Source: Candidatus Hodarchaeota archaeon (lineage in GTDB: Archaea > Asgardarchaeota > Lokiarchaeia > Sigyniarchaeales > SOKP01). From it: a DNA stretch of 64,000 nt. The stretch lies in contig JBHLJY010000009.1 in NCBI GenBank assembly GCA_048887225.1, positions 27,205 through 91,204 of the forward strand, read 5' to 3'. Shown piece after piece: positions 1 through 64,000 of the stretch. The position numbers and the translations under genes are program-made. The notes below the pieces were generated by a model. That model had not been told where the DNA came from, did no database searches, and saw only the letters and a list, made by a program, of their open reading frames with translations. Position 1 is the first letter of the stretch, and each line of letters begins with the position of its first letter.

Positions 1-32
1 GGAATAATCTTAACTTCAATCAAATCATTCAT
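1..32 (-). CDS. N-terminus of a CDS running off the left edge (MNDLIEVKII...)
   Basis: ATG at 32-30 on the minus strand, preceded by a GTGAT RBS-like motif; frame open to the window edge; only 10 codons visible. Confidence 0.4.
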   Translation of the reverse strand, partial: MNDLIEVKII

Positions 33-187
33 ATAAATCACTAAAGCAAACGCAAGATTGTTAAAATTAAATTAAAATTACTATATCAAAATAATTTATT
101 ATCAAATACAAGATTAGATTAACTTTTTCTATTATTAAATATCGTTGATTTATAAGGGGGGAAAAAAAAATCATATGAATCTTTATC

Positions 188-385
188 TTAAGCAGTTTTG
201 ATTAAAATTATCTTTTCTATAGGTACATATATTAAATTATCATGATCTTCATCTCTGAATATTATTATATGTTCCGTAATTGTCTCAATTTTCCCTAAAT
301 GGACACAGTGTGGATCTGCTAAATCTTTTATATATATTCTTATCTTTTGCCCTTTTAAATCTTCAAATGTAGACCTAGGAATCAT
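188..385 (-). CDS. small Sm/LSm-like fold protein
   Basis: 65 aa; short helix then LKGQKIRIYIK, GKIETI, IIF, LIYVPIEKIILI; pattern resembles Sm1/Sm2 strands. Confidence 0.5.
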   Translation of the reverse strand: MIPRSTFEDLKGQKIRIYIKDLADPHCVHLGKIETITEHIIIFRDEDHDNLIYVPIEKIILIKTA

Positions 386-479
386 AATGAAATCAATCCA
401 TAATTTTTATTCAAAATAGCTATGTTTTTTAGTTCTTAAATTTTTTTGCTTTTTTAAGGGATTACTGAATTCGAAGTTA

Positions 480-1067
480 TTATTCTATAGTAGCATGTCT
501 TTTATCAATATCTTCTTCTGTAACTCCTAATACATTCATTAAAGCACCACCAATTGAATCTAAAACTGATAATACTGAAATGTCAAACAAGCTCGTATAT
601 GGTGCAAATGTAATTTTTGAAACTGCTAAGTCCTTGCTTTTACCTTCGATTTTAATCACACAATCGGATAATTTTCCAATCGAACTATTTATATTAGCGG
701 TTAAAAGAGCAATTTTTCCACCGATTTCTCTAGCTTTTTGAGCAATTGCTGTTGAAGAAGTTGTTTCTCCACTTCCACTAATTAAAACAAGTAAATCGTT
801 CTTTGTATATTGATATGTAACAGCATCAGAAACAAAACAAGATTTAATTCCCAAATGCATTAATCTTTGGGCAAAACATCGCCCTATAAATCCTGATCTA
901 CCTGCGCCATATACAAATATTTTATTTTTTTTGTTTCTAACTTGAAGGATTAAATCAATTAAATACACAATATCGTTTTTATTAATAACATTAGAATTTT
1001 TTCTTATTTGACTAGCTATTTCGTTCATAGTTTCGTCAAAAATCTCTTTCATTTTTTCACTACTCAT
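480..1067 (-). CDS. hxlB: 6-phospho-3-hexuloisomerase (SIS domain)
   Basis: IFVYGAGRSG, FAQRLMHLG, LISGSGET and C-terminal RHATIE are typical of PHI. Confidence 0.85.
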   Translation of the reverse strand: MSSEKMKEIFDETMNEIASQIRKNSNVINKNDIVYLIDLILQVRNKKNKIFVYGAGRSGFIGRCFAQRLMHLGIKSCFVSDAVTYQYTKNDLLVLISGSGETTSSTAIAQKAREIGGKIALLTANINSSIGKLSDCVIKIEGKSKDLAVSKITFAPYTSLFDISVLSVLDSIGGALMNVLGVTEEDIDKRHATIE

Positions 1068-1089
1068 AATCTTTTTCCCAATTTAATTA

Positions 1090-2331
1090 TTAATCTCTAA
1101 ATTTTTCTGGATGAACACATTTCCGCCATTGATCTACGGTTTCTTTTGGTCCCAAACCAATTAGTAAATCTCCTTTTTCGAACACAAAATCTGGTTTAAA
1201 ACTGTATATCCATTTGTTTTCTCGCTTTAAAGCAATTATATGAAAACCACGTTTATAGCGACTTTCTTGTAGCTCATTATAAGTTTTCCCTCTAAAAAAT
1301 GAATCTTCCGATAAAGATTCTCTTACAACTATTTCTTGTGTTTCATCAATTGCTAATTGAAATATCCTATGTGGTTCAAATCCTTTAACTATATTTTCCG
1401 CAATATTTGCCGCAGCATCAGCAATTAATTCACATGAAAAAGCAATTCTCATTATTCCTGTAAGATCTCTAGGATATTCAAACAATTGAGCTAGATCCAA
1501 TAAGTCTTTTTCAAAAGCAATATTTAATCCGTCCATAAATTCTTCTATTTCTAAAATATCTTCCGCAACTTCATAATTATTAAAAAATAATGCTGCAAAT
1601 GCTAATTCAATCATTGTCTCAGAAATATCTGTTATTAAAACATAGTTCCTTTTGAATTCTTCGAGTTTTTCCATAATCTCTGGATTTTTAAATTCCTCAA
1701 ATGACTTGATTTCTTCATCTCCAATTTCAAATGAAAAAGGTTCATCATCGCAACATAATTTTTTCACATCTTTAATAGGTTGAATTTCACCTTTAATAAT
1801 TAATATATCATTTTCAAGAACCTTTTCGTCCTTACTGAAAAGCCATTTGTTGCTTCTTTTTATTGCAATTAAATCTACTCCATGTTTTGACCTAAAATGA
1901 ATATCCTTTCGATTTTGCCCTATAAATTCACAGCTTTTATTCACAATGATTTTAACAATAGGTTCAGGGACGATATCCCAAAAGATTTGTGTAAATTGAG
2001 ATATATCTGCATTAACATAAACAACACGAGCAATATCAGAAAGAGCATCAGATATTTTATCAATTGAATATCCTAAGACAACAATTGGTTCCAATTTTTT
2101 AGCTCCTTCGAATCCTCTGGGTCGTGATTGAATAATCTGGGTATTTAGGATGAATGTAAGCTCATGGATTCGTTGTTCAATTTTATATGCTTCATCTGCA
2201 AGCTCTTTACTACCAAATTTAATCGCACTATAAGCTAAATCGATCATTAAATCGATATTTTGCTTCATTTCCCTTAAAATATCTTTTAAGGATAAAGGCC
2301 GATATTTAAATTTCTTTTTTTTTGCCGGCAT
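1090..2331 (-). CDS. tandem PhoU-TrkA_C (RCK_C) regulatory protein
   Basis: Two PhoU-like helical repeats (MIDLAYSA / MIELAFAA), each followed by a TrkA_C segment (IAIKR..W / IALKR..W, GDLLI). Confidence 0.8.
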   Translation of the reverse strand: MPAKKKKFKYRPLSLKDILREMKQNIDLMIDLAYSAIKFGSKELADEAYKIEQRIHELTFILNTQIIQSRPRGFEGAKKLEPIVVLGYSIDKISDALSDIARVVYVNADISQFTQIFWDIVPEPIVKIIVNKSCEFIGQNRKDIHFRSKHGVDLIAIKRSNKWLFSKDEKVLENDILIIKGEIQPIKDVKKLCCDDEPFSFEIGDEEIKSFEEFKNPEIMEKLEEFKRNYVLITDISETMIELAFAALFFNNYEVAEDILEIEEFMDGLNIAFEKDLLDLAQLFEYPRDLTGIMRIAFSCELIADAAANIAENIVKGFEPHRIFQLAIDETQEIVVRESLSEDSFFRGKTYNELQESRYKRGFHIIALKRENKWIYSFKPDFVFEKGDLLIGLGPKETVDQWRKCVHPEKFRD

Positions 2332-2368
2332 CTACTTTAATTCACTCATATTTTTCTATTCTTTAATT

Positions 2369-2920
2369 TTATATAAATATTATGATAAAAATTATTAGGA
2401 AAAGGGGTGTAAGAAAGTCTGCTAATGAAGTTATAAATGGAATCAAGAAGTTGTTAGGATCCTTACCCCTTTTAAAAATATAAATTGAACTAATGAAAAG
2501 TAAAACAAACATAAATATAAAAAGCAATAACACAGTGATTATTAAAATAAAAACTATTAGGAATGGATTAAAAATCTTAACTCCCGTTGTAATTGCAATA
2601 ATATAGCTTATAAAAATTAATATTATCAAGCTCAATAAAATGGTTATTAATAGTCCGAAAAAATCTTCCTTTAATCGATTAGATTTTTGAATTTTTGGTT
2701 TAATAATACCGAGATATAAACTTGATGTAAGTCGAGACACCAAAACTGTGGATATATCTCCTATTAAAGAATTTAAAGCAGGTAATATTAGAAGCATAAT
2801 TGGAAGAGCATATAAAATCTCTTGATTGGTTGATAGTAATGTTCCTGAAAACAAACCAAATAATGAAGAAATAATAACAATAATAATGGATTCTTTGATT
2901 ATTTTCAGAAAATATTTCAT
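2369..2920 (-). CDS. MgtE/SLC41-type divalent cation transporter membrane domain (half 2)
   Basis: 5 TM; PALNSLIGD and GKDPNNFLIPFITSLADF MgtE motifs. Confidence 0.85.
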   Translation of the reverse strand: MKYFLKIIKESIIIVIISSLFGLFSGTLLSTNQEILYALPIMLLILPALNSLIGDISTVLVSRLTSSLYLGIIKPKIQKSNRLKEDFFGLLITILLSLIILIFISYIIAITTGVKIFNPFLIVFILIITVLLLFIFMFVLLFISSIYIFKRGKDPNNFLIPFITSLADFLTPLFLIIFIIIFI

Positions 2921-3481
2921 TCATGGCACCCCCAAAATCAATAAAGTCATGTAAAAACAAACTATTGTAAAAAAGTCATCAATGGCAGTCATTATAGGAT
3001 TGACCATATTATTTGGATCAAATCCATATCTAAAAGCAATATAGTTTAAGGTGGTTGAGCTTGGAATTGAAATAGAGATAGTAAATATGATAGAAATGAT
3101 AGGTATAAGAATAAATATCTCAATTGGAAAAATAAAAATCTTGATAATTAAAATATTTAATATTATACAAAACACACCTATTAAAAAACCTGTAACTAAA
3201 GACAAGGCAAATGTGGCTAATGTATTTTCTAATAATGATTTTTTATTGAATTCTCCTATAATGAAATCTCTTGAAGTTCTTGCAATAAAAGGTCCACTTA
3301 GATTTCCTCTAAGAGACAATAAGGCTGGAACGATTATTATTAAAAAAAGAAAACTTTTAAAGGGTAATATTAACATCAAAAGTATTATCCCAGCAAAGAT
3401 ATCTCCAATGATGGAGATAATCTCAGAGGTGAATGTTTCTTTGATGATCTTACTTTTCCCTTTAGATTCTTTTTGTTCCAT
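2921..3481 (-). CDS. MgtE/SLC41-type divalent cation transporter membrane domain (half 1)
   Basis: PALLSLRGN and GFDPNNMVNPIMTAIDD MgtE motifs. Confidence 0.85.
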   Translation of the reverse strand: MEQKESKGKSKIIKETFTSEIISIIGDIFAGIILLMLILPFKSFLFLIIIVPALLSLRGNLSGPFIARTSRDFIIGEFNKKSLLENTLATFALSLVTGFLIGVFCIILNILIIKIFIFPIEIFILIPIISIIFTISISIPSSTTLNYIAFRYGFDPNNMVNPIMTAIDDFFTIVCFYMTLLILGVP

Positions 3482-3661
3482 TTTTTAACGCCATTTGAAA
3501 AAATAAAACGGTGTTCGGACATAATTTTATAATATTTCTAATAGTATAATTTATTAAAAATTTCCTAATGTTAAAATACATATAGTCTGTATTTTTTAAT
3601 GAAACAGCTTTTATGACAAATATAATGTTAAAATTATCATTTATCCTTATTAATAATATAA

Positions 3662-4369
3662 ATGAAATTTGAAAGGTACGAATCTAGATTTAAAGCAGGA
3701 GAAATTTTAGCGAAGTTAATAAAAGAAAAAGATAAAGCGCTATTTAACTTATTGTTAGAATGCCCTAAAAAATTCTTTTGTTTCGCTATTCCTAATGGAG
3801 GAATTCCAGTAACAGAAGGCTTTTGCTCTAAGTTTAATATAAAATATGATATGTTAATTGTCCGAAAAATTAAGATCCCTTGGAATACTGAAGCTGGATT
3901 TGGCTCAGTGACTACAGATGGATCCGTTTTAATTAATGAACCATTATTGAATCAATTATCTCTTTCTGAAATAGAAGTTAATGAGGCTATAAATCTAACT
4001 AAAACGGAAATCAAAGAACGCTTAAAATTTTATAATAAAGAAATAGATTTATCGAGAATATATGAAAAGAACATTCATGAGAAAAATATTTTCATGTTAG
4101 ATGATGGATTAGCATCTGGATTTACAATGCTAGCAGCTATAAAAATGGTAAAGAAATACAATCCAAAAAAAATATTTATAGCCGTTCCAACAGCACCATT
4201 ACACACAGTTAAAAAAATAGAAAGCGAAGTTGAAATTGAAAATATTTTTTGTCCCAATATTAGAAATGTGTGGAGATTTGCCGTAGCCGATGCGTATAAA
4301 AATTGGTATGACGTCCCCGAATCTGAAGTGCTGGAAATAATTAATAAATCGAATTTTTATATTAAATAA
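3662..4369 (+). CDS. phosphoribosyltransferase family protein
   Basis: AIPNGG, VRKI..P..EAGFG and the PRPP-binding motif MLDDGLASGFTM. Confidence 0.85.
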   Translation: MKFERYESRFKAGEILAKLIKEKDKALFNLLLECPKKFFCFAIPNGGIPVTEGFCSKFNIKYDMLIVRKIKIPWNTEAGFGSVTTDGSVLINEPLLNQLSLSEIEVNEAINLTKTEIKERLKFYNKEIDLSRIYEKNIHEKNIFMLDDGLASGFTMLAAIKMVKKYNPKKIFIAVPTAPLHTVKKIESEVEIENIFCPNIRNVWRFAVADAYKNWYDVPESEVLEIINKSNFYIK

Positions 4370-4443
4370 GAAATTCATAGTATCAGTAAACTTATTTGAT
4401 TTCCATTATTTTTAAGATATAAAATTATTATAGTTAAATTATT

Positions 4444-4908
4444 ATGGTTGAAGTTAAAAAAGAACTCCTATCCCCTTGTGGCTTGTATTGTGGCGTCTGT
4501 GCCATTTATATTGCTCACAGAGATAATAATTCAAAATTCAAACAAATACTATTGCCAGTTTATAAAGCCTTTGCAAAAACGGTTGATGATATAGCGTGTA
4601 CTGGCTGTCTTTCAGATGGGATTGTATTTCCTGTATGTCGGGTATGTGCCATTAAAAAATGTACAAAACAAAAAGGAATTGATGGTTGTCATCAATGTGA
4701 TGAATGGCCATGTAAATTTATTAATAATTTTCCGATGGCGGTTGCTAAAAAAGTAATATTTAGAACGATTCCTACTTGGAGAGAAAAAGGCACTGAGAAG
4801 TTTGTAGAAGAAGAAGATAATAGATATCACTGTCCAGAGTGTGGCAATCCCTTATTTCGAGGAGCGAAAAGATGTAATAAATGTAAAATTACTGTTGATG
4901 TGGATTAA
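4444..4908 (+). CDS. Cys-rich DUF3795-like protein with C-terminal zinc ribbon
   Basis: SPCGLYCGVC, CTGC, C..CAIKKC, CHQCDEWPC, CPECG..CNKC. Confidence 0.75.
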   Translation: MVEVKKELLSPCGLYCGVCAIYIAHRDNNSKFKQILLPVYKAFAKTVDDIACTGCLSDGIVFPVCRVCAIKKCTKQKGIDGCHQCDEWPCKFINNFPMAVAKKVIFRTIPTWREKGTEKFVEEEDNRYHCPECGNPLFRGAKRCNKCKITVDVD

Positions 4909-6080
4909 TTGTTCAAATCTTCAGATATATCTTTTTTCTTTTTATTTTCCTCAATTTTTTTTCTAAAAATAAAGTATAAAATCAAACCTATAAGAAAACC
5001 TAATACTATATTTAGTACAAAACATATAATCGCTGAAATTAATATAATAGGAAAAGCTTTCAAATTAAAATCCTTAAAGGCTACTCTTCCTAATAATAGT
5101 GAGACGTAAATTAACATTGCTCCCAAAATTGCCTTAGGAAATTGATTAAAAAGCAAAAAAAGCAACTCTGTAAAGAACAATCCTAGAATAATTTCTAGGA
5201 TCCCTTCAAAAATCATTGATCCACCCGTTCGTGCTCCAAATGCATATTGTGCTGCTAATCCTCCAGATCCATGACATAAAGGCATTCCACCTATAAATGG
5301 ATTTATTAAATTCATAATACCCATATTTAACGCTAGAGAATTAGCATCAATTATCTTTTCTTTTTCAGGAAATAAATCTTTAACTAAAGCTAATGTAGCG
5401 ATCATTACATTTGTTAACGTTAAAAATAATTGCGCAATTCCTGCAACAAGCATCCCTATTAATATATTATCTAATGTGGGAATTTGGAATTCAAATTGGG
5501 GCAGTTTAACTGCAATATCAGATATATATACTATACCAGTATAAAATAAGATAAAAATTCCTATAAATGTAAGAATTATGGCAGAAGGAACTTTTCTTAT
5601 TTTGATTGAAAGCAAAATAATTAAAATACAAATAAAGCCTAATATGAGATTGTCATTTATCATTATTATTGCTGCCCACCCTAATATTAATGCTAATCCA
5701 AGTTGAATTCCTCGAACTGCAATGACTGGAATCCTTTTTACAATTTTATTTAGTTTCTTTGAAAATCCTAAAATTGCCCAAATTATCCCCGTACCAAATC
5801 CGGTTGATATAACTAAATTTGGTGACCATTTTTGAGAAATTGCAACTGTTCCAATTATTTTTTGCGGCTGAACAGGTAAAGGCAAATTATACTTTATTCC
5901 TAGTATTATATTTGTAATTCCTAAGCAGATAAAAATTCCCGCAGGATTTAATCCTACAATCGCTATATAACCGATTACAAATGGAATTAGGACTCCCCAG
6001 TCCCCAAGAGATCCAGAGAATTCTCTTATAGAAAGCTTCTTATACTTTTCTATAGGTTGTTCTTTTTCATTCGGTTCCAA
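4905..6080 (-). CDS. molybdate/sulfate transporter (MOT1-like)
   Basis: EFSGSLGDWG, PLPVQPQK, GGMPLCHGSGGLAAQYAFGARTG. Confidence 0.85.
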   Translation of the reverse strand: MEPNEKEQPIEKYKKLSIREFSGSLGDWGVLIPFVIGYIAIVGLNPAGIFICLGITNIILGIKYNLPLPVQPQKIIGTVAISQKWSPNLVISTGFGTGIIWAILGFSKKLNKIVKRIPVIAVRGIQLGLALILGWAAIIMINDNLILGFICILIILLSIKIRKVPSAIILTFIGIFILFYTGIVYISDIAVKLPQFEFQIPTLDNILIGMLVAGIAQLFLTLTNVMIATLALVKDLFPEKEKIIDANSLALNMGIMNLINPFIGGMPLCHGSGGLAAQYAFGARTGGSMIFEGILEIILGLFFTELLFLLFNQFPKAILGAMLIYVSLLLGRVAFKDFNLKAFPIILISAIICFVLNIVLGFLIGLILYFIFRKKIEENKKKKDISEDLNN

Positions 6081-6163
6081 AATAAATCATATAAAAAAAT
6101 CTTGGACCTAAATTAAATTACTCTAAAATTTTAGAAAAAAAAGAAAAGTAAAAAAGTGTATAT

Positions 6164-6430
6164 TTATGTGCTCATCAATCTAAACAAAAGTGAACTATGA
6201 GGAATAAAAAATTCATCTTTACGCTTGATAACGACTGTATGAAAATATTCAGCCAATCCAAGGAATCCACGGATTACGCTCTCATCCTCCTCAAATTTGA
6301 AGATCACATTCGCAATCGATGAGCCTGCGTTAAAAGTAACCTTCTCATATACTCTCTCGTCAATTAATGGGATTTTCAATTCATTAACTATTTCATATAC
6401 TCTTTTAATGAAAAGTTCTTTCTTTGCCAT
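6164..6430 (-). CDS. hypothetical protein (88 aa)
   Basis: ATG-started ORF with globular composition; no recognised motif. Confidence 0.65.
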   Translation of the reverse strand: MAKKELFIKRVYEIVNELKIPLIDERVYEKVTFNAGSSIANVIFKFEEDESVIRGFLGLAEYFHTVVIKRKDEFFIPHSSLLFRLMST

Positions 6431-6741
6431 AAGTTTTTAACACCATTTAAATACAAATATTAACGATTATCTAATTTTGATAAATTAATAAATAACCGAT
6501 TTTATAAGAATTATTATAAACTATTTATTTAATAATTTATAATATTATGTATTTTTAATCTTTTTCTTCAGATTTGAGAAACACTTGAAATAGAGAAATT
6601 TTGGTAAAAATATGAATATGAATAAAAATATATATACATGTTAATATAATAAAAATATAAGGAAAATATACTAGTATATGAATTAATCTATTCTTTGTAA
6701 AAAAATATATTTTATAAAACATTAGTCGATTTGATCGAACA

Positions 6742-7407
6742 GTGGTGTCAGAGAAGAAGAAAATAAATCGTGTCATTAGTTTCTTGAAAAAAGGTTTATC
6801 AGGATTAGCTGATGAATTAGAAGGAACTGTTGAAGGAATCAACGAATTTATAAAATCCTTATCAAAAGCTCAGAAAGATCTTAAAGAAATACCCGCAGAA
6901 GGCGAAGTTCAAACAGTGAGTACATCATCTAAGAAAGTTGCTGCTACTCCTGGCGCGGCAAAAACTGCAGCCGCTAGTACTTTATTTACTTTATTAAGTG
7001 GTCCTTCTGAAGGTGAACAAGTAAGTCCAACTCCCACAGCTGCAGTTGCAGCTCCTAGTGATATGGCTAAACCATCAGGTGGTGGACCTCCAAAAGCTCC
7101 TTCAATTGGTGGACCTCCAAAGGCTCCAGCGAAAGCTAGTCCTCCTTCTCGCGGGAGTGATCTACCTCCTGCTCCTAAACTTCCTCCAGGTGCAGGAGGA
7201 GGTACTGGTCCGCCTAAAGCCCCTGCTGCATTTGGTGCTTATGCAAAAAGAGCTCCAGCCCCTGCGGGTGGTGGACCTCCAAGTGCCACTGGGATGCCAT
7301 CAGCTCCGACTGCAACAACAGCTCAAGTAGGTGGGGGATTAGGTTCACTAAGGGATGAGATGTTAGAGGAACTAACTCGTTTAAAAAAGATAATGAGAGG
7401 AGAATAA
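6742..7407 (+). CDS. Pro/Ala/Gly-rich protein with N-terminal coiled coil and C-terminal WH2/VASP-like helix
   Basis: N-terminal amphipathic helix, four GPP(K/S)A repeats, C-terminal SLRDEMLEELTRLKKI; GC-richer than the flanks. Confidence 0.7.
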   Translation: MVSEKKKINRVISFLKKGLSGLADELEGTVEGINEFIKSLSKAQKDLKEIPAEGEVQTVSTSSKKVAATPGAAKTAAASTLFTLLSGPSEGEQVSPTPTAAVAAPSDMAKPSGGGPPKAPSIGGPPKAPAKASPPSRGSDLPPAPKLPPGAGGGTGPPKAPAAFGAYAKRAPAPAGGGPPSATGMPSAPTATTAQVGGGLGSLRDEMLEELTRLKKIMRGE

Positions 7408-7597
7408 AAACCATAAGATTATTATGATTTCTTTTTCTATATATTACCTCTAAATCAATAGAGTTATCGGTTTTCTCTTTTGATTTTTTTAAGTTATAAG
7501 CAAATATATTAGGATAAAAAATTGTTTGTATAACATTAAAAAATAAAATTTAAGATATTTATAGAATTAATCAAACTGAATCATTTGATCTGATCAT

Positions 7598-8713
7598 ATG
7601 GGTAATCCTACTATTGTTTTGGACATTGGTCAATTTTCCACGAAAGGTGGTTTTGCAGGGGAAGATTATCCAAGTCAAGTGTTTTTTACTATAGTTGGGA
7701 AACCAAAATATCACGATCTTGAAGGACAGTACGGTGATCGTGAGCAAGAATTGTACGTTGGTGACGAGATTCAGTCTCTTGGATTATATAAAATACATTC
7801 ACCTATTCAAAATGGAGCTATTGTTGATTGGAACTATTTTTCTAAAATTTTAGATTATATATTTTATAGTTTAAGAGTCGATCCCACTCTTGTTAATGTG
7901 CTATTTGCCGTCCATCCATTGTTCCCTAAAAAAGATTTAAATAGGATTTTTGAACTATTCTTGGAACATTATCAATGTATGGCTTTTTATCCTGTAATGG
8001 ATTGTATGTTAACGCTATATTCAGGTGGATTTCAAACTGGTTTAGTTGTTGAAATTGGAGATAGTAGTACTAGAATTGTTCCTATTTATGAAGGATTCAA
8101 ATTAGATCACCCAATTAAAATTTTAGATATTGGAGGTAATGTTTTAACTCGACATTTGGAAATGCTAGTCGCATCAATAGGTTTTCCAGTTGATACGTCG
8201 ATAAGAAAGGATTTGGTAAGAGTATTAAAAGAAAAGGCGTGTTTTGTATCTTTAGATTATAATGAAGATCTTAAGAGAGCTGAACACTATTCGAAGCAAT
8301 ATTCTTTACCAGATGGATCAACAATTTCTCTTTCTAAGGAAAGATTCATGATTCCGGAAGTTTTATTTAAACCATCCTTAATAAACTTAGAGTTTTCTTC
8401 GCTACCAAGGGCCATCATGGAAGTCATCGATTTATGTGATTTAGATATCCGTTCTGATTTATTAAATAACATTTTTTTAACAGGAGGTTCTTCAATGTTT
8501 CCTAATCTCAAATCTCGGATTTATAGCGAGCTAGAATTAGAATTAGCAAGACAGAAGAAAAAAAGTCAAGGGATAAGAATCATCGCGCCGAGGGAAAGAA
8601 CTTTTTCAGTTTGGGTAGGAGGTTCAATTTTAGCAATGATTCCAGAATTTACTAAAAATTGGATAACGCGTTCGAAATATTTTAAAGAAGGAATCCCTGA
8701 TAATCTATTATAA
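7598..8713 (+). CDS. actin-family protein (divergent Asgard actin-related protein)
   Basis: VLDIGQFSTKGGFAGED, YVGDE, IVPIYEG, LKEKACFVSLDY, YSLPDG, ERFMIPEVLFKP, LTGGSSMFP, SVWVGGSILA align colinearly with actin. Confidence 0.95.
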   Translation: MGNPTIVLDIGQFSTKGGFAGEDYPSQVFFTIVGKPKYHDLEGQYGDREQELYVGDEIQSLGLYKIHSPIQNGAIVDWNYFSKILDYIFYSLRVDPTLVNVLFAVHPLFPKKDLNRIFELFLEHYQCMAFYPVMDCMLTLYSGGFQTGLVVEIGDSSTRIVPIYEGFKLDHPIKILDIGGNVLTRHLEMLVASIGFPVDTSIRKDLVRVLKEKACFVSLDYNEDLKRAEHYSKQYSLPDGSTISLSKERFMIPEVLFKPSLINLEFSSLPRAIMEVIDLCDLDIRSDLLNNIFLTGGSSMFPNLKSRIYSELELELARQKKKSQGIRIIAPRERTFSVWVGGSILAMIPEFTKNWITRSKYFKEGIPDNLL

Positions 8714-8826
8714 TATTTCTTGCATGTCATTTAGATATCATTGAGATATCACATTGCATTAAATAATAGAATTTTATACATTTTCTTATCTATTAAATAA
8801 AGCTTTAATTTTTTAGGTGTATAAAT

Positions 8827-9198
8827 TTGGAAAAACTTCCTGAAAATAATATTAATAAATCACCTCTCATGAAGAAATATTACAAGCCGAGTTATGCCTC
8901 AATGTTTAATAGAATCAAAAGTATAGACGCACCAGTAAAAAATGATTTAATTATTGCGTTATTGGATGGTAAATGGCATAGCGAAAAGGATTTAATTAGA
9001 TTAGCAAAAAAACAACAACATAATTATATAGGTCCTGTTTTACTCGGAACTATGATTAATTCATTAAATCATATGATTAAAAATAATTACGTCGAAAAAC
9101 AGATTATAGATGGCGAAATGTATTATAAAATTTCTGATAATTACGTAGGTCTTACGAGAGCAGCTTATACTAAATACAACTTCAATGTAGAATTTTAA
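8827..9198 (+). CDS. winged-helix-like protein, paralog 1
   Basis: IALLDGKWHSEKDLIRLAKK...YVEKQIIDGEMYYKISDNYVGLTRAAY; near-colinear with the next ORF. Confidence 0.65.
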   Translation: MEKLPENNINKSPLMKKYYKPSYASMFNRIKSIDAPVKNDLIIALLDGKWHSEKDLIRLAKKQQHNYIGPVLLGTMINSLNHMIKNNYVEKQIIDGEMYYKISDNYVGLTRAAYTKYNFNVEF

Positions 9199-9234
9199 TC
9201 AATTTGTTGATTTTCCAATGTAAGGTGTGATAAT

Positions 9235-9600
9235 ATGGAACCCTTTGATGAAAAAAGATTTAATATGTCAACATTGATTAAAATTCAATTTAAACCTGAA
9301 TATGCTAATATGTTTAAAAAAGTTAGGGATATAAGGGCTCCTATTAAAAATGAGATAGTTATGGCTCTCCTTGACGGTAAATGGCATTCTGAAAGAGAAT
9401 TAATAACTTTCGCTAAAAAAAAATATAATTTTATTGGCCCTCTTACGTTGGATAGTATGGTTAATTCTTTAAATACAAACATAAATAATAATTTTTTAGA
9501 AAAGCGAATAGACAACGAAAGGACTTTTTATAAACTTTCTGATAATTATATCGGATTAACGAGGGCAGCATATACAAAATTTAGGTACATTATTAAGTAG
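9235..9600 (+). CDS. winged-helix-like protein, paralog 2
   Basis: MALLDGKWHSERELITFAKK...FYKLSDNYIGLTRAAY; tandem duplicate. Confidence 0.65.
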   Translation: MEPFDEKRFNMSTLIKIQFKPEYANMFKKVRDIRAPIKNEIVMALLDGKWHSERELITFAKKKYNFIGPLTLDSMVNSLNTNINNNFLEKRIDNERTFYKLSDNYIGLTRAAYTKFRYIIK

Positions 9601-9605
9601 TTATC

Positions 9606-11780
9606 TTATTTTTCAACGCATTCATCCTTCACTATTTTATAATCAACACAGTTAGAACAAAATCCTTTACCGTCAATTTTTTCTTTTAATCCATCAGTCC
9701 AGCATTTGGGACATAAATGATATATATATGTCTTATTAACTTTTCGTGTAATAATTTTGAATACATTAAATCCACAATTAGAACAAAAAGATGTTAATAT
9801 GTTTATTTTACCTGTTTTTGGAACTGAGAGATATGATTTATTATTTTTAATACAATCATCGTTCATACAAGCAAGAAATCTTTTTTTTTTATATGGAGCA
9901 ACCAATTTCATTGGATGGGTTTTACAATAAGGACACATAGATGAGGTCTGAGGATAGGGTATCAAATCCTTGCGAGCCTCCTTTTCAAAATCAATTACTT
10001 TTGAATTTAACTTTTCCTTATTTTCTAAAAGTTTATCAAATAAATCTAAAAATAAATTTTTGACTTCGTTGATTACCTCATCCATATTTTTCCTCTGTTC
10101 TTTTATATCTTCAAGTTTTTCTTCAATTAATCCTGTGAAATTTGGTTCTAAGAAGGGTAACCAAATGTCTTTCAAATTTCCAATTAAAAATTCTCCTAAA
10201 TCACTGATAAAAAATTGACGATTACGGCGATAAAGTAATTTACGATCTTGCAAAATCTGAATAATGACAGGACGAGTTGCTTTTGTTCCTAAATTATTTC
10301 TTTCCATTAATTTTAATAAGGCAGTATCTGTATATCTTGGTGGAGGTTTAGTCTTTTTGCTATTATACATAATTTTTTCAATGGGAAGGGAATTACCTGT
10401 AATAATTATATCCGAATCATATTTAATTTTGAGAAATGGAGCAATTTTTAGAAAACCTTCAGAAAATAATGATACAAATTGTGCTGTAAATGGTTCCTCT
10501 TTTATTTCAATTTCTAATTTTGTATTTGATTCCGTTGCTTCTCTACCAAAAAGAGCGAGATAATGCCTTGCTAAAAGATCATACACTTTTCTTTGATAAT
10601 CATTTTCAAATCGAGAATTTTTAAGTTCTAAACTTTCTAATGGAGTTATAGGAGGATGATCTCCAGCATCTTTTTTTCCTTTTGTTGGTGTTATTCGATT
10701 TTCTTTCAATAAATTATTAACATACATTCCATAGAGAGAATGTGAGGGAAATTTTTTTAAATATTGAAGATGGTCAAAATCCGGTTTGTATGCGTCGCTA
10801 TCCGTTCTCGGATATGATATTATTTTATTTAAATACAATTCATTCATAGTATTAAGCGCTTGATTGGCACTAATTCTAAGATTTTTAGTTAATAATATCA
10901 GCGCTTTAGATGTGTTTAGTGGAGTAGGCGGCTTTCTAGCTTTTTTCTTTTTTATATTATTAACAATTATCGCAATTTTTTCGTCTTTGATTTTTTGATA
11001 GATATTATTTGCTTTTCTCTCATCTTCTTTTTTAAAAGGATTCAAACGATGATTAGCCTTAATTGTAAGACTATCATTGATTAAAATTGCGTCAATTGTA
11101 AAGAATGGTTCAGGAATAAAATCTTTAATACTCTGTTCGTTTAAATAGATTAAATATAATAAAGAAGTTTGAACTCGTCCAATTGAAGTAAATTGAATAT
11201 TAAATTTTTTTAAAAGTGGTCTTAGAGCGTTAGTGATTTCTCTTGTTGCGGAAAATCCAATAATCGCATCGATTATCGCCCTTGCTTCACCTGATTCACC
11301 CCAACTAAATTTTGGAGCTATTAGATCATTCATTTTGTGTAAAATTTCTTTTTTTTGGAGTGAACTAAGCCATAACTGTGATAATTTAATATTGGGTTTT
11401 ACTTTCTTAACAAATGGAAGCGCATCAAATAAGCCGATATTACATCCCTCTATATCTGCATCTGTTCCGATTATACAGTTATCACACATATTAGAGACCT
11501 CTTTTAGCACATTAATATAAGGCCCTGCGTAATCTATCGGAACCTTCCCTATAGCACGAGGATTCGTTATAATCTCACGAGGGATTGATTTAGTCCAGCT
11601 CTTAAATTCATCGGTATTTTTATATCCAAGTATATGACCTCTCAATGGAATAACATAAATATCTTTAGAAGGAACATGATATATATTTACTTTTGATTTT
11701 TTTATAGTTTGAACTGTTCCAAGTGCCTCTGCGATTGCGGAAGCTGCTTTATTCTTTTCAGCTATTATTAATGTTGACAT
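9606..11780 (-). CDS. topA: type IA DNA topoisomerase (TopA/Topo III-like) with C-terminal Zn ribbons
   Basis: LIIAEK, GH and TDADIEG Toprim motifs; SIGRVQT; catalytic ISYPRTDS; DHPPITP; LGTKATR; CxxC repeats. Confidence 0.93.
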   Translation of the reverse strand: MSTLIIAEKNKAASAIAEALGTVQTIKKSKVNIYHVPSKDIYVIPLRGHILGYKNTDEFKSWTKSIPREIITNPRAIGKVPIDYAGPYINVLKEVSNMCDNCIIGTDADIEGCNIGLFDALPFVKKVKPNIKLSQLWLSSLQKKEILHKMNDLIAPKFSWGESGEARAIIDAIIGFSATREITNALRPLLKKFNIQFTSIGRVQTSLLYLIYLNEQSIKDFIPEPFFTIDAILINDSLTIKANHRLNPFKKEDERKANNIYQKIKDEKIAIIVNNIKKKKARKPPTPLNTSKALILLTKNLRISANQALNTMNELYLNKIISYPRTDSDAYKPDFDHLQYLKKFPSHSLYGMYVNNLLKENRITPTKGKKDAGDHPPITPLESLELKNSRFENDYQRKVYDLLARHYLALFGREATESNTKLEIEIKEEPFTAQFVSLFSEGFLKIAPFLKIKYDSDIIITGNSLPIEKIMYNSKKTKPPPRYTDTALLKLMERNNLGTKATRPVIIQILQDRKLLYRRNRQFFISDLGEFLIGNLKDIWLPFLEPNFTGLIEEKLEDIKEQRKNMDEVINEVKNLFLDLFDKLLENKEKLNSKVIDFEKEARKDLIPYPQTSSMCPYCKTHPMKLVAPYKKKRFLACMNDDCIKNNKSYLSVPKTGKINILTSFCSNCGFNVFKIITRKVNKTYIYHLCPKCWTDGLKEKIDGKGFCSNCVDYKIVKDECVEK

Positions 11781-11928
11781 TTATTAATTTTTAATTAAGG
11801 GATTTTTACTTTTTATTTTAATAATCAATCATTTAATATATAAATTAAGAACTAAGAGATGGCTAATTTATAATTAAATTATAATAAGCTAAATTTTAAT
11901 GTTTTTAAAAAGTTTTAAAAAATATAAT

Positions 11929-13881
11929 TTATGTAGGAATTGTAAAGTGAATCGTCATACCTTTATTTAAGCCTTCTGAAGTCGCCCATATTTGACCTCC
12001 ATGAGCTTCTACAAATCCTTTAGATATGTATAATCCGAGTCCACTTCCCGTTTGAAAACTTTCATCATCATTCTTAACTCTTTCAAATTTTTTAAATATA
12101 CGGTCAAGATCTTCTTCAGGTAAGCCAATACCATTATCCTTAACCTCAAATAAGTAATGCATTACATCTTTTTTGGCAGAGATTTCAATCTTTCCACCTT
12201 TAGGAGTAAATTTAGTGGAATTGGATATTAAATTGGAAAATACTTGAAAAATTCGATTAGGATCAATGTTTATGAATATCTCATTATCTATATTCAAAAC
12301 CATTTCGTGATCTTTTTCTTTAAAAAGATAATTTAATTCATGTAAACACCTATAGATGATATTACTAACATTGGTTAATTCCAAATTTAACTTTATTTTA
12401 TGGGATTCGATTTTCATAACATCTAATAGTTGATTCATTAAAGTCTGTAAACGATCAATGTTTCTTTGAACGATCAATAAATCATTTTTAACATCAACAC
12501 TCAATTCGTCTATATATTTAGTTAAAATATAGTCTGTATACCCAGCAACAGAAATTAGAGGTGTTTTTAATTCGTGAGCCGCCATCGTAATAAAATCATC
12601 CTTCGCTTGATCTAATTTCTTTAATTCAATATTTTTTTCTTCTAACTCTTTAGTCCTGTCCCTAACTTTTTCTTCTAATTCTATATTTAAATTTCTTAAT
12701 TCTTCTTCAGATTGTTTTATTCTTAATTCTGCTTCTTTTCTTTCTGAAATATCATATGTTGTGCCGTAAAAACCAATTTTTTTGCCATTAGAATCGCGTT
12801 TTAAATAGATTGAGGCCTCAAATATGTGCCGTACTCCATCAGGTCTTACTGTTTCAAGTTCAATAATACCTTTTGGAAGATTTTTTCTATAAATTTCATT
12901 ATAAGTTTTAAATATTCTTTTTCCTGTTTCCTCATCAAAAAAATTTCTATAGTTTTTTCCAATAAATTCATCTTTTGAATATCCGAAATAATTAGCATGG
13001 AATTTATTTACGAAGGTATAATTTCCTTTAAGATCTACCTCATAATACCCTTGTTCAAGTTTATCAAGAATTCCTCGATGCTTTTCTTCAGATTCTTTAA
13101 GTTTTTGCTCGGCTTCTTTTTTGTCCGTCACATCTCTTACTAAAATAATGAATCCTATTACAGTTCCATCCTCATCATAGTAATTTTTCGCCGAACATGA
13201 AAACCAAATATAATGCCCATCATGATGTAGCGCTCGAAATTCAAAATCTCCAAAAGCACCAACGTCCCTATTTTTAATAGCATAAGACAAAATATCTTTT
13301 AAGTAGTCTATATCATCTGGATTAACATCGGTCAATAATTGAGTTTCAACATTATATTCTTTCCCTACCATTTTGGATAATTGAGGAGAAATATATTTAA
13401 ATTTTGCGTCAAGTCCTATTATAACAATTGCATCTTTAGAATTTTCAATAATATTTCTATATTTTTGCTCGGATTCTTTTAATTTTTGCTCCAAAACGAA
13501 TTTTTCAGTAACATCAAATACTGTACCTTCAACTTCAAGTCTATTTTTTTCCTTATTTTTATATATATGTGAATGCGCTTGTAAAAAAATTGTCTCGCCA
13601 TTTTTGTTTCTAGCACTGTGGATGAAACTCCTTAGTCTTCCCTTTTTAGTCATTTCTTTTTGGAATTTATTGTATTCTTTAATGCTTCCGAAGAAATCTT
13701 TCGCTGATAAGCCTACTAAACTTTCATCAAGTTCGAAACCTAATATTTTATTCACTGCTGGATTATGTTCTAATATTATTCCATTTATATCAGTCTTGAA
13801 ATAACCAAGATCTAAATGTTTTATTATTTGACGATATTTTTCCTCTGATCCCTTAATTTTTTGTTCTGTCATTATTTTCAC
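11929..13881 (-). CDS. PAS-domain sensor histidine kinase
   Basis: Three PAS/PAC repeats; H-box AAHELKTPL; N-box NLISNSTKF; DNGIG; GSGLGL. Confidence 0.93.
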   Translation of the reverse strand: MKIMTEQKIKGSEEKYRQIIKHLDLGYFKTDINGIILEHNPAVNKILGFELDESLVGLSAKDFFGSIKEYNKFQKEMTKKGRLRSFIHSARNKNGETIFLQAHSHIYKNKEKNRLEVEGTVFDVTEKFVLEQKLKESEQKYRNIIENSKDAIVIIGLDAKFKYISPQLSKMVGKEYNVETQLLTDVNPDDIDYLKDILSYAIKNRDVGAFGDFEFRALHHDGHYIWFSCSAKNYYDEDGTVIGFIILVRDVTDKKEAEQKLKESEEKHRGILDKLEQGYYEVDLKGNYTFVNKFHANYFGYSKDEFIGKNYRNFFDEETGKRIFKTYNEIYRKNLPKGIIELETVRPDGVRHIFEASIYLKRDSNGKKIGFYGTTYDISERKEAELRIKQSEEELRNLNIELEEKVRDRTKELEEKNIELKKLDQAKDDFITMAAHELKTPLISVAGYTDYILTKYIDELSVDVKNDLLIVQRNIDRLQTLMNQLLDVMKIESHKIKLNLELTNVSNIIYRCLHELNYLFKEKDHEMVLNIDNEIFINIDPNRIFQVFSNLISNSTKFTPKGGKIEISAKKDVMHYLFEVKDNGIGLPEEDLDRIFKKFERVKNDDESFQTGSGLGLYISKGFVEAHGGQIWATSEGLNKGMTIHFTIPT

Positions 13882-14120
13882 TTAATTAAAATTTTTTAAA
13901 TTTATTTTATCATTATTAGAAAACTGCAGAATTAATTTTAAAATTGAGCGATATTCAAAAATTAATATTTGATTCAACTAATTTCATCATATCATTAAAA
14001 ATAAAAAAATCTATGTATAGACGATATTACTGAAAAAGAAATAATAATATTAAAAAAAAAGAAGATTTTAAAAAAACCTAAAAAAAATAAATGATTTTTA
14101 TTGGTTATTCCATAATAGGA

Positions 14121-14549
14121 TTATTGCTCATCAAGCTCTTGTAAAGTCTCTGCTACAAATTGCAAATATTCGCCGTATGCCATTGTATCTTGAAGATTTC
14201 CTTCAATTTTAAGGTCACCAGACATATAAGCGCTGGTACCATCAATTTCACCTGACATGAGGCCACTCATTGTATCCCAATTTGCTGACATTGTGAATGA
14301 TGGGTCTGCACCTTCACCCTCACCATAATCAAAGACACCATCTCCAATTTTAGCCCACCATTTAAAATCTTTGTCATCTATTACCATTTGCCCAACAAAT
14401 TGATCAATATCTTCTAATTCTTCCTTTAAATCATCAATTTCAGCAGATGCCTGCTTCATGAGCTCAAAAATTTTCAACAGGTCCTTAGGCTCACCCAATC
14501 CTTCATCTCGCAATTTTCTTACTTCATTGGCTAATGCTTCATCAACCAT
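14121..14549 (-). CDS. SCP2 sterol/lipid-binding domain protein
   Basis: ADPSFTMS, GEIDGTSAYMSGDLKIEGN SCP2 signature. Confidence 0.85.
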   Translation of the reverse strand: MVDEALANEVRKLRDEGLGEPKDLLKIFELMKQASAEIDDLKEELEDIDQFVGQMVIDDKDFKWWAKIGDGVFDYGEGEGADPSFTMSANWDTMSGLMSGEIDGTSAYMSGDLKIEGNLQDTMAYGEYLQFVAETLQELDEQ

Positions 14550-14724
14550 AAAATTTCAACTTTTTTTCTCTTATCTTTATTTTTTTAATCATTTGAATTA
14601 AATGATAATTAAAAATAACATTTTAGAATATTAAAAGGTTTTATTTTATTTGAAAAGTTAATTCAAATGATTATTTTAATATATTCAGAGTCAAGTTAAT
14701 CATAAAGAAAAAAAGGTAATTTAT

Positions 14725-15945
14725 TTGGAAGATATAGAAAAAAAGATTTTAAATAAAATTGACAATATGAAGGATGAGATTGTAAAGTTTCACCAACAAA
14801 TTGTACAGATTCCTTCCGAGAATCCTCCAAGAAAATATAAGGAGATTTCTAAATTTACAGAGAAAGCGTTTAAAGAATTAGGATTAAAAACTCAAGTTAA
14901 AAGAGATAATGTGATAGGGGAAATAGGAAATGGAGACGATAAATCTCTAATATTATACGGTCATCTCGATACGATTGAGGCTTTTAAGGGATGGTCAAAC
15001 GATCCATTTGGAGGTAAAATAATTAATGGAAAAATCTATGGTCGTGGTTCATCTGATGATAAATCCAGTGTAACAGCAGAGATCTTTGCTACTAAAGCAT
15101 TACTTGAAGCAGGCGTTAAACTTAATGGAGAATTAATCCTTACTGCTGTTATTGATGAGGAAACTGGTGGATTAAGAGGGGCTGATTTTTTATTAAGTAA
15201 GGGAATTCTAAAAGGGGACGCATGCTTATTAGGTGATGCACCATGTAATTATCCTTTTGGATATTGTGGTGGGGCAATGTATATAACATTTATAACTTAT
15301 GGAAAACAAGCTCATGGATTGGGATTTCCAGACTTGCCAGCTCCTTATCGTAGTAACTATTCAGGAATAAATGCCATCGAAAAAATGATTAAAATTATAA
15401 ACTTCTTATTGAAATTAAAGGAGACTTTTTTGAGAAAAGAGACTAAATATGCTCTACCAAAAGGCTGGAATGCTAAGGTTAGTAGTGTAAATTTAGCGGT
15501 AATTGATGGAGGTACGAAAATAACTACAGTTCCCAATAGTTGTTTATTACATTGTAGTATTAATACAATTCCCGAACAGGATATTGAAAGTATTAAAACA
15601 AGAATTTTGAATTATGTGGAAGATTTGAAAAAACAAGACCCAGATTTAGATATTACAGTCCAAATTCCTATTTCATTTGAACCACAAATTATTGATGAGA
15701 ATTCCGATTTTGCCCTAGCTGTAAAAAAATCAACAGAAGTGGTATTTAATGAAGAGAGAGAATTTAAATTATTTTTGCCCTCAACAGATGCTCATTGGTT
15801 TCAGGAAAGAGGAATTGAAACTATTTTAATAGGCGCTTCTCGACAGGATAATAACGTTCATGCTGAAAATGAATTTGTATATATTGAAGATTTAATAAAC
15901 ACAACTAAAATATTTGCCCTTACAGCGCTAAATTATCTAAAATAA
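14725..15945 (+). CDS. M20 family metallopeptidase (ArgE/DapE-like)
   Basis: GHLDT, GRGSSDDK, DEETGG, STDA, VHAENE. Confidence 0.9.
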   Translation: MEDIEKKILNKIDNMKDEIVKFHQQIVQIPSENPPRKYKEISKFTEKAFKELGLKTQVKRDNVIGEIGNGDDKSLILYGHLDTIEAFKGWSNDPFGGKIINGKIYGRGSSDDKSSVTAEIFATKALLEAGVKLNGELILTAVIDEETGGLRGADFLLSKGILKGDACLLGDAPCNYPFGYCGGAMYITFITYGKQAHGLGFPDLPAPYRSNYSGINAIEKMIKIINFLLKLKETFLRKETKYALPKGWNAKVSSVNLAVIDGGTKITTVPNSCLLHCSINTIPEQDIESIKTRILNYVEDLKKQDPDLDITVQIPISFEPQIIDENSDFALAVKKSTEVVFNEEREFKLFLPSTDAHWFQERGIETILIGASRQDNNVHAENEFVYIEDLINTTKIFALTALNYLK

Positions 15946-15972
15946 ACTAATCTCTTAATTTTATATTCTAAA

Positions 15973-16587
15973 ATGGAAAATGTAGAACCTTCATTTGAGA
16001 TTGATGATAAAGGTCGAGTAATTTGTAAGAAACATTCAAAATACGAATATTTCATTGAACCTAAAGACCATTTTCAAGAGTTGTATTTAGATTTTGAATT
16101 AACTTGTAAGACATGTTCTTATTATAAAAATGACAACTGTTATTTTTCCAGATCAAGAATAGACGATATTGAATATAAAAGGCAAAAGAAAAAAAAATTG
16201 TTTTTATGTAAATTATGCGGCAGAAAAATTGATCGAATGTTAACAGTCATCCATAAAATATTTTATAAAGAAATTTACGATGTAGATTTACCTTTAATTT
16301 GCTGCGATTGCTATGAAAAAATAAATAATAATGAGTTTCTATCATATAGTAAGAAGATGACAGAGTTTTACATTCTTAATATAATCCTCTCAATATATTT
16401 TATCTGTTTATTTGCTTTTTTCTTATCAATATTAGAAGTTCAACCCATATTATATTACACATTAATTGTACCATTATTTTCATTTGTAAGTTTCATTTTC
16501 ATTTTTATAATTGTTAAATGTATAAAGAAATTGCGATATTTCATTTTTGGAATAAAATATTTCAAGAAGCATTTTAATTTCAAATGA
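15973..16587 (+). CDS. Cys-rich (Zn-binding) membrane protein, 2 C-terminal TM
   Basis: CKKH, CKTC..C, CKLC, CCDC, then two hydrophobic helices. Confidence 0.6.
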   Translation: MENVEPSFEIDDKGRVICKKHSKYEYFIEPKDHFQELYLDFELTCKTCSYYKNDNCYFSRSRIDDIEYKRQKKKKLFLCKLCGRKIDRMLTVIHKIFYKEIYDVDLPLICCDCYEKINNNEFLSYSKKMTEFYILNIILSIYFICLFAFFLSILEVQPILYYTLIVPLFSFVSFIFIFIIVKCIKKLRYFIFGIKYFKKHFNFK

Positions 16588-16600
16588 AAAACTTATATAT

Positions 16601-17710
16601 CTAACCTAGAGTACCAGCCCAACCTCTTACAAGTTTGCGCATTTTTTCTTGTCTAGAGATTATTTCTCCTAATTGCTTTTTGGATTTATTGGTCAAGTTG
16701 ACAATTTCAGGTACGAAATTATAATGAATTAAATAATCTTTGCACTGTTTTGAAATTAATCCATTTGAAATTTTTTGAGGATTATTTTTAAAATTGGAGT
16801 ATTCCGCTTCCCAACTTTCTAAAAAATGTTCAATATCGCTCTTTGATTCGAAAACAGGTAAAACACCTAGGTTATTTGGTGTAGTTACTGCTACATTAGC
16901 GCGTTCAGCACTAAATCTATTTCCGTTGAATGAAACCGCAATCCCTCCCTCATCATTTAATCTTTGAAGCATATTAATATCTGTAATCGAATCACCTAAA
17001 GCAATCATATCTGATATAGGTACATTTGTTCTTTTTGTTATATCCTCTATTGCTAATTCTTTTCTTTTACCTCCTCTTACCCTTACATGATTCATTACTT
17101 TAATATAATCAGTTTCTCCTCCTTTCCAAAAGAAATTATTTAGATCCTCTATAACTACTTCTAGCTTTTTTTTATTATTAAGATATTTTTTAAAAATTTT
17201 TTTTACTAGGATATTTACTGAATCTTCTATATTTGATACACCTGCTTTTAATTGTTCAATGTCTAAATCAGTACAGTATACGTGATCTTGAGGTATATTT
17301 AAAGAACCTGTAACTACATGAGCAAAATGTGTGTAACTAGTTGAAATGACATAAATATCCCAATTCTTTTTTAATTTTACCATCAAATCTTTACTGCCTG
17401 GGAGAAAACCGAGATTATTTTTAGCTATATTAATTAATTCTTTATCAGAAAAACAAGCAACATATAACGGGGCCATAATTCTTAGAGTGTCCCCAGGTTG
17501 ATATTCTGGTATATTTAATGTGTCTTTAACACCAGGAGTATCGATTAAATAATCATCATAATTTGAAATCATAATAAAAAATTCGCCCATATTATAATTT
17601 TGGAGATGCAATTCAGGCTTTTCATTTAACAATCGCCCAATCTCGGCTGCAAAATCTATGACTGATATTGGTCCTTCTAAATCCCAACAACAAACATTTT
17701 TTTTGCTCAT
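16601..17710 (-). CDS. HAD-superfamily protein (EhaR/COG4030-like)
   Basis: WDLEGP, NYDDYL, YQPGDTL, ISTSY, GDSITD, SFNGN. Confidence 0.75.
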   Translation of the reverse strand: MSKKNVCCWDLEGPISVIDFAAEIGRLLNEKPELHLQNYNMGEFFIMISNYDDYLIDTPGVKDTLNIPEYQPGDTLRIMAPLYVACFSDKELINIAKNNLGFLPGSKDLMVKLKKNWDIYVISTSYTHFAHVVTGSLNIPQDHVYCTDLDIEQLKAGVSNIEDSVNILVKKIFKKYLNNKKKLEVVIEDLNNFFWKGGETDYIKVMNHVRVRGGKRKELAIEDITKRTNVPISDMIALGDSITDINMLQRLNDEGGIAVSFNGNRFSAERANVAVTTPNNLGVLPVFESKSDIEHFLESWEAEYSNFKNNPQKISNGLISKQCKDYLIHYNFVPEIVNLTNKSKKQLGEIISRQEKMRKLVRGWAGTLG

Positions 17711-17779
17711 AAAATTAAAAGGGAAAAGAAATCTTAATTAATTTACTTATTAAGAGTTTATTACAGGTTAACGTATAGA

Positions 17780-18265
17780 TTAACTTTTAAAGATCTCTTC
17801 GATTGTTTTTTCTTTTCTTTCTTTATCAATAATATAGCGCCAATTTGGTTCTATAGCATCAAAAGCTTCTTCCGCTAATTTTTTCACTTCTTCATCATCA
17901 CTGCTAAGAAATTGCCCTATATATGATAATGCCCTCCTATCTTTTATTCTTATTAGAGACTCTATAATGTAAATTATTCGATATTTATCAAGGCTTCCTT
18001 GTTTTTTATCTTCTTCAAGTTTCTCAATAATCCGCATTGTCGCTCTGCCATCTCCAATTCTGCCCATTGCCTCAATTATCCGATTTTGTACCATCTTATC
18101 TTTTTCAGATCTTAGCGCACGACAAAGTAAATTGACCGCTCTTCCATCCTTCATTAAACCTAGTTCACGCGCAGCATCTGATCTTTTTTGCCAATCTTCA
18201 CTATGAAATAATTGTTTTATTAATGCATTGAATTCTCTGTTCTTTTCATGCCAAGATTCGGACAT
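17780..18265 (-). CDS. HEAT (PBS-lyase-like) repeat protein
   Basis: RSDAARELG..DGRAV, IIEAMGRIGDGRA and IKDRRAL repeats. Confidence 0.8.
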   Translation of the reverse strand: MSESWHEKNREFNALIKQLFHSEDWQKRSDAARELGLMKDGRAVNLLCRALRSEKDKMVQNRIIEAMGRIGDGRATMRIIEKLEEDKKQGSLDKYRIIYIIESLIRIKDRRALSYIGQFLSSDDEEVKKLAEEAFDAIEPNWRYIIDKERKEKTIEEIFKS

Positions 18266-18356
18266 AATTCAAGCTAAATATAGGTTTAATCTATTATAAA
18301 TTAAGGAATATAAAATATAAAATCTATTAGATAAAAAGAGAAAAATACTTTTATTC

Positions 18357-19679
18357 TTATTTATTAAAAATCGAATTCATGTGATCTATTCTTTTTTGTA
18401 GTAATTTTAAAGTACCTATATCCTTTCTATGAAATAATTTGCCTTCGATGCATCCAACTCCTGATTCTGCTATTCGTTCCGCATCTTCTAAAGAACTAGC
18501 AATTCCTAATACACCCATAGCTCTTGAGGTTGTAGTATACACATTTTCACCTTCTCGGTAAACAGAAGCATAGTAGTATTTAGCTCCCGTTTTTTTTAAT
18601 TTCTCTCTGTTTATCTTTACTAATTCGTCCTTTTTCGGCGATATTGGATATCCCTCTGGTGCGAGGTATTTACAAACTGTAGCCTTTTTTTCGTATTCTA
18701 CTTCGATATTTAGATTGCTATTAATAATAGCCCAACATATTTCAACAAAATTAGTTTTTAAAAGTGGAAGGACGTTCATGGCTTCAGGATCGCCCATTCG
18801 AGCGTTAAATTCAATTAACTTTATACCATTAGTAGTTTTCATATATTGCCCATATAGAAATCCTTTATATTCAACGCCTGTTTCAGATTTTACCGCAGCA
18901 ACAACTTTTTCCATGTCTTTAATCGCTTCATCAACATCTTTTTCATCAATAAAGGGTAATACGTGATCCTCCATAGAATAAGATCCCATTCCACCAGTAT
19001 TTGGTCCTTCGTCATTTTCATAAGCTCTTTTATGATCTTGGACTAATGGTGAGCCGATTACCTTCTTTCCATCTACAAATGTTTGTAAGGTAAATTCCTC
19101 ACCATTACATCTTTCTTCTAGTAAAAATCTATCTTTTTTTCTCACAAGCTCTTGGCAATAATCTATAATATCTTTCTTTGAAAACAGATGATCACCGTAA
19201 ACTTTTACCCCTTTTCCACCCGTTAATCCCTCAGGTTTTACGACTATATTTTCTTCTCCCATATCTTTAATATAACTTTCTACCCCGTCCATTGAATCAA
19301 ACCTTTTGCTTTTTACATTTGAGGGGATCTTATATTTTTCAAGTAAATTTCTTGTAAATATTTTAGATCCTTCTAATTGGGCCGCCTCTATTTTTGGACC
19401 AATACAAGGTATATTACTTTTTTCTAGAGCATCTACAATTCCTACGCATAAAGGTGCTTCTGGGCCGATAACTGTAAAGTCAATTTTTTTAGCTTTAGCA
19501 AATTCGATTATTTCTTTAAAATCAGTTTCAGAATGAATTTTTATTTTCCCTTCGCTTAAATCTTCTAATCCTGCATTCTTAAAACTCATAAAAGCAAATA
19601 AATTAGCGCCACTCTGAACTAGAGATTCTCCAATTACGTGTTCTCTTGCTCCATGACCAACAATTAAGCAATTTACCAT
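18357..19679 (-). CDS. purD: phosphoribosylamine--glycine ligase
   Basis: GHGAREH, GPEAPL, LEGSK, GKGV, QDHKRAYENDEGPNTGGMG, EFNARMGDPE. Confidence 0.96.
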   Translation of the reverse strand: MVNCLIVGHGAREHVIGESLVQSGANLFAFMSFKNAGLEDLSEGKIKIHSETDFKEIIEFAKAKKIDFTVIGPEAPLCVGIVDALEKSNIPCIGPKIEAAQLEGSKIFTRNLLEKYKIPSNVKSKRFDSMDGVESYIKDMGEENIVVKPEGLTGGKGVKVYGDHLFSKKDIIDYCQELVRKKDRFLLEERCNGEEFTLQTFVDGKKVIGSPLVQDHKRAYENDEGPNTGGMGSYSMEDHVLPFIDEKDVDEAIKDMEKVVAAVKSETGVEYKGFLYGQYMKTTNGIKLIEFNARMGDPEAMNVLPLLKTNFVEICWAIINSNLNIEVEYEKKATVCKYLAPEGYPISPKKDELVKINREKLKKTGAKYYYASVYREGENVYTTTSRAMGVLGIASSLEDAERIAESGVGCIEGKLFHRKDIGTLKLLQKRIDHMNSIFNK

Positions 19680-19838
19680 AAATTATCAACTTTGAAAAAT
19701 TATAAATCTCAAATCTTCTAATTTAACTATTTTATTAAATAATTAAACACTAATTATTAACCAAGTAATTAATAGGAGGGTAAAGTCTTAGATTTAATCA
19801 TTTTATTTAAGATAAGAATTCCGAAATCTTACATATTT

Positions 19839-20501
19839 TTATATGAAATAATATCTCTTTTTTAACCAATAAGGAAATAGATATAAGATAAGAATATCTG
19901 GATATCTTGTATCTCGATCACCAAAATTTTTATCTAAGTATAAAACAACAGAGTGAGGTTCATTATTGTTTTTACTTTTATGAACATAAGTAATGGGAGT
20001 TTTTGGTAATGTGGAATCTTCAATTATTTTTTTTGGAACTGGTATATGAATAATTTCATTACATTTTTCACATTTAATTAAGACATATCTAATAGCTGAG
20101 GATTTTTTTGCCTCATCATTTTTTTCTTTTTTTGTTGAAATAATGACGTCGATTGTCTTTGGTAATATTATATTAAAATCGTGATCGACTTCAAATATTA
20201 GGCAATGTATATTATTGTCTTTTTTATTTTCATGAATATAATTAATAAGCACTTCTCTCTTTTTCAATTCTAAAACTGGTTTTATAGGAATCGAAATTAA
20301 TACTTTTTTATTGCATCTTTTACAATCTATAATTACGGTCTTAAATTCTTTAGAATCAACTTTTTTTATCTTATCTAATAATACTTCTGACAAGGTTGGT
20401 GAATCTAATGAAATTGAGGCTTCCTTACGAGGCGGTGGTACGGGAGGAGCATGAAACTCGTCAAATTCATTTAATTCTTCTCTTCTTTTTTTTTCATTCA
20501 T
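19839..20501 (-). CDS. hypothetical protein with two CxxC...H...H repeats
   Basis: CKRC..YIH..H..VDHDF and CEKC..YVH..H..LDKNF; N-terminal PPVPPPR. Confidence 0.7.
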   Translation of the reverse strand: MNEKKRREELNEFDEFHAPPVPPPRKEASISLDSPTLSEVLLDKIKKVDSKEFKTVIIDCKRCNKKVLISIPIKPVLELKKREVLINYIHENKKDNNIHCLIFEVDHDFNIILPKTIDVIISTKKEKNDEAKKSSAIRYVLIKCEKCNEIIHIPVPKKIIEDSTLPKTPITYVHKSKNNNEPHSVVLYLDKNFGDRDTRYPDILILYLFPYWLKKRYYFI

Positions 20502-20714
20502 AATTAAAACTCGCCTCTTTAATTGTATTCAATATATTTAGGAATGAATCTATTTTAAAATTTAAATATTTTTTCTAATAAACAATACAATATTTACAAT
20601 GAATAAAGAAATTAGCATTTTAAGGTTTATTTTATATTGAGTAAATTATAAATTATCTTTACAATTATCTTTCACGCACAAATGTATCAATAATATATTA
20701 GTTGTTGTATAAAA

Positions 20715-21857
20715 ATGTCAGAAGTAAAATATAAAAAAGCTGCTCAAGTAATTGTAAAAGCGGGATTATTACCTTTTCCCATTAATGACACACTCTTAGA
20801 AATCTTAAAGCTTTTAATCGAGGAGGATGAATTAGATTTTATTATGGCTTTTAAAAGAAAACGTTCCCAAACTATAGAAGAATTAAAAAAGAGTAGTAAA
20901 ATGTCAGAAGAAGATATCTTAAAAAATGTAAAATCGTTAGCTAAAAAAGGAGTTATTTTTAATCAGCCTAGTTCTTCAGGCATTATGGTTTATAGGTTAT
21001 TACCTTTAATGATGGTCGGGCCTTTTGAATATATCTTCATGCAAAAACTCAGCTATTCCGAAAGAGAAAAGAAGTTTGCTACTCTCTTTAAGAAATTATT
21101 TAATGAGGTTAAAGACTTTATTCAAGATCATTTAGATATGTTCACACCCATTTTTGAAAAGTTACCCCCTATTGATCGGACTGTAGCTCTCTTAGATAAA
21201 AACGTATCTGGAAATGAAATTCAGCTCTCTGTCAATGAGGAAGTTGAGGCCCCAATTGAACAAATAATCACTGCTCAGAAAATAGAAACATTAATAGAAA
21301 AGTTTGATGACATTGCCGTCGGGCATTGTTTCTGCCGGCATCATAAAGATCTTTTGGGTCTTGGATGTAAAACAACTGATCTTAGAGAAAATTGTTTTGT
21401 TATGGGAAAATCTGCTCGATATATTTCTGAACAAGGATTTGGACGAATTATATCAAAAGAGGAAGCATTAAAAATATTAAAAGATTCTGAGGAAGCAGGT
21501 TTAGTTCATAAAGCATTCCACACTCATGAAGATTTATCTAAAGATGAGACAAGTATTTGCAATTGTTGTGAGGACTGCTGTGCGACATTCGAGTTATGGA
21601 GAGAGGGAGTACTACCTCTTATTAATGCAACAAATTATTTAGCAGGAGTAAATGAAGAATTGTGCATCGGATGCACAACATGTGTAGAAAAATGCCCAGT
21701 AAAAGCCATAGAATTAAATGATGAGAATAAAGCAGATGTAAACAAAGCTTACTGCATTGGATGTGGTATTTGCGCCCATTTTTGTCCTGAAGGAGCTATA
21801 TCATTACTAGAGGGGATGAGAAAGGTTTATATTCCACCGCCAAAATTAAGAAGCTAA
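20715..21857 (+). CDS. 4Fe-4S dicluster protein with N-terminal HTH
   Basis: CFCRH, C..ENC, ICNCCEDCC and two CxxCxxCxxxCP motifs; N-terminal TIEELKK..LAKKGVI. Confidence 0.85.
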   Translation: MSEVKYKKAAQVIVKAGLLPFPINDTLLEILKLLIEEDELDFIMAFKRKRSQTIEELKKSSKMSEEDILKNVKSLAKKGVIFNQPSSSGIMVYRLLPLMMVGPFEYIFMQKLSYSEREKKFATLFKKLFNEVKDFIQDHLDMFTPIFEKLPPIDRTVALLDKNVSGNEIQLSVNEEVEAPIEQIITAQKIETLIEKFDDIAVGHCFCRHHKDLLGLGCKTTDLRENCFVMGKSARYISEQGFGRIISKEEALKILKDSEEAGLVHKAFHTHEDLSKDETSICNCCEDCCATFELWREGVLPLINATNYLAGVNEELCIGCTTCVEKCPVKAIELNDENKADVNKAYCIGCGICAHFCPEGAISLLEGMRKVYIPPPKLRS

Positions 21858-21893
21858 TTTTATATAAATCTTTTTTATTTTTTCTTTTAAATA

Positions 21894-22274
21894 TTAAAAA
21901 TCTTTATTCTTTTCTATTCTTACAAAACATTCTGCCGCATATTCAAGATCTTCAAATTTTAATGGTTTTTCGAAAGAACGTAGTATTTCAGATATAAATT
22001 TCTCGCATAAACCTGAATTTAAAGTGCTTCCTCTTTTTTCAATTAATTGTTGTAGCTCATTAATAAAATTAAATTCTTTATTTACCTCGATTTCATCCGT
22101 AAGATTTGTTTCATGTTCCGCAATTTTAATAGGTTTAATCAGAGCTTCTTCTTTTTCCATTGATACCTCCTCACTTGTTTTAGGAAGTGATTTTACTGAA
22201 ATTTTTTTTGTGAACTTTATTTGGCTTGGAGATATGAATCTTTTCTTTTTTTCAGAATTGTTTTTTTCATCCAT
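21894..22274 (-). CDS. hypothetical protein
   Basis: ATG-started 126 aa ORF with a disordered N-terminus and helical C-terminus. Confidence 0.55.
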   Translation of the reverse strand: MDEKNNSEKKKRFISPSQIKFTKKISVKSLPKTSEEVSMEKEEALIKPIKIAEHETNLTDEIEVNKEFNFINELQQLIEKRGSTLNSGLCEKFISEILRSFEKPLKFEDLEYAAECFVRIEKNKDF

Positions 22275-22508
22275 TTTTCAGAGAGACCTATATTCTTTCT
22301 AATGATCGATGTTCACATACTCAATAGAAATGTAAATTGATTTTAAATTTATTAGACAAAAATAAAATAATTACTTTCCTTAATAATCTTTTACACATGG
22401 ATACATTTAATAACTTATTAAAAAATAATAAAAAATATTTAAGTTTGTTATTATAATATTTTTAAGAACCTTTATCAGTAAATATCTGATCTTTGCGATT
22501 TCAAGAAT

Positions 22509-23474
22509 ATGCCTTTAGATCCGAACCATTTAATAAAATTTTTTGAAAACATCTCAAATGATAAGTTTAGTTCAGAAATGTTATTTTTACTGATAAACAG
22601 AATCGATAAATTATGTTTTGAAGAATGTCAAATCGATAGAATTGCGTGTACGTTGACACCGATGTGTACCAGACGTTTTCTACTTAAATTAAGAATTAAG
22701 AACAATTTAACCATAGATGATCTTCCTCAATTTTGCTATAGTGTTCAAAAAAACACATTATATAGGGATTTCTATGGTAAGACCGTTGTTTACAAACCTT
22801 TTGATGCTTATTTATATTTAATAGATTTTCTAGACGTTTTTTTCCATGGGGATTATAGGAAATTAAATAAATTCATATCATTTAAAAATTGGGATGAAAC
22901 ATTCAAAATATTTGATGATAGAATTGATAGAGGGGAGGACTTTCGTTATCAATTAACAGGCAGTTATTTGATTTTCAAATACAGCGAAAGAATCCACATT
23001 ATTTTTATTAACGAAAATTATGCACTTTGTAATGCAAACAAGGAAAATATTGTCAATTTAGAGATATTGTATGGTTTATGTGAACTTCACAGAAAACTTT
23101 TCTTTCCTGAATTTAAGGTTAAATATAATCCTTCTAAGTTTGTAGAAATCTCAGCAATTGTGCCTAGGGATGTGATATTTAATATTTCTAGTAATCCTAA
23201 TCCTGAAGGGGATTTGTCAAAATTAGACGATTATTTCTGGAATTTATTTCCAAAAGATCTTGATGCATTAATAGAAATTTGTAAAGAAATAGATATACAT
23301 ATTGACGAGTATACACGTAATTTAGTTATTAAATTAAATCTAAATTTAGAAACGAATAAATATATTGGTGTAAGAAAACAACATTCGCTAAGATATAGAG
23401 ATTTAAGGTTTTTATTTAATTTTATTTATCGATTACATTTTGATTTTTACGAGTTGCATATATCAGATTTTTAA
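22509..23474 (+). CDS. hypothetical protein with N-terminal Cys cluster
   Basis: 321 aa ORF; CFEEC-x6-C-x5-C...FCY. Confidence 0.7.
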   Translation: MPLDPNHLIKFFENISNDKFSSEMLFLLINRIDKLCFEECQIDRIACTLTPMCTRRFLLKLRIKNNLTIDDLPQFCYSVQKNTLYRDFYGKTVVYKPFDAYLYLIDFLDVFFHGDYRKLNKFISFKNWDETFKIFDDRIDRGEDFRYQLTGSYLIFKYSERIHIIFINENYALCNANKENIVNLEILYGLCELHRKLFFPEFKVKYNPSKFVEISAIVPRDVIFNISSNPNPEGDLSKLDDYFWNLFPKDLDALIEICKEIDIHIDEYTRNLVIKLNLNLETNKYIGVRKQHSLRYRDLRFLFNFIYRLHFDFYELHISDF

Positions 23475-23493
23475 AAAAAAATTGAGTGATAAA

Positions 23494-24669
23494 ATGACAG
23501 AAACCGAAAATGATCAACAAAAAATGGAAAAAATTAAACAAATGATTGGAGAAGGAAGAATTGACGATACCGTAGATAAAATCTCGTTTTATTTAGGTCA
23601 GTCTACAGAAGAAAATTATATAGATCGATTAGAAAATGTTATTGAAACAATTTCACCTCTCCATGGAGGAAAGACTGTAATCAGGTTCTTAATAGAGCAC
23701 AATATTATCGATGTTCCTGGTTTATTAGAACATCTCTCTAAAAGGGATCCACTACTACGTTATTCGTTCTTGCTGTTATTGAAAGATATTTGCGAGAACG
23801 AGGGAGATTTATTTCTTCCATATAGTGAAAATTTGTTAAATTCCGACGACCCTAATGTACGAGAAGCCAATTTGCAATTGTTAATATTTATGCTGGGGGG
23901 AGAGAAAATAAGTATTGATCAAGAATCTCTCATTGAAGCGATAGCATCAAAACTAAAGGATGAAAAGGATTTTGTAGCAGAAAAAGCGATTCAAGTTTTA
24001 AAAACGATAGGTAAAAAGTCTCCATCAATTATAACTCGCATTCTTACTGATTATACCAAGGAATGCCCTGAAAACGAAGCTTTAAAGAATAGGATAGATG
24101 ATGTTCTAAAATCGATTGTTACAATAGAAAAAATTGAAGAAATTGTAGAGGAAGAAGAAGGAAAAATTCTCGAGAGAGAGAGAGAACTCAAAAAGAAAGA
24201 AATGGAACTAAAAAAAGAAAAATTAGATTTGGAAGAAAAGGTAACAGAACTGGAAGAAAAAGCTATAGTAGAAAAAGAAAAAGCATTAAAAATAAAAAAG
24301 GAATTACTGAAAGGAGAAGAAATAGAATTAATTGAAAAAGCCCGAAAAGAAATTATACCCGAAGGTTTAAAAAGATCGGAGATAAGCATTCTTGATAAGG
24401 AATTAGAACTGAAGAAAAAAGATTTAGAAATTAAAAAGAAGAAGTTAAAATTGGAAGAGAAAGAAAAAGAACTCGAAAAAAAAGCTATTCAAGAAAGAGA
24501 GAAAGCTCTTAAATTGAAAGAAGAATTAATTGAAAAAGAGAAACAATTATCCCAAGTTGAATTAGAATTAAAACGGAAGGAGATAAAGGAAAAAGAACGG
24601 GAAATTTTAGAAAAAGAAGCTCAAAAAGTCGATAAAAAATCGGGCGAGAATGATTCAAAATCTGATTAA
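23494..24669 (+). CDS. HEAT/ARM-repeat protein with long K/E-rich coiled-coil tail
   Basis: DPLLRYS, DPNVREA and DFVAEKA repeats, then about 170 aa of K/E heptads; ATG at 23494 has a GAGTGAT RBS (the track start at 23440 overlaps the upstream gene). Confidence 0.75.
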   Translation: MTETENDQQKMEKIKQMIGEGRIDDTVDKISFYLGQSTEENYIDRLENVIETISPLHGGKTVIRFLIEHNIIDVPGLLEHLSKRDPLLRYSFLLLLKDICENEGDLFLPYSENLLNSDDPNVREANLQLLIFMLGGEKISIDQESLIEAIASKLKDEKDFVAEKAIQVLKTIGKKSPSIITRILTDYTKECPENEALKNRIDDVLKSIVTIEKIEEIVEEEEGKILERERELKKKEMELKKEKLDLEEKVTELEEKAIVEKEKALKIKKELLKGEEIELIEKARKEIIPEGLKRSEISILDKELELKKKDLEIKKKKLKLEEKEKELEKKAIQEREKALKLKEELIEKEKQLSQVELELKRKEIKEKEREILEKEAQKVDKKSGENDSKSD

Positions 24670-24671
24670 GA

Positions 24672-25676
24672 TTATCTTTTATCTTTTTGCTCTGTTATTG
24701 GTGTAGAATGTAATCTATTTACTATTTTTCGAATCTCCTCAATTCTTACACTATTTGGAGGTAAACTTGTTTGAATATCTTTGGCAAGTTTGTAAGCCAA
24801 TTCAATGTAATTTAAGTCTTCTAGAAATTCGACAATTTGAATCTGATAATCAACATCTTTGGCCCTCTCTCCATATTCAAGTAATTTCTCTTTGAGTAAT
24901 CGATCTATTTTTTCAGTTCTTTCTACCCATTTAACTTTTTTCACTAATTGTTTGAAGCTGTTTATTATATTATACATTTCAGATTTCGGATAGTCATCTA
25001 TGTTCTTTAACACATAAAAAATATAAATTTCAGCTTTTTCCCAGCGTTTAAATTTTAAACATGTTTCTACTAAATCTAAGATTGCTAATTCATATAAGAA
25101 CTTAGATTCTATTTGTGGTATTATTTTTTCAAAAATCCAATCAATTAAATTAGGCTGATTAAATCTGTCGATTATATCGAGTAAGAATTTGAGTACTGCG
25201 TAGTAAATTTTTGCATTTTCTGTTTTAGTTGATGTTAGAAAAGAAATTAAACAATATTTTACTCTTCCCATAGCGTCTTCAAGATTAGGAGGTTTTTCAG
25301 CAAATTTGTAAAAAGCAGATTCTAAAATTGGTTTCATTTTGTCTTTGGCTTCAAAATCATAAATAAAATATTCACCCCAATTCGGGCTCAAACTAGCGGA
25401 TTCCTTTTGCATGCTACTTATTTTCTGTCGCTGTGGTCTTTTTATTTTTGGTTTTTGTGTTTTTAATTTTTCTGAAAGCAGTTTAGCTTGCTCTTCTGAT
25501 ATGATTTCAAGTATAATTTTGTCTTTTTCTTGAGGAACAATCATTTTGAAAAAGACTTCCTGATTTTCTTCAAATAATTCATCTCGTAAGCTTTTAGGAA
25601 AAGTAATTCCTGTTTTAGCTTTCTTTATAATATCCTCAAAAAAAAATTCTTCTTTAGATTTCTTTTCTTCCGACAT
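24672..25676 (-). CDS. AbrB/SpoVT-like N-terminal domain plus helical (TPR-like) region
   Basis: GITFPKSLRDEL..VFF..DKIILE resembles the AbrB motif; remainder is helical repeats. Confidence 0.5.
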   Translation of the reverse strand: MSEEKKSKEEFFFEDIIKKAKTGITFPKSLRDELFEENQEVFFKMIVPQEKDKIILEIISEEQAKLLSEKLKTQKPKIKRPQRQKISSMQKESASLSPNWGEYFIYDFEAKDKMKPILESAFYKFAEKPPNLEDAMGRVKYCLISFLTSTKTENAKIYYAVLKFLLDIIDRFNQPNLIDWIFEKIIPQIESKFLYELAILDLVETCLKFKRWEKAEIYIFYVLKNIDDYPKSEMYNIINSFKQLVKKVKWVERTEKIDRLLKEKLLEYGERAKDVDYQIQIVEFLEDLNYIELAYKLAKDIQTSLPPNSVRIEEIRKIVNRLHSTPITEQKDKR

Positions 25677-25715
25677 TTTATTTTATTCTCATAAAAAAAT
25701 TAAGAGTAAAAATGT

Positions 25716-26297
25716 TTAGCCCGTGATATTTACGAGCTCCACCCCTCTAACCACAAAATTCTGATCCACATAAGTTACTATCGCATGACCTTTATGTTGA
25801 TAGACAAGGGGAACAGGAAAAGATGTTGCGCTCTTAATCATACTTTTCTTAACATATAACGGGAGAGTTTTTTTACAGACTCTACAAAATACGTCAACTT
25901 TTTCAATCAAATCATCCAAATTTTCTATAATTTCATTCACGTGGCTCGTAAAATCTTTGAACACATTAGCAGAAACATTTCCATAGCTTAAAATAACATC
26001 AATGTCCCAGATTTCGTGAAATTTTCTATCTACATCTTCTAATATAGCTTCTAAAAGTTGAAATTGTGTCTCTTGATTACTGCCAATAGTATATAATAGA
26101 TTACCTTTTCTAATATATACAATTTTCATATTTCCTTTATTTAAATGAAAATAAATATCTTTAGTCGTATTTTCTTTAACGATGTTCAAATCTAAAATAT
26201 AGCTTCTAAAAGATTGAGGAGATTTCCATTCAAATAATGTCATTCCTTCGTTAGATATGTTAATAAAATTCAGATTATTTTGGATATTTTGAGCCAT
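25716..26297 (-). CDS. longin-like domain plus CxxC/H/H domain
   Basis: FINISNEGMTLF, KIVYIRKGNLLYTIGS, LEAILEDVDRKF, FKDF..VNEII longin-type pattern; C-terminal CRVC..YQH..H..VDQNF. Confidence 0.6.
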   Translation of the reverse strand: MAQNIQNNLNFINISNEGMTLFEWKSPQSFRSYILDLNIVKENTTKDIYFHLNKGNMKIVYIRKGNLLYTIGSNQETQFQLLEAILEDVDRKFHEIWDIDVILSYGNVSANVFKDFTSHVNEIIENLDDLIEKVDVFCRVCKKTLPLYVKKSMIKSATSFPVPLVYQHKGHAIVTYVDQNFVVRGVELVNITG

Positions 26298-26504
26298 TTT
26301 AATTTTAGTATGTATCTTTTAGCATCCTATATATTATTTCTTTAAGGGTTTAAATTATTTATATATTTTTATATTTATGGTCTAACGACTAAAATATAGA
26401 TATTTTACGATATTTTAAAAATAGTTATGCTGGACAAAAATTTTTAAGTTTTTTTTATTTTGGTTATTACAAATTATAAAAAATGAAATAAATCTGAAGC
26501 TGAA

Positions 26505-27347
26505 ATGAATAAAAAAAAAATTTATAGAGACCTCAGTTATTTTCAAGAAACATATTTAGATGAAGATTATAAAAATATATCATTTAAAATAATTTTAATC
26601 CAACCCGAACACGCTGGAAATATAGGTTCTATAGCGCGTGTAATGAAAAATTTCAATTTTAAACATTTGGTAATATTTAATCCTATAGAAGCTGTTGAAC
26701 GCATTTTAAGTTATGAGACCCAAGGTTTCGCAATGGCGGCAAAAGAGATTCTATTAAATTCTGAAATAATTACGATTGATAAATATAAAAATCATATAAC
26801 CGAGCTCACAGAATATCTTAAAAAATTCGATTTAGTTTTAGCAACAACAGCAAAAGGAAAGAGATATACAAATATTGAAAGACTAGCGATTTTTCCTGAA
26901 GATTTGTCAATTCCAAAATCCAAGATGCCTTTAAATATTGCAGTTTTGTTTGGGAAGGAATCACGAGGCTTAACAAATGAGGAAATAAGCTGTGCAGATA
27001 TTATTTTAAGAATCCCGACGAGTAATAAATATTCAGCTTTAAATTTATCTCATGCTTGCGGAATAATTCTATACGAGATTTTCAAGAAAATCCATATGCT
27101 AAATATTGGAAGAGGTGAGCATCCTGTTTTACTTGCGGGTAAAGAAGGTCGCAATTTACTCTATTCATTCGTAAATAATCTAATTGAAAAATTGAAAATA
27201 AGAAATTATAAAGAACAAAATGTATATTTTGCTTTTAAAAATATATTTGAGAGAGCAATAATATCTAAAAAAGAATTAGGTCTTATTATCGGTCTTTTTT
27301 CCAAATTGGACTCTGTTTTAAAAGATATAAGGCTTTATGAAAAATAG
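26505..27347 (+). CDS. trmJ: SPOUT RNA methyltransferase, TrmJ/TrmH family
   Basis: PEHAGNIGSIARVMKNF, FGKESRGLTNEE, IPT..YSALNLSHACGIILYE. Confidence 0.85.
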   Translation: MNKKKIYRDLSYFQETYLDEDYKNISFKIILIQPEHAGNIGSIARVMKNFNFKHLVIFNPIEAVERILSYETQGFAMAAKEILLNSEIITIDKYKNHITELTEYLKKFDLVLATTAKGKRYTNIERLAIFPEDLSIPKSKMPLNIAVLFGKESRGLTNEEISCADIILRIPTSNKYSALNLSHACGIILYEIFKKIHMLNIGRGEHPVLLAGKEGRNLLYSFVNNLIEKLKIRNYKEQNVYFAFKNIFERAIISKKELGLIIGLFSKLDSVLKDIRLYEK

Positions 27348-27350
27348 ATT

Positions 27351-29024
27351 TCATTTTTGAATAGGATATTTTCCCACAGTTTTTGTAGCCCTTATTATAG
27401 TTCTGATATGTTCAGGGGGTAAATCTCTAGGAATCTCACAACCAAAAGCTAGCCAATAGCCTCCTCCCTCAGCAGCAATTTTTATATGATCAGAACAATC
27501 ATCATAAACTTGTTTTGGACTTGCTGTCATAAGTTGATTGTAATCCAAGTTACCCATGATGGTTACTTCATTTCCAATTAATTTTTTAGCCCATGCCAAA
27601 TCTACTTGATAATCAAATTGAATAGCGCCTCCTGGGTTAGTTTCTCTTGCAAAGTGAATGCATTGGGGGACATAACCACAGCAATGAATTAAAACTTTTA
27701 ATCCTAATTTATTAATTTTATTACAAGCTTTTTTTTCTGGTTCAAGGCAAAATCTTTTGAAGAATTCTGGCGACATAAAATAAGCTGCTGTCTCACCCAT
27801 TCCTACTATATCAGCACCAGCCTCATACATAGAACGAGCAATTTCGACCCCCCAATCCGCATACCAATTTAGGATTTCATCAAATTCGTCTGGATGATCT
27901 AAAATATAGAAGAATTGCATAGGATCTGCTCCTGCTAAAAGTGTAACCCCTTGGAAAGGTCCTTCAAGCCATCCAATGATAGGCACATCATCTCCGACTT
28001 TCTTTTTCGCTATTTCTATTCCGTTTATAGTGGCAGTTAATCGACCAGAATTCATAGGATCAGGCATATCAAGATTTTTGAAATCGTTATACAGATTTCC
28101 GTGCCTCAGTACTGGTTCTACAATACGGGGTACATCGTCTTCGGGAAAATCAATCTTGGCTCCACATGCTTCAGCATAGATTCCTACATCTGAAGAAAAA
28201 CAAAGAGCATCCCATCCAAAATCATTATAAGCTTTTAATTGTCCTCTTGAAATTGCTTCGGCCTCACTTACATAGATTGAGAACGGAATTCCTATATATT
28301 TTGCGGAAAAAGTTTGAGCAAAAGGCATAAAAGGCACTCTATCAGGCTCTTTATGTTTAAGAGAGGTCATAACACGGTCGTAAGGTGTCATTTCTGCTTT
28401 AAGATCATCTGAAAATTCCTTAACTTTTAAAACTAATTCGTTGACATCTTTTACATAAGCATCAACATTTAATTTATTCGCTATAGCTTGAGATCCAGCA
28501 GGACCACTGAGTATTGTTCTTATTTTATGCCTAGCCCCTCGCTTCCATAGTTCATTCTCCAACTTAGCAACATCATCTTGAGTTTGCATTAAATAAATAG
28601 CTGACGCTACAATTCTAGCATTTGATTCGACAGCAGTCTGTGCGATTTTCTCTGGAGATATATCTGAACCAGCATCAATGACTTCAAAACCATGCGCCTT
28701 CAAATTGGCAGCTACAATCGCAGTGCCAATAGTCCATGGACCCCCCATAACACCCAATACAATCTTTTCTTCAGGTGGCTTTGATTGATCTGATAACCCG
28801 AGCGATTGTACTCCTACTTCAAAAGCTGCAGCAGACATAATTATATTGTCAAGATACATTCCTTTTGTATTGTATTTTTCAGAAACTTCAGTTAAACCAG
28901 AAGATAAGGCTTGAATAATTTCTTGAGAAGAAATATTTCTTTTTGCTTTCCTTACTAATCTACCTAAAGTCTTATATTCGCCCCTAATCGTTGCCTCCGT
29001 AATTTGTTCAAGAATACTAGACAT
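27351..29024 (-). CDS. corrinoid (B12-binding)-like domain fused to MtaA/CmuA-type (UroD-fold) methyltransferase
   Basis: B12 cap (ALSSGLTEVSEKY) plus Rossmann segment GFEVIDAGSD; then MTPYDRV..EPDRVP, EACG, GPF, HCCG, MGNLD, GCEIP. Confidence 0.85.
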   Translation of the reverse strand: MSSILEQITEATIRGEYKTLGRLVRKAKRNISSQEIIQALSSGLTEVSEKYNTKGMYLDNIIMSAAAFEVGVQSLGLSDQSKPPEEKIVLGVMGGPWTIGTAIVAANLKAHGFEVIDAGSDISPEKIAQTAVESNARIVASAIYLMQTQDDVAKLENELWKRGARHKIRTILSGPAGSQAIANKLNVDAYVKDVNELVLKVKEFSDDLKAEMTPYDRVMTSLKHKEPDRVPFMPFAQTFSAKYIGIPFSIYVSEAEAISRGQLKAYNDFGWDALCFSSDVGIYAEACGAKIDFPEDDVPRIVEPVLRHGNLYNDFKNLDMPDPMNSGRLTATINGIEIAKKKVGDDVPIIGWLEGPFQGVTLLAGADPMQFFYILDHPDEFDEILNWYADWGVEIARSMYEAGADIVGMGETAAYFMSPEFFKRFCLEPEKKACNKINKLGLKVLIHCCGYVPQCIHFARETNPGGAIQFDYQVDLAWAKKLIGNEVTIMGNLDYNQLMTASPKQVYDDCSDHIKIAAEGGGYWLAFGCEIPRDLPPEHIRTIIRATKTVGKYPIQK

Positions 29025-29173
29025 TTATAGACATCTTTTTCAATCAATCAAATATATTAATTATTTACAAGTAAGTATTGATTGAATTTCTATAAAAATT
29101 TTTAAGAATTAATTATTTATAAGTATAAATATTTTTGAGTTTCAGTTTAATAGGTTTTTCTTTGAGGTCCAAT

Positions 29174-30325
29174 ATGGTAAACATTAATTATCGCCATTAT
29201 CAGGAAGGAGATGATCCGCAACTTGCTGATTTATTTAATAGAGCCTTTCAAATGAATGGTTTAAGTGTAGTTAGAACACCTAAAAGTTGGAATTGGCGTT
29301 ATATTCAATCTCCTAGTTTTGAGCCTGAAATGTGTCAAATTGCTGAAGAAATTGAAAATAAAAAGATTGTTGGTGCGGTTTGTGTTAATCTAATTGAAAA
29401 AATATCCTTTAATGGAAATGAATACTTAGTAGGTGAAATTAACGATGTATCTTGTCATCCGGACTTTACAAGAAGAGGAATAGCAACTAATTTAATGAAA
29501 ATGGCGATTAATTATATGGAAAAAAAGGGGTGTGATATTTCAATCCTTGGTGCCGACTATGATGGCCATGCGAGAAAAAAGATTTATTTAAAATTAGGAT
29601 ATTTTGATGTTGATGGGGGATATACTTTTTTACAATTCCCAAATCTCTTCAAATTAACAAAGGACATCATAGCCTTTGCAATTTTTTTTCCTGTATTTTT
29701 CACTATTTCGTATATTCCTCGATTTTTGAGTAGATTAAGAATAAAATATAATAATTTCTTTAGAAATTTTTCTTGGGAAATAAACGACAATAAGAAACAT
29801 ACTGAATTTATGGAAGCTGTTAACGAGATAATTCCAAAATATTACACAGGTTTTCCATTATATAATAAAAAAAAATTTGAATGGGCGCGCATGAAAGTTC
29901 CCGCTAAACGGCACAGACCTACTTATGTTATAATAAAAAAAAGAAGTAAAATCATAGGAGGCGCCGTAATTACTCATCAAAATATTTATGCATTTAAATA
30001 TGGCATAAAATTCAGAATTGGAATAATACATGATATTTTCCTAGATAAAACTCAGTTTACCAATAAAAAGAACTTGCATTTAGGATACATATATCTGATA
30101 GATAAAATAATTAAAGCTGCTACACGAAGGAATATAGGAATTTTAATGTATATGGCTACTTCTAAAGATTTTGATATACATAAAGCTCTGAAGGGCATGA
30201 ATTATCTTAAATTAAAAGGTGAAACCACTATGATAAAGCCTATAAAAAAAGATATTAAGATTACTAATCTTTTTTTCAAAAAGCCTTTATTTTTACCTAC
30301 TTATGTATCTTCAGGCGTTCCATAG
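29174..30325 (+). CDS. GNAT family N-acetyltransferase
   Basis: YRHYQEGD, DVSCHPDFTRRGIATNLM, YLKLGY; ATG at 29174 with a GAGGT RBS (track start 29135). Confidence 0.85.
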   Translation: MVNINYRHYQEGDDPQLADLFNRAFQMNGLSVVRTPKSWNWRYIQSPSFEPEMCQIAEEIENKKIVGAVCVNLIEKISFNGNEYLVGEINDVSCHPDFTRRGIATNLMKMAINYMEKKGCDISILGADYDGHARKKIYLKLGYFDVDGGYTFLQFPNLFKLTKDIIAFAIFFPVFFTISYIPRFLSRLRIKYNNFFRNFSWEINDNKKHTEFMEAVNEIIPKYYTGFPLYNKKKFEWARMKVPAKRHRPTYVIIKKRSKIIGGAVITHQNIYAFKYGIKFRIGIIHDIFLDKTQFTNKKNLHLGYIYLIDKIIKAATRRNIGILMYMATSKDFDIHKALKGMNYLKLKGETTMIKPIKKDIKITNLFFKKPLFLPTYVSSGVP

Positions 30326-30433
30326 TTATTCCTTTCAATCGAAATAAGATATTTCTATGAATCTTTATATAGAAAAAGACCAAATCTCTATATGAACTTT
30401 ATAAATTTTTGAATCTAGGATAAATGATTAAAT

Positions 30434-31840
30434 ATGAGAAATCGAACAGAAAAAAAAGCTAAAGCATTATCAACAAAAAAAGCTTTAGGATTTGGGATTG
30501 GTCAATTTTCAGATGCAATTGCGCTTCAAATGTTTACAATTTATATTTTTACGTTTTACTACGCAGTTGTTGGATTAAATGTTAATCTTATTACGATTGG
30601 TTTTATAATCTGGTCTTTATGGAATGCGTTTAACGATCCATTACTAGGAGCATTATCAGATCGAACAAAAACAAAATGGGGAAGAAGGACACCATTTATT
30701 ATTGGAAGTATTGGTCCGTTATGTATCATAATAATATTATTATATACGCCTCCTTCTGATATTGTTGTTATATCGTTTATCTATTTTATCATTGTAATGA
30801 TGTTATTTGATACTTTTTACACAATGTATGATTTGAATTATTGCGCCTTATTTCCTGAAATGTTCCAAAATTTAGAAGATAGAGCTAAGGCAAGTGCTTT
30901 TAAACAAATATTTACTGTAATTGGTTTAATTTTTGCCTTTTTAGTGCCAACACTTATTATTCCTGATTTAACAAATAAAAAATATATTACCAATTATATG
31001 TATGCGGGGATTGTCATGAGCATTATAATATTCATTGGTGCAATAGTGATGATAAAATTCGGAATAAGAGAAAGAGCAGAATTTTCTGAAGATTATAAAA
31101 CAGCCCCTCCATTATTTACTTCCTTAAAATTTTCTATGAAGAATAAAAGTTTTAGAATTTTTATTATCATGAATCTAACATATTGGTATGTCGTGGGAAT
31201 GCTTCCAATCATTGTGCCACTTTACGGCAAATTTGTCTTAGGAATTGGGGAAGGAGAAGCATATTTATTAGGGCTTCTATTAGGTATCGCATTTATTTCA
31301 GCGGCAGGGTGTATGTCGCTATGGCGTTTTATAGCTATTAGAGTAGGGATGAAAAAAGGTGTAATGATATCAATGGCAACATTTATAATTACATTAATTC
31401 CATTTATGTTTATATCTGACACATCAACTGCGTTTTTAGCATTCCTTTTTGTTGGATTGGGTCTTTCAGGAGCCTTTTATTTTGGAGATATTCTTCTTGC
31501 TGCAATTATAGATGATGATGAGTTAAATATAGGGACTCGACGTGATGGAGGCTATTATGGTATTAACGCTTTAATTACTAAATTATCTACGATAATTGTA
31601 ATAATTACGATTAATATAGTATTTAATACCGTTGGTTGGGCCGTTTTTGACCCAAAAGGAGCTGATGAGCAGACTATTTTCGGCCTTCGAAGTTTGATAG
31701 TTATTTTTCCAGCGATTGCCCTAGGAATTGGATTATTAGTAATTAGTCGATTTCCAATTACTAAAGAAAGATATGAACAGATTAAGATTGATATCGAAAA
31801 ATTACATACAGAGAAAAAGAAAAGACGAGCAATGCTTTAA
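30434..31840 (+). CDS. MFS transporter, GPH/MelB family
   Basis: WNAFNDPLLGALSDRTKTKWGRRTP, IIDDDEL..GTRRDGGYYG; about 12 TM. Confidence 0.92.
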   Translation: MRNRTEKKAKALSTKKALGFGIGQFSDAIALQMFTIYIFTFYYAVVGLNVNLITIGFIIWSLWNAFNDPLLGALSDRTKTKWGRRTPFIIGSIGPLCIIIILLYTPPSDIVVISFIYFIIVMMLFDTFYTMYDLNYCALFPEMFQNLEDRAKASAFKQIFTVIGLIFAFLVPTLIIPDLTNKKYITNYMYAGIVMSIIIFIGAIVMIKFGIRERAEFSEDYKTAPPLFTSLKFSMKNKSFRIFIIMNLTYWYVVGMLPIIVPLYGKFVLGIGEGEAYLLGLLLGIAFISAAGCMSLWRFIAIRVGMKKGVMISMATFIITLIPFMFISDTSTAFLAFLFVGLGLSGAFYFGDILLAAIIDDDELNIGTRRDGGYYGINALITKLSTIIVIITINIVFNTVGWAVFDPKGADEQTIFGLRSLIVIFPAIALGIGLLVISRFPITKERYEQIKIDIEKLHTEKKKRRAML

Positions 31841-31847
31841 ATATTTT

Positions 31848-32498
31848 TTAAATAAAAAATTTTTGTTGTAGTTGAATATACTCGTAATAATCATGAAGTG
31901 AATCCTCGACTAAATCAGACACTATTTCGTAAAATTGTCTAAAAAGTTCTTCAGGAAAGATTTCCATTTCAAAGATGATTTTTGTTATTAAATCTTCAGC
32001 CAGTATCTGAGAATTTATTGATTGATGATATAGCAAAAAATTCATCATTCTTCGTTCAACTTCAACTTTGACGATATTTTTACAAAGTTTAAATCCAATA
32101 TCCGTTTTTAAATCGAGGAAATACGGATAATTCTTCTCATCTAATATTTTTTTGATATGTAATACACCTATAATTTTTTCTACGCTATAATCTAAAGAAC
32201 TAGGTTGAATTCCAAACTTTCGGCAAAATTTTTTTTTTGATTCGTGGGCAGGAAACGCTTTAGGATGTCTCGAAACAATGTAATAAGCTGCTATAAAGAA
32301 CTTAAATAAGTTATGAGGAATTTTACCATTTAATTTCAATAACCTATATATAATAGAGATTGTATCTAATGTTAAATTTCGATTTATATCAAATTGTTCT
32401 AAAAATTCCTGTCCATCTTTTAAAAGATTTATTGTTATTCGATCTTTTGTATTTAAAACTTCTTGGTTTATATTAATTAATTCTAACATTTGACACAC
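31848..32498 (-). CDS. hypothetical protein with a cyclin/TFIIB-like helical repeat
   Basis: FFIAAYYIVSRH..ESKKKFCRKFGIQPSSLDYSVEKI resembles a TFB cyclin-fold repeat; start may be the ATG three codons inside. Confidence 0.5.
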   Translation of the reverse strand: MCQMLELININQEVLNTKDRITINLLKDGQEFLEQFDINRNLTLDTISIIYRLLKLNGKIPHNLFKFFIAAYYIVSRHPKAFPAHESKKKFCRKFGIQPSSLDYSVEKIIGVLHIKKILDEKNYPYFLDLKTDIGFKLCKNIVKVEVERRMMNFLLYHQSINSQILAEDLITKIIFEMEIFPEELFRQFYEIVSDLVEDSLHDYYEYIQLQQKFFI

Positions 32499-32610
32499 AC
32501 AACCCGTATTTTAAGCCTAATACTAGTTCAATTAATATATAAAAGAAATTTTTTCGATATTATTTTGATAATATTTATATAATATACTTATAACATTACT
32601 TATATTTAAA

Positions 32611-32628
32611 TGTTGCATTATTGCAACA
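32611..32628. promoter_or_regulatory. palindromic operator-like site TGTTGCA-TTAT-TGCAACA
   Basis: Perfect 7-4-7 inverted repeat in a divergent intergenic region, upstream of a TTTATATA box (about 32652). Confidence 0.5.
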
Positions 32629-32712
32629 ATATAGTATCACAATTGCAAACATTTATATACTTGATAGGATATGTGTTAATTAACTAATTTTGTCGCAGGG
32701 TTTAATTATAAG

Positions 32713-33162
32713 ATGCCTGAAAACGAAGAAGAAATAAAAAGGAAGTCACGCATCACAATAGGATTAGACGATTTTGACTATAGGGTAGTCAACAAAATGT
32801 CTATGAATAGAAACTTGCCTCTTTCAGAAGTTATCAGAATTGTAGTACATCAATGGATTGAGTTTAATCCTGAAATTTTAAAACGAAATTATGGCATTGA
32901 GTTACAAGATATAACAGAGGAAATTCAAAGCGAATCCTTAGAAATTTCTATTGATAAAACTCTAAAACCATATGAAAAAGCTATGATTAAAGAATTACCA
33001 GAATTTTTTGAATTAGTAAATGATGTAGGTATAGAAGATCTTGCAGAACATTTCAATCTCAATCCTAAAGCAATAAAAAATATTATTTTTACTCATGGTA
33101 AAGAAATCAAAAATGTTGGATTAAATTTAAAATTAAAAGAAGGAAGAATATATAAAAACTAG
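32713..33162 (+). CDS. ribbon-helix-helix (CopG-like) plus HTH regulator
   Basis: RITIGLDDFDYRVVNKMS..LSEVIRIVV (RHH); IEDLAEHFNLNPKAIKNII (HTH). Confidence 0.7.
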   Translation: MPENEEEIKRKSRITIGLDDFDYRVVNKMSMNRNLPLSEVIRIVVHQWIEFNPEILKRNYGIELQDITEEIQSESLEISIDKTLKPYEKAMIKELPEFFELVNDVGIEDLAEHFNLNPKAIKNIIFTHGKEIKNVGLNLKLKEGRIYKN

Positions 33163-33165
33163 TAT

Positions 33166-33765
33166 TTAGTCGCTAAGTTCCAATTCTTCTTCACTTTCTT
33201 TGATAGCATTTACAAATATTTCAGTAACCATTCTAAACGCTTTTTCTACATTTTCTCCTGTTTTTGCCGATGTCTCAATATAAGGGATCTCCATGTTCTT
33301 GTATCCTGGATATTTTATATACAAGGATTTTATAAATCTGACAACTTCTTTATTATCTATTGACCTTTCTTCTTCTAAATCGACTTTATTTCCAATTAAA
33401 ATAGTGGGAATTGCGGGCTCTTCTAATCCCATATACATGTCATTAAACCAATGTTCTAGATTCATTAAGCTACTAAAACGAGTTAAATCAAAGACAGCTA
33501 AACAAATCATAGTCCCTAAATAAAATAGAGATCTAACTTCCTTAAAATGTGGTTGCCCCGCCAAATCCCAAATTAATACTTTAACTTTTTCACCATTTTT
33601 GCCGATTTGAATTATTTCTGAATAGAAATTGGCACCAACTGTCATTAGATAAGCAGTTGAGAAAAATCCATGGCAGAAATTCTCAGCTAGACTTGTTTTT
33701 CCTGTAGCACCGTCACCAATCAAGACAGCTTTTGCAAGGTAAGCATAATCTTTAGAGATGCTCAT
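33166..33765 (-). CDS. Rab-like small GTPase (Ras superfamily)
   Basis: G1 GDGATGKT, G2 T in YLMTVG, G3 WDLAGQ, G4 NKVD, G5 ETSAK. Confidence 0.93.
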   Translation of the reverse strand: MSISKDYAYLAKAVLIGDGATGKTSLAENFCHGFFSTAYLMTVGANFYSEIIQIGKNGEKVKVLIWDLAGQPHFKEVRSLFYLGTMICLAVFDLTRFSSLMNLEHWFNDMYMGLEEPAIPTILIGNKVDLEEERSIDNKEVVRFIKSLYIKYPGYKNMEIPYIETSAKTGENVEKAFRMVTEIFVNAIKESEEELELSD

Positions 33766-33822
33766 AAAGCAATTTGAGAAATATGTATAAAACTATATTA
33801 TGAATATAAAGATAATAAGTTT

Positions 33823-34611
33823 TCATTTATATTTTTTAATGAATCCTTTTAAAGGAGTAAAATATTCCTCTTTATAGGAAAAAATATCATTATGCCCAGC
33901 ACCCTCTATTAAAACTAATTTTTTATCAATTCCCTCTTTAATAGAATTAAATATAGCTTTTCCCTCTTCGCATGGAATAATCCAATCCATTGTTCCATGA
34001 ATTATTAAGGTTGGTTTTTGAAATTTTTTAATTCTCGTATCGTTTGAATATTCACTCAAGTTTGCTGGAGTAATATCTGGACTTCGCACTCCAAACAATC
34101 TTGTCATCATATTATAAATACTAGCAAATCCACTTTCAAAGATAACACCATTAAGCTCTTTTGGATTATGCGAACCTATTTCGGATGCGCAAACGCTTCC
34201 AAGTGATCGTCCTTGAACAAATAATGAATTTTTCAGATTATTATTAATCATCCATTCTTTAAATTGTATATAAATTGGCATAGCATCTGTAATTAAACCA
34301 GAATATATTGGCTGCCCGGTACTGTGACCGTATCCACGAAAATCTGCTACAGCTAAATTTATATCACACTCAAAAAATAGTTCATAAAAATATCTATAAT
34401 CAAGCGCAATTTCGCCGTTCCCGTGAAAAAATAAAATGGTTGGCAAGTTTGAATCCTTTATATAACAATAACCTCCAATTAAAATATCTTCACTTATTTG
34501 AAAATTTAAAGCTTTAATCTCATGAGGTAAATCATTAGGAATTGATGTTTTTCTTGGATAAAAGACAACCGATGAGATTCGTGGATCATCTATTAATTGT
34601 TTAATCGCCAT
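33823..34611 (-). CDS. alpha/beta hydrolase (ABHD13/17, BEM46-like)
   Basis: FFHGNGE, DFRGYGHS, GRSLG, IHGTMD, GAGHND. Confidence 0.9.
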   Translation of the reverse strand: MAIKQLIDDPRISSVVFYPRKTSIPNDLPHEIKALNFQISEDILIGGYCYIKDSNLPTILFFHGNGEIALDYRYFYELFFECDINLAVADFRGYGHSTGQPIYSGLITDAMPIYIQFKEWMINNNLKNSLFVQGRSLGSVCASEIGSHNPKELNGVIFESGFASIYNMMTRLFGVRSPDITPANLSEYSNDTRIKKFQKPTLIIHGTMDWIIPCEEGKAIFNSIKEGIDKKLVLIEGAGHNDIFSYKEEYFTPLKGFIKKYK

Positions 34612-34658
34612 TTTTAAATATTAAATTATAAACGATAAATTATAAAAAAAAGGAATAA

Positions 34659-35381
34659 TTATGCTTTTAGACCTAAATACATCCATACTGCGAATGTCAT
34701 CATAGCTCCTCTCCAAATTCCTAAATATAATCCAGGGGCAAATAACGAATCAGCTAATCCGCAAATAAAGAAAATTAAGAAACCTATGAATAAATAAGTA
34801 AATTTCTTTCTTAGTTCGCCATTTGCTTGCTTTGCTTTTATAGCAAATCCTATTACTAAAAACACAAGAACAGATACTAAAAAGATGGCAACTAAATAAA
34901 ATGCTAGATTATTTCTGCTAAAAGAAGAATCAATTAAATCACCTTCGGCATATGGATTAAATTCAAAGGCTCCTGTTGGTCCAATTGGATTTGTAAATAT
35001 CAGGATCTCAAAGATTATGCCTAATACTGTATAAATACCTATTATTACTTTTTTCCACTCAGGTATCATGAGTTCGGAACCAAGATAAAAAGCGCCTACA
35101 ACTCCTGGAGCAACCCATACATAAGACAACCATCCATAGAGATGTTCGGGAGAGATATTTCTTCCTGTTAACATTACCATAAAAAAGTCTGTTGCTGGCC
35201 CCAACCAAAACAACCCTATGTTAATCATCACTAAACCTGCTACACCAAGGAGTTTAGCTTCTAATTTTCTAGCGTGATAAAAGGATATTATTCCAAAGAT
35301 TACTGAAAATAAAATTATGCCTGTAGCCGTTATTCCGTCAATAAATCCTAAAAGGGAAAGATTTCCTATTTCTCGAGCCAT
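34659..35381 (-). CDS. polytopic membrane protein (about 7 TM)
   Basis: Seven hydrophobic segments and no soluble domain. Confidence 0.7.
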   Translation of the reverse strand: MAREIGNLSLLGFIDGITATGIILFSVIFGIISFYHARKLEAKLLGVAGLVMINIGLFWLGPATDFFMVMLTGRNISPEHLYGWLSYVWVAPGVVGAFYLGSELMIPEWKKVIIGIYTVLGIIFEILIFTNPIGPTGAFEFNPYAEGDLIDSSFSRNNLAFYLVAIFLVSVLVFLVIGFAIKAKQANGELRKKFTYLFIGFLIFFICGLADSLFAPGLYLGIWRGAMMTFAVWMYLGLKA

Positions 35382-35523
35382 ATAATTTTTACACCTATTT
35401 TAAATAATTATTATTATTTAACTCCACAATTATTTAAATTTTTAACTAATTTGAAAAAAAAATTTTAATTGCTTATATAATAAGTTAGTTATCTATTTTT
35501 ATCTTTTTAGATAAATTTCTTTT

Positions 35524-36423
35524 CTATTTTTTATATTTTAATCCATGTTTCTTTTCTCTTCTAATAAATTTCTCCACATCGTAGGGGATTTTTTCGCCTG
35601 TATCTACGATTCTTCTTAATGTAACTTTTTTACTTTCTTCTACCATCATTTGGGTAGGTTGATATTTTCTAGCAGGATTTCCAATATATATCCAATCAGG
35701 TTCTAAAATTTGTCCGATGTGTGTTGTTGCCCATACACCTAACGTTGTACCTTTTCCAATAACAGTACCAGGTGCGACAATTGCATTTCCTCCAATAATA
35801 ACATGATCTCCAATTATAACTTTTTTTATTAAAAGATGATCTGCAATAATCATACTTGATAGTACCACAGCTCCTTGCCCCAACATTATACTCTCCCCAT
35901 AATCAATAAATTCAACATCACTCCATCCGTCGAACATCGTACTTTTAAAGTCTGCTCTCATGTCACACATTTTAAAAGCTAAATTAGAGGCCCAAGGAAA
36001 GGCAAAATTATTCCAAGTCCAAAAAATAAATTTTTTAATGGCTATTCTAAGACAATAAAAATAATAATCCTTATCTTTTTTATCTATTCTAAAAAGGCCT
36101 TCTCGTGGTTTATGAATTAATTGTAAAATTAATAAGAAAAGTTTACCAAAAAGCAAACTAGAGAGAATATAAATTCCCCACCAAGCCATTACATCAACAA
36201 TTATAATTAAAATTCTCCACCAATTTGAAAAAGTCCCATCCATCGCAGAGGTATAAAATGTTAAAATTAAAACAGATGGCATCATAAATGATAATATATG
36301 CAATAGACTATAGAGAAATATTGCTGTTGGCGTCCAGGTAAATGCATTTGTAGTTATTGGATATTGTTCTATGTCGATGGATTCAAAATCTTCAATATTA
36401 ACATTTTTACCCTCATTCTCCAT
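35524..36423 (-). CDS. 2TM plus hexapeptide-repeat (LbH) acyltransferase-like protein, one module
   Basis: 2 TM, HKPREG..YY, then hexapeptides VIIGDHVIIGGNAIVAPGTVIGKGTTLG and YIGNPAR. Confidence 0.85.
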   Translation of the reverse strand: MENEGKNVNIEDFESIDIEQYPITTNAFTWTPTAIFLYSLLHILSFMMPSVLILTFYTSAMDGTFSNWWRILIIIVDVMAWWGIYILSSLLFGKLFLLILQLIHKPREGLFRIDKKDKDYYFYCLRIAIKKFIFWTWNNFAFPWASNLAFKMCDMRADFKSTMFDGWSDVEFIDYGESIMLGQGAVVLSSMIIADHLLIKKVIIGDHVIIGGNAIVAPGTVIGKGTTLGVWATTHIGQILEPDWIYIGNPARKYQPTQMMVEESKKVTLRRIVDTGEKIPYDVEKFIRREKKHGLKYKK

Positions 36424-38026
36424 TATATTCCCCCCCTGTGAATCTTAAAATTTCTTCTTTTTTGAGTCTTCTGATTGGAAAGCCTGAATATATTCCATTA
36501 TCTCCAATTTTATCGTATTTTATTGTTGTAGCACTTGGTAGAAACGTTGCGTGATTTCCTATTTCCAAGCCTGGCATCCCACCAGTTAAAGAATTAAAAA
36601 CACAATTATTGCCAATTTCTACTCCGAAGAAAGTTAGATTCTCCTCGCCATAGACACCATCTACAAGGTGATTAGATAGGTGAGCAAAGGTTCCTAAATA
36701 ACAATTCTTTCCAAAATTAATATGGCTATGAATATAAGATTCTTCTAGAACTGTACCTTTTCCAATTTTGTTAGAACCGATAAATCTTAACTCCCATTTA
36801 AGCAACCATGGAAATGGTGAACGCATAATTGCGAAAATTGGATATTTCATTAAAAAGGATCTAAAATGATAATAATCTAACATAGTTGAAGATTCAGATA
36901 GATTTCTATCAAAAAGACCTTGAGCAGGTCCTCTTTTATCCGCAAATCTATAAATCCACCTTGTAAATAAAGCTACAAAGAATAGATGTAACAAATAAAT
37001 ACTAATAAAAATCAATGGAGTGAGAAGTAAGATAATAATTATTTTCAAATCTAAAAGTAGCCCAAAAGAAAATGGAATTGTTAGAAGATTAGGAATGAGG
37101 AATCCAAAAAAAAAAAAGATAAAAAGAAAGCCAGGTATTATATAGGAACCACCAGTAATAAGCCAACCCGATGATATATATGCTTGATAAGGTACACTTA
37201 ACGCTTTTGTTTCTGCTTTTAGGATAACCTCATTAACTTCTTTTTCAGTATCCTTTTCAAAGATCTGTTGTTTAATCTCTTTTTTATTTTTTAAAGGGCT
37301 GTTTGTCATAATTCTTCTAGCTGGTATACCATTATATATCGAATTGCCTTTAAGATGTTGATTAATTGTAGTCATAGTATTTGCTCCAAGTATTGTGTTA
37401 GATTCTATAATAGTTCCAGGAGCAACGCAAGAATGTGCAGAAATAATAACATTATCTTTTATTACAACTTTCTTTATAAGTAATTTATCTCTGATAATAA
37501 TATTAGACATTATGATACTTCCTTGCCCAATTTTTACATTTCTCCCAAATTTAATAAATTCACAATCAACCCAACCTTCATTCAATGAATTAATTCTATT
37601 TGTTTTTACACCAAGTATTTTTAATGCCAAGGTTTCAAGAATTGGTAAATTTATTTGACGTGCCAACCAAAAGGGCCATTTTCTGATTATAGCCCTCAAG
37701 CTCCAATAGCAATATTCCTCATCGTTTTTATTTCTATTAAAGATCCCCTCTCTTGGCTTATGCATTATATTTATAAAAATGAGGAAAATTTTTGCCACTA
37801 TTATTGAACTTATAAATAGAATAATTATACCTATGAAGAAAACAAACGGAAAAAGAATGAAGAAAATTATATTAAACTTCGGAAAAAACTGCCAAAAATA
37901 CCAAAACCAAATTATTGCTGGCTGAGCACTTAAGGTAATAATAATAAAATAAATAATAAGATAGTTTTTTTTCGCTAAAGTATTAGTTGTTCTAGGCCCC
38001 TCTCTTAATGATGATGGTATCGAAAT
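36413..38026 (-). CDS. 2TM plus LbH acyltransferase-like protein, two modules; probable non-canonical start
   Basis: Two LbH blocks ending YNGIPAR and YSGFPIR; frame open from the track start 37798 to 38038 and encoding 2 TM homologous to the paralog; ATT at 38026 preceded by GTGAT. Confidence 0.75.
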   Translation of the reverse strand: MSIPSSLREGPRTTNTLAKKNYLIIYFIIITLSAQPAIIWFWYFWQFFPKFNIIFFILFPFVFFIGIIILFISSIIVAKIFLIFINIMHKPREGIFNRNKNDEEYCYWSLRAIIRKWPFWLARQINLPILETLALKILGVKTNRINSLNEGWVDCEFIKFGRNVKIGQGSIIMSNIIIRDKLLIKKVVIKDNVIISAHSCVAPGTIIESNTILGANTMTTINQHLKGNSIYNGIPARRIMTNSPLKNKKEIKQQIFEKDTEKEVNEVILKAETKALSVPYQAYISSGWLITGGSYIIPGFLFIFFFFGFLIPNLLTIPFSFGLLLDLKIIIILLLTPLIFISIYLLHLFFVALFTRWIYRFADKRGPAQGLFDRNLSESSTMLDYYHFRSFLMKYPIFAIMRSPFPWLLKWELRFIGSNKIGKGTVLEESYIHSHINFGKNCYLGTFAHLSNHLVDGVYGEENLTFFGVEIGNNCVFNSLTGGMPGLEIGNHATFLPSATTIKYDKIGDNGIYSGFPIRRLKKEEILRFTGGEYNGE

Positions 38027-38234
38027 TGTAAGATCACTTTAAACAATAATGTTTCTTTGCCTAAATATTAAAAATAATACTGTTTTTCTAATTAAATCTT
38101 TTTATTCGAAAATAAGGTTTTCAAAAAACCTCTTAAAATTTTTAACATATGGAAATTTCAAATTCATAAATATTAAAATCTAATAACATTGCTAATAAAA
38201 TCTTAAAGTTAAATTATATGGGGATAAAAAAATA

Positions 38235-39764
38235 ATGAGTGAACCATTTTTTTGGTGGACAGAAGAGCAAAAAGAAATTGCTCAAAAGGTATCCCAATTT
38301 GTTGAAGATCATCTTGAAGAGGCGGAATCTTATTTTTGGAATAAGAAATTCCCATGGCCTCTGGTAAAAAAGGTAGCTGCCCAGGGTTATTTTGGAGCAG
38401 GGATACCAAAAGAATATGGAGGTTTAGAATTAGGTGCAACTGGTAGTTGTATTGTTGCTGAGGGACTAGGGAGATTATATGCCGTAGGACATGTTTTTAC
38501 TGTTTCTATGCTTGCGGGATTGGAACAGATGTTAAAATTTGCATCTGAGGAACAAAAGCAAAAGTGGCTTCCTAAATGTGCGAAAGGTGAACAGTTAGGT
38601 GCTTTATGTATTACCGAGCCCTTTGCTGGTTCAGATGCTGCTAATGTAATGACCACGGCTGTAAGAGATGGCAATGAATGGATTATTAACGGAAAAAAAA
38701 GATTCATAACTGGAGGGGGCGTCTCTGATAGGTATTTCATTTATGCGAAAACAAGTGATGATCCCGAGGATAGAAAACAATATAGTCATATAACATCATT
38801 TATTGTCGAAAAGGGAACTCCAGGTTTTTCTTTAGAAAAAGTTAATCCCTTAATTGGATTTGAAAACGTTCCTAATGCTTATTTAGACTTTGACGATGCA
38901 AGAATTCCTGACGAAAACCGTATTGGCGCTGTTGGTAAAGGTTGGACTGTTATGATGGCTGGTCTAAATTTTGAGCGGCTGATTGCCGCAGTAGTTTTTA
39001 GTGGAATAATTTTTGATGTGATAACTCTACTTTTTTATTATACTAAAAGGCGTGTGCAATTCAATCGCTCAATTAACCAATTTCCTGGTATTCAAAATGA
39101 AATCGCTGATATAATCGCAAAATACAAAATGGCTAGATTGTTTTCCTATCATTGCGCATACTTGTTAGATATGGGAATGGAACCTATGGTTGATGCTTCA
39201 ATCTCTAAAATGTTCAATACCCAATGGGTAAGAGAAATAGGGACTAAAGCAATTCAAGTAATGGGGGGCGATGGATTGACGAAATTTTATCCGACCGAAA
39301 GGATATTAAAGGAAGCAAAGATAGGTGAAGTTGCTGCTGGAACAAATGAGATCCAAAAAATGATAATTTATCGCTTTTCAGCTATGCTTCCTAAATATAA
39401 TCATACTCACAGGCTTAGATGGAACGATGAAGTAAAAGCACCAGTTCTCTCAAAAAAAGAATCGCAATTTAAAGGATTAGAAATTAATGACGACAACATA
39501 CTAAAAGTTATAGCCCATGATTATAAAGTAAATCCAGGGATATATATGACTCCTGATGATGTTAGGGAAGATATCGGTGGAAGTCGTTCAAAAATAAAAA
39601 GATGCTTTGAATCCCTAGAAGAAAAAAAATTAATTGTGACTCATCGAGATCGAGCTGGTAAGATAGCATTAGTTAAAGCTACTTATGAAGGATTAAAGAA
39701 AGCATTTCCAAAGGAATATTATCGGTGGTTCCCAGACTGGTACTCCGATTCGGATAAATTTTAG
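38235..39764 (+). CDS. acyl-CoA dehydrogenase with C-terminal wHTH-like extension
   Basis: ITEPFAGSD, INGKKRFIT, RVQF, QVMGGDG, GTNEIQK; extra 120 aa or so at the C-terminus. Confidence 0.92.
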   Translation: MSEPFFWWTEEQKEIAQKVSQFVEDHLEEAESYFWNKKFPWPLVKKVAAQGYFGAGIPKEYGGLELGATGSCIVAEGLGRLYAVGHVFTVSMLAGLEQMLKFASEEQKQKWLPKCAKGEQLGALCITEPFAGSDAANVMTTAVRDGNEWIINGKKRFITGGGVSDRYFIYAKTSDDPEDRKQYSHITSFIVEKGTPGFSLEKVNPLIGFENVPNAYLDFDDARIPDENRIGAVGKGWTVMMAGLNFERLIAAVVFSGIIFDVITLLFYYTKRRVQFNRSINQFPGIQNEIADIIAKYKMARLFSYHCAYLLDMGMEPMVDASISKMFNTQWVREIGTKAIQVMGGDGLTKFYPTERILKEAKIGEVAAGTNEIQKMIIYRFSAMLPKYNHTHRLRWNDEVKAPVLSKKESQFKGLEINDDNILKVIAHDYKVNPGIYMTPDDVREDIGGSRSKIKRCFESLEEKKLIVTHRDRAGKIALVKATYEGLKKAFPKEYYRWFPDWYSDSDKF

Positions 39765-39802
39765 ATTATATTTTTAACTTAATCTTTTTCTTTTATTTTA
39801 AA

Positions 39803-40459
39803 TTAATCATCGATTTCACCTGATAAAATTCCAGCGATCCATAATTCAGTATTTATCAAAAAGATATGAATAACCAGAATAATTGTTAAAATTAGCATAA
39901 TTCGATGTACTAATATAAATCGTTTATATCCAAATTTCTTAAGCTTTTTCATATCTCTCAAGTAAAAAGATAAAATTGAAACAAAAATCATTATAAAAGC
40001 AAAGATAATACCATTCCAAATTTTAATTAGAAATAGATTATAAGGATAATGTTCAATATTTTTTGCTAAAGCAACACTCCTCCAAGGTTCTGAGATGAAT
40101 AAAAATAATACATGAAATCCTAGTATTATATTCGTTATTAATGCTCCAATACAATGAAAATCCTTAGCTTTTCTCTTACCATGAAATAATTTAGCATGTT
40201 TATTAGTAGTAAATCCTTGAAAAGATGATAAAATAAACCAGATTAAAGTTGTAAAACCCAAGGCTCTCCCTAAAATCCAGAGAGTTGCATCGATTCCCCT
40301 CCCACGAGAAGTATGATGATGACATCCATTAATTTGATGATTCAGATTAATTAAAATTAAAGGAATAATTATCGAAATAAATAAAATAAGAAAGTCTAAA
40401 TAAATAAATTTTTTATACCAATTTATCTTTTTTTTAAAACCTGAATTACTGTTTTCTAT
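39803..40459 (-). CDS. ferric-reductase/cytochrome b-like transmembrane protein; start uncertain
   Basis: His pairs FHCIGALITNIILGFH and VHRIMLILTIILVIH; frame open upstream of the track start 40261 to 40465, adding a TM helix; ATA at 40459 follows GTGAT. Confidence 0.65.
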   Translation of the reverse strand: MENSNSGFKKKINWYKKFIYLDFLILFISIIIPLILINLNHQINGCHHHTSRGRGIDATLWILGRALGFTTLIWFILSSFQGFTTNKHAKLFHGKRKAKDFHCIGALITNIILGFHVLFLFISEPWRSVALAKNIEHYPYNLFLIKIWNGIIFAFIMIFVSILSFYLRDMKKLKKFGYKRFILVHRIMLILTIILVIHIFLINTELWIAGILSGEIDD

Positions 40460-40601
40460 TGAGAATCACTTTATTTTCATTATACTTAATCTAAAAACTT
40501 ATTTCAATAAAAATTATGTATTTTTAAATTATTCAATAACATTCTTATACCCGCTAATGAAATAATTATATAATAATCTGTTTGATTACAGAGGTGATTT
40601 T

Positions 40602-41177
40602 TTGGATATCCAACTTCCTAAACCTAAGCTTGAAGGGAAAAAAAGTCTTGAAGAATGTATATTTGAAAGAGAAAGTATTAGAAGATTTTTAGATAAAGAA
40701 ATTGAACTTGAAAAAATTTCGCAAATTTTGTGGGCAACTCAGGGTAAGAAAGGTAATAAGAGAACAGTACCCTCTGCTGGTGCAACATATCCGTTAGAAA
40801 TATTTGTAGTATTAAAAAAAAAAGGAATATTTCAGTACAACTTAAAGAAACATAATCTTGAACTGAAATTTGAGGGCGAATTTAGTGAAAAGTTAGCGAA
40901 TGCATCATACCGTCAATATTTTATTCACGAGGCTCCTTTAAATATAATAATCTGTGCTGAATTTGCAAGAACATGTTATCGTTATGGTGAAAGAGGAGTA
41001 AGATATGTATTAATAGAAGTTGGACATTGCGCTCAAAATATACATCTAGAAGCTGTAGCCTTAGGATTGGGATCCGTCCCAATAGGTGCCTTTAACGATA
41101 AAAAAGTAAAAAGGGTACTAAATCTCCCTGATAAAATTGAACCTCTTTATATCATTCCTATTGGATATCCCTCATAG
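40602..41177 (+). CDS. SagB/ThcOx-type nitroreductase
   Basis: RESIRRF, RTVPSAGATYP, RYGERG, EVGHCAQN, IGAFND. Confidence 0.92.
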   Translation: MDIQLPKPKLEGKKSLEECIFERESIRRFLDKEIELEKISQILWATQGKKGNKRTVPSAGATYPLEIFVVLKKKGIFQYNLKKHNLELKFEGEFSEKLANASYRQYFIHEAPLNIIICAEFARTCYRYGERGVRYVLIEVGHCAQNIHLEAVALGLGSVPIGAFNDKKVKRVLNLPDKIEPLYIIPIGYPS

Positions 41178-41210
41178 AAATTAGAATTTTTCTAAAAAGA
41201 GAATCTGTTT

Positions 41211-41954
41211 ATGATGAATAGCATATTTGACTGGTTTGAAAAAATTAAGAAATCAAATGATCCTGAAAAAATTAATGATTTTTTAATAGAGATAAGTAAA
41301 CATCCGCGACCGGAATATCTCTCTTTAATAGATTATTTTATAGGAAATCTCGCTCCTAAAATCCATGAAAAAACAAAAATAAACTTAATTTATAATTTGG
41401 GTGAATTAGGTAAACTAAAAAGAATGGATCTTAAATTTATTGATTATTTAATGAATGAATATTATAATTCAGATAGATGGATTCGAAATGAGATAATAAT
41501 AGCATTTGATAAAATTTCTATAAACATACATTTATCAGAGCAAGTAATAGGACTAATTGGAAAAGCATTAAATGAAGATTATGAACCAATTAAAACAAAC
41601 TCACTTAAAGTGTTATCGCATGTTGAAAATATCCCAATGTTTACCTTAAGGAATGTAATCCAAGTTTTAAACACATCTACTTCTGAAATTGAGGAATTAA
41701 GCACAATGATTCTACAAAAAGCTATTAGAAACGAAAATAATTTATTTGATTTGTTAAAATTTTCTAAAACTTATAAAAATTTGAATAAGAAAGCAATAAG
41801 ATCCGTTTTATTAATAAACTTAAATTCGATTGTTAGTTTAGAATCTTTCGGAGAGTTAGTTTCGAAATCAAAATGGGAAAGTGAATTTAAAGAAAGATTT
41901 CTAAGCGAGATTAGCAATTACGAGAATCTATTGTTGAAAAAATCATTAATTTAA
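41211..41954 (+). CDS. HEAT-repeat-like helical protein
   Basis: DRWIRNEIIIAF, EDYEPIKTNSLKVL repeats. Confidence 0.6.
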   Translation: MMNSIFDWFEKIKKSNDPEKINDFLIEISKHPRPEYLSLIDYFIGNLAPKIHEKTKINLIYNLGELGKLKRMDLKFIDYLMNEYYNSDRWIRNEIIIAFDKISINIHLSEQVIGLIGKALNEDYEPIKTNSLKVLSHVENIPMFTLRNVIQVLNTSTSEIEELSTMILQKAIRNENNLFDLLKFSKTYKNLNKKAIRSVLLINLNSIVSLESFGELVSKSKWESEFKERFLSEISNYENLLLKKSLI

Positions 41955-42113
41955 AATCTCATCGATAGTCGTTATTTTTATTTAAAAATTTTAGTTGAAG
42001 TAAGGATTGTAGGAGCTCTTCAATTATTTATAAATCAATAATAATATATATTAAAGTTTTCATATGGAATCTTAGTCATCTAAATTATTTTAGGAATTTT
42101 CTAGGTAATAAGT

Positions 42114-43355
42114 GTGCCGTCAATTTCTATAGCTCAAAATGTTTCAAATTTACAGCGAGTAGAATTGTTGAAGAGAGCAGAGTCATTTATTTTTTCCACG
42201 GGTATAAACGATGGTGCTGCTAAATTGTGTAAAGCGAATATGAAATATGGTTTAGCGATGTTTCAGCTTATTCAAGAAAAATATGGCTTCGAGCCAAAAG
42301 CAACTTTTATATCATCCCCAGATGAAACTGTCTCGAGGAATTCTTATCGATGGAATTCTGGATTAGGTTACGGAGGGAAACTAATTTGGGGATCTGGAAA
42401 TGAAAAAATAATTTTTTTAAATGCTAAGCCAAATTGTTGTGGAATTTTGGTTGGTGGTTTAGAAGAATTGCCTAAAGTTTATGAAATTATAAAGCAAATT
42501 GATGAAATTAAGGATTCTGAATTATACTGCAACGATATACTATTAGATTGGGATTATGATGTAAGTAATCATTTTATTAATTGTTTTGAAACTAAGAACT
42601 TATCTGATATTAAACTACCTCCTTATATGTTTTTTATCCATGGCTCTGCTCCTGAATTCCAAGATGAAAAATATGGAATGGGGCTATATGTTGATAAATC
42701 AAAAATGTTGAAAGAGCTCGCTATCGATGAAGAAACTAAATTTGGCAAACAGTACATCTTAATCGATAATGATGCATCAGATTATCTTGAATTCAATAAA
42801 AAAGCAATAGAATTTTCTAAGAATAAAAGGAGAATTATAGCAAATAATATTTTTGGAAACAATCATAAAGTCATATGTAATCAAATGCATCAATTCTTAA
42901 AGGATTATAATACCATGTATTTAGGAAGCAACTGTACTGATACTAATTATAAATTCGTAGAATCAGATATATTTCCAACCGCTCTTAGAGCAGATGTACC
43001 TGCTTATTTATTCAAAGGGAATGTCAATTTTACGGAAGTAGTTATGCAAAATCTGGATTTCTTGGAAAAAGCAGAAACTTTAGGAATCAAAAATACATTA
43101 AAATCAGCCAATATCCTACCTCATGGGGGAGGGTATCGCTTTCCAGATATTAAGGGAGTAAATAAAGTTTTAGAATATAAGGATCAGAGATATTTTGTTT
43201 GTGAATTAAAAACAAAAGAAAGAGTTAAAATAATCAGGAATGTTCGTGAAATACAGTACGAATATAGAGGACGGGATATTGTATTGAAAACGCTTCAATT
43301 AGATTTAGGGAGTATAATTGCTCGGTTAAATCCAATATTTTCGCTAAAGTTATAA
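42114..43355 (+). CDS. divergent RtcB-like protein
   Basis: SPD..G.GYGG, PNCCG, SNHFI, IHGS, MHQ and PHGGG in the same order as the RtcB motifs. Confidence 0.55.
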   Translation: MPSISIAQNVSNLQRVELLKRAESFIFSTGINDGAAKLCKANMKYGLAMFQLIQEKYGFEPKATFISSPDETVSRNSYRWNSGLGYGGKLIWGSGNEKIIFLNAKPNCCGILVGGLEELPKVYEIIKQIDEIKDSELYCNDILLDWDYDVSNHFINCFETKNLSDIKLPPYMFFIHGSAPEFQDEKYGMGLYVDKSKMLKELAIDEETKFGKQYILIDNDASDYLEFNKKAIEFSKNKRRIIANNIFGNNHKVICNQMHQFLKDYNTMYLGSNCTDTNYKFVESDIFPTALRADVPAYLFKGNVNFTEVVMQNLDFLEKAETLGIKNTLKSANILPHGGGYRFPDIKGVNKVLEYKDQRYFVCELKTKERVKIIRNVREIQYEYRGRDIVLKTLQLDLGSIIARLNPIFSLKL

Positions 43356-43420
43356 AAAAAGTAAAATTAATAATTTCTTCTACTTTATTTTATTAAAATT
43401 TACATTCTGGTTAGTTTAAA

Positions 43421-43825
43421 ATGTTAGTCCAAATTAGTGTGAAAATGCCGGATCGACCGGGGATGCTTGCAGAATTTACCAAAATGCTAAATGAGAACAA
43501 TATTATAATTGTATCGATAACAGTTTCTCAGATTCCAGGATTAGTATTGTTTATCGTTAATAAACCAGACGATATGAAAAAAGTATTAGATGAAAACAAA
43601 TATGATTATTCAATGAAGGAAGTAATTGCTGTATTGTTGCCTGATAATCCAACTAGTTCTGAGCAAATTCAAAAAGTCGCTCAAGTTTTAGGTGATAATA
43701 ATATTAATATTGATTTTCTTTATAGTACGTTTATAAAGAAAGGTCCAGTGCTTATTATTCACGTCAGCGATAATAATAAAGCAGGCGACGTTCTAAAGGC
43801 TAATGGAATGTACTTGTATGAATAA
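43421..43825 (+). CDS. tandem ACT domain protein
   Basis: QISVKMPDRPGML; LGDNNINIDFLY. Confidence 0.85.
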   Translation: MLVQISVKMPDRPGMLAEFTKMLNENNIIIVSITVSQIPGLVLFIVNKPDDMKKVLDENKYDYSMKEVIAVLLPDNPTSSEQIQKVAQVLGDNNINIDFLYSTFIKKGPVLIIHVSDNNKAGDVLKANGMYLYE

Positions 43826-43868
43826 GAAATATTTAGTTTTTTTACTATTTTTTTATTTTAGTTAACAA

Positions 43869-45926
43869 TTATAATACCTTAGCTCCAGGAGAGACATCTT
43901 TATCTTTATCAGGAGTTAGGACAGAAATAACCTTACCATCCTCTGCTGCTAATAACATACCTTGGCTGAGAATGCCCCTCATTTTTTTTGGTTCTAAGTT
44001 CGCTAAAACAACTATTTTTTTTCCTATTAGGTCCTTTTCTTCATAGAATTTTGCCACACCAGCGATTAATGTACGTTTTTCTGTGCCTATATCAATATCT
44101 AACTTTAAAAGATTATCTGTACCCTTGACTTTTTCAGCATTCTCAATCAAGGCTACTCTGATATCCAATTTTTTAAAATCCTCGTATGTTATCATTTCTT
44201 TTTCCTCAATTTTTTCTTTTTTAATACCACGGATTTTATTGAGCTTATCTTGAAGCTCTTTAATTTCTAATTTTTGGAAGAGAGGGTCAGGTTTTTTTAT
44301 CTTATGATCTACTACAAGTGATTCAGTAACGATACTATCCCAGCCTATTTCATTTAAATCCTTTTTTATATTTAAGTAATTCAAAATTCGTTCTGAAGTA
44401 TCAGGTATAAAAGGTCCTAATAATATTGCTAAAGCATAAACTGCTTGAGCACATACATTAAAAACATGCCCAGCTGCTTCTTTTTTTTCTTTTATTAAAT
44501 GCCAAGGTGCTTTATCATTTAAATAAACATTCCCATCTCTTGCAAATTTAACAATATCCCTAAGAGCTTTTCTTAATTCAAAATTTTCTATTGTATTACC
44601 AACATTATTCCCGATAAAAGATATTTTAGAAATAAATGCTTTATCGACATCATCAATGTCAATTTTCTTTGGTATCTTTCCGTCAAATTCTTTAATTATA
44701 AAGGTTAAAGTTCGATGAATAAAATTTCCAATAACATCGTTTAAAGTCTTGATATTGTTATCGAATTCAGACCATAAGAAAGAAGTGTCGCTCTTCTCAG
44801 GTCTGTTATAAATTAAATTGAATCGCCAGTAGTCTAATGGAGCTAATTCTAATGCTTCATCAATCCAAATGCCGACACCCATAGATTTAGAAAACTTATC
44901 ATTCTCATACATTAAAAATTCAGTTGAAGACACGTTATAAGGTAGAACTAATTTTTTTCCATTTGTTTTATCTTCATTATAAGCCATTAACAAGCCAGGA
45001 AAAACAATTAGATGAAAGATAATATTATCTTTTCCTATAAAATAAACGGTCTTGGTTTTTTTATCTTTCCAAAAATAATCAAATTTCTCTGATTGGTCTA
45101 TTATCTTTTCAGCCCATTCTTTAACAGCAGAGATATACCCTAAAACTGCCTCAAACCAAACATAAATAGTTTTATCCTCAGCTCCTTTAAATTTCGCAGG
45201 TATGCCCCATTCTAGATCTCTTGTGATAGCTCTTTCGGGTAGCCCTTCAGCAATACTATTTAAACACATTTGTCGAGCATTTTGAGGAATTATCTCATTT
45301 TCGTCTATTAATCTCTTGAGACGCTCTTGTAGTTTTGGAAAATCCAAATACCAATGTTTCGTTGTTCGGATTTTAGGAAGTGAATCGCAGATAGCACAGC
45401 GAGGTTGTTTCAGTTCTAAAGGAATTAATAATTTTTGGCATTTATCACATTGATCCCCTCTAGCTTTTTCATATCCGCAATGAGGACATACACCTTCAAC
45501 AAATCTATCTGGTAAATAAAGATTATCTTTTTCACAATAGAGTGATTCAATTTCTTTTTCAAATATATACCCATTTTTTTGAATATCTAAATAAAATTCT
45601 TGAGTAAATTTAATGTGAGTTGGGTTATGAGTAATCGTATAATTATCGTATGAGATATTCCATCTTTTAAATAAATCTTTAATGATGATATGGTTTTTCA
45701 ACGCTAATTCTTTTGCCTCAATATTCTGTCTTTTAGCAGCTACAGCCACTGGTGTCCCATGAGAATCTGAACCTGAGACAAAAACAATCTCATCACCTTT
45801 CAATCTAAGATATCTAGCAAAGACATCTGCTGATAATACTGAACCAATCATATTACCTAAATGTGGGATTGCATTTACGTATGGCCAAGCAGATGTAATC
45901 ACCCATTTATTTCGATGAGCAGTCAA
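43869..45926 (-). CDS. metG: methionine--tRNA ligase with C-terminal tRNA-binding domain
   Basis: WPYVNAIPHLGN, DSHG, Zn knuckle, IGKDN, KFSKS, NLEPKKMRGILSQGM. Confidence 0.97.
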   Translation of the reverse strand: MTAHRNKWVITSAWPYVNAIPHLGNMIGSVLSADVFARYLRLKGDEIVFVSGSDSHGTPVAVAAKRQNIEAKELALKNHIIIKDLFKRWNISYDNYTITHNPTHIKFTQEFYLDIQKNGYIFEKEIESLYCEKDNLYLPDRFVEGVCPHCGYEKARGDQCDKCQKLLIPLELKQPRCAICDSLPKIRTTKHWYLDFPKLQERLKRLIDENEIIPQNARQMCLNSIAEGLPERAITRDLEWGIPAKFKGAEDKTIYVWFEAVLGYISAVKEWAEKIIDQSEKFDYFWKDKKTKTVYFIGKDNIIFHLIVFPGLLMAYNEDKTNGKKLVLPYNVSSTEFLMYENDKFSKSMGVGIWIDEALELAPLDYWRFNLIYNRPEKSDTSFLWSEFDNNIKTLNDVIGNFIHRTLTFIIKEFDGKIPKKIDIDDVDKAFISKISFIGNNVGNTIENFELRKALRDIVKFARDGNVYLNDKAPWHLIKEKKEAAGHVFNVCAQAVYALAILLGPFIPDTSERILNYLNIKKDLNEIGWDSIVTESLVVDHKIKKPDPLFQKLEIKELQDKLNKIRGIKKEKIEEKEMITYEDFKKLDIRVALIENAEKVKGTDNLLKLDIDIGTEKRTLIAGVAKFYEEKDLIGKKIVVLANLEPKKMRGILSQGMLLAAEDGKVISVLTPDKDKDVSPGAKVL

Positions 45927-46029
45927 ATTAAATTACTTCTCTTAGTGATTTAATAAGAAAAAGGTTGCAATTCTTAAATATTTTAGATAAAAGAAGGTCT
46001 AATTAGTATTTATAAGTTAATAATTTCCG

Positions 46030-47211
46030 TTAATTAAGAATAATTTTAGCACCACAATACCTACAAGCTTTAAGTTCAGTAAACATTTTTTTAAGGCATG
46101 GTTCATGATAATAGGACCCACAACTTTCACATTTAAATACTTTAAAATCTCCTAAAAAAATATTATGACAATAAGAACACGATGCATTAATTTGATTTAC
46201 ATTATCTTCATGGATTTCAATCATTTTTGATTCTTTAATGTCTAAATCCTCAATTATTTTAATTTTTTGAGATGTGCCATCTATTTTTTTCACCATTTTT
46301 ACAGCTGACTTTGGTAATTCCAATAAGAAAAAGCAAAATGGGCATCGGAATATATTTTCTTTAAATTCTGATCCTTTAGCCCACATAGCTGCACAGGATA
46401 AATGCACTGGTCTGTCACAATTTGGACAGTATCGCCCTTCTGCATAGAAATCAGCCCTAGTTATTGGTGATTTTATCGAATGACAAATGGCGCACTTATC
46501 TTCTCCTTCACTCTTTTTTGTCATCATTAAGCGAATCTCCATTAAACTTGGTCTTCTTAAAGATAAAGCGATTTCTCCCACTAATGGTGCTGATTTTTCT
46601 TTTTTTTCTGTTAAATAAAATTCTGCATGTGTTTTAATTTCTTTTTTAGAAGCAAATTCTCCCCCAGCAGTTATTATTGCCCTTGGATTATTAAAATAAC
46701 CATATTCACCGTCTGTAATTTGAGTCATTCTCTTTAATAAATTTTTGTTCTGATCTTGAGGCTTTCCCAATTGACATACATCAATATATATGCCTAATCC
46801 CTTTGCTATGTTTACGATTTTATCTAATTTTGTTTGATTAATGGCTAACTTATCATCGCTTATTATGAATATTCTCTGAATTTTCCCTCCAATCTTACGC
46901 ATTTCTTGAATAATTACCTGTAATGATAATGCGATTGCTTGATGTAAAGATCCTTTACCTGATATCTGAATTTTTTTTAATGAACTAAAGAGTTTATTCT
47001 CATCATGAGAATAAGGGCTTAATCTTTTTGGAACATCTCCAAATGAGATTATTGAAATCCTATCTTTTGAATCGATCGCAAATTTTTTCTGAATAAAATT
47101 TTTTATCGCTAGCAATGCAACGGCTAATCGATTAGGAGTAATATCTTTTCTCATCATCGATCTTGATGTATCTACAAGAAGTATGGTATCTTCAATCCTT
47201 AATTCATGCAA
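46030..47211 (-). CDS. VWA domain plus two C4HC3 RING-variant/PHD fingers
   Basis: MIDAS DTSRSM..DITPNRL; CAIC..CPNC..HLSC..CPFC; CSYC..CESC..HEPC..CRYC. Confidence 0.85.
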   Translation of the reverse strand: MHELRIEDTILLVDTSRSMMRKDITPNRLAVALLAIKNFIQKKFAIDSKDRISIISFGDVPKRLSPYSHDENKLFSSLKKIQISGKGSLHQAIALSLQVIIQEMRKIGGKIQRIFIISDDKLAINQTKLDKIVNIAKGLGIYIDVCQLGKPQDQNKNLLKRMTQITDGEYGYFNNPRAIITAGGEFASKKEIKTHAEFYLTEKKEKSAPLVGEIALSLRRPSLMEIRLMMTKKSEGEDKCAICHSIKSPITRADFYAEGRYCPNCDRPVHLSCAAMWAKGSEFKENIFRCPFCFFLLELPKSAVKMVKKIDGTSQKIKIIEDLDIKESKMIEIHEDNVNQINASCSYCHNIFLGDFKVFKCESCGSYYHEPCLKKMFTELKACRYCGAKIILN

Positions 47212-47308
47212 TTTTTTCTTAATTACCTATATTTTTAACTGAATTTATTTTAAAAAATAATAAATCAAAAATAATAAATAAATTTCTATTTTGAAATTTA
47301 GCATTTAT

Positions 47309-48658
47309 TTATTTTAAAAATTTATAAGCAAAAAGAGTAAAAACTTTTATTGCATTTAGAAAATCTTGAATCTCAACATGTTCATCTACTGTATGAGCTG
47401 AGGCTGCGACTCCTGGTCCAAATATTACTGTTTGAGGGCAATAATTAGTATTACGTAAGAAGTTAGCATCTGCAGAAGCAGGAAGCAAAAAGTAAAATGG
47501 TTTTTGATTATAGACTTTTTCTACAATATCATATAATTCTTTTAATGTTTGAGAATTTTCCCATTCTTTCCAATATGATGCTTCAGATTGCTGTTCTATT
47601 TCTAAATAAACATATATTTCTTCTGGTCCCCCTATTGGAGTGTTTTTTATATGATATCCTAATTCTTGTATTATTTTTTTAATCTCATTAATTATTATAT
47701 CAACATTTTGTCCAGGTAATAATCTAAAATCAATTTTTGCTTCGCATCGACCAGGAACAACATTTTCTTTAATTCCTGCGTTAATCATCGTTACACTGTA
47801 AGTAAATTGAGTAAGCGCTTTCATTACATTTGACAATAAAGGTTGTTCATTATAAACTCTTTCAAAATTTTCTTTATTTGGAAAAGAGGCACTCACAAGT
47901 TTTTTGAGTTTATTTAAGGATATTGGAGGACTAACTTTTGGTACCCGATCATGAAGTTTAACTAAATTTTGTATAATATCACTCATCATATATATCGCAT
48001 TTTTTCCCAAAAAAGGAGCTGAAGCATGGCAAGAAATACCATTTGTAACTATTTTTAGTTGAACACGACCTTTCTCTCCTAAAAGTATTGCTTTTGATAA
48101 TGGTTTAAAATCTGTCGCCTCACCTACAATAGAAAAATCACATTTAATTGAATTTAATTTATTATCTAAACACCACTTAGTACCAAATATCCCTCCAGTT
48201 TCTTCATCAGCAACGATATTTAAAATCAGATTTCCAGATAATTTTATATTTAATATTTTTAAAATCTTTAAAGCTATAACCATAGCTGCTACTCCACTTT
48301 TCATATCAGCTGATCCTCTACCATATAAAATTTTTTTTCTTTTAATAATAGCTGATAAGGGGGGATATTTCCATTCTTCCTCTGATCCTGGAGGAACAAC
48401 GTCCATATGTCCATTATATAAAAGATTTTTATCATTGAAATTATCATTCAAAAATGCTATTAAATTGGCTCGATTTTCTCCAAAAGGGAAAACCTTACAT
48501 TTAATTCCATCTGGTTTCAAATAATCAATAATTTTTAAAGCAACATCATTTTCATTTCCCGGTGGATTATAGGAATTTATTCTTATTAATTCTCTAAGAA
48601 ATTCGATATACTCTTCTTTATTATTTTCTATTTTATTATGAATTAAATCTACACTCAT
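47309..48658 (-). CDS. M20 family metallopeptidase (ArgE/DapE-like)
   Basis: NGHMDVVP, GRGSADMK, DEETGG, GE, HAS, AHTVDE. Confidence 0.92.
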   Translation of the reverse strand: MSVDLIHNKIENNKEEYIEFLRELIRINSYNPPGNENDVALKIIDYLKPDGIKCKVFPFGENRANLIAFLNDNFNDKNLLYNGHMDVVPPGSEEEWKYPPLSAIIKRKKILYGRGSADMKSGVAAMVIALKILKILNIKLSGNLILNIVADEETGGIFGTKWCLDNKLNSIKCDFSIVGEATDFKPLSKAILLGEKGRVQLKIVTNGISCHASAPFLGKNAIYMMSDIIQNLVKLHDRVPKVSPPISLNKLKKLVSASFPNKENFERVYNEQPLLSNVMKALTQFTYSVTMINAGIKENVVPGRCEAKIDFRLLPGQNVDIIINEIKKIIQELGYHIKNTPIGGPEEIYVYLEIEQQSEASYWKEWENSQTLKELYDIVEKVYNQKPFYFLLPASADANFLRNTNYCPQTVIFGPGVAASAHTVDEHVEIQDFLNAIKVFTLFAYKFLK

Positions 48659-48831
48659 TAAACCTCATCAAAAATTTTTGTTATATTTCGTTAAACTTTA
48701 AAAAAAATCTGCGTTTTTCATTATCTTGCCAAAAGCTAAACATTTCTAATAAATTTAAAAAATTTAGGAAATTTTAATATTATTAAATTATTTTATAATT
48801 AAATGAAATTGGATAATACACGGTTGTACTG

Positions 48832-51800
48832 TTGATTCTACACAAAAAAGAAATCAAACAGATATTATTAACCATTACACTTATTATTTTAATAATAGTA
48901 TCCAATTTTCCAAGAATTAATGAAATAAATCCCCAATCTGATGATATAAATAATCAAAATCTTGTTTATAATGAAAAATCAGAAATTCCTAATATTTCTG
49001 GAATTAAAGAAGTTAGTGATTATATTAATGGGACCGGGATTAATCAAACCGTCAGGATTTATGCGAATAATCAATCAAGACTAACAAATCAAGAAAAATA
49101 TTTCGAATTTCCCCCCCCAGATTCTAATACTAATCTCAGTCATGGAGATTTTTATTTTAATTTTGGTAATAATTTCACAACTGACTATGTTATAGAAGAT
49201 GATAATGCACTATCTCCATTTGGAGGGGAATATTATGAGAAATATATATTAGATGAAATTACTTCATATATACAAGTTCATAATGGATCTGAATATCCAA
49301 ATAATGGTTATAGGCAATTCATAACAGGAGCAATTCAAAGCTTTAACATTAGTGCGAATAATGGACTGGCTAATTTTACAATTTACACAGAGTTTAAGAA
49401 TGATCTCATTATAAATCCTTTTACACCGATAAATTTTTTAAGGGAAAATATAATCGGATTTATATTAAATTTAGCTTGTAATGTTAACAAGTCCGTAAAT
49501 GTAACTATATATATGAAAAGCTTTTATTACCCTGATGCAGGGGAGTTTATTAGAGTTACAGATACATTTGAATTAAACAGCACATTAAATCCACAAGATA
49601 TTGATCGCCTAATAGTTAATCAAAACTTAAAATTTATTAATACTTCAGGTTGGTGCCATATTCTTTTTGTTTTAAATAGGACTGACGCTTCTGAATTTAA
49701 TATTACAATTGACGAATTTGATTTTAATTCATTTCTCGTCACGGAATTACCAATCTCTGATCAAAAGCATATTGCTTTAGAGTTTGATTTAAGAGGTAAA
49801 AATACAACAATTAATGGATTTTACGCATGGATAAGGACATTGAATCTAACAGAAGCTAAAAATGTAACTTTAACCGTATCTCTTTATTACGCAACTGATA
49901 CAATAGGAAGAACACAAGAGAATTTAAATTGGGACGGTTCCACAGATATTGAACCTAAAATAACAACTGGTTTGATATATTCTAAAAATTGGACTTATAA
50001 TGATTATCATGGTGATAAGCTTTTTTATTTCAATTTTGATTCAAGTCAAACTTCAGATTTGAAACGATACAATTACTTCATAGTAATTAAATCTAACCAT
50101 TCTGATGAGGATATACATAGTTTGGTTTGTCTTCCGCGTGGTGCTTATGGAGATGGAGTAGAGGGTTGGGATCATCTTACATTAAAATCAGATGATGGAG
50201 GCACGAACTGGATTCTTGCAACATGGGAAAATGAACCATTACTTTATCAATTAGATGTAAGTCAATTTAAATTAAATATAACTCGTGGTTATGTACCTCA
50301 AGATTTTAAAGCTGATGGTACAATTACCTTAAAAATTCAAAACCATATTATTGAAGATGTAAGTGATTTAATAGAGATAATCACAGGACAGACAGCTGAA
50401 GATCGAGATGTACCAGTTCTTACATGGGGGATTGGTCGTTGGAATAATTATTTTACGCCATCATTAGAAATTTATAAAACAGGTTATTTTCGAGTTAATC
50501 TTACTTGGAATGCAACCATTACTGGTATTAAAGGATTTAAATTTGATGTAAATTATACAGTTGAAGTATTTCGAAATGACACCATCCCGTCATTTTATAA
50601 TGCTATATACAACGAATTACCTGAATGGATTTTTAATTATACTTTAAATTTATACGATTCTATATTTAATAATTGGAATTTCACACAATTTTGGTTCATT
50701 TATCCCAATTATTTCAATGCTTATAATTTAGCTATTCCTAATAGTACTCAAGTATATAACAAGACTGGTAGAGAATTTTCCTTTGCTGAGCGACCAAATT
50801 ATAAAAAATTTGTTGTAAATTCGAGTATTATTAATCCCTTAGATAAGGCAAATTATACTGGTACATATTCTCTTAATTTAACTAGTCTGAATGCGATTAT
50901 TGATGATACATTTATGCATAGTTATATTAATTTTAAAGGAATGTTATGGGAAACCCGTGGTTTTATGTACGGTGATAATATTTCTGTAAGTCTTGATATA
51001 CAAGATCATACCGGCTTAGCGCCTTTAAACGGAAGAGCAAATGTGTCTTTATTTTATCCAAATGGTACAAAATTTCCTAATGCAGATCTGTACTCTGAAA
51101 ATGGTAAAATTTCAATAGACAAAACGATACTTACTTACAGATTTAATAATGATACTATATTAGAATTGACAAAAAATATTCCGTTAGAAACCGATTTTTC
51201 TGACGGTGATCATTATTCTTTAGGTTTTTTCTGGTCAAATAGTTCGATAATTGGTTGCGCAAAAATAGATATTTATATATTTATATATGATATTAACCTA
51301 AGTAGATGTGTTTTTGAACCAGAAGATAATATTAATCGCCTTGATGGCAGAATTCTCAATGAATTCCCCGAGGATTACTCTCTATTAATTGCTTCTATCA
51401 ATGAAACAACAGGTTATAATAATCCTAATTTTTACCCGATTAATAAATCAATTAACCAAATTGATGGTACATTTACTTATAATTTCAAAGGGAAAAACTT
51501 TCAAGTTTATATGAACAATTTCCTCCAAAATGAATCAATTTTAAATCCTAAAGAAAAAATGAAAATAAAAGTTGTAATTCAGAACTTATTCATATTTGAC
51601 TTAGATGTTAAGATCAATGTAAAACTTGTGAGCCTTGCTAAGGAAGAATGGGTTATTGCTGAAAATGCCTCTATTACGAAAAAAATAGGAATGAATGGTC
51701 TTCCAAATGGTGGCGACACTGAAGAATTTAATATTGAATTAACAATCCCTGAATTTAATACAACTGACTTAACGTGGAAAGGTGTTAACGCTCCCGTAAG

Positions 51801-53319
51801 ACAAGGAGGTGTAAAAACTATAGTCGATGTATTTATTGAAAATAATTATGCAGGGACCTATCATTGTAATAATTATTCGTTATTAATCAATGATACTGAC
51901 AACAAGTTTGAGGGTTATATACTCGCTCTAAAATACTCAAAAGGACTAACTGCATTAGTAATATTAGAAAAATTTGAAAGGGAAGATTGTGTATACCTTC
52001 CAAACAAAACCACTTTTATGGCTAATCTTTATGATAAGTATTATGTAAGTTTTTTTAATCAACATATTGAAGAATTTGAATTGAAACTCGATAGTAAATT
52101 TGATAGTATTATAATTAATCCACAAAAACCTCTCTTTGGTGAAACATTTAATTTAAGTGCTGTTTTAACAACCGAATTTGGCAGTCCTCTGCAAAACAAG
52201 GAAGTCTTATGTCAATATTATAAAGATGGTAAATGGACTAATATTTCCATACCAAAATACACCAATGTAAATGGCTCTATAAGTTTTGAGGTCGATTCTT
52301 TGACACTTGAGTTTGAAGAAAGTTTGGTTATGAGGCTAAGTTGGACAGGAGATATTTACACCTTAAACAATTCTCAAGTGATACCAATTGATATTATAAC
52401 TCAAGTAAATGATATTTCAATAAATAGTAAAGATGATGAGTCTATTGTTTATAGAAATAAAGATGAGGCAATTACATTTAAGTTAGAGAATAAAGGAAAT
52501 TCCCTTTTGAGAATAATTGATATTGTAATAGATATAGAGGATGAAGATATAGATTATAACATAAGGGGAGAGAATGATATTATATTAAATTGGTTTACTC
52601 CAGGAGAAACTACTGAAATTATTGTTGAAATAGAGATTTCGGATACTGATTTTAGTACTTTAGATATTCGAATAACAGTTACTGCAGTAAATATCTTATC
52701 AAATGAAATCTTAGTTAAAAGTCATACTATAACCGTAGATGTTGTTGATAAAACAATAGCTGATCTATTCATCGAGTTTTTCATTATTCTTATGGTGGGG
52801 ATAATTGTATTTATTAGCTTTTTAGCCTATTTTTATGCTAAAAAGACAATCAAAAAGACTGAGATAATTTCAAAAGAACCCACTAAAAGACCAAGGAGAG
52901 GAAGATACGTTAAAGTTTCTGAATTGGTAACAGAGGAACTTGAAAAACCGACTATAGAGGCAGAAAAAGTTGAAGGTGAACCAAGAGAGATTATTACTGA
53001 AGAAAAAATTAAACCTAAGGAAATCGAAAAGATAAAAACTACAGATTTAGATACTTTATTAGAAGAAGAAATTGTCAAAAAAGAACCATCGAAGAAGACG
53101 AAAAAATTACCTAAAAAGGTTAAAAAGCCATCAAAAAAACCAAGAAAAGTTACTCCTAAACAAAAACCGCCTAAAAAATTAAAAAAACTGAAAGAGGCTA
53201 AAAAAGAGAAAACAATACTTAAGAAAACAAAAAAGGTCGAATCAAAAAGAGTTAAAAAGAAAAAAACAACAGATCTAGATGATTTATTAAAAGAGAAGGG
53301 GCTTGACGAATCAAAATAG
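48832..53319 (+). CDS. large cell-surface glycoprotein with C-terminal TM anchor and Lys-rich cytoplasmic tail
   Basis: N-terminal signal/TM, beta-rich body with many N-x-S/T sequons, TM FFIILMVGIIVFISFLAYFY, K/E/P-rich tail. Confidence 0.8.
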   Translation: MILHKKEIKQILLTITLIILIIVSNFPRINEINPQSDDINNQNLVYNEKSEIPNISGIKEVSDYINGTGINQTVRIYANNQSRLTNQEKYFEFPPPDSNTNLSHGDFYFNFGNNFTTDYVIEDDNALSPFGGEYYEKYILDEITSYIQVHNGSEYPNNGYRQFITGAIQSFNISANNGLANFTIYTEFKNDLIINPFTPINFLRENIIGFILNLACNVNKSVNVTIYMKSFYYPDAGEFIRVTDTFELNSTLNPQDIDRLIVNQNLKFINTSGWCHILFVLNRTDASEFNITIDEFDFNSFLVTELPISDQKHIALEFDLRGKNTTINGFYAWIRTLNLTEAKNVTLTVSLYYATDTIGRTQENLNWDGSTDIEPKITTGLIYSKNWTYNDYHGDKLFYFNFDSSQTSDLKRYNYFIVIKSNHSDEDIHSLVCLPRGAYGDGVEGWDHLTLKSDDGGTNWILATWENEPLLYQLDVSQFKLNITRGYVPQDFKADGTITLKIQNHIIEDVSDLIEIITGQTAEDRDVPVLTWGIGRWNNYFTPSLEIYKTGYFRVNLTWNATITGIKGFKFDVNYTVEVFRNDTIPSFYNAIYNELPEWIFNYTLNLYDSIFNNWNFTQFWFIYPNYFNAYNLAIPNSTQVYNKTGREFSFAERPNYKKFVVNSSIINPLDKANYTGTYSLNLTSLNAIIDDTFMHSYINFKGMLWETRGFMYGDNISVSLDIQDHTGLAPLNGRANVSLFYPNGTKFPNADLYSENGKISIDKTILTYRFNNDTILELTKNIPLETDFSDGDHYSLGFFWSNSSIIGCAKIDIYIFIYDINLSRCVFEPEDNINRLDGRILNEFPEDYSLLIASINETTGYNNPNFYPINKSINQIDGTFTYNFKGKNFQVYMNNFLQNESILNPKEKMKIKVVIQNLFIFDLDVKINVKLVSLAKEEWVIAENASITKKIGMNGLPNGGDTEEFNIELTIPEFNTTDLTWKGVNAPVRQGGVKTIVDVFIENNYAGTYHCNNYSLLINDTDNKFEGYILALKYSKGLTALVILEKFEREDCVYLPNKTTFMANLYDKYYVSFFNQHIEEFELKLDSKFDSIIINPQKPLFGETFNLSAVLTTEFGSPLQNKEVLCQYYKDGKWTNISIPKYTNVNGSISFEVDSLTLEFEESLVMRLSWTGDIYTLNNSQVIPIDIITQVNDISINSKDDESIVYRNKDEAITFKLENKGNSLLRIIDIVIDIEDEDIDYNIRGENDIILNWFTPGETTEIIVEIEISDTDFSTLDIRITVTAVNILSNEILVKSHTITVDVVDKTIADLFIEFFIILMVGIIVFISFLAYFYAKKTIKKTEIISKEPTKRPRRGRYVKVSELVTEELEKPTIEAEKVEGEPREIITEEKIKPKEIEKIKTTDLDTLLEEEIVKKEPSKKTKKLPKKVKKPSKKPRKVTPKQKPPKKLKKLKEAKKEKTILKKTKKVESKRVKKKKTTDLDDLLKEKGLDESK

Positions 53320-53392
53320 CTATTTCGGTTGAAAATAACCTTAATTTATAGAATCATGTTTTATTAAAAAAAAGATATAATAAAAATATAAG

Positions 53393-53746
53393 TTAGAGAT
53401 TAGAAATTGAAATCAAATTACGCTTAAGAAGACCTAAAGACGCTTTTCCATCAATTCCCGCCAGAGCAATAAGAACCATTTTTTCAGAGCCTACTAAGAC
53501 AGCAAAACCATTTTCTAATTCTATAGTTGTGTTTTTCAAACCTCCCTTCTCAACATCTTTACCTAATGTATTTGAATCTTTAATAATAGCAGTACAAGAC
53601 TTTGCGATTTTTTCGTGATCCATTTCAGTAATAGTCTGACCAACAATTACCTTACCATCTTTGGCATTTGCAGCAATTAAACCTTCACATTCAGGAACAA
53701 TATCCATTAACTCTGCCAGCTTTTTCTCAATTATTTCTTTACTCAT
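53393..53746 (-). CDS. roadblock/LC7 domain protein
   Basis: Helix, GLIAANAKDGKVI, helix, TTIELENGFAVLV, ASLGLL roadblock pattern. Confidence 0.8.
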   Translation of the reverse strand: MSKEIIEKKLAELMDIVPECEGLIAANAKDGKVIVGQTITEMDHEKIAKSCTAIIKDSNTLGKDVEKGGLKNTTIELENGFAVLVGSEKMVLIALAGIDGKASLGLLKRNLISISNL

Positions 53747-53905
53747 CGGAACACTTCTCTTTAAATTATTTTCTTAAGATTGTGAAGAAATTATCTTAAA
53801 TATATATATCTTTATGTAAAAATAAATTTAAACTTTTTAATATATTCAAGAACCGAATAATGATATATTTAAATTGAAAAAAGGATTGTTAAAAAAATAT
53901 CAATT

Positions 53906-54190
53906 TTATTTTAAGATTATTAAAATTAACTGCTCTTCGAGGGCAATCATCACCTCGCCTTTTGAAGTTTCTAATCTTATAAATTTTAGGGATCCCTCCT
54001 TTAACGCATCAACACATTGACGAGATTTGCCAATTAATGATGTTATATAGGCCGATACTTCCTCTGTTTGATCTATTGGAAGGTTAGCTTTTATCGGCAA
54101 GCCACTAGAATCACATATAATTACTCCACGAACACCCTCTTTCTCCTCAAACCTTCTTATGATGGCTTTTACTTCTGCTGTATCAATCAT
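53906..54190 (-). CDS. roadblock/LC7 protein, dynein light chain roadblock-like
   Basis: EVKAIIRRFEEKEGVRGVIICDSSGLPIK..LKFIRLETSKGEVMIA resembles DYNLRB; ATG at 54190 (track GTG 54199). Confidence 0.85.
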   Translation of the reverse strand: MIDTAEVKAIIRRFEEKEGVRGVIICDSSGLPIKANLPIDQTEEVSAYITSLIGKSRQCVDALKEGSLKFIRLETSKGEVMIALEEQLILIILK

Positions 54191-54423
54191 ATAATTCACT
54201 TTTTTGTTCTGTTAAAAAATATGTCTTTATTTAATAAATAATATAAATTTAATATTTAAAAAAATGTGTATTAATTCGTTTTTAATTTAAATTTTTATTT
54301 TTTTTATTTAAATTAGATATTACATGGATATTACGACAATTAAAATTTACTCCAAATAAAATTTCTTCTATATTGTAATATTATATTCTAAAAAATAACG
54401 TTTAAGATAAAATAATTTTATGT

Positions 54424-55383
54424 ATGATACAACTCAATAATGATTTAGATTCTAGCTTAAGAAAAGATGTTGAAAATCGTTTTTCTCAAGTAAACTATTT
54501 ACAATCTAATAGTTATAGCCCACTTTTAAATTATCAAGCCTTAGTTAAAAGTATTAGGCGTGATGTATGGAGTTATGAGCTTAAATCTATGCTACGTGGT
54601 TTTATAAATGACATTCATGAGCTAAAACAAAATTTAAAATTTAAAGTAAGCGGGAAAATTTTAGGATCATCTACATATGTACTTAAAACTAAAACTAATA
54701 CGATTATCAACACATCACTAGAAACTCAGGACGATATTAAGGAAGCTCAAGCAATTGAATCGAAAGAAAATGATGATAATTTGTTTGAATCCTATGATGA
54801 AGAAGGAGAATTATTTGATGCATTTGTCGAATTAGAATCTGAAAATTTATTATCGGAAGAACAGAAGGTTTTATTAAAGGAAGAGAAAATTAAAAGGGCA
54901 TTAAACCTTGATGTTTCTGAATTAAATCATAAAATAAGAAATAAAACTAATCGATTAAATAATCCACCAAAACTAATTTATAAAAAAGTAGAGCTAAAAG
55001 ATCTTGCTGATGCCTTAAACGATGTTTTAAAAAGAAAAAGTACAAATATAAAGAAAAAAAAAAAATTAATTGATAGTTCAAAATTACCTTATTTGCCTGA
55101 GAAATTTATTGCTAATCAGGAAAAAAAAAGAGCAAATTTTGAAAATAGAATAAAGATTTTCTATGAAACTCTTAAAAACCAATATGAAGGAGAACCAATT
55201 CAATTTTTAAGGTTAGTAAGTCAACCAACGCCAAGAGCTCTTGTTGAAACTTTACTTTGCGTGTTGCATTTAATAAACCATAAAAAAATTGAACTTTGGA
55301 AGCAATATAATGAAGAAAATGGAAAATTAAAAGAAAATTTCTCAGAAAACAGTGGTCAGAATTTATTTTTAAGTCCCATCTGA
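54424..55383 (+). CDS. scpA: ScpA-like kleisin
   Basis: N-terminal DVWSYEL..FKVSGKILGSSTYVLKTKT; ELKDLADAL; C-terminal VETLLCVLHLINHKKIELW. Confidence 0.7.
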   Translation: MIQLNNDLDSSLRKDVENRFSQVNYLQSNSYSPLLNYQALVKSIRRDVWSYELKSMLRGFINDIHELKQNLKFKVSGKILGSSTYVLKTKTNTIINTSLETQDDIKEAQAIESKENDDNLFESYDEEGELFDAFVELESENLLSEEQKVLLKEEKIKRALNLDVSELNHKIRNKTNRLNNPPKLIYKKVELKDLADALNDVLKRKSTNIKKKKKLIDSSKLPYLPEKFIANQEKKRANFENRIKIFYETLKNQYEGEPIQFLRLVSQPTPRALVETLLCVLHLINHKKIELWKQYNEENGKLKENFSENSGQNLFLSPI

Positions 55384-55414
55384 ATTTTCAATATTTTTTG
55401 GATAAAATTATTTT

Positions 55415-56050
55415 CTATAAGAAATAGTTTTTGAAAAGATTTAATTTACGTTCTTCTCCGATTGAAGTATTTCTCATATGCCCTGGAAATATGATAAAAT
55501 TATCTGAAAATTCAGCATTGTACATAATTTTATTTTTTATACTAGAAAACAATTGATTTTGATTTCCTCCGCCCATATCAGACCTACCTACGCTTCTACA
55601 GAATATTAAATCTCCTGTAAATATAATTCCATCAATTTTTTGACCATCAAATTCTTTTACATTTTTAGAGTAATAGCTTAAACTTCCAGGGCTATGTCCT
55701 GGCGTTTCCAAAACGTGAAGCGTGATTTCACCTATTTTTATAAAATCGCCTTCGGATAGCCATTCGTTGGCTTTTTTGCGTGAAGCGACTTCGCCTGAAT
55801 CTAATTCTTTTTTATTGTACATTAATGGTATTTTATAATATCTAATAATCTTCCCCACTTGCATAGTATGGTCGAAATGAGAATGAGTTAAGAGAACTGC
55901 GATTGGTTTTACTCCAATATCTTCTACTGCTTTAATAATATTATCACCTTCCGCCCCAGGATCGATAATAACAACTTCTTTGGTTTTCTCTGACCCAAAG
56001 ATATAGCAATTTGTTCCAAACGGCCCTACAATTAGTTTTTTTAAAATCAT
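55415..56050 (-). CDS. MBL-fold metallo-hydrolase (glyoxalase II-like)
   Basis: TNCY, IDPG, THSHFDH, TPGHSPG, FTGD, PGH. Confidence 0.92.
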   Translation of the reverse strand: MILKKLIVGPFGTNCYIFGSEKTKEVVIIDPGAEGDNIIKAVEDIGVKPIAVLLTHSHFDHTMQVGKIIRYYKIPLMYNKKELDSGEVASRKKANEWLSEGDFIKIGEITLHVLETPGHSPGSLSYYSKNVKEFDGQKIDGIIFTGDLIFCRSVGRSDMGGGNQNQLFSSIKNKIMYNAEFSDNFIIFPGHMRNTSIGEERKLNLFKNYFL

Positions 56051-56161
56051 AATACAAATAATCCTAGATGGGCAATAAATAATTTATATAAAAAACTGAA
56101 ATTATTTAAGAGAAATTATAAAATAAAAAGAGTATAAAAATAAAAGATTTTTTTATATACT

Positions 56162-56452
56162 TTATGCTTGATCGCCAATTAAATCGTTTATCTCAATTAA
56201 TTTATTATAGACTTGCAGCCCCTTTTTTGTGAGCCGTATATGCTTCTTTTTATTAGTCTTCTCAATTGAGATTAAACCTTTTTTGATTAAATCCTCTTTA
56301 ATCCGAAAAAAAGAATTATAATAGCTGAATTTATTTAATTCATTGTAAAAAGTATGTTTATCTGTTTTGTGGTTCTTAAACTGCATAAGCACTTGAAACG
56401 TGTCTCGAAATCCTTTTTTTTTTAAGAAACTTATTAAATCGTTTAAAATCAA
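56162..56452 (-). CDS. small winged-helix protein
   Basis: FFRIKEDLIKKGLISIEK..HIRLTKKGLQVY (MarR-like wing). Confidence 0.7.
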   Translation of the reverse strand: MILNDLISFLKKKGFRDTFQVLMQFKNHKTDKHTFYNELNKFSYYNSFFRIKEDLIKKGLISIEKTNKKKHIRLTKKGLQVYNKLIEINDLIGDQA

Positions 56453-56543
56453 TATCCCATACCTTTTTAAATGGTAATTTGAAGTTTTACTAATTAGTAT
56501 TAAAAAAATTATAACTATTAAAAAAGCTTACTATAATACATTA

Positions 56544-56595
56544 AAGGTTTTTTGACAGAAATATCAATTAATTATAAGGTTTTTTGACAGAAATA
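56544..56595. repeat. 20-bp perfect direct repeat AAGGTTTTTTGACAGAAATA x2, 32-bp period
   Basis: Copies at 56544-56563 and 56576-56595 in a divergent intergenic region. Confidence 0.85.
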
Positions 56596-56664
56596 ACTAA
56601 AACATTAAATATTTCAATTTCTATTATTTGAACTAATAAGAATTCTAAAAGATTTTTGATTAAA

Positions 56665-57024
56665 ATGGGAAAAGAAAAAGAGAAAGATAAGAAAGACAAA
56701 CATAAAAAAGAAAAAAATAAAAAGGATAAGGATAAGAAGGAAAAGGAGAAAAAAGAGAAAGAAAAAAAGGAAAAAGAGAAGAAAGATAAAAAGGATAAAG
56801 ACAAAGGAATGCCTGATCAAGAGTGGAAAATTACAATAAGTAAGAATCTTGACGTTGTAATAGGTGCTTATCAGAAAATTGTTAAAATTTTTCAAGATAT
56901 TGATAATTATATTTTGAAGGATGCTAAAAATATAGAAGAATTTAAAGAAAAAGTACAAAAAATAGTAGCGGATTTACCAGAAAATCAAAAAGAGGCATTT
57001 ATAGCTTTTCTTAATGCAATTTAA
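56665..57024 (+). CDS. protein with KK(E/D)K(E/D) low-complexity N-terminus and small helical domain
   Basis: Polypurine tract encoding pentapeptide repeats, then about 70 aa of helical sequence; ATG near 56665. Confidence 0.65.
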   Translation: MGKEKEKDKKDKHKKEKNKKDKDKKEKEKKEKEKKEKEKKDKKDKDKGMPDQEWKITISKNLDVVIGAYQKIVKIFQDIDNYILKDAKNIEEFKEKVQKIVADLPENQKEAFIAFLNAI

Positions 57025-57067
57025 TTTTTTTTTTTTTAAAATATACTTATGAATATTTTGGAAAACC

Positions 57068-57796
57068 TTGAATTTGCTAAAATATTTTGAAATAAGAGAA
57101 GGTATTGTTCCAATTATTTTATCATGCCCACATGGGGGATATTTGAGACCAAACAAGATACCTGATAAATTAAAAGGTGTTCAAATTGCGGATAAGAACA
57201 AATTTCTTATTTCAAAAAGAATAATTCAACTACTAAATCAGAAGTTTGATATTCAGATTTATTATATTTTAAGCAAAATCCATAGGAGTAAAGTAGATTT
57301 TAATAGACCACCACGGGCTTTTTCTGCATTCAACCACAGTTCAATTGAGGCAAAAAAAATTCATCATTTATATCACGAATACATCCAAAAATTTTATCAA
57401 GAATGCCTTTCCAATTTTAACAGATGTTTATTTATTGATTTACATGGTTTTACTAAGCCACATGAAGAATATCCTGACATAATTTTTGGAAATTTATTTG
57501 GAACTACATTAAAAATAATATATGATTCCAAACACCGAAATATTAAAAAATATTGGGGATTTACTGAATTGGTCGAATCGCTCTCAAAAAATTTTACTTT
57601 GGATGATGGATTAGGAATGACTGAATTTAATCTTGGTTATAGTGGGGGATATATCACCCATAAATTTTATAAAAGAAATCTATCAAACGCTTTTCAAATC
57701 GAAATCTCTAAACATATCAGAGAAACAAGACTATTGACTAAGAATTTTATAAGTGGATTTGTTACTGCTATAACAAACTGTTTAAAAGATAAATAG
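57068..57796 (+). CDS. N-formylglutamate amidohydrolase-like protein
   Basis: ILSCPHGG, HRSKVDFNR, YH, IDLHG, YSGGYIT, FQIE. Confidence 0.8.
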   Translation: MNLLKYFEIREGIVPIILSCPHGGYLRPNKIPDKLKGVQIADKNKFLISKRIIQLLNQKFDIQIYYILSKIHRSKVDFNRPPRAFSAFNHSSIEAKKIHHLYHEYIQKFYQECLSNFNRCLFIDLHGFTKPHEEYPDIIFGNLFGTTLKIIYDSKHRNIKKYWGFTELVESLSKNFTLDDGLGMTEFNLGYSGGYITHKFYKRNLSNAFQIEISKHIRETRLLTKNFISGFVTAITNCLKDK

Positions 57797-57805
57797 TATT
57801 AATAA

Positions 57806-58603
57806 ATGATTATGAAATTAAAAGTAGCTTTAGTCCAAATGGAAATTTGGGATGGTGAAAAGGAAAAAAACTTAACGAATGCTCTAAATATTCTAAATTC
57901 GTTATTAAAGTCAGAAAATTGTCCTGATATTGTGTGTTTCCCTGAATTGTTTACAACTGGATATGACCTCAATAATGTAAAAAAATATGCAGAAACAATT
58001 CCAGGGAAAACTGTTGAAGAACTCACTAAAATTTCAAAAGGCAAATTTGTTGTGATAGGAACAATCTTGGAAGTTGAAAATGATAATTATTACAATTCCG
58101 CATTTATTATTAATAAAAAAGGTAGTTTAATTGGAAAATATAGAAAAACGCACCTCTTTGCTCCATTATTAGAAACAGACTTTTTAACGCCAGGAAATAA
58201 AATCTCAATTTTTACCTTACCTGAATCAAATAATTTAAAAATCGGTGTTGCTATCTGCTACGATTTACGTTTTCCAGAAATATTTAGAAAAATGGCATTA
58301 CTGGGAGCTCAAATTATCTTTATTCCATCAGAATTTCCAAGTCCAAAAAAAAAAATATGGAAAACACTTCTACACGCAAGAGCAATAGAAAATCAAATAT
58401 ACGTTATTGGAATTAACCGCATAGGAAAAGGTACCTCTGGCGAGTATTTTGGTTATTCGCTTGTGTCAAACGGTGAATATCTAGAACACTTAGACAATAT
58501 ACCTGAAACAAGAGTTTTTTCTATAGATTTAAATTCACTTGGTCCAATAAGAAAAGAAATTGAACTTTTAAAGGACCGTAGAACTGATTTATACAATATA
58601 TAA
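57806..58603 (+). CDS. carbon-nitrogen hydrolase (nitrilase family)
   Basis: FPELF, YRKTHLF, ICYDLRFPE, ARAIENQ (E-K-C triad). Confidence 0.93.
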   Translation: MIMKLKVALVQMEIWDGEKEKNLTNALNILNSLLKSENCPDIVCFPELFTTGYDLNNVKKYAETIPGKTVEELTKISKGKFVVIGTILEVENDNYYNSAFIINKKGSLIGKYRKTHLFAPLLETDFLTPGNKISIFTLPESNNLKIGVAICYDLRFPEIFRKMALLGAQIIFIPSEFPSPKKKIWKTLLHARAIENQIYVIGINRIGKGTSGEYFGYSLVSNGEYLEHLDNIPETRVFSIDLNSLGPIRKEIELLKDRRTDLYNI

Positions 58604-58608
58604 GAAAA

Positions 58609-60474
58609 TTAAATAGTCCAAGTTTTAAAAAAGTTAGATACTGTTTCACATGCCTGTTTAGGGGTATCATTAAGCCGTATTAATCCGAATCCTTTTTCTT
58701 CATGATCTTTCCATTCATGGATGATTACACCGTTAACAAAGATATCCTTTTTCAACAGTTTAAATACTTTAGAGAACGCTTGCGCTTGTGCAGTTTCATC
58801 ATATTTGAATTTATTAAAATCTTTATGATATTGGACTGGCATTGGTCCTATATTAATCGGATTGGAGACCGTTTGAAAGCCCAGTTCTGAGACAATGACG
58901 GGTTTTTTAAAGGTCTTAAGATATTGGATGTTTTGTCGAAATAGATGCGAAGCACGACTGTAGGGACTGCCTTTTAAAATTTTAAGGATTAGCCTAGGCA
59001 AATTTTCAATGAATTCTATAAATAAATCACTAAAATAGAGGTTGCAACAAATGACATCGAAGTGCTTCCAAGGGACACTTCGAATTTCCCATGCACCAGC
59101 AGCATAGGAAACCATCCCATCATAGTGATCTCTTACTTTTTTAGATAATTTTTCTAGATAAGAGGTGATTTTATGATTTTCTTTTCCGAACTTGCCTAAT
59201 TTGGTAATCCGGGTTGCACCAATCCCTGGAATCATTTCTAAAAAGGAAGGTGTAAATTGCATGAAAAATTCTGGATTGAATCTTTCTATGTGGCCGGATT
59301 TATCATCACTCAATTCCAGAGTGAGCTCATTTCCAATACAAAATATATCAACACCAACCATTTGTGCCCTTTGCGCGTGATCCAAGCAAAAATCTTCAAA
59401 CTCATCATAAGTAAGTGAGCTATCTAGCTGAGGTTTATCAAGCCCCCTGGGATAAACATATTTTGGATTTAAAATTACATTCAATCCTAATTCTTTTGCT
59501 ATTGAAGCAAATTCATATGCCTTAGTTTTGGGGCGCATGGCATCAAGCCTGATTGTGTTAATGTTCATTGTATGTACTATTTGCTGAAGTTCGTTTTGAA
59601 ATTCTTGAGGTGTTTTTGGATTCCATCCCAATGATTCATGCTGGAAATGAATTCCTTTAAAAAGACCATAGATCCCAGCAAAAGCATTGATCCTTTTTAA
59701 ACCCTTTCTAAATAAGATATCAATAAATCCTGGGAGCATATGAAAAGGTCTCGCACTCCAACCAAATAGTTCAAGAACGCTGGTCTTTCTTTGTTTCAAT
59801 GCTTTTAGTATCTCATCAATATTGTGAATATCTCCAATATCAGGACCGATTAAATTGAAATATCGACCAATTTGATGGACTGAATGGGCATCGTCTGCTC
59901 CTAAAACGAACATCTGTGGATGCAATTTCAAAAGGTCAGAACACATATAATTGAGGAAGGGGGGAAGATCTGCATGAAAAAATTCAATTCCATCAAAATT
60001 GAAGTTTTTGATTTGCGATTTTTTCAGCCCTCCGAAAGTTCTGAAGATCCCTTCACCAGGGTGGAATGGGTGGGCGATAACTGCTAACCCTCCCTGTTCA
60101 TGGACATTTTCGATAATTTGTTTTATAGGTAATTTATCTTTTCCCTCGACAAGGATTTGAGTTTGTAATCCATAAGCGAGAACATCACCATAAAAGCTAT
60201 CTATTTCTTCAGCACAAACATAGCCACATTCAGGGTACTTATCCTGAATATAGGCTTTTGCATGCTTTGCAACCCTCATATTGTTGTGATCAGTTAATGC
60301 AATAAGATTTACACCAATCTTGACGAGTATATCGATTACTTCGCGGTATTCGGCGCCATCTGAAAAATTTGAATGATTATGTGAAGAAAAAATAATGTAT
60401 CCCTCATTTTTTAATTGTTCCAGCTTTTCTGTGGAAACTCTTTTAACTTGGGGCAAATATTTTCCACTTTTCAT
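58609..60474 (-). CDS. PHP domain fused to clan GH-A-like glycoside hydrolase TIM barrel
   Basis: HNHSNFSDG, TDHN, EE, AHP and DDAH (PHP); NTIRL, IGNEL and VSELGF (GH-A acid/base and nucleophile). Confidence 0.75.
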   Translation of the reverse strand: MKSGKYLPQVKRVSTEKLEQLKNEGYIIFSSHNHSNFSDGAEYREVIDILVKIGVNLIALTDHNNMRVAKHAKAYIQDKYPECGYVCAEEIDSFYGDVLAYGLQTQILVEGKDKLPIKQIIENVHEQGGLAVIAHPFHPGEGIFRTFGGLKKSQIKNFNFDGIEFFHADLPPFLNYMCSDLLKLHPQMFVLGADDAHSVHQIGRYFNLIGPDIGDIHNIDEILKALKQRKTSVLELFGWSARPFHMLPGFIDILFRKGLKRINAFAGIYGLFKGIHFQHESLGWNPKTPQEFQNELQQIVHTMNINTIRLDAMRPKTKAYEFASIAKELGLNVILNPKYVYPRGLDKPQLDSSLTYDEFEDFCLDHAQRAQMVGVDIFCIGNELTLELSDDKSGHIERFNPEFFMQFTPSFLEMIPGIGATRITKLGKFGKENHKITSYLEKLSKKVRDHYDGMVSYAAGAWEIRSVPWKHFDVICCNLYFSDLFIEFIENLPRLILKILKGSPYSRASHLFRQNIQYLKTFKKPVIVSELGFQTVSNPINIGPMPVQYHKDFNKFKYDETAQAQAFSKVFKLLKKDIFVNGVIIHEWKDHEEKGFGLIRLNDTPKQACETVSNFFKTWTI

Positions 60475-60762
60475 TTTCCATCTAACCTAATTCGGATTGA
60501 AAAAGGATCATCTTTTACCAATTGTCGTCCTAAAACATCCCTTTATAAATTCCTCTAATTCTCAATTATAATTATTTTCAACTAATAATAAATAAGTGTG
60601 GTTCAATAATTTATTTTTCATTTGTCTTAAGAGCATCTTTTTAATTCTTCTTTTATTATGTAAATTCTATAAAATAAGAGTAATACTATTTAGTTAAAGA
60701 CATATTAAGATTAATAAATATTAAAATTTAATAAATAATCTATAACTCAAAAAGAATTAATT

Positions 60763-61989
60763 GTGATGAAATTGGAAGGACATGTTCAATTTAAAGATTT
60801 AAATTTAGAATATGGATATTCTGCTATGCCTGAGAGACTTTCCTACTATACTAAAGAGGAAAATGATTTCCGAATGGAAGTGCGTCAATGGTGTAAAGAT
60901 AACGTTTTACCTGTTGCTGAGAAAATCGACCGGAATAGAGATAAAGCATTAGCAGTTGAAACGCTCAAAAAAATGCCTTATTTGGATATAATTGTACCAA
61001 AAGAAGCAGGAGGTCAAGGTAAGGGTATTTTATATCGCACCATTTTTGGTGAGGAATTAACGGCGTTTAGCTACAGTATAGCAGGAATATTTGGGGCATC
61101 TTCATGCTTGTTTGCTGGACCAATAATAGAATTCGGAACACCAGAACAAAAAAAGAAATATCTTTCTGGCATTGCTGATGGTTCAAAAATAGGCGCTATC
61201 GGTATAACTGAACCAACTGGTGGTTCTGATGCTGTTGGTGGTATGCGATTACGAGCTGTAAAAGACAATGAATACTATGTTCTTAATGGAGAAAAAACCT
61301 TTATAACAAACGGGAGTGTTGCTGATTATATATGCTTATATGCCATAACAAATGATCAAGTAAAAAAACATCAAGGCATGTCAGCTTTTATTTTTGAAAC
61401 CGACACAGCAGGATTTGAGGTTGTCAAAGATTATAAACATATGGGGCGCAGAGGAATGCCTAATTCGCATCTAAGGTTTAATAATTGTAAAGTCCCCGTT
61501 GAAAATCTACTTCATAGAGAAAACGGGGGATTAGAAGTATTGATGTTTGGTCTTGATGGTGAACGAACATTTACCGCTTCACAATATCTCGGTCTGGCTA
61601 GAAGCGCATTTGAAGTGGCATATAGATATGCTCATAAGCGCCAACAATTTGGAAAATCCCTCTATTCATTTGAGGGAATTTCATTTAAACTTAGTGAAAT
61701 GTTTATGGACGTAGAACTCTATAGAATGGCAGTGGCACAAATTGCTCGTATGCTTGATGAAGGTCAACATTGTAGAGCGTCGGTAGCCGCAGTCAAAGCT
61801 CGATTAGCAGATGCTACTGTAAGAATTTCTCAAGAAGCAATTCAGATTGTTGGAGGACTTGGTTATTCAGAAGAATATCCCTTAGAGCGATATTATCGTG
61901 ATGCAAAAATAGGTCAAATCTCAGCAGGAACTGCCGAAATTATGAGATATTTAATTACAAGAGAAATGATTAGAACGTGGGGAAAATAA
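60763..61989 (+). CDS. acyl-CoA dehydrogenase
   Basis: ITEPTGGSD, LNGEKTFITNG, RQQFG, QIVGGLGY, ERYYRDAK, GTAEI. Confidence 0.94.
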   Translation: MMKLEGHVQFKDLNLEYGYSAMPERLSYYTKEENDFRMEVRQWCKDNVLPVAEKIDRNRDKALAVETLKKMPYLDIIVPKEAGGQGKGILYRTIFGEELTAFSYSIAGIFGASSCLFAGPIIEFGTPEQKKKYLSGIADGSKIGAIGITEPTGGSDAVGGMRLRAVKDNEYYVLNGEKTFITNGSVADYICLYAITNDQVKKHQGMSAFIFETDTAGFEVVKDYKHMGRRGMPNSHLRFNNCKVPVENLLHRENGGLEVLMFGLDGERTFTASQYLGLARSAFEVAYRYAHKRQQFGKSLYSFEGISFKLSEMFMDVELYRMAVAQIARMLDEGQHCRASVAAVKARLADATVRISQEAIQIVGGLGYSEEYPLERYYRDAKIGQISAGTAEIMRYLITREMIRTWGK

Positions 61990-62007
61990 AATTAAGAAGG
62001 TGGTTGT

Positions 62008-62802
62008 ATGTCAGAAAAAAAAATTGATTTAGCAATCAAAAATAAAATCGCAACAATAACGATTGTTGACCCCGAGAATTACAATCCATTAAATAAAGAA
62101 ACGGGAAAGCAATTATTAGATGTTTTAGAATCACTTCGGGATAATAGTGATATTAGATGTATAATAATCACTGGCTCAGGAAAAGCTTTTTCTGCTGGGG
62201 GAAATATTAAAGAATTTAAGTTAAGCATTGAAAATGGCACCCCAGGACAATTAATGGATGATTTGACAAAGATTCTTTACAAAATCGCATTAGTTTTACG
62301 CCTTTATCCAAAACCGGTTATTGCGGCTGTAAACGGTTGGGCTGTTGGAGCAGGGATGAACCTAGCGCTTTCTTGTGATTTTATAATTGCTTCAGAATAT
62401 GCAAGATTTAGACAGTCTTTTGTTAAACTTGCCTTAATTCCTGGATTTGCGGGGACTATTTTATTAAGCCATCAACTTACATGGCAACAAGCTATTCAAA
62501 TGGCTTTTTTTGGGGAGACTTATTCAGCTGAAGAAATGAAAAAGCTTGGCCTTGTTAACGAAATTGTCCCTGCAGAAAAATTAGAAGAAGTATCACTACA
62601 ATGGGCTCAAAGATTTGCTAAAGGACCTACTTTAACTTACGCAAGGACGAAAAAGTTGTTTTTTGATGCACTCAGTACACCCCTTGAAGACCATCTTGAG
62701 AATGAAAGACAAATGCAAATAAAATCTGCTGAATCAGAAGATTACAAGATTGGGGTTTTTGCTTTAATCGATAAAAAAGAACCCAATTTTATTGGTAAAT
62801 AG
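62008..62802 (+). CDS. enoyl-CoA hydratase/isomerase
   Basis: AFSAGGNI, PKPVIAAVNGWAVGAG, LALSCD, GLVNEIV. Confidence 0.93.
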   Translation: MSEKKIDLAIKNKIATITIVDPENYNPLNKETGKQLLDVLESLRDNSDIRCIIITGSGKAFSAGGNIKEFKLSIENGTPGQLMDDLTKILYKIALVLRLYPKPVIAAVNGWAVGAGMNLALSCDFIIASEYARFRQSFVKLALIPGFAGTILLSHQLTWQQAIQMAFFGETYSAEEMKKLGLVNEIVPAEKLEEVSLQWAQRFAKGPTLTYARTKKLFFDALSTPLEDHLENERQMQIKSAESEDYKIGVFALIDKKEPNFIGK

Positions 62803-62810
62803 AAGTAATA

Positions 62811-63677
62811 TCAATTTTTTAATTTATTTCGAAAAAATGATCTACGAAATCTCTGGTTAAATATTGGTTTTAATCCGATTAAGGAGCGTATTAAATTTTC
62901 TCTTGATATATCTCCATGAGATGCTGATTTTACCCAGCTTTCATTTCCAAATAAATGTTTGACTATTTTTCGTATTTTTATCCCGTTTTTATAAAGCTCA
63001 ATACTTCGATTTTTAATGTCAGTCCAATAATCTATCAATTTATCAAGACTTTCGTATTTAAAAATATTGCTATTGGCAGAAAATATCAATTTAGGTTTAA
63101 GCTTTTTAAATTTATTAATTGTTTCTAATATTGCATTAGCGTCTTCCCAATTAAAGATAACATTTAGCGCATCATCGATAATTGCATCAGTAGAAAATAG
63201 TAATCTCTTTTTCTCGTGAAAGAAAGATATAAGATTATTACAGTGTCCGGGAGAGGGAATTATTCTAAAATTTGCCGTTTCTGTTTTTATTTTACTTAAA
63301 GAGGGAAGTTCTTGAACTTCACATGGTTTTGGAAGTCCCCATATAAGCATCCGCTCTGGAGGGATTCTTATTTTTAATTTAGCCAAAAAAACTGTTTCTT
63401 TATTAGCATAAATGGGGAAATTATATTTTTTTATTAAATCATAACAAGCGCCAATATGATCTTCGTGATGATGGCTTAAAACACATTTTTCTATCTCATC
63501 AAAGTTCAAATTTTTTAAGAATACATCTTTTGCGTGGTGATGACCATAATCTATAAGAAGCCCATCTACTAAAAACGAGGAAACCCACATTAAAGGTTTA
63601 TTATTGTTGTCTAGGGTTGACATTCTGTATATTTTAACAGAATCTTTCTCGATGACTTCTGCCTTGGCTTGTATCAT
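62811..63677 (-). CDS. MBL-fold metallo-hydrolase
   Basis: LIDYG, SHHHEDHIG, SPGH, LFSTD. Confidence 0.85.
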   Translation of the reverse strand: MIQAKAEVIEKDSVKIYRMSTLDNNNKPLMWVSSFLVDGLLIDYGHHHAKDVFLKNLNFDEIEKCVLSHHHEDHIGACYDLIKKYNFPIYANKETVFLAKLKIRIPPERMLIWGLPKPCEVQELPSLSKIKTETANFRIIPSPGHCNNLISFFHEKKRLLFSTDAIIDDALNVIFNWEDANAILETINKFKKLKPKLIFSANSNIFKYESLDKLIDYWTDIKNRSIELYKNGIKIRKIVKHLFGNESWVKSASHGDISRENLIRSLIGLKPIFNQRFRRSFFRNKLKN

Positions 63678-63701
63678 ATCTTATCTTTAGTAGGAATTTT
63701 T

Positions 63702-64000
63702 CTATCGTAAAGGATACTTTGGATTTCTCTTTTCAAAAAAAGCGCTGGATCCTTCTTTAACATCGTTTGAAGAGAATGTAACTACAATAGAACTATTTTC
63801 AAGCTGAATCATATTTTCTAAACTTGGCGCGTCAAGGGATAAATTTATTGCTTGTTTTGTCATTCTCAATCCAAGTGGACTTTTTCTTAGCATTTCATTT
63901 GCTAAGTTCAATGCTTCATCCAGCAATTTATTTCTTTCGACCAATTTATAAACCAATCCAATTTTTTCAGCTTCTTTACCATAAATAGCTCTACCAGTTA
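63702..64000 (-). CDS. enoyl-CoA hydratase/isomerase, C-terminal part (truncated by window)
   Basis: Frame continues to the edge: TGRAIYGKEAEKIGLV..SPLGLRMTKQAIN..EGSSAFFEKRNPKY. Confidence 0.88.
   Translation of the reverse strand, partial: TGRAIYGKEAEKIGLVYKLVERNKLLDEALNLANEMLRKSPLGLRMTKQAINLSLDAPSLENMIQLENSSIVVTFSSNDVKEGSSAFFEKRNPKYPLR

Follow-up and report, generated by a model that had tools for sequence, protein, structure and literature searches.

WH2 motifs occupy the subdomain 1/3 cleft of G-actin, and their pattern comprises an amphipathic helix whose first half reads R-x-x-(L/M)-L-x-x-(L/I), a non-helical linker of about 5–6 residues and an extended LKK(T/V) segment. Known membrane-bound actin assembly factors are built from an anchor, a spacer and an actin-binding peptide, and bacterial cell division likewise uses anchor-linker-peptide tethers, such as ZipA, the FtsZ C-terminal peptide and the membrane helices that end FtsA and MinD. 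The MIM1 pattern, (D/E)xxLxxRLxxL(K/R), has a key central Arg. In Asgard archaea, the main actin regulators so far described are profilins and gelsolins, according to a preprint (bioRxiv 10.1101/2025.11.30.690169), and that source and PMC9433394 describe WH2-like motifs only between gelsolin domains, whereas the protein presented here stands alone.

The locus lies in a 64,000-nt stretch of a contig from Candidatus Hodarchaeota archaeon (the window), where ORF 6742–7407(+) encodes a 221-aa product that we name PRO (positions 33946–34608 on contig C9; Table 1). PRO is a real gene: a search at E ≤ 0.01 yields 189 homologues, of which the top 120 lie at E ≤ 1e-45, and its C-terminal 25 residues are invariant in a 28-sequence alignment of class-level homologues. 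Orthologues use the same start site, with GTG or TTG, and the protein begins MVSKE. The AlphaFold2 model (19-sequence alignment, pTM 0.22) contains three helices, with pLDDT values of about 90, about 60 and 87–92 from the N- to the C-terminus, and the remainder is disordered; the original prediction, made from the sequence alone, of an N-terminal helix, a disordered Pro/Gly/Ala linker and a C-terminal helix is borne out by this model. The hydrophobic residues of the N-terminal helix are spaced in a heptad-like manner when the sequence is read by eye, and this helix is probably an oligomerizing or anchoring coiled coil.

Table 1 Features of the PRO locus (positions in the window).
Feature	Position	Strand	Basis or description
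orfC, 88-aa α/β protein, no fold match, divergently transcribed	6164..6430	-	neighbourhoods, fold searches
PRO gene	6742..7407 (including stop codon)	+	221 aa, GTG start, helix-spacer-helix
N-terminal helix, residues 2–48	6745..6885	+	AlphaFold2, alignment conservation
Short conserved helix AKTAAASTLFxLLSG, residues 72–85	6955..6996	+	alignment, AlphaFold2 (pLDDT about 60)
Disordered Pro/Gly/Ala spacer with GGPPKAP units, NLPPAPKLPP and AKR(A/P) site	6997..7338	+	alignment, AlphaFold2
C-terminal docking helix (putative), residues 200–218, LGSLRDEMLEELTRLKKIM	7339..7395	+	alignment, AlphaFold2, motif profile
Actin-family gene, ARP-like paralogue	7598..8713	+	PF00022, identity to Lokiactin
Tandem pair of small paralogues (123 and 121 aa) without a Pfam match	8827..9600	+	neighbourhoods

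The linker was also described correctly at the outset, as all of its listed elements, the GPP(K/S)A units, LPPAPKLPP and the DNA repeat GGTGGACCTCCAA, are present. The window contains exactly three copies of this repeat (7081, 7108 and 7270), all in the spacer, and 0 of 100 shuffles yielded even one copy. The G+C content of the spacer is 0.54–0.58 versus about 0.3 in its flanks. LPPAPKLPP and the GPPK/SA units are kept in the PRO homologues included in the alignment; between lineages the spacer composition is not conserved, being Glu/Pro/Ile-rich, Thr/Pro-rich or Gly/Pro-rich according to family, and the proline-rich tract of PRO is most simply a spacer.

Several observations concern the control regions of the locus. 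Upstream of PRO lies a conserved leader, TTAGAGGAATTGA..AAC, of which ATTTGATC is a variant. The 8-mer ATTTGATC stands immediately upstream of the start codons of both PRO and the neighbouring actin gene and was considered as a shared control element, a candidate that was rejected because related loci do not keep it upstream of the actin gene, where TTGATC was found in 1 of 75. A TATA-like box of the actin gene, TTTATA, can be read at about 7559–7566, about 35 nt upstream of it, and T-rich stretches can be seen 3' of the PRO stop codon. A scan for promoters and terminators of bacterial type, which is not suited to archaea, gave nothing above shuffles.

PRO ends in GGGLGSLRDEMLEELTRLKKIMRGE, and its C-terminal helix, whose conservation had been proposed as a check, is very strongly conserved. 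Across 17 divergent sequences R204-x-x-M207-L208-x-x-L211 followed by L214-K215-x-Φ217 is conserved, and residue class is kept at 12 of 16 positions in residues 203–218; the four variable positions form one stripe of the helix, as would be expected for burial in a groove or bundle. The amphipathic helix is about 20 residues long with the consensus Φ-R-x-E-M-L-x-E-L-x-R-L-K-x-Φ-Φ, and a profile of this motif has matches in 327 of 400 Asgard genomes (80 of 90 high-quality genomes), mostly one per genome. We define the Asgard anchor-spacer-helix family as proteins that carry the consensus motif no more than 15 residues from the C-terminus, after a disordered spacer. PRO belongs to this family, which is Asgard-specific, usually single-copy and found in about four-fifths of the genomes searched. 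A second type of protein carries the motif internally; its examples are a Cys-rich 201-aa protein of PRO's own genome and a Ras-like GTPase fusion with two tandem copies. Longer proteins containing the C-terminal 42 residues of PRO were absent at E ≤ 0.01, which is weak evidence. The ESM Atlas held no usable match to the C-terminal part of PRO, and for a membrane form its matches reached only 0.82–0.83, below the level that counts as more than a lead. A full-text literature search, with supplementary tables that may bear on the point outside its scope, found no description of the family.

In most other Asgard families the motif stands at the end of single-pass or multi-pass membrane proteins. 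One N-terminal hydrophobic segment is present in 22 of 30 loci examined from family f6, and such a segment is found in all five single examples from five further families, one of which has two segments; in family f29, one motif protein of 572 aa has nine hydrophobic segments. Basic residues follow the hydrophobic segment of the membrane forms, as read from their sequences, and the remainder of these proteins is therefore predicted to be cytoplasmic by the positive-inside rule. When the profile of the Loki-type family was compared with that of the membrane forms, the alignment was confined to the final 28 residues (probability 98.7%, E 2e-16), and the C-terminal helix is therefore a module carried on different N-terminal parts. 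Next to the membrane forms, the conserved genes are of housekeeping type (RpiA and tRNA intron endonuclease), a neighbourhood that is uninformative on function.

We hypothesize that the PRO family may act as an Asgard-specific flexible tether consisting of an anchor, a spacer and a docking helix, a proposal that we judge to have about an even chance of being correct. The N-terminal module would fix or oligomerize the protein, the disordered spacer of about 110–150 residues would give it reach, and the conserved amphipathic helix would dock onto a putative conserved cytosolic partner. In most Asgard families an N-terminal transmembrane anchor would present the helix at the inner face of the membrane, and in the window's class and a few others a soluble coiled-coil-like helix would replace this anchor. 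The bacterial division tethers are alike in build, their anchor being joined through a long, disordered, Pro-rich linker to a short conserved end that makes the contact. They have no sequence relationship to PRO, however, and with its four conserved acidic residues the Asgard helix is unlike one that targets membranes.

How might the soluble form be anchored? The most widely conserved neighbour of that form is orfC, which adjoins PRO in 71 of the 80 close loci and in 9 of the 16 distant ones and is present in ten of the multi-genome families with a full-length Loki-type match. Among these ten, the counts per family, which include related genomes and are not independent observations, are for example 121/134 in f1 (the window's own family), 13/14 in f22, 16/19 in f11, 4/4 in f2, 3/3 in f20 and 6/6 in f18. 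Among families sampled as membrane forms, orfC was found in 0/31 genomes of f4, 0/22 of f29 and 0/12 of f31. Exceptions to this pattern are genus g80 of family f6, which has the membrane form together with orfC, and family f7, which has the soluble form without it; PRO and orfC are about 92 kb apart in MK-D1, a cultured relative. Pfam assigns orfC to no recognisable family, and fold searches yielded at best E 0.31 (Foldseek against the PDB) and Z 4.5 (VIA-align over 48,161 chains). Since it co-occurs with the soluble form and is usually adjacent to it, we would guess that orfC takes over the anchoring or adaptor role there.

A fundamental question is which partner the helix would contact, and the original prediction favored actin on the grounds of a WH2- or VASP-like C-terminus beside an actin gene. 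A broader form of this idea makes the C-terminal helix an ancient peptide that binds actin by a WH2-related mechanism and by which the family, as a near pan-Asgard factor, recruits or assembles Lokiactin, mostly at the membrane, with Loki-type PRO as a soluble, oligomeric VASP/WASP-like factor that works with orfC beside the ARP gene; we regard this as unlikely. As in WASP/WAVE, WIP and thymosin-β4, a short amphipathic helix and an L-K/R-x-hydrophobic segment follow a proline-rich tract, and the conserved residues R204 to L211 and L214 to Φ217 resemble the WH2 pattern, so that the resemblance claimed initially stands for the first half of the helix and for the segment that follows. It does not extend to a profile match. 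PF02205 matches neither PRO nor anything else in the genome at E ≤ 10 (13 candidates scored), a Pfam scan of 61 PRO family members matched 65 families, of which the 25 listed do not include WH2, and at E ≤ 10 no PDB chain of WH2, VASP or thymosin type is matched by the motif profile. Moreover, the stretch between helix and LKK is 2 residues long, three shorter than the WH2 consensus, and residues 200–218 are modeled as one continuous helix through LKKI, although this monomer model does not represent a bound state. The second K of LKK is also variable (K in 10 of 17 sequences, with LKAL, LRTL, LKEI and LREI in other families), and the 12 constrained positions are many more than the single face used by a WH2 helix.

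The likeness to Ena/VASP proteins lies in the combination of an oligomerizing helix, a proline-rich region and a short helix of actin-binding type in one small protein, but PRO has another order of parts, no EVH1, no VASP_tetra match and no long polyproline runs. The VASP_tetra profile (PF08776) has four weak matches in the genome, the best at E 0.009, and none is at the PRO locus. Every test run of the WH2/VASP-type regulator reading went against it, which makes this reading less likely but does not decide whether it is right.

Arguments for actin that do not depend on WH2 come from partner conservation and protein build. An invariant peptide calls for a very conserved partner, and Lokiactin is 69–99% identical among families with a close orthologue; in families f16, f19 and f10, where the best actin is only 51–54% identical to Lokiactin, the motif is found in 0/5, 0/7 and 0/1 genomes. 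The anchor-spacer-peptide arrangement also matches the build of known membrane-bound actin assembly factors. Families f13 (0/12), f8 and f5, however, lack the motif although their Lokiactin is 67–71% identical, and the spacer is not proline-rich in every lineage. Lokiactin is reported from all Asgard classes (PMC9834061), in keeping with a very conserved partner; PMC8410842 reports that Loki and Odin profilins do not bind polyproline, which weighs against the actin reading.

The gene neighbourhood supports the actin connection only close to home. The co-oriented actin-family gene 190 bp downstream was recognized correctly, as its product matches PF00022 over residues 4–365 (291 bits), with 'HC1 actin' as the best PDB match (E 6e-87). 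This actin is 41% identical to the Lokiactin of its own genome and scores 285 bits against 440 for Lokiactin, which by sequence comparison places it outside the Lokiactin group as a lineage-restricted ARP-like paralogue; it counts among three paralogues other than Lokiactin, as PMC9834061 reports for L. ossiferum. PRO lies upstream of the ARP-like actin in 75 of 80 loci of the window's own family, with a PIG-L gene intervening in 46 of the 75, and in most related loci the actin gene is followed by the conserved tandem gene pair. The linkage claimed between PRO and actin therefore holds within the family but not beyond it, where 1 of 16 distant-relative loci and none of the 20 loci sampled from ten other families have actin close to the motif gene. 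Among 61 genomes sampled, this type of actin occurs in 6 of 7 f1 genomes and one other; being nearly confined to f1 while the motif is found in 327 of 400 genomes, it is not the motif's general partner.

The helix may instead contact its own kind, because conservation at five of seven heptad positions would fit a homo-oligomerization element equally well, a caution that applies to the tether proposal. In that case the C-terminal helix would self-associate, as the VASP tetramerization helix does, in a short coiled coil or helical bundle that clusters PRO or pairs it with a second motif protein of the Cys-rich or GTPase type. The restriction of variable residues to one stripe is in keeping with this, and the second motif protein and the doubled motif of the GTPase fusion would suit helix-helix pairing; weak Pfam matches of coiled-coil type (DUF948 in 35 of 61 members, best E 0.015) point the same way. 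We nonetheless consider self-association distinctly unlikely. Besides the missing VASP_tetra match, the hydrophobic spacing of 3-4-1-3-3-3-1, as read from the sequence, is not a clean heptad, and the conservation of R204, E206, E210, R213 and K215 across very distant lineages better suits a fixed heterologous partner. AlphaFold2 did not pack the C-terminal on the N-terminal helix, a monomer result that cannot show oligomers.

A heterologous partner of another kind would be an MIT domain, of Vps4 or another protein, to which a MIM1-like helix would link the tether and the Asgard ESCRT machinery. The C-terminal amphipathic helix after a disordered, proline-containing linker recalls ESCRT-III, and M207-x-x-E210-L211-x-x-L214-K215 has the leucine spacing of L-x-x-R-L-x-x-L-K/R. 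Where MIM1 has its key Arg, however, 14 of the 17 sequences have Glu and the other 3 have Ala, never a basic residue; PRO has no ESCRT-III core, no ESCRT gene lies in the neighbourhoods examined, and no ESCRT-III chain in the PDB matches the motif profile at E ≤ 10. This assignment is highly improbable.

For a flexible tether, which we infer from the architecture, conservation, distribution and gene neighbourhoods of the family, the putative docking helix is the element that persists from soluble Loki-type proteins through membrane-anchored forms, and as a conserved, short and easily synthesized handle it lends itself to pull-downs in cultured strains. If the actin reading were true, this family would be the first in archaea to bind actin apart from profilins and gelsolins and the first to link it to the membrane, and it might be a forerunner of the eukaryotic assembly factors that combine proline-rich and WH2 segments. 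An actin partner would bear directly on the origin of regulated, membrane-linked actin assembly before eukaryotes, and a partner other than actin would point to another conserved Asgard membrane-recruitment system, so far undescribed.

The proline-rich protein encoded upstream of the ARP-like actin gene (hereafter PRO) is a real, strongly conserved and undescribed Asgard protein family. A search of 5.8 billion proteins returns 189 homologues at E ≤ 0.01, the named ones all labelled hypothetical and derived from Asgard metagenome-assembled genomes, and an exhaustively searched set of 1.84 billion cluster representatives yields 28. When 28 sequences are aligned, little or nothing changes in the last 25 residues. 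Conservation extends to the N-terminal helix, a VSTSSKK...AKTAAASTLFxLLSG block, NLPPAPKLPP and an FAKRP site, but the number of GPPKAP units differs. Distant members (30–45% identical) retain the plan with changed C-termini, e.g. SIRNEMLSALGDLKKVFKK or GLRNEMMAEIKRIKEIFET. Every observed detail of the original prediction (the reading frame, its C-terminus, the repeats, the linker and helices, and the actin-family gene 190 bp downstream, a full-length PF00022 match of 291 bits) was confirmed from coordinates, a repeat scan and AlphaFold2. The 13-base repeat GGTGGACCTCCAA occurs within the 64-kb window only at 7081, 7108 and 7270, with 0 matches in shuffles, and encodes GGPPK/S units; across the spacer that contains them, G+C climbs to 0.54–0.58, against ~0.3 in the surrounding genome region. 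AlphaFold2, run with a 19-sequence alignment, predicts a long helix at residues 2–48 (pLDDT ~90), a weak one at 72–85 and, beyond a disordered middle region, a third at 200–218 (pLDDT 87–92); the pTM of 0.22 therefore indicates no globular fold. The PRO leader is also conserved, reading TTAGAGGAATTGA(G/T)TA(G/A)AAC and then GTG or TTG in the window (6700–6741) and 78 related loci, with a GAGG ribosome-binding site ~12–14 nt ahead of the non-ATG start.

Locations of genes, inserts and motif carriers (f, coded Asgard families; L, coded loci; C, contigs of the window's genome, G000; plain numbers, window positions)
Feature	Location	Strand	Description
PRO ORF	6742-7407	+	GTG start, 221 residues, C-terminus GGGLGSLRDEMLEELTRLKKIMRGE
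orfC	6164-6430	-	88 aa, uninterrupted (no insert)
Window actin	7598-8713	+	ARP-like
Tandem paralogous genes	8827-9198 and 9235-9600	+	~120 aa each, no Pfam match
Second orfC paralogue	C1:382994-383254	+	142 bits
orfC inserts	L063:716-790, L033:5626-5700, L020:5590-5668, L025:445-522	-	
PIG-L deacetylase (example)	L002:6800-7543		248 aa
Cys-rich protein	C20, L138:1252-1857	+	201 aa, internal motif (GSLREAMLVELERLRRLMNGD)
f6 motif carrier			301-347 aa ORF, one N-terminal hydrophobic segment, Gly/Pro-rich spacer, end ..SSLQSEMLAEMERLKALMSGD
f3, f12, f4, f14, f31 carriers			one or two N-terminal membrane segments, helical region, then spacer; one example per family, 5/5
f29 motif carrier			572 aa, nine hydrophobic segments
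f7, f18 motif carriers			soluble, 231-240 aa

Is the C-terminal helix a WH2 or VASP tetramerization element, as had been proposed? Sequence profiles do not place it in either family. The Pfam scan of PRO returns no family at E ≤ 10, the WH2 model has no match at E ≤ 10 in the whole genome of the window, and VASP_tetra gives four weak matches genome-wide, none at the PRO locus. Among 61 members of the wider alignment, WH2 is absent from the 25 families listed of the 65 matched, and the commonest match is the weak coiled-coil-type DUF948 (35/61, best E 0.015). A profile of the helix (the motif, residues 200–218), built from 17 divergent C-termini, was run over every chain in the PDB at E ≤ 10. 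Its five matches all fall on a streptococcal M-like peptide and look like chance, and none is to WH2, thymosin, VASP or an ESCRT protein; that the helix makes a MIM-like contact with an MIT domain is very improbable. What stands of the WH2 reading is the residue pattern, since R204-x-x-M207-L208-x-x-L211 and L214-K215-x-Φ217 are conserved in 17/17 divergent sequences. The helix-to-LKK link of the WH2 consensus is three residues longer than that of the PRO motif, the second lysine of the LKK is variable (K in 10/17), and LKAL, LRTL or LKEI replace the LKK-type end throughout whole families.

The sections available of two accounts describe Asgard actin regulation as mainly profilins and gelsolins, with WH2-like LKKT-type motifs only between gelsolin domains, an arrangement that differs from the terminal helix of PRO (PMC9433394; bioRxiv 10.1101/2025.11.30.690169). 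Polyproline motifs are reported as widespread in Asgard proteins in a text whose available part does not describe the PRO family (PMC8410842), and the accessible portion of a structure-based survey of Asgard proteins makes no mention of WH2, WASP or VASP (PMC12962969). No description of the PRO family was found in the accessible full-text literature on Asgard actin regulation, supplementary tables aside.

The motif extends well beyond PRO itself. The full-length PRO profile matches 235/400 Asgard genomes, and a 29-position motif profile matches 327/400, including 80/90 high-quality ones, mostly as one copy per genome; this profile has no match in f13 (0/12), f19 (0/7), f16 (0/5) or f28 (0/3). 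The f6 membrane form is found in 22/30 loci, the remaining 8 being cut or unreadable, and the spacers of the f3, f12, f4, f14 and f31 examples are Glu/Pro/Ile-rich, Thr/Pro-rich or Pro-rich. When the Loki-type family and the membrane forms are compared profile to profile, the alignment is confined to the last 28 residues (probability 98.7%, E 2e-16), which makes the helix a terminal module on proteins whose N-terminal parts differ. The motif is also found inside a second kind of protein, a Cys-rich one from the window's own genome without a Pfam match, in which an ~85-residue Cys-rich (CPxC...CCDC) domain, likewise without a Pfam match, follows the motif. A 349-aa relative, P0145, combines a Ras-family GTPase domain with two tandem motif copies that have a polyproline run between them.

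The gene order among close relatives (80 loci) is orfC (−), PRO, actin, a small 120-aa gene and topoisomerase IA (−). Actin lies downstream of PRO in 75/80, two of the five misses ending <500 bp from PRO. The PRO–actin gap is <500 bp in only 22/75 loci and a PIG-L family gene (PF02585), missing from the window, intervenes in 46/75, so the direct adjacency of the window is a minority arrangement. Most related loci have one copy of the ~120-aa gene directly 3' of the ARP-like actin. In the window, T-rich stretches lie 3' of the PRO stop codon, and TTTATA boxes lie ~35 nt upstream of the actin start and ~25–30 nt upstream of the PRO start; as read from these elements, PRO and actin probably have separate promoters. 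Outside f1, the window's own family, the linkage proposed between PRO and actin does not hold: actin is nearby in 1/16 distant-relative loci (Helarchaeota, Odinarchaeia, CR_4, MK-D1 and others), and neither actin nor orfC occurs (0/20) within 8 kb on each side of motif loci, membrane-form or soluble, in ten other families, where the conserved neighbours are ribose-5-phosphate isomerase A, a T2SSE-type ATPase and tRNA intron endonuclease. orfC adjoins PRO in 9/16 distant-relative loci in varying orientation; in MK-D1, PRO is ~92 kb from orfC and ~100 kb from the actin paralogue that best matches the window actin (48% identical).

The genome of the window holds four actin-family genes. One, on contig C5, is Lokiactin on the basis of its 440 bits and 69–99% identity to close orthologues across the phylum, falling to 51–54% in three families; the window actin reaches 285 bits, with 41% identity to Lokiactin. 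By sequence, this set of Lokiactin and three others matches the Lokiactin and three ARP-like paralogues described in the available text on L. ossiferum (PMC9834061). The window type, defined as ~40–43% identical to Lokiactin at ~295 bits, is present in 6/7 f1 genomes (the window's own counted) and one other among 61 genomes sampled phylum-wide, and best matches in Helarchaeota, Odinarchaeia and CR_4 group genomes are only 40–43% identical to the window actin. The window actin is far more restricted in distribution than the motif and so cannot be the motif's general partner.

Binding of the helix to actin more broadly is unlikely. So invariant a peptide needs a very conserved partner, and the motif is missing from f16, f19 and f10, the three families with only divergent actin (51–54% identical), but f13, f8 and f5 have good Lokiactin and yet lack it. 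The WH2-like pattern is offset by the failed profile tests, the variable lysine and the short link, which AlphaFold2 models as continuous helix; the PRO gene lies beside the ARP-like actin in f1, but linkage to actin genes is seen nowhere else. Moreover, the spacer is not proline-rich in every family, and Loki and Odin profilins are reported, in the part of the source available, not to bind polyproline (PMC8410842). Profiles, neighbourhoods and distribution thus support neither the WH2/VASP label nor a module formed with the adjacent actin.

At the family level, soluble Loki-type PRO co-occurs with orfC. In counts of related genomes, which are not independent observations, the full-length PRO profile matches f1 117/134, f22 14/14, f11 16/19, f2 4/4, f20 3/3 and f18 4/6, and orfC is present in 121/134, 13/14, 16/19, 4/4, 3/3 and 6/6, respectively. 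orfC is absent from f4 (0/31), f29 (0/22) and f31 (0/12), the single sampled example of each being a membrane form, and in f6 it is confined to one genus. That genus, g80, with a membrane form and orfC, and f7, with a soluble form lacking orfC, are exceptions. Identity of orfC across the Loki-type lineages compared, close and distant, is 40–89%; none of its 392 homologues is named or has a Pfam domain. The predicted α-β-β-α-β-β-β domain (pLDDT 91.5) has no convincing match by Foldseek (best E 0.31) or in a full scan of 48,161 chains (best Z 4.5).

Many related genomes have two orfC matches. In at least eight (L063, L033, L030, L060, L055, L025, L035, L020), orfC carries a clean 30–33 nt insert after codon 8, with an in-frame stop codon in each copy whose reading frame was examined. 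The insert folds into a hairpin, with stem substitutions that compensate one another from genome to genome, and the exon sequences on either side pair together (z-scores −3.2, −2.8 and −2.0; L025, +0.1); these features resemble those of an archaeal bulge-helix-bulge mini-intron, here within a protein-coding gene. At the start of orfC in L016, L013, L011, L002, L018, L044, L021, L068, L062, L037, L008 and L045, ATT, ATA or ATC replaces ATG 5–9 nt after a GGTG ribosome-binding site and the downstream PKRELFIKR codons are retained, which suggests non-canonical start codons.

What, then, would the PRO family do? Every carrier form combines a part for anchoring or oligomerisation with a long disordered spacer, variable in composition, and an amphipathic helix at the terminus, and because of this shared plan we hypothesize that the family is a tether presenting a docking helix. 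Phylum-wide, residue class is preserved at 12/16 helix positions, and the four that vary line up as a single stripe; such heavy constraint suggests that a conserved partner buries most of the helix, in a groove or a bundle. Self-association of the helix is less likely still than binding to actin, and the partner of the docking helix is probably something other than actin, the helix itself or an MIT domain. In membrane forms, basic residues follow the membrane segment, so by the positive-inside rule the spacer and helix would be cytoplasmic, and co-occurrence suggests that orfC may supply the role played elsewhere by the membrane anchor. A near pan-Asgard docking helix, carried on tethers that would be membrane-anchored or orfC-associated, is a good target for a simple pull-down.

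Follow-up and report, generated by a model that had tools for sequence, protein, structure and literature searches.

A probable split, stand-alone relative of the Pls/PosA membrane β-helix domain in an Asgard archaeal lineage

To our knowledge, the Pls-type membrane left-handed β-helix (LbH) domain has hitherto been studied only at the C-terminal end of NRPS-like synthetases from bacteria and fungi. In the published description of the δ-poly-L-ornithine synthetase PosA and the ε-poly-L-lysine synthetase Pls, this C-terminal region comprises three modules, each pairing a transmembrane (TM) hairpin with an LbH and giving six TM helices, and the AlphaFold model presented there has approximate three-fold symmetry (PMC10522769). 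The characterised enzymes with this domain in the accounts drawn on here are homopoly(amino acid) synthetases only, and these describe its structure and mechanism as still unsolved (PMC10522769, PMC9205021). Archaeal homologues come up, in the portion of the PosA paper used here, in full-length form only, and our literature search for stand-alone or archaeal split forms found none.

We analysed two overlapping genes, A and B, within a 64,000-nucleotide stretch of Asgard archaeal DNA (the window). Together they carry three modules and six TM helices, as do Pls and PosA, each module consisting of a TM hairpin, linker helices and an LbH of the five-turn type. Unlike Pls and PosA, they have no adenylation or thiolation domain, in cis or nearby; two genes divide the modules between them (in paralogues, three genes or one); and their host is an archaeon. 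A stand-alone, split variant of the Pls-type domain, a new form, is the most likely interpretation. We consider it probable that A and B constitute one membrane-anchored enzyme, related to the Pls/PosA polymerisation domain and dispensing with the adenylation and thiolation parts.

Anatomy and translation of genes A and B

Both genes lie on the minus strand. Gene B (35524..36423, 299 aa, ATG start) encodes a single TM-hairpin and LbH module, here termed B-type, and gene A as corrected below (36413..38026, 537 aa) encodes an A1-type module (37241..38026) followed by an A2-type module (36416..37219). This division into two modules and one, as originally predicted, is borne out by module matches and by the full-length alignability of A1, A2 and B with one another. 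All three run from a TM hairpin through a short strand and two linker helices to the LbH. Each has two hydrophobic helices, long in the AlphaFold models, and the second is followed by HKPREG in A1, RGPAQG in A2 and HKPREG in B. The aromatic helix reads EYCYWSLR, DYYHFRSF and DYYFYCLR, respectively, and the Y.G.P.R motif reads IYNGIPARR, IYSGFPIRR and IYIGNPARK. Every element first noticed in the sequence (two TM helices, P.EG/QG, aromatic helix, hexapeptides and Y.G.P.R) is present in all three modules, a shared pattern far beyond chance.

Pfam content is Hexapep/LbH only in both proteins, with hexapeptide repeats (PF00132) scoring 47.3 bits in A and 25.8 bits, slightly below the cut-off of 27, in B. 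A1 carries a conserved N-terminal peptide, SIPSSLREGPRTTNTLAKK, and B ends in a conserved C-terminal tail, RRxVDTGE. A2 is the most divergent of the three types, and its LbH contains several invariant histidines. Mean column identity across 49 aligned orthologues of A is 72%, and invariant polar residues are numerous, His among them.

The stretch first described runs up to 38038, and the frame of gene A is indeed open over 36413..38038 (541 codons), but position 38038 is merely the first codon past an upstream stop, a TAA (38041..38039) directly 5' of the start region. ATG, GTG and TTG are absent from all 80 codons between 38038 and a GTG at 37798. Alignment of homologues places the start at an ATT (38026..38024), yielding the 537-residue protein. 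The start region (38024..38038, minus strand) consists of AGTGAT (38038..38033), a 6-nt spacer and this ATT; the GTGAT is Shine–Dalgarno-like, being complementary to the 16S rRNA 3' end of the same genome (...GGATCACCTCCT). About 60 independent assemblies share an isoleucine start codon (AUU, AUA or AUC), GTGAT, the N-terminal peptide and the open frame. Two frameshift routes were considered and rejected. A −1 shift via the out-of-frame GTG within GTGAT opens a frame that ends after 10 codons in the window, where it has no slippery site, and after two codons in a related locus (L026); for a shift at the upstream A8 run, no upstream frame contains a start. We propose that A is made from the conserved AUU, with a low level of A as the probable effect. 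With AUU, AUA or AUC kept across dozens of assemblies, gene A offers a clean case for the study of archaeal initiation. Gene callers need a warning here, because database entries for protein A are shortened to 450–515 aa.

The predicted 11-nt overlap between the genes (ATGGAGAATGA, 36413..36423, minus strand) is confirmed by the positions of the A stop (36413–36415) and the B ATG (36423). Among 59 related loci, 28 overlap by exactly 11 nt and 38 by 8–20 nt. A G-rich run occupies the last codons of A, 5' of the overlap, and the combination of the two suggests that translation of B is coupled to that of A through the 11 nt.

Three module types in a constant cyclic order

We classed modules with type-specific HMMs (A1, A2 and B), using a tree as a second line. 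Gene A has at least 249 homologues. A two-module ORF is followed by a one-module ORF in 59 of 64 orthologous loci; contig ends truncate four of the remaining five, and in the fifth B is in two parts. The pairing seen in the single sequence is a conserved one. Every complete locus contains one module each of A1, A2 and B, arranged as [A1·A2][B], [A2][B][A1], [A2·B][A1] or a full fusion, with constant cyclic order. Where the three modules are separate genes, the HMMs give the order A2, B, A1 in all 14 complete loci. The same order is found twice in L093, where one gene was typed by the tree only, and in a trio elsewhere in the window's genome (C10). The [A2·B][A1] form occurs in six places, and four [A2·B] genes have no adjoining A1 gene in the regions examined. 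Two MAG records contain a protein of 797 aa, P0135, that is the complete A1·A2·B fusion. Three further loci of the window's genome (C30, C1 and C14) have two, two and one recognisable modules. Longer fused forms of A were sought: none exceeded 941 aa among the homologues searched, which is weak evidence, and none but the query exceeded 560 aa among the best 120 of 209 matches to the natural fusion P0017.

Such regularity, with each type represented once and the cyclic order kept, argues that the modules form an obligate 1:1:1 pseudo-trimer carrying six TM helices. Comparative genomics thus strongly backs the proposal of a three-part unit made up of A and B together, and from the co-occurrence of types we infer a physical A–B heterotrimer. 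Genomes hold four to six paralogous sets. In the tree, A2 modules form one clade (SH-aLRT 96), and the A1 group and the B group each repeat an identical sub-grouping of loci, which indicates that whole sets were duplicated as units.

The types also differ in a histidine motif. H-x-x-[EDN]-G-[IVLM]-[FY]-G is present in 86 of 105 A2 modules and in none of 104 A1 or 97 B modules. In gene A it is NHLVDG (residues 452–457; 36656..36673, minus strand), with N452, H453, V455 and G457 invariant. In Pls, H-x-x-E-D is found in all five C3 modules and in none of the 10 C1 and C2 modules, so that there too a His-x-x-acid motif marks just one module of the three, and hhalign places the A2 motif His on that of C3. 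Among the modules compared, the motif is common to A2-type modules and Pls C3 only. H453 is a candidate catalytic histidine, which the single A2-type module would probably supply to the whole assembly. The split natural version displays directly that the three module positions are not equivalent, and its differentiated subunits offer smaller pieces for structural work on the Pls-type domain.

Comparison with Pls and with soluble LbH acyltransferases

The original prediction had likened the modules to the Pls C-terminus and proposed a comparison with TIGR02353 ('NRPS_term_dom'), a three-module model of 695 positions with a curated cut-off of 423.1 bits. This model is the top NCBIfam match for B (36.2 bits) and the second for A (39.4 bits), but the scores are about 10% of the cut-off, below the threshold for family membership, and the matches cover the LbH alone. 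Among 14 further module proteins, it is top in eight, second in three and absent in three; in some family members the match begins at profile position 81–84. No match above the cut-off was found among 151 Asgard genomes sampled. Against 15 Pls modules, hhalign returns probabilities of 98.9% for A1, 96.3% for A2 and 97.7% for B, mostly from the LbH, and on five real Pls proteins the matches of the type HMMs are confined to the three LbH segments. Linker-only comparisons do not rise above column-shuffled controls (score against control maximum: A1, 16.2 against 17.0; A2, 12.0 against 14.6; B, 6.5 against 13.6). The predicted resemblance stands in its architecture of three modules and six TM helices; the linker similarity is not significant. 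By these profile comparisons, the link to Pls is real but weak.

Best hhalign scores, which differ little, suggest the correspondence B = C1, A1 = C2 and A2 = C3, which fits the cyclic order. The tree gives no support to such one-to-one orthology. This quick tree, in which the Pls rows have deviant composition, unites Pls C1–C3 at a distance from every Asgard module (support 87), a topology in favour of independent triplications and against A2 = C3.

AlphaFold2 models the LbH of B alone at a pLDDT below 50, and we left that model out of the fold search because of this low confidence. The natural fusion P0017 reached a pTM of 0.59 (moderate). It was folded with A rows only, because a joint A and B alignment misplaced A rows onto the B part; its B-type LbH, for which there was no alignment depth, has a pLDDT of about 58–80. 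The model repeats the order TM–TM, strand, two helices and LbH three times, with periodic two-residue strands, and the secondary-structure order of Pls/PosA is the same.

Foldseek identifies the trimeric CoA-dependent maltose and galactoside O-acetyltransferases (Maa and LacA), VCA0836 and AntD as the solved folds closest to the soluble part of a module (target-normalised TM-score about 0.55–0.61). A PDB sequence search matched soluble LbH proteins only, best in the C-terminal LbH coils, with no Pls-like chain among the matches. Maa/LacA-type enzymes are LbH trimers with active sites between subunits. Together with VCA0836 and AntD, they are soluble single-gene homotrimers without TM helices, whereas the modules of A and B are membrane-anchored and of three distinct types, with the His motif in one type only.

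These nearest folds suggest the alternative that survives best, an ordinary O-acetyltransferase of the Maa/LacA/WcaF or YvoF kind, tethered to the membrane and acting on a sugar, polysaccharide or lipid, that carries acetyl groups from acetyl-CoA to a glycan or lipid head group. The Pls likeness would then be generic to LbH proteins and the TM hairpins independent anchors. The soluble-type acetyltransferase model NF058585 (heptaprenylglyceryl phosphate O-acetyltransferase) tops the NCBIfam matches for A at 49.6 bits, ahead of TIGR02353 and followed by WcaF-type models, and points the same way as the Foldseek ranking, the exclusively soluble PDB matches and the non-significant linker similarity. 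We nevertheless hold this to be unlikely. Known enzymes of this kind are soluble homotrimers of one gene, whereas the A/B types are differentiated and co-occur 1:1:1 in fixed cyclic order, each with its own Pls-like TM hairpin; TIGR02353 leads for B, as for eight of the 14 relatives compared; and the His motif is common to Pls C3 only. An O-acetyltransferase would differ from the favoured Pls-type enzyme chiefly in substrate, not in architecture.

Donor, proposed reaction and wider family

A feature anticipated from the sequence, the lack of a nearby adenylation or carrier domain, holds: Pfam finds neither among the neighbouring genes, and the PP-binding domain PF00550 has no match anywhere in the 98%-complete genome. 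With no carrier protein in the genome, a CoA ester becomes the likeliest donor. The genome contains at least 18 AMP-binding genes; the 18 matches listed all lie on contigs other than the window's, and no conserved adenylating neighbour was found in 64 orthologous and 16 paralogous loci. A more specific suggestion, that the donor may be an acyl-CoA given the divergent acyl-CoA dehydrogenase (38235..39764, plus strand; identified by Pfam, with a C-terminal extension of about 130 aa), is not borne out by gene order. That gene is a frequent but inconstant neighbour, divergent in 34 of the 55 loci whose flank is long enough and beside none of the 16 paralogous loci.

In the split Pls-type enzyme that we favour, the A1, A2 and B LbH modules would pack round a pseudo-three-fold axis above a six-TM bundle, as in the Pls/PosA model. 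The enzyme would be membrane-anchored with the LbH facing the cytoplasm, an orientation suggested by the positive-inside rule. In the transfer that it would catalyse, a phosphopantetheine thioester would provide the acyl or aminoacyl group and an amine or hydroxyl at the membrane would receive it, a chemistry put forward by analogy with Pls and CoA-dependent LbH acyltransferases.

A broader reading takes A/B and the four to six paralogous sets per genome as the cores of NRPS-independent polymerases or acyltransferases of one Lokiarchaeia-like Asgard lineage. Each core would take the form of a six-TM hetero-trimer, its sole active site on the A2-type module, fed by CoA thioesters from the genome's many AMP-forming ligases and building or decorating a cationic or isopeptide polymer or envelope component during membrane crossing; the conserved AUU start would serve as dosage control for subunit stoichiometry. 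Taken as a whole this is speculative and rather unlikely to hold. Were it true, the split and permuted genes would be living intermediates in the origin of the fused Pls C-terminal domain.

More narrowly, A and B might form an NRPS-independent homopoly(amino acid) or isopeptide polymerase, using aminoacyl thioesters, or amino acids activated in some other way, that are provided in trans to make a cationic polymer like that of Pls. Their architecture equals that of the only characterised enzymes with this domain, as far as the cited accounts describe them (PMC10522769, PMC9205021). The AMP-binding genes are numerous, and supply in trans does occur, since the bacterial locus L117 encodes a Pls C-part (796 aa) apart from an AMP-binding gene. 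We judge a polymerase improbable, given that a carrier domain, an AMP-binding gene on the contig among the matches listed and a conserved adenylating neighbour are all missing, that the sequence link to Pls is weak and that the tree separates the modules from those of Pls.

γ-Carbonic anhydrases have three zinc-binding histidines with a characteristic spacing. A2 has three invariant histidines, H433, H449 and H453, in the 49-sequence alignment, and the γ-carbonic anhydrase model matches weakly, at 18.1 and 15.3 bits where the cut-off is 250. A non-catalytic LbH trimer on the membrane, resembling the γ-carbonic anhydrases of mitochondrial complex I, or else a pseudogene or gene-prediction artefact, would draw on weak PDB and NCBIfam matches to γ-carbonic anhydrases and complex-I subunits and on the missing ATG, GTG and TTG at the 5' end of A, yet is highly improbable in view of the conserved frame, N-terminal peptide and Ile start with GTGAT, the column identity and invariant polar residues of A, and the absence of conserved respiratory gene neighbours around related loci.

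For the preferred enzyme, the description as an 'Asgard' system fits the hosts but is too broad, as all the close relatives of A/B that were found belong to a single GTDB family or to its sister. Next to nothing is known of the envelope and secretions of Asgard archaea, which makes this lineage-specific, multi-copy family of putative membrane acyltransferases a specific candidate for chemistry at the cell surface or on polymers.

Matches in the ESM Atlas were confined to Asgard clusters plus a single bacterial one, 'DapH/DapD/GlmU-related'. Searched against 1.84 billion representatives, the B profile reaches a 1,711-aa NRPS with adenylation, thiolation and TIGR02353 parts (P0271, E 3.7e-10), as well as stand-alone triple-module proteins. 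One of these, P0224 (683 aa), has TM–LbH modules without NRPS domains, like A/B, and TIGR02353 as its best family match (184 bits). P0244 (960 aa) joins a short-chain dehydrogenase to three TM–LbH modules, again without NRPS domains (TIGR02353 best, 168 bits), and the single-module Asgard protein L105 (267 aa), a more distant relative, matches TIGR02353 best at 92.8 bits over profile positions 5–226. All three are uncharacterised and nearer to Pls in sequence than are A and B. A tblastn search of plasmids with L105 gave NRPS genes in 13 of the 25 matches listed, 11 of them annotated Pls/PosA. At L111, in another Asgard lineage, TIGR02353 is matched piecewise by three genes, one each for its C1, C2 and C3 parts; these genes adjoin MFS transporters and an aminotransferase.

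Module anatomy and the start of gene A

Gene B (35524..36423, minus strand) encodes 299 aa from an ATG start. Upstream of it lies gene A, whose open frame spans 541 codons from stop to stop (36413..38038, minus); its end overlaps the start of B by 11 nt (ATGGAGAATGA), preceded by a G-rich run. Both genes use one module type of ~260 residues, present twice in A (A1 and A2) and once in B, all three aligning full-length. Each module comprises two hydrophobic helices, a basic P-x-E/Q-G turn (HKPREG in A1 and B, RGPAQG in A2), an aromatic helix (EYCYWSLR, DYYHFRSF and DYYFYCLR in A1, A2 and B, respectively) and the hexapeptide repeats of a left-handed β-helix (LbH), ending in I-Y-x-G-x-P-x-R. The repeats score 47.3 bits against Pfam Hexapep in A and 25.8 bits in B, the latter just under the cut-off of 27. 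This shared anatomy and full-length alignment bear out the original prediction of three modules split 2+1 over genes with an 11-nt overlap. B carries a further ~45 residues after its LbH (35524..35660, minus), with a near-invariant R-R-x-V-D-T-G-E-(K/R)-I-P; modules A1 and A2 have no such tail, which may serve in docking or regulation.

No ATG, GTG or TTG occurs in the gene A frame among the 80 codons from the upstream stop to a GTG at 37798, a stretch encoding both transmembrane (TM) helices of module 1. Where full-length homologues start M-SIPSS..REGPRTTNTLAKK, the window reads I-SIPSS. Surveying the window and 64 orthologous loci (L025–L088), we found the SIPSS-type peptide by strict pattern in 57, preceded by ATT (43), ATA (9), ATC (3) or ATG (2), usually with a stop one to five codons upstream of the start. 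The remaining eight loci have ATT (three), an Ile codon (one) or ATC right behind a TAA (two, L085 and L087), or are cut by a contig end (two). A non-canonical start (ATT/ATA/ATC; 38024..38041, minus, in the window) is hence conserved in ~60 loci, with ATG in two. Six to seven bases 5′ of the start codon is a conserved, Shine–Dalgarno-like (A/G)GTGA(T/A), complementary to the 3′ end of the same genome's 16S rRNA (...GGATCACCTCCT). From the homologue N-termini, the conserved Ile codons and this upstream motif, we conclude that A starts at ATT 38026, giving a predicted product of 537 aa. Database entries of the A family are mostly 450–515 aa, shortened to an internal Met.

Three module types in one cyclic order

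The 2+1 pair is conserved: a two-module ORF is followed by a one-module ORF in 59/64 orthologous loci, the other five comprising four cut by contig ends and one with B in two pieces. At 16 more distant loci the modules are encoded singly, by tandem genes that number exactly three in 13; the exceptions are L101 (three plus a fragment at the end of the locus), L093 (six) and L096 (cut by a contig end). Typed with separate HMMs for A1, A2 and B, all complete trios are ordered A2-type, B-type, A1-type; one L093 gene, ambiguous by HMM, falls in the B clade of our tree. Further regions of same-family genomes contain seven more trios, a third layout in which a fused [A2·B] ORF of ~600–645 aa precedes [A1] (six times), and four [A2·B] ORFs without an adjacent A1 gene. 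A full A1·A2·B fusion exists as P0135 (797 aa, in two MAG records); a second, P0017 (808 aa), is known from one short contig and could be an assembly artefact. Every layout is a rotation of the single cyclic order A1→A2→B.

A quick tree unites the A2 modules in a single clade (SH-aLRT 96), sister to A1 plus B. Identical locus groupings recur inside each module type, indicating that whole sets were duplicated together. LbH proteins are expected to be trimeric, and the simplest reading of the sequence data is that A and B would make an obligate complex, a pseudo-trimer whose three positions are each taken by a different, non-equivalent module.

The window's own genome encodes paralogous sets: a complete A2–B–A1 trio (C10:63843-66577) and incomplete sets of A2 plus B types (C30:13672-15522), two A1/B-like modules (C1:249382-250977) and a lone A2-type gene (C14:53731-54594). 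Possibly the incomplete sets combine in trans; the C30 set is followed by an unclassified membrane ORF of 288 aa.

The A/B family is small and lineage-restricted. Homologues of A at E ≤ 0.001 number at least 249, and every named one comes from an Asgard MAG. Of 151 genomes sampled from the phylum, those with a match to A at E ≤ 1e-40 are the window's own, all 25 others of its GTDB family and one of two from the sister family; the other 123 have none. Against 1.84 billion cluster representatives, the B profile retrieves 658 proteins at E ≤ 0.001, 45 of them at E ≤ 1e-30.

Probable distant kinship with the Pls/PosA membrane domain

The modules had been likened to C1–C3, the C-terminal TM-LbH modules of the homopoly(amino acid) synthetases Pls/PosA, modelled by TIGR02353. 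The likeness holds in rank, TIGR02353 heading the NCBIfam matches of B (36.2 bits) and coming second in A (39.4 bits) behind NF058585 (49.6 bits), but not in score, both TIGR02353 values lying at about one-tenth of the 423-bit family cut-off. For 14 other module proteins TIGR02353 is first in eight, second in three and not listed in three. Compared profile to profile with the 15 modules of five annotated Pls/PosA genes, A1 reaches a probability of 98.9%, A2 96.3% and B 97.7%. The B profile also reaches P0271, an NRPS of 1711 aa that combines adenylation, thiolation and TIGR02353 parts, and triple-module proteins, stand-alone or dehydrogenase-fused (P0224 and P0244); for proteins of this triple-module type, TIGR02353 is the best family at 168–201 bits. 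Single-module proteins of other Asgard lineages are more Pls-like. That of L105 matches TIGR02353 positions 5–226 at 92.8 bits, and its tblastn search of plasmids has 13 NRPS genes among the 25 matches listed, 11 of these annotated Pls/PosA; at L111, three genes correspond to the C1, C2 and C3 thirds of TIGR02353, one each.

A motif, H-x-x-[EDN]-G-[IVLM]-[FY]-G, marks 86/105 A2-type modules (the His is kept in the others) and is absent from 104 A1 and 97 B modules. Pls has H-x-x-E-D in 5/5 C3 and 0/10 C1/C2 modules, and hhalign pairs the two histidines.

Predicted alone, B has confident TM and linker helices (pLDDT 70–93) and an LbH below 50. The P0017 fusion, folded on an alignment that had depth in its A part alone, gave a model of mean pLDDT 69.9 and pTM 0.59, its B-type LbH at ~58–80. 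Each module runs from two long helices through a four-residue strand and two helices to periodic β-helix strands. The published PosA C-terminal model is described as six bent TM helices and three five-turn LbHs with approximate three-fold symmetry, two helices and a strand lying between each TM pair and LbH (PMC10522769); the element order is the same as in P0017, three-fold packing being a feature of the PosA model.

Other comparisons weaken the link. Type HMMs match real Pls proteins only within the LbH, and a linker-only profile comparison with Pls does no better than column-shuffled controls. The quick tree groups Pls C1–C3 together, away from all Asgard modules (support 87), which would mean independent triplications; this placement is not secure, owing to the deviant amino-acid composition of the Pls rows. 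In the PDB, Foldseek's nearest folds are maltose and galactoside O-acetyltransferases, VCA0836 and AntD (target TM-score ~0.55–0.61), with no Pls-like membrane structure among its matches. An ordinary acetyltransferase, not specially related to Pls, would suit these results, yet we hold it unlikely beside the profile matches and the paired histidine. Weighing both sides together, we file A and B as probably working like a Pls-type domain and as its distant kin, yet outside TIGR02353.

Neighbourhood, donor and putative mechanism

A and B are the only constant genes across loci. Their neighbours in the window encode a GNAT protein, an MFS_2 transporter, a Ras-like GTPase, an alpha/beta hydrolase, a 240-aa family-less membrane protein, a nitroreductase, an ACT protein, methionyl-tRNA synthetase and an acyl-CoA dehydrogenase with a C-terminal extension. 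As first proposed, no adenylation or carrier domain is found among them, and PF00550 (PP-binding) has zero matches in the 98%-complete genome; a true amino-acid polymerase, for all its Pls-like modules, is thus a very improbable reading. AMP-binding matches number at least 18 in the genome, none on the window's contig among those listed.

The acyl-CoA dehydrogenase (38235..39764, plus), divergent from A, had been offered as a hint to the donor. It is the immediate divergent neighbour in 34/55 orthologous loci with enough flank, is replaced by a nitroreductase in at least 11 others, and occurs in 0/16 paralogous loci: a frequent neighbour and at most a candidate partner of A/B. Its extension (~130 aa) has faint winged-helix regulator matches (TrmB, E 0.11; Sta1, E 0.17). 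The likely donor is a CoA thioester, to judge from the LbH fold, from the nearest enzymes of known structure and from the missing carrier protein.

Overall, A and B probably form a hetero-trimeric Pls-like membrane acyltransferase. Basic residues at the cytoplasmic TM-helix ends (N-terminal REGPRTTNTLAKK; HKPREG after TM2) and the positive-inside rule suggest that the three LbH domains would be cytoplasmic, seated on a membrane base of six helices. A single asymmetric active site with the A2-type His would accept an acyl or aminoacyl group from the thioester and pass the group on to an acceptor held at this base or in it; in Pls, the growing chain is reported to be held non-covalently (PMC9205021). 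The ratio of subunits would be set by A's AUU start together with the A/B overlap. Our literature search came up with no account of the Pls-type domain in stand-alone, split or archaeal form, though the PosA paper's supplementary tables, outside that search, might list examples; such a form is apparently new, the domain itself being already known.

Two loci of another Asgard lineage, L111 (G119:C4:30000-49000) and L112 (G139:C19:68000-86000), carry 220–255-aa TM-LbH genes matching single C1/C2/C3 thirds, beside ~550-aa MFS transporters, a class-V aminotransferase, an amino-acid-kinase/metallo-beta-lactamase fusion, an M42 peptidase and a UbiA prenyltransferase. On a Pseudonocardia plasmid (L117; NZ_CP012185.1, 3124-7097), a separate AMP-binding gene precedes a 'Pls/PosA family' gene of 796 aa, so in bacteria, too, the adenylation part and the membrane domain can have separate genes. 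Small Ras/Roc-family GTPases are typical of Asgard genomes; the one in the window (33166..33765, minus; Pfam Ras 135 bits) lies 1.8 kb downstream of B, with a match at this place in 6/64 loci, three of these close relatives (66–93% identity).
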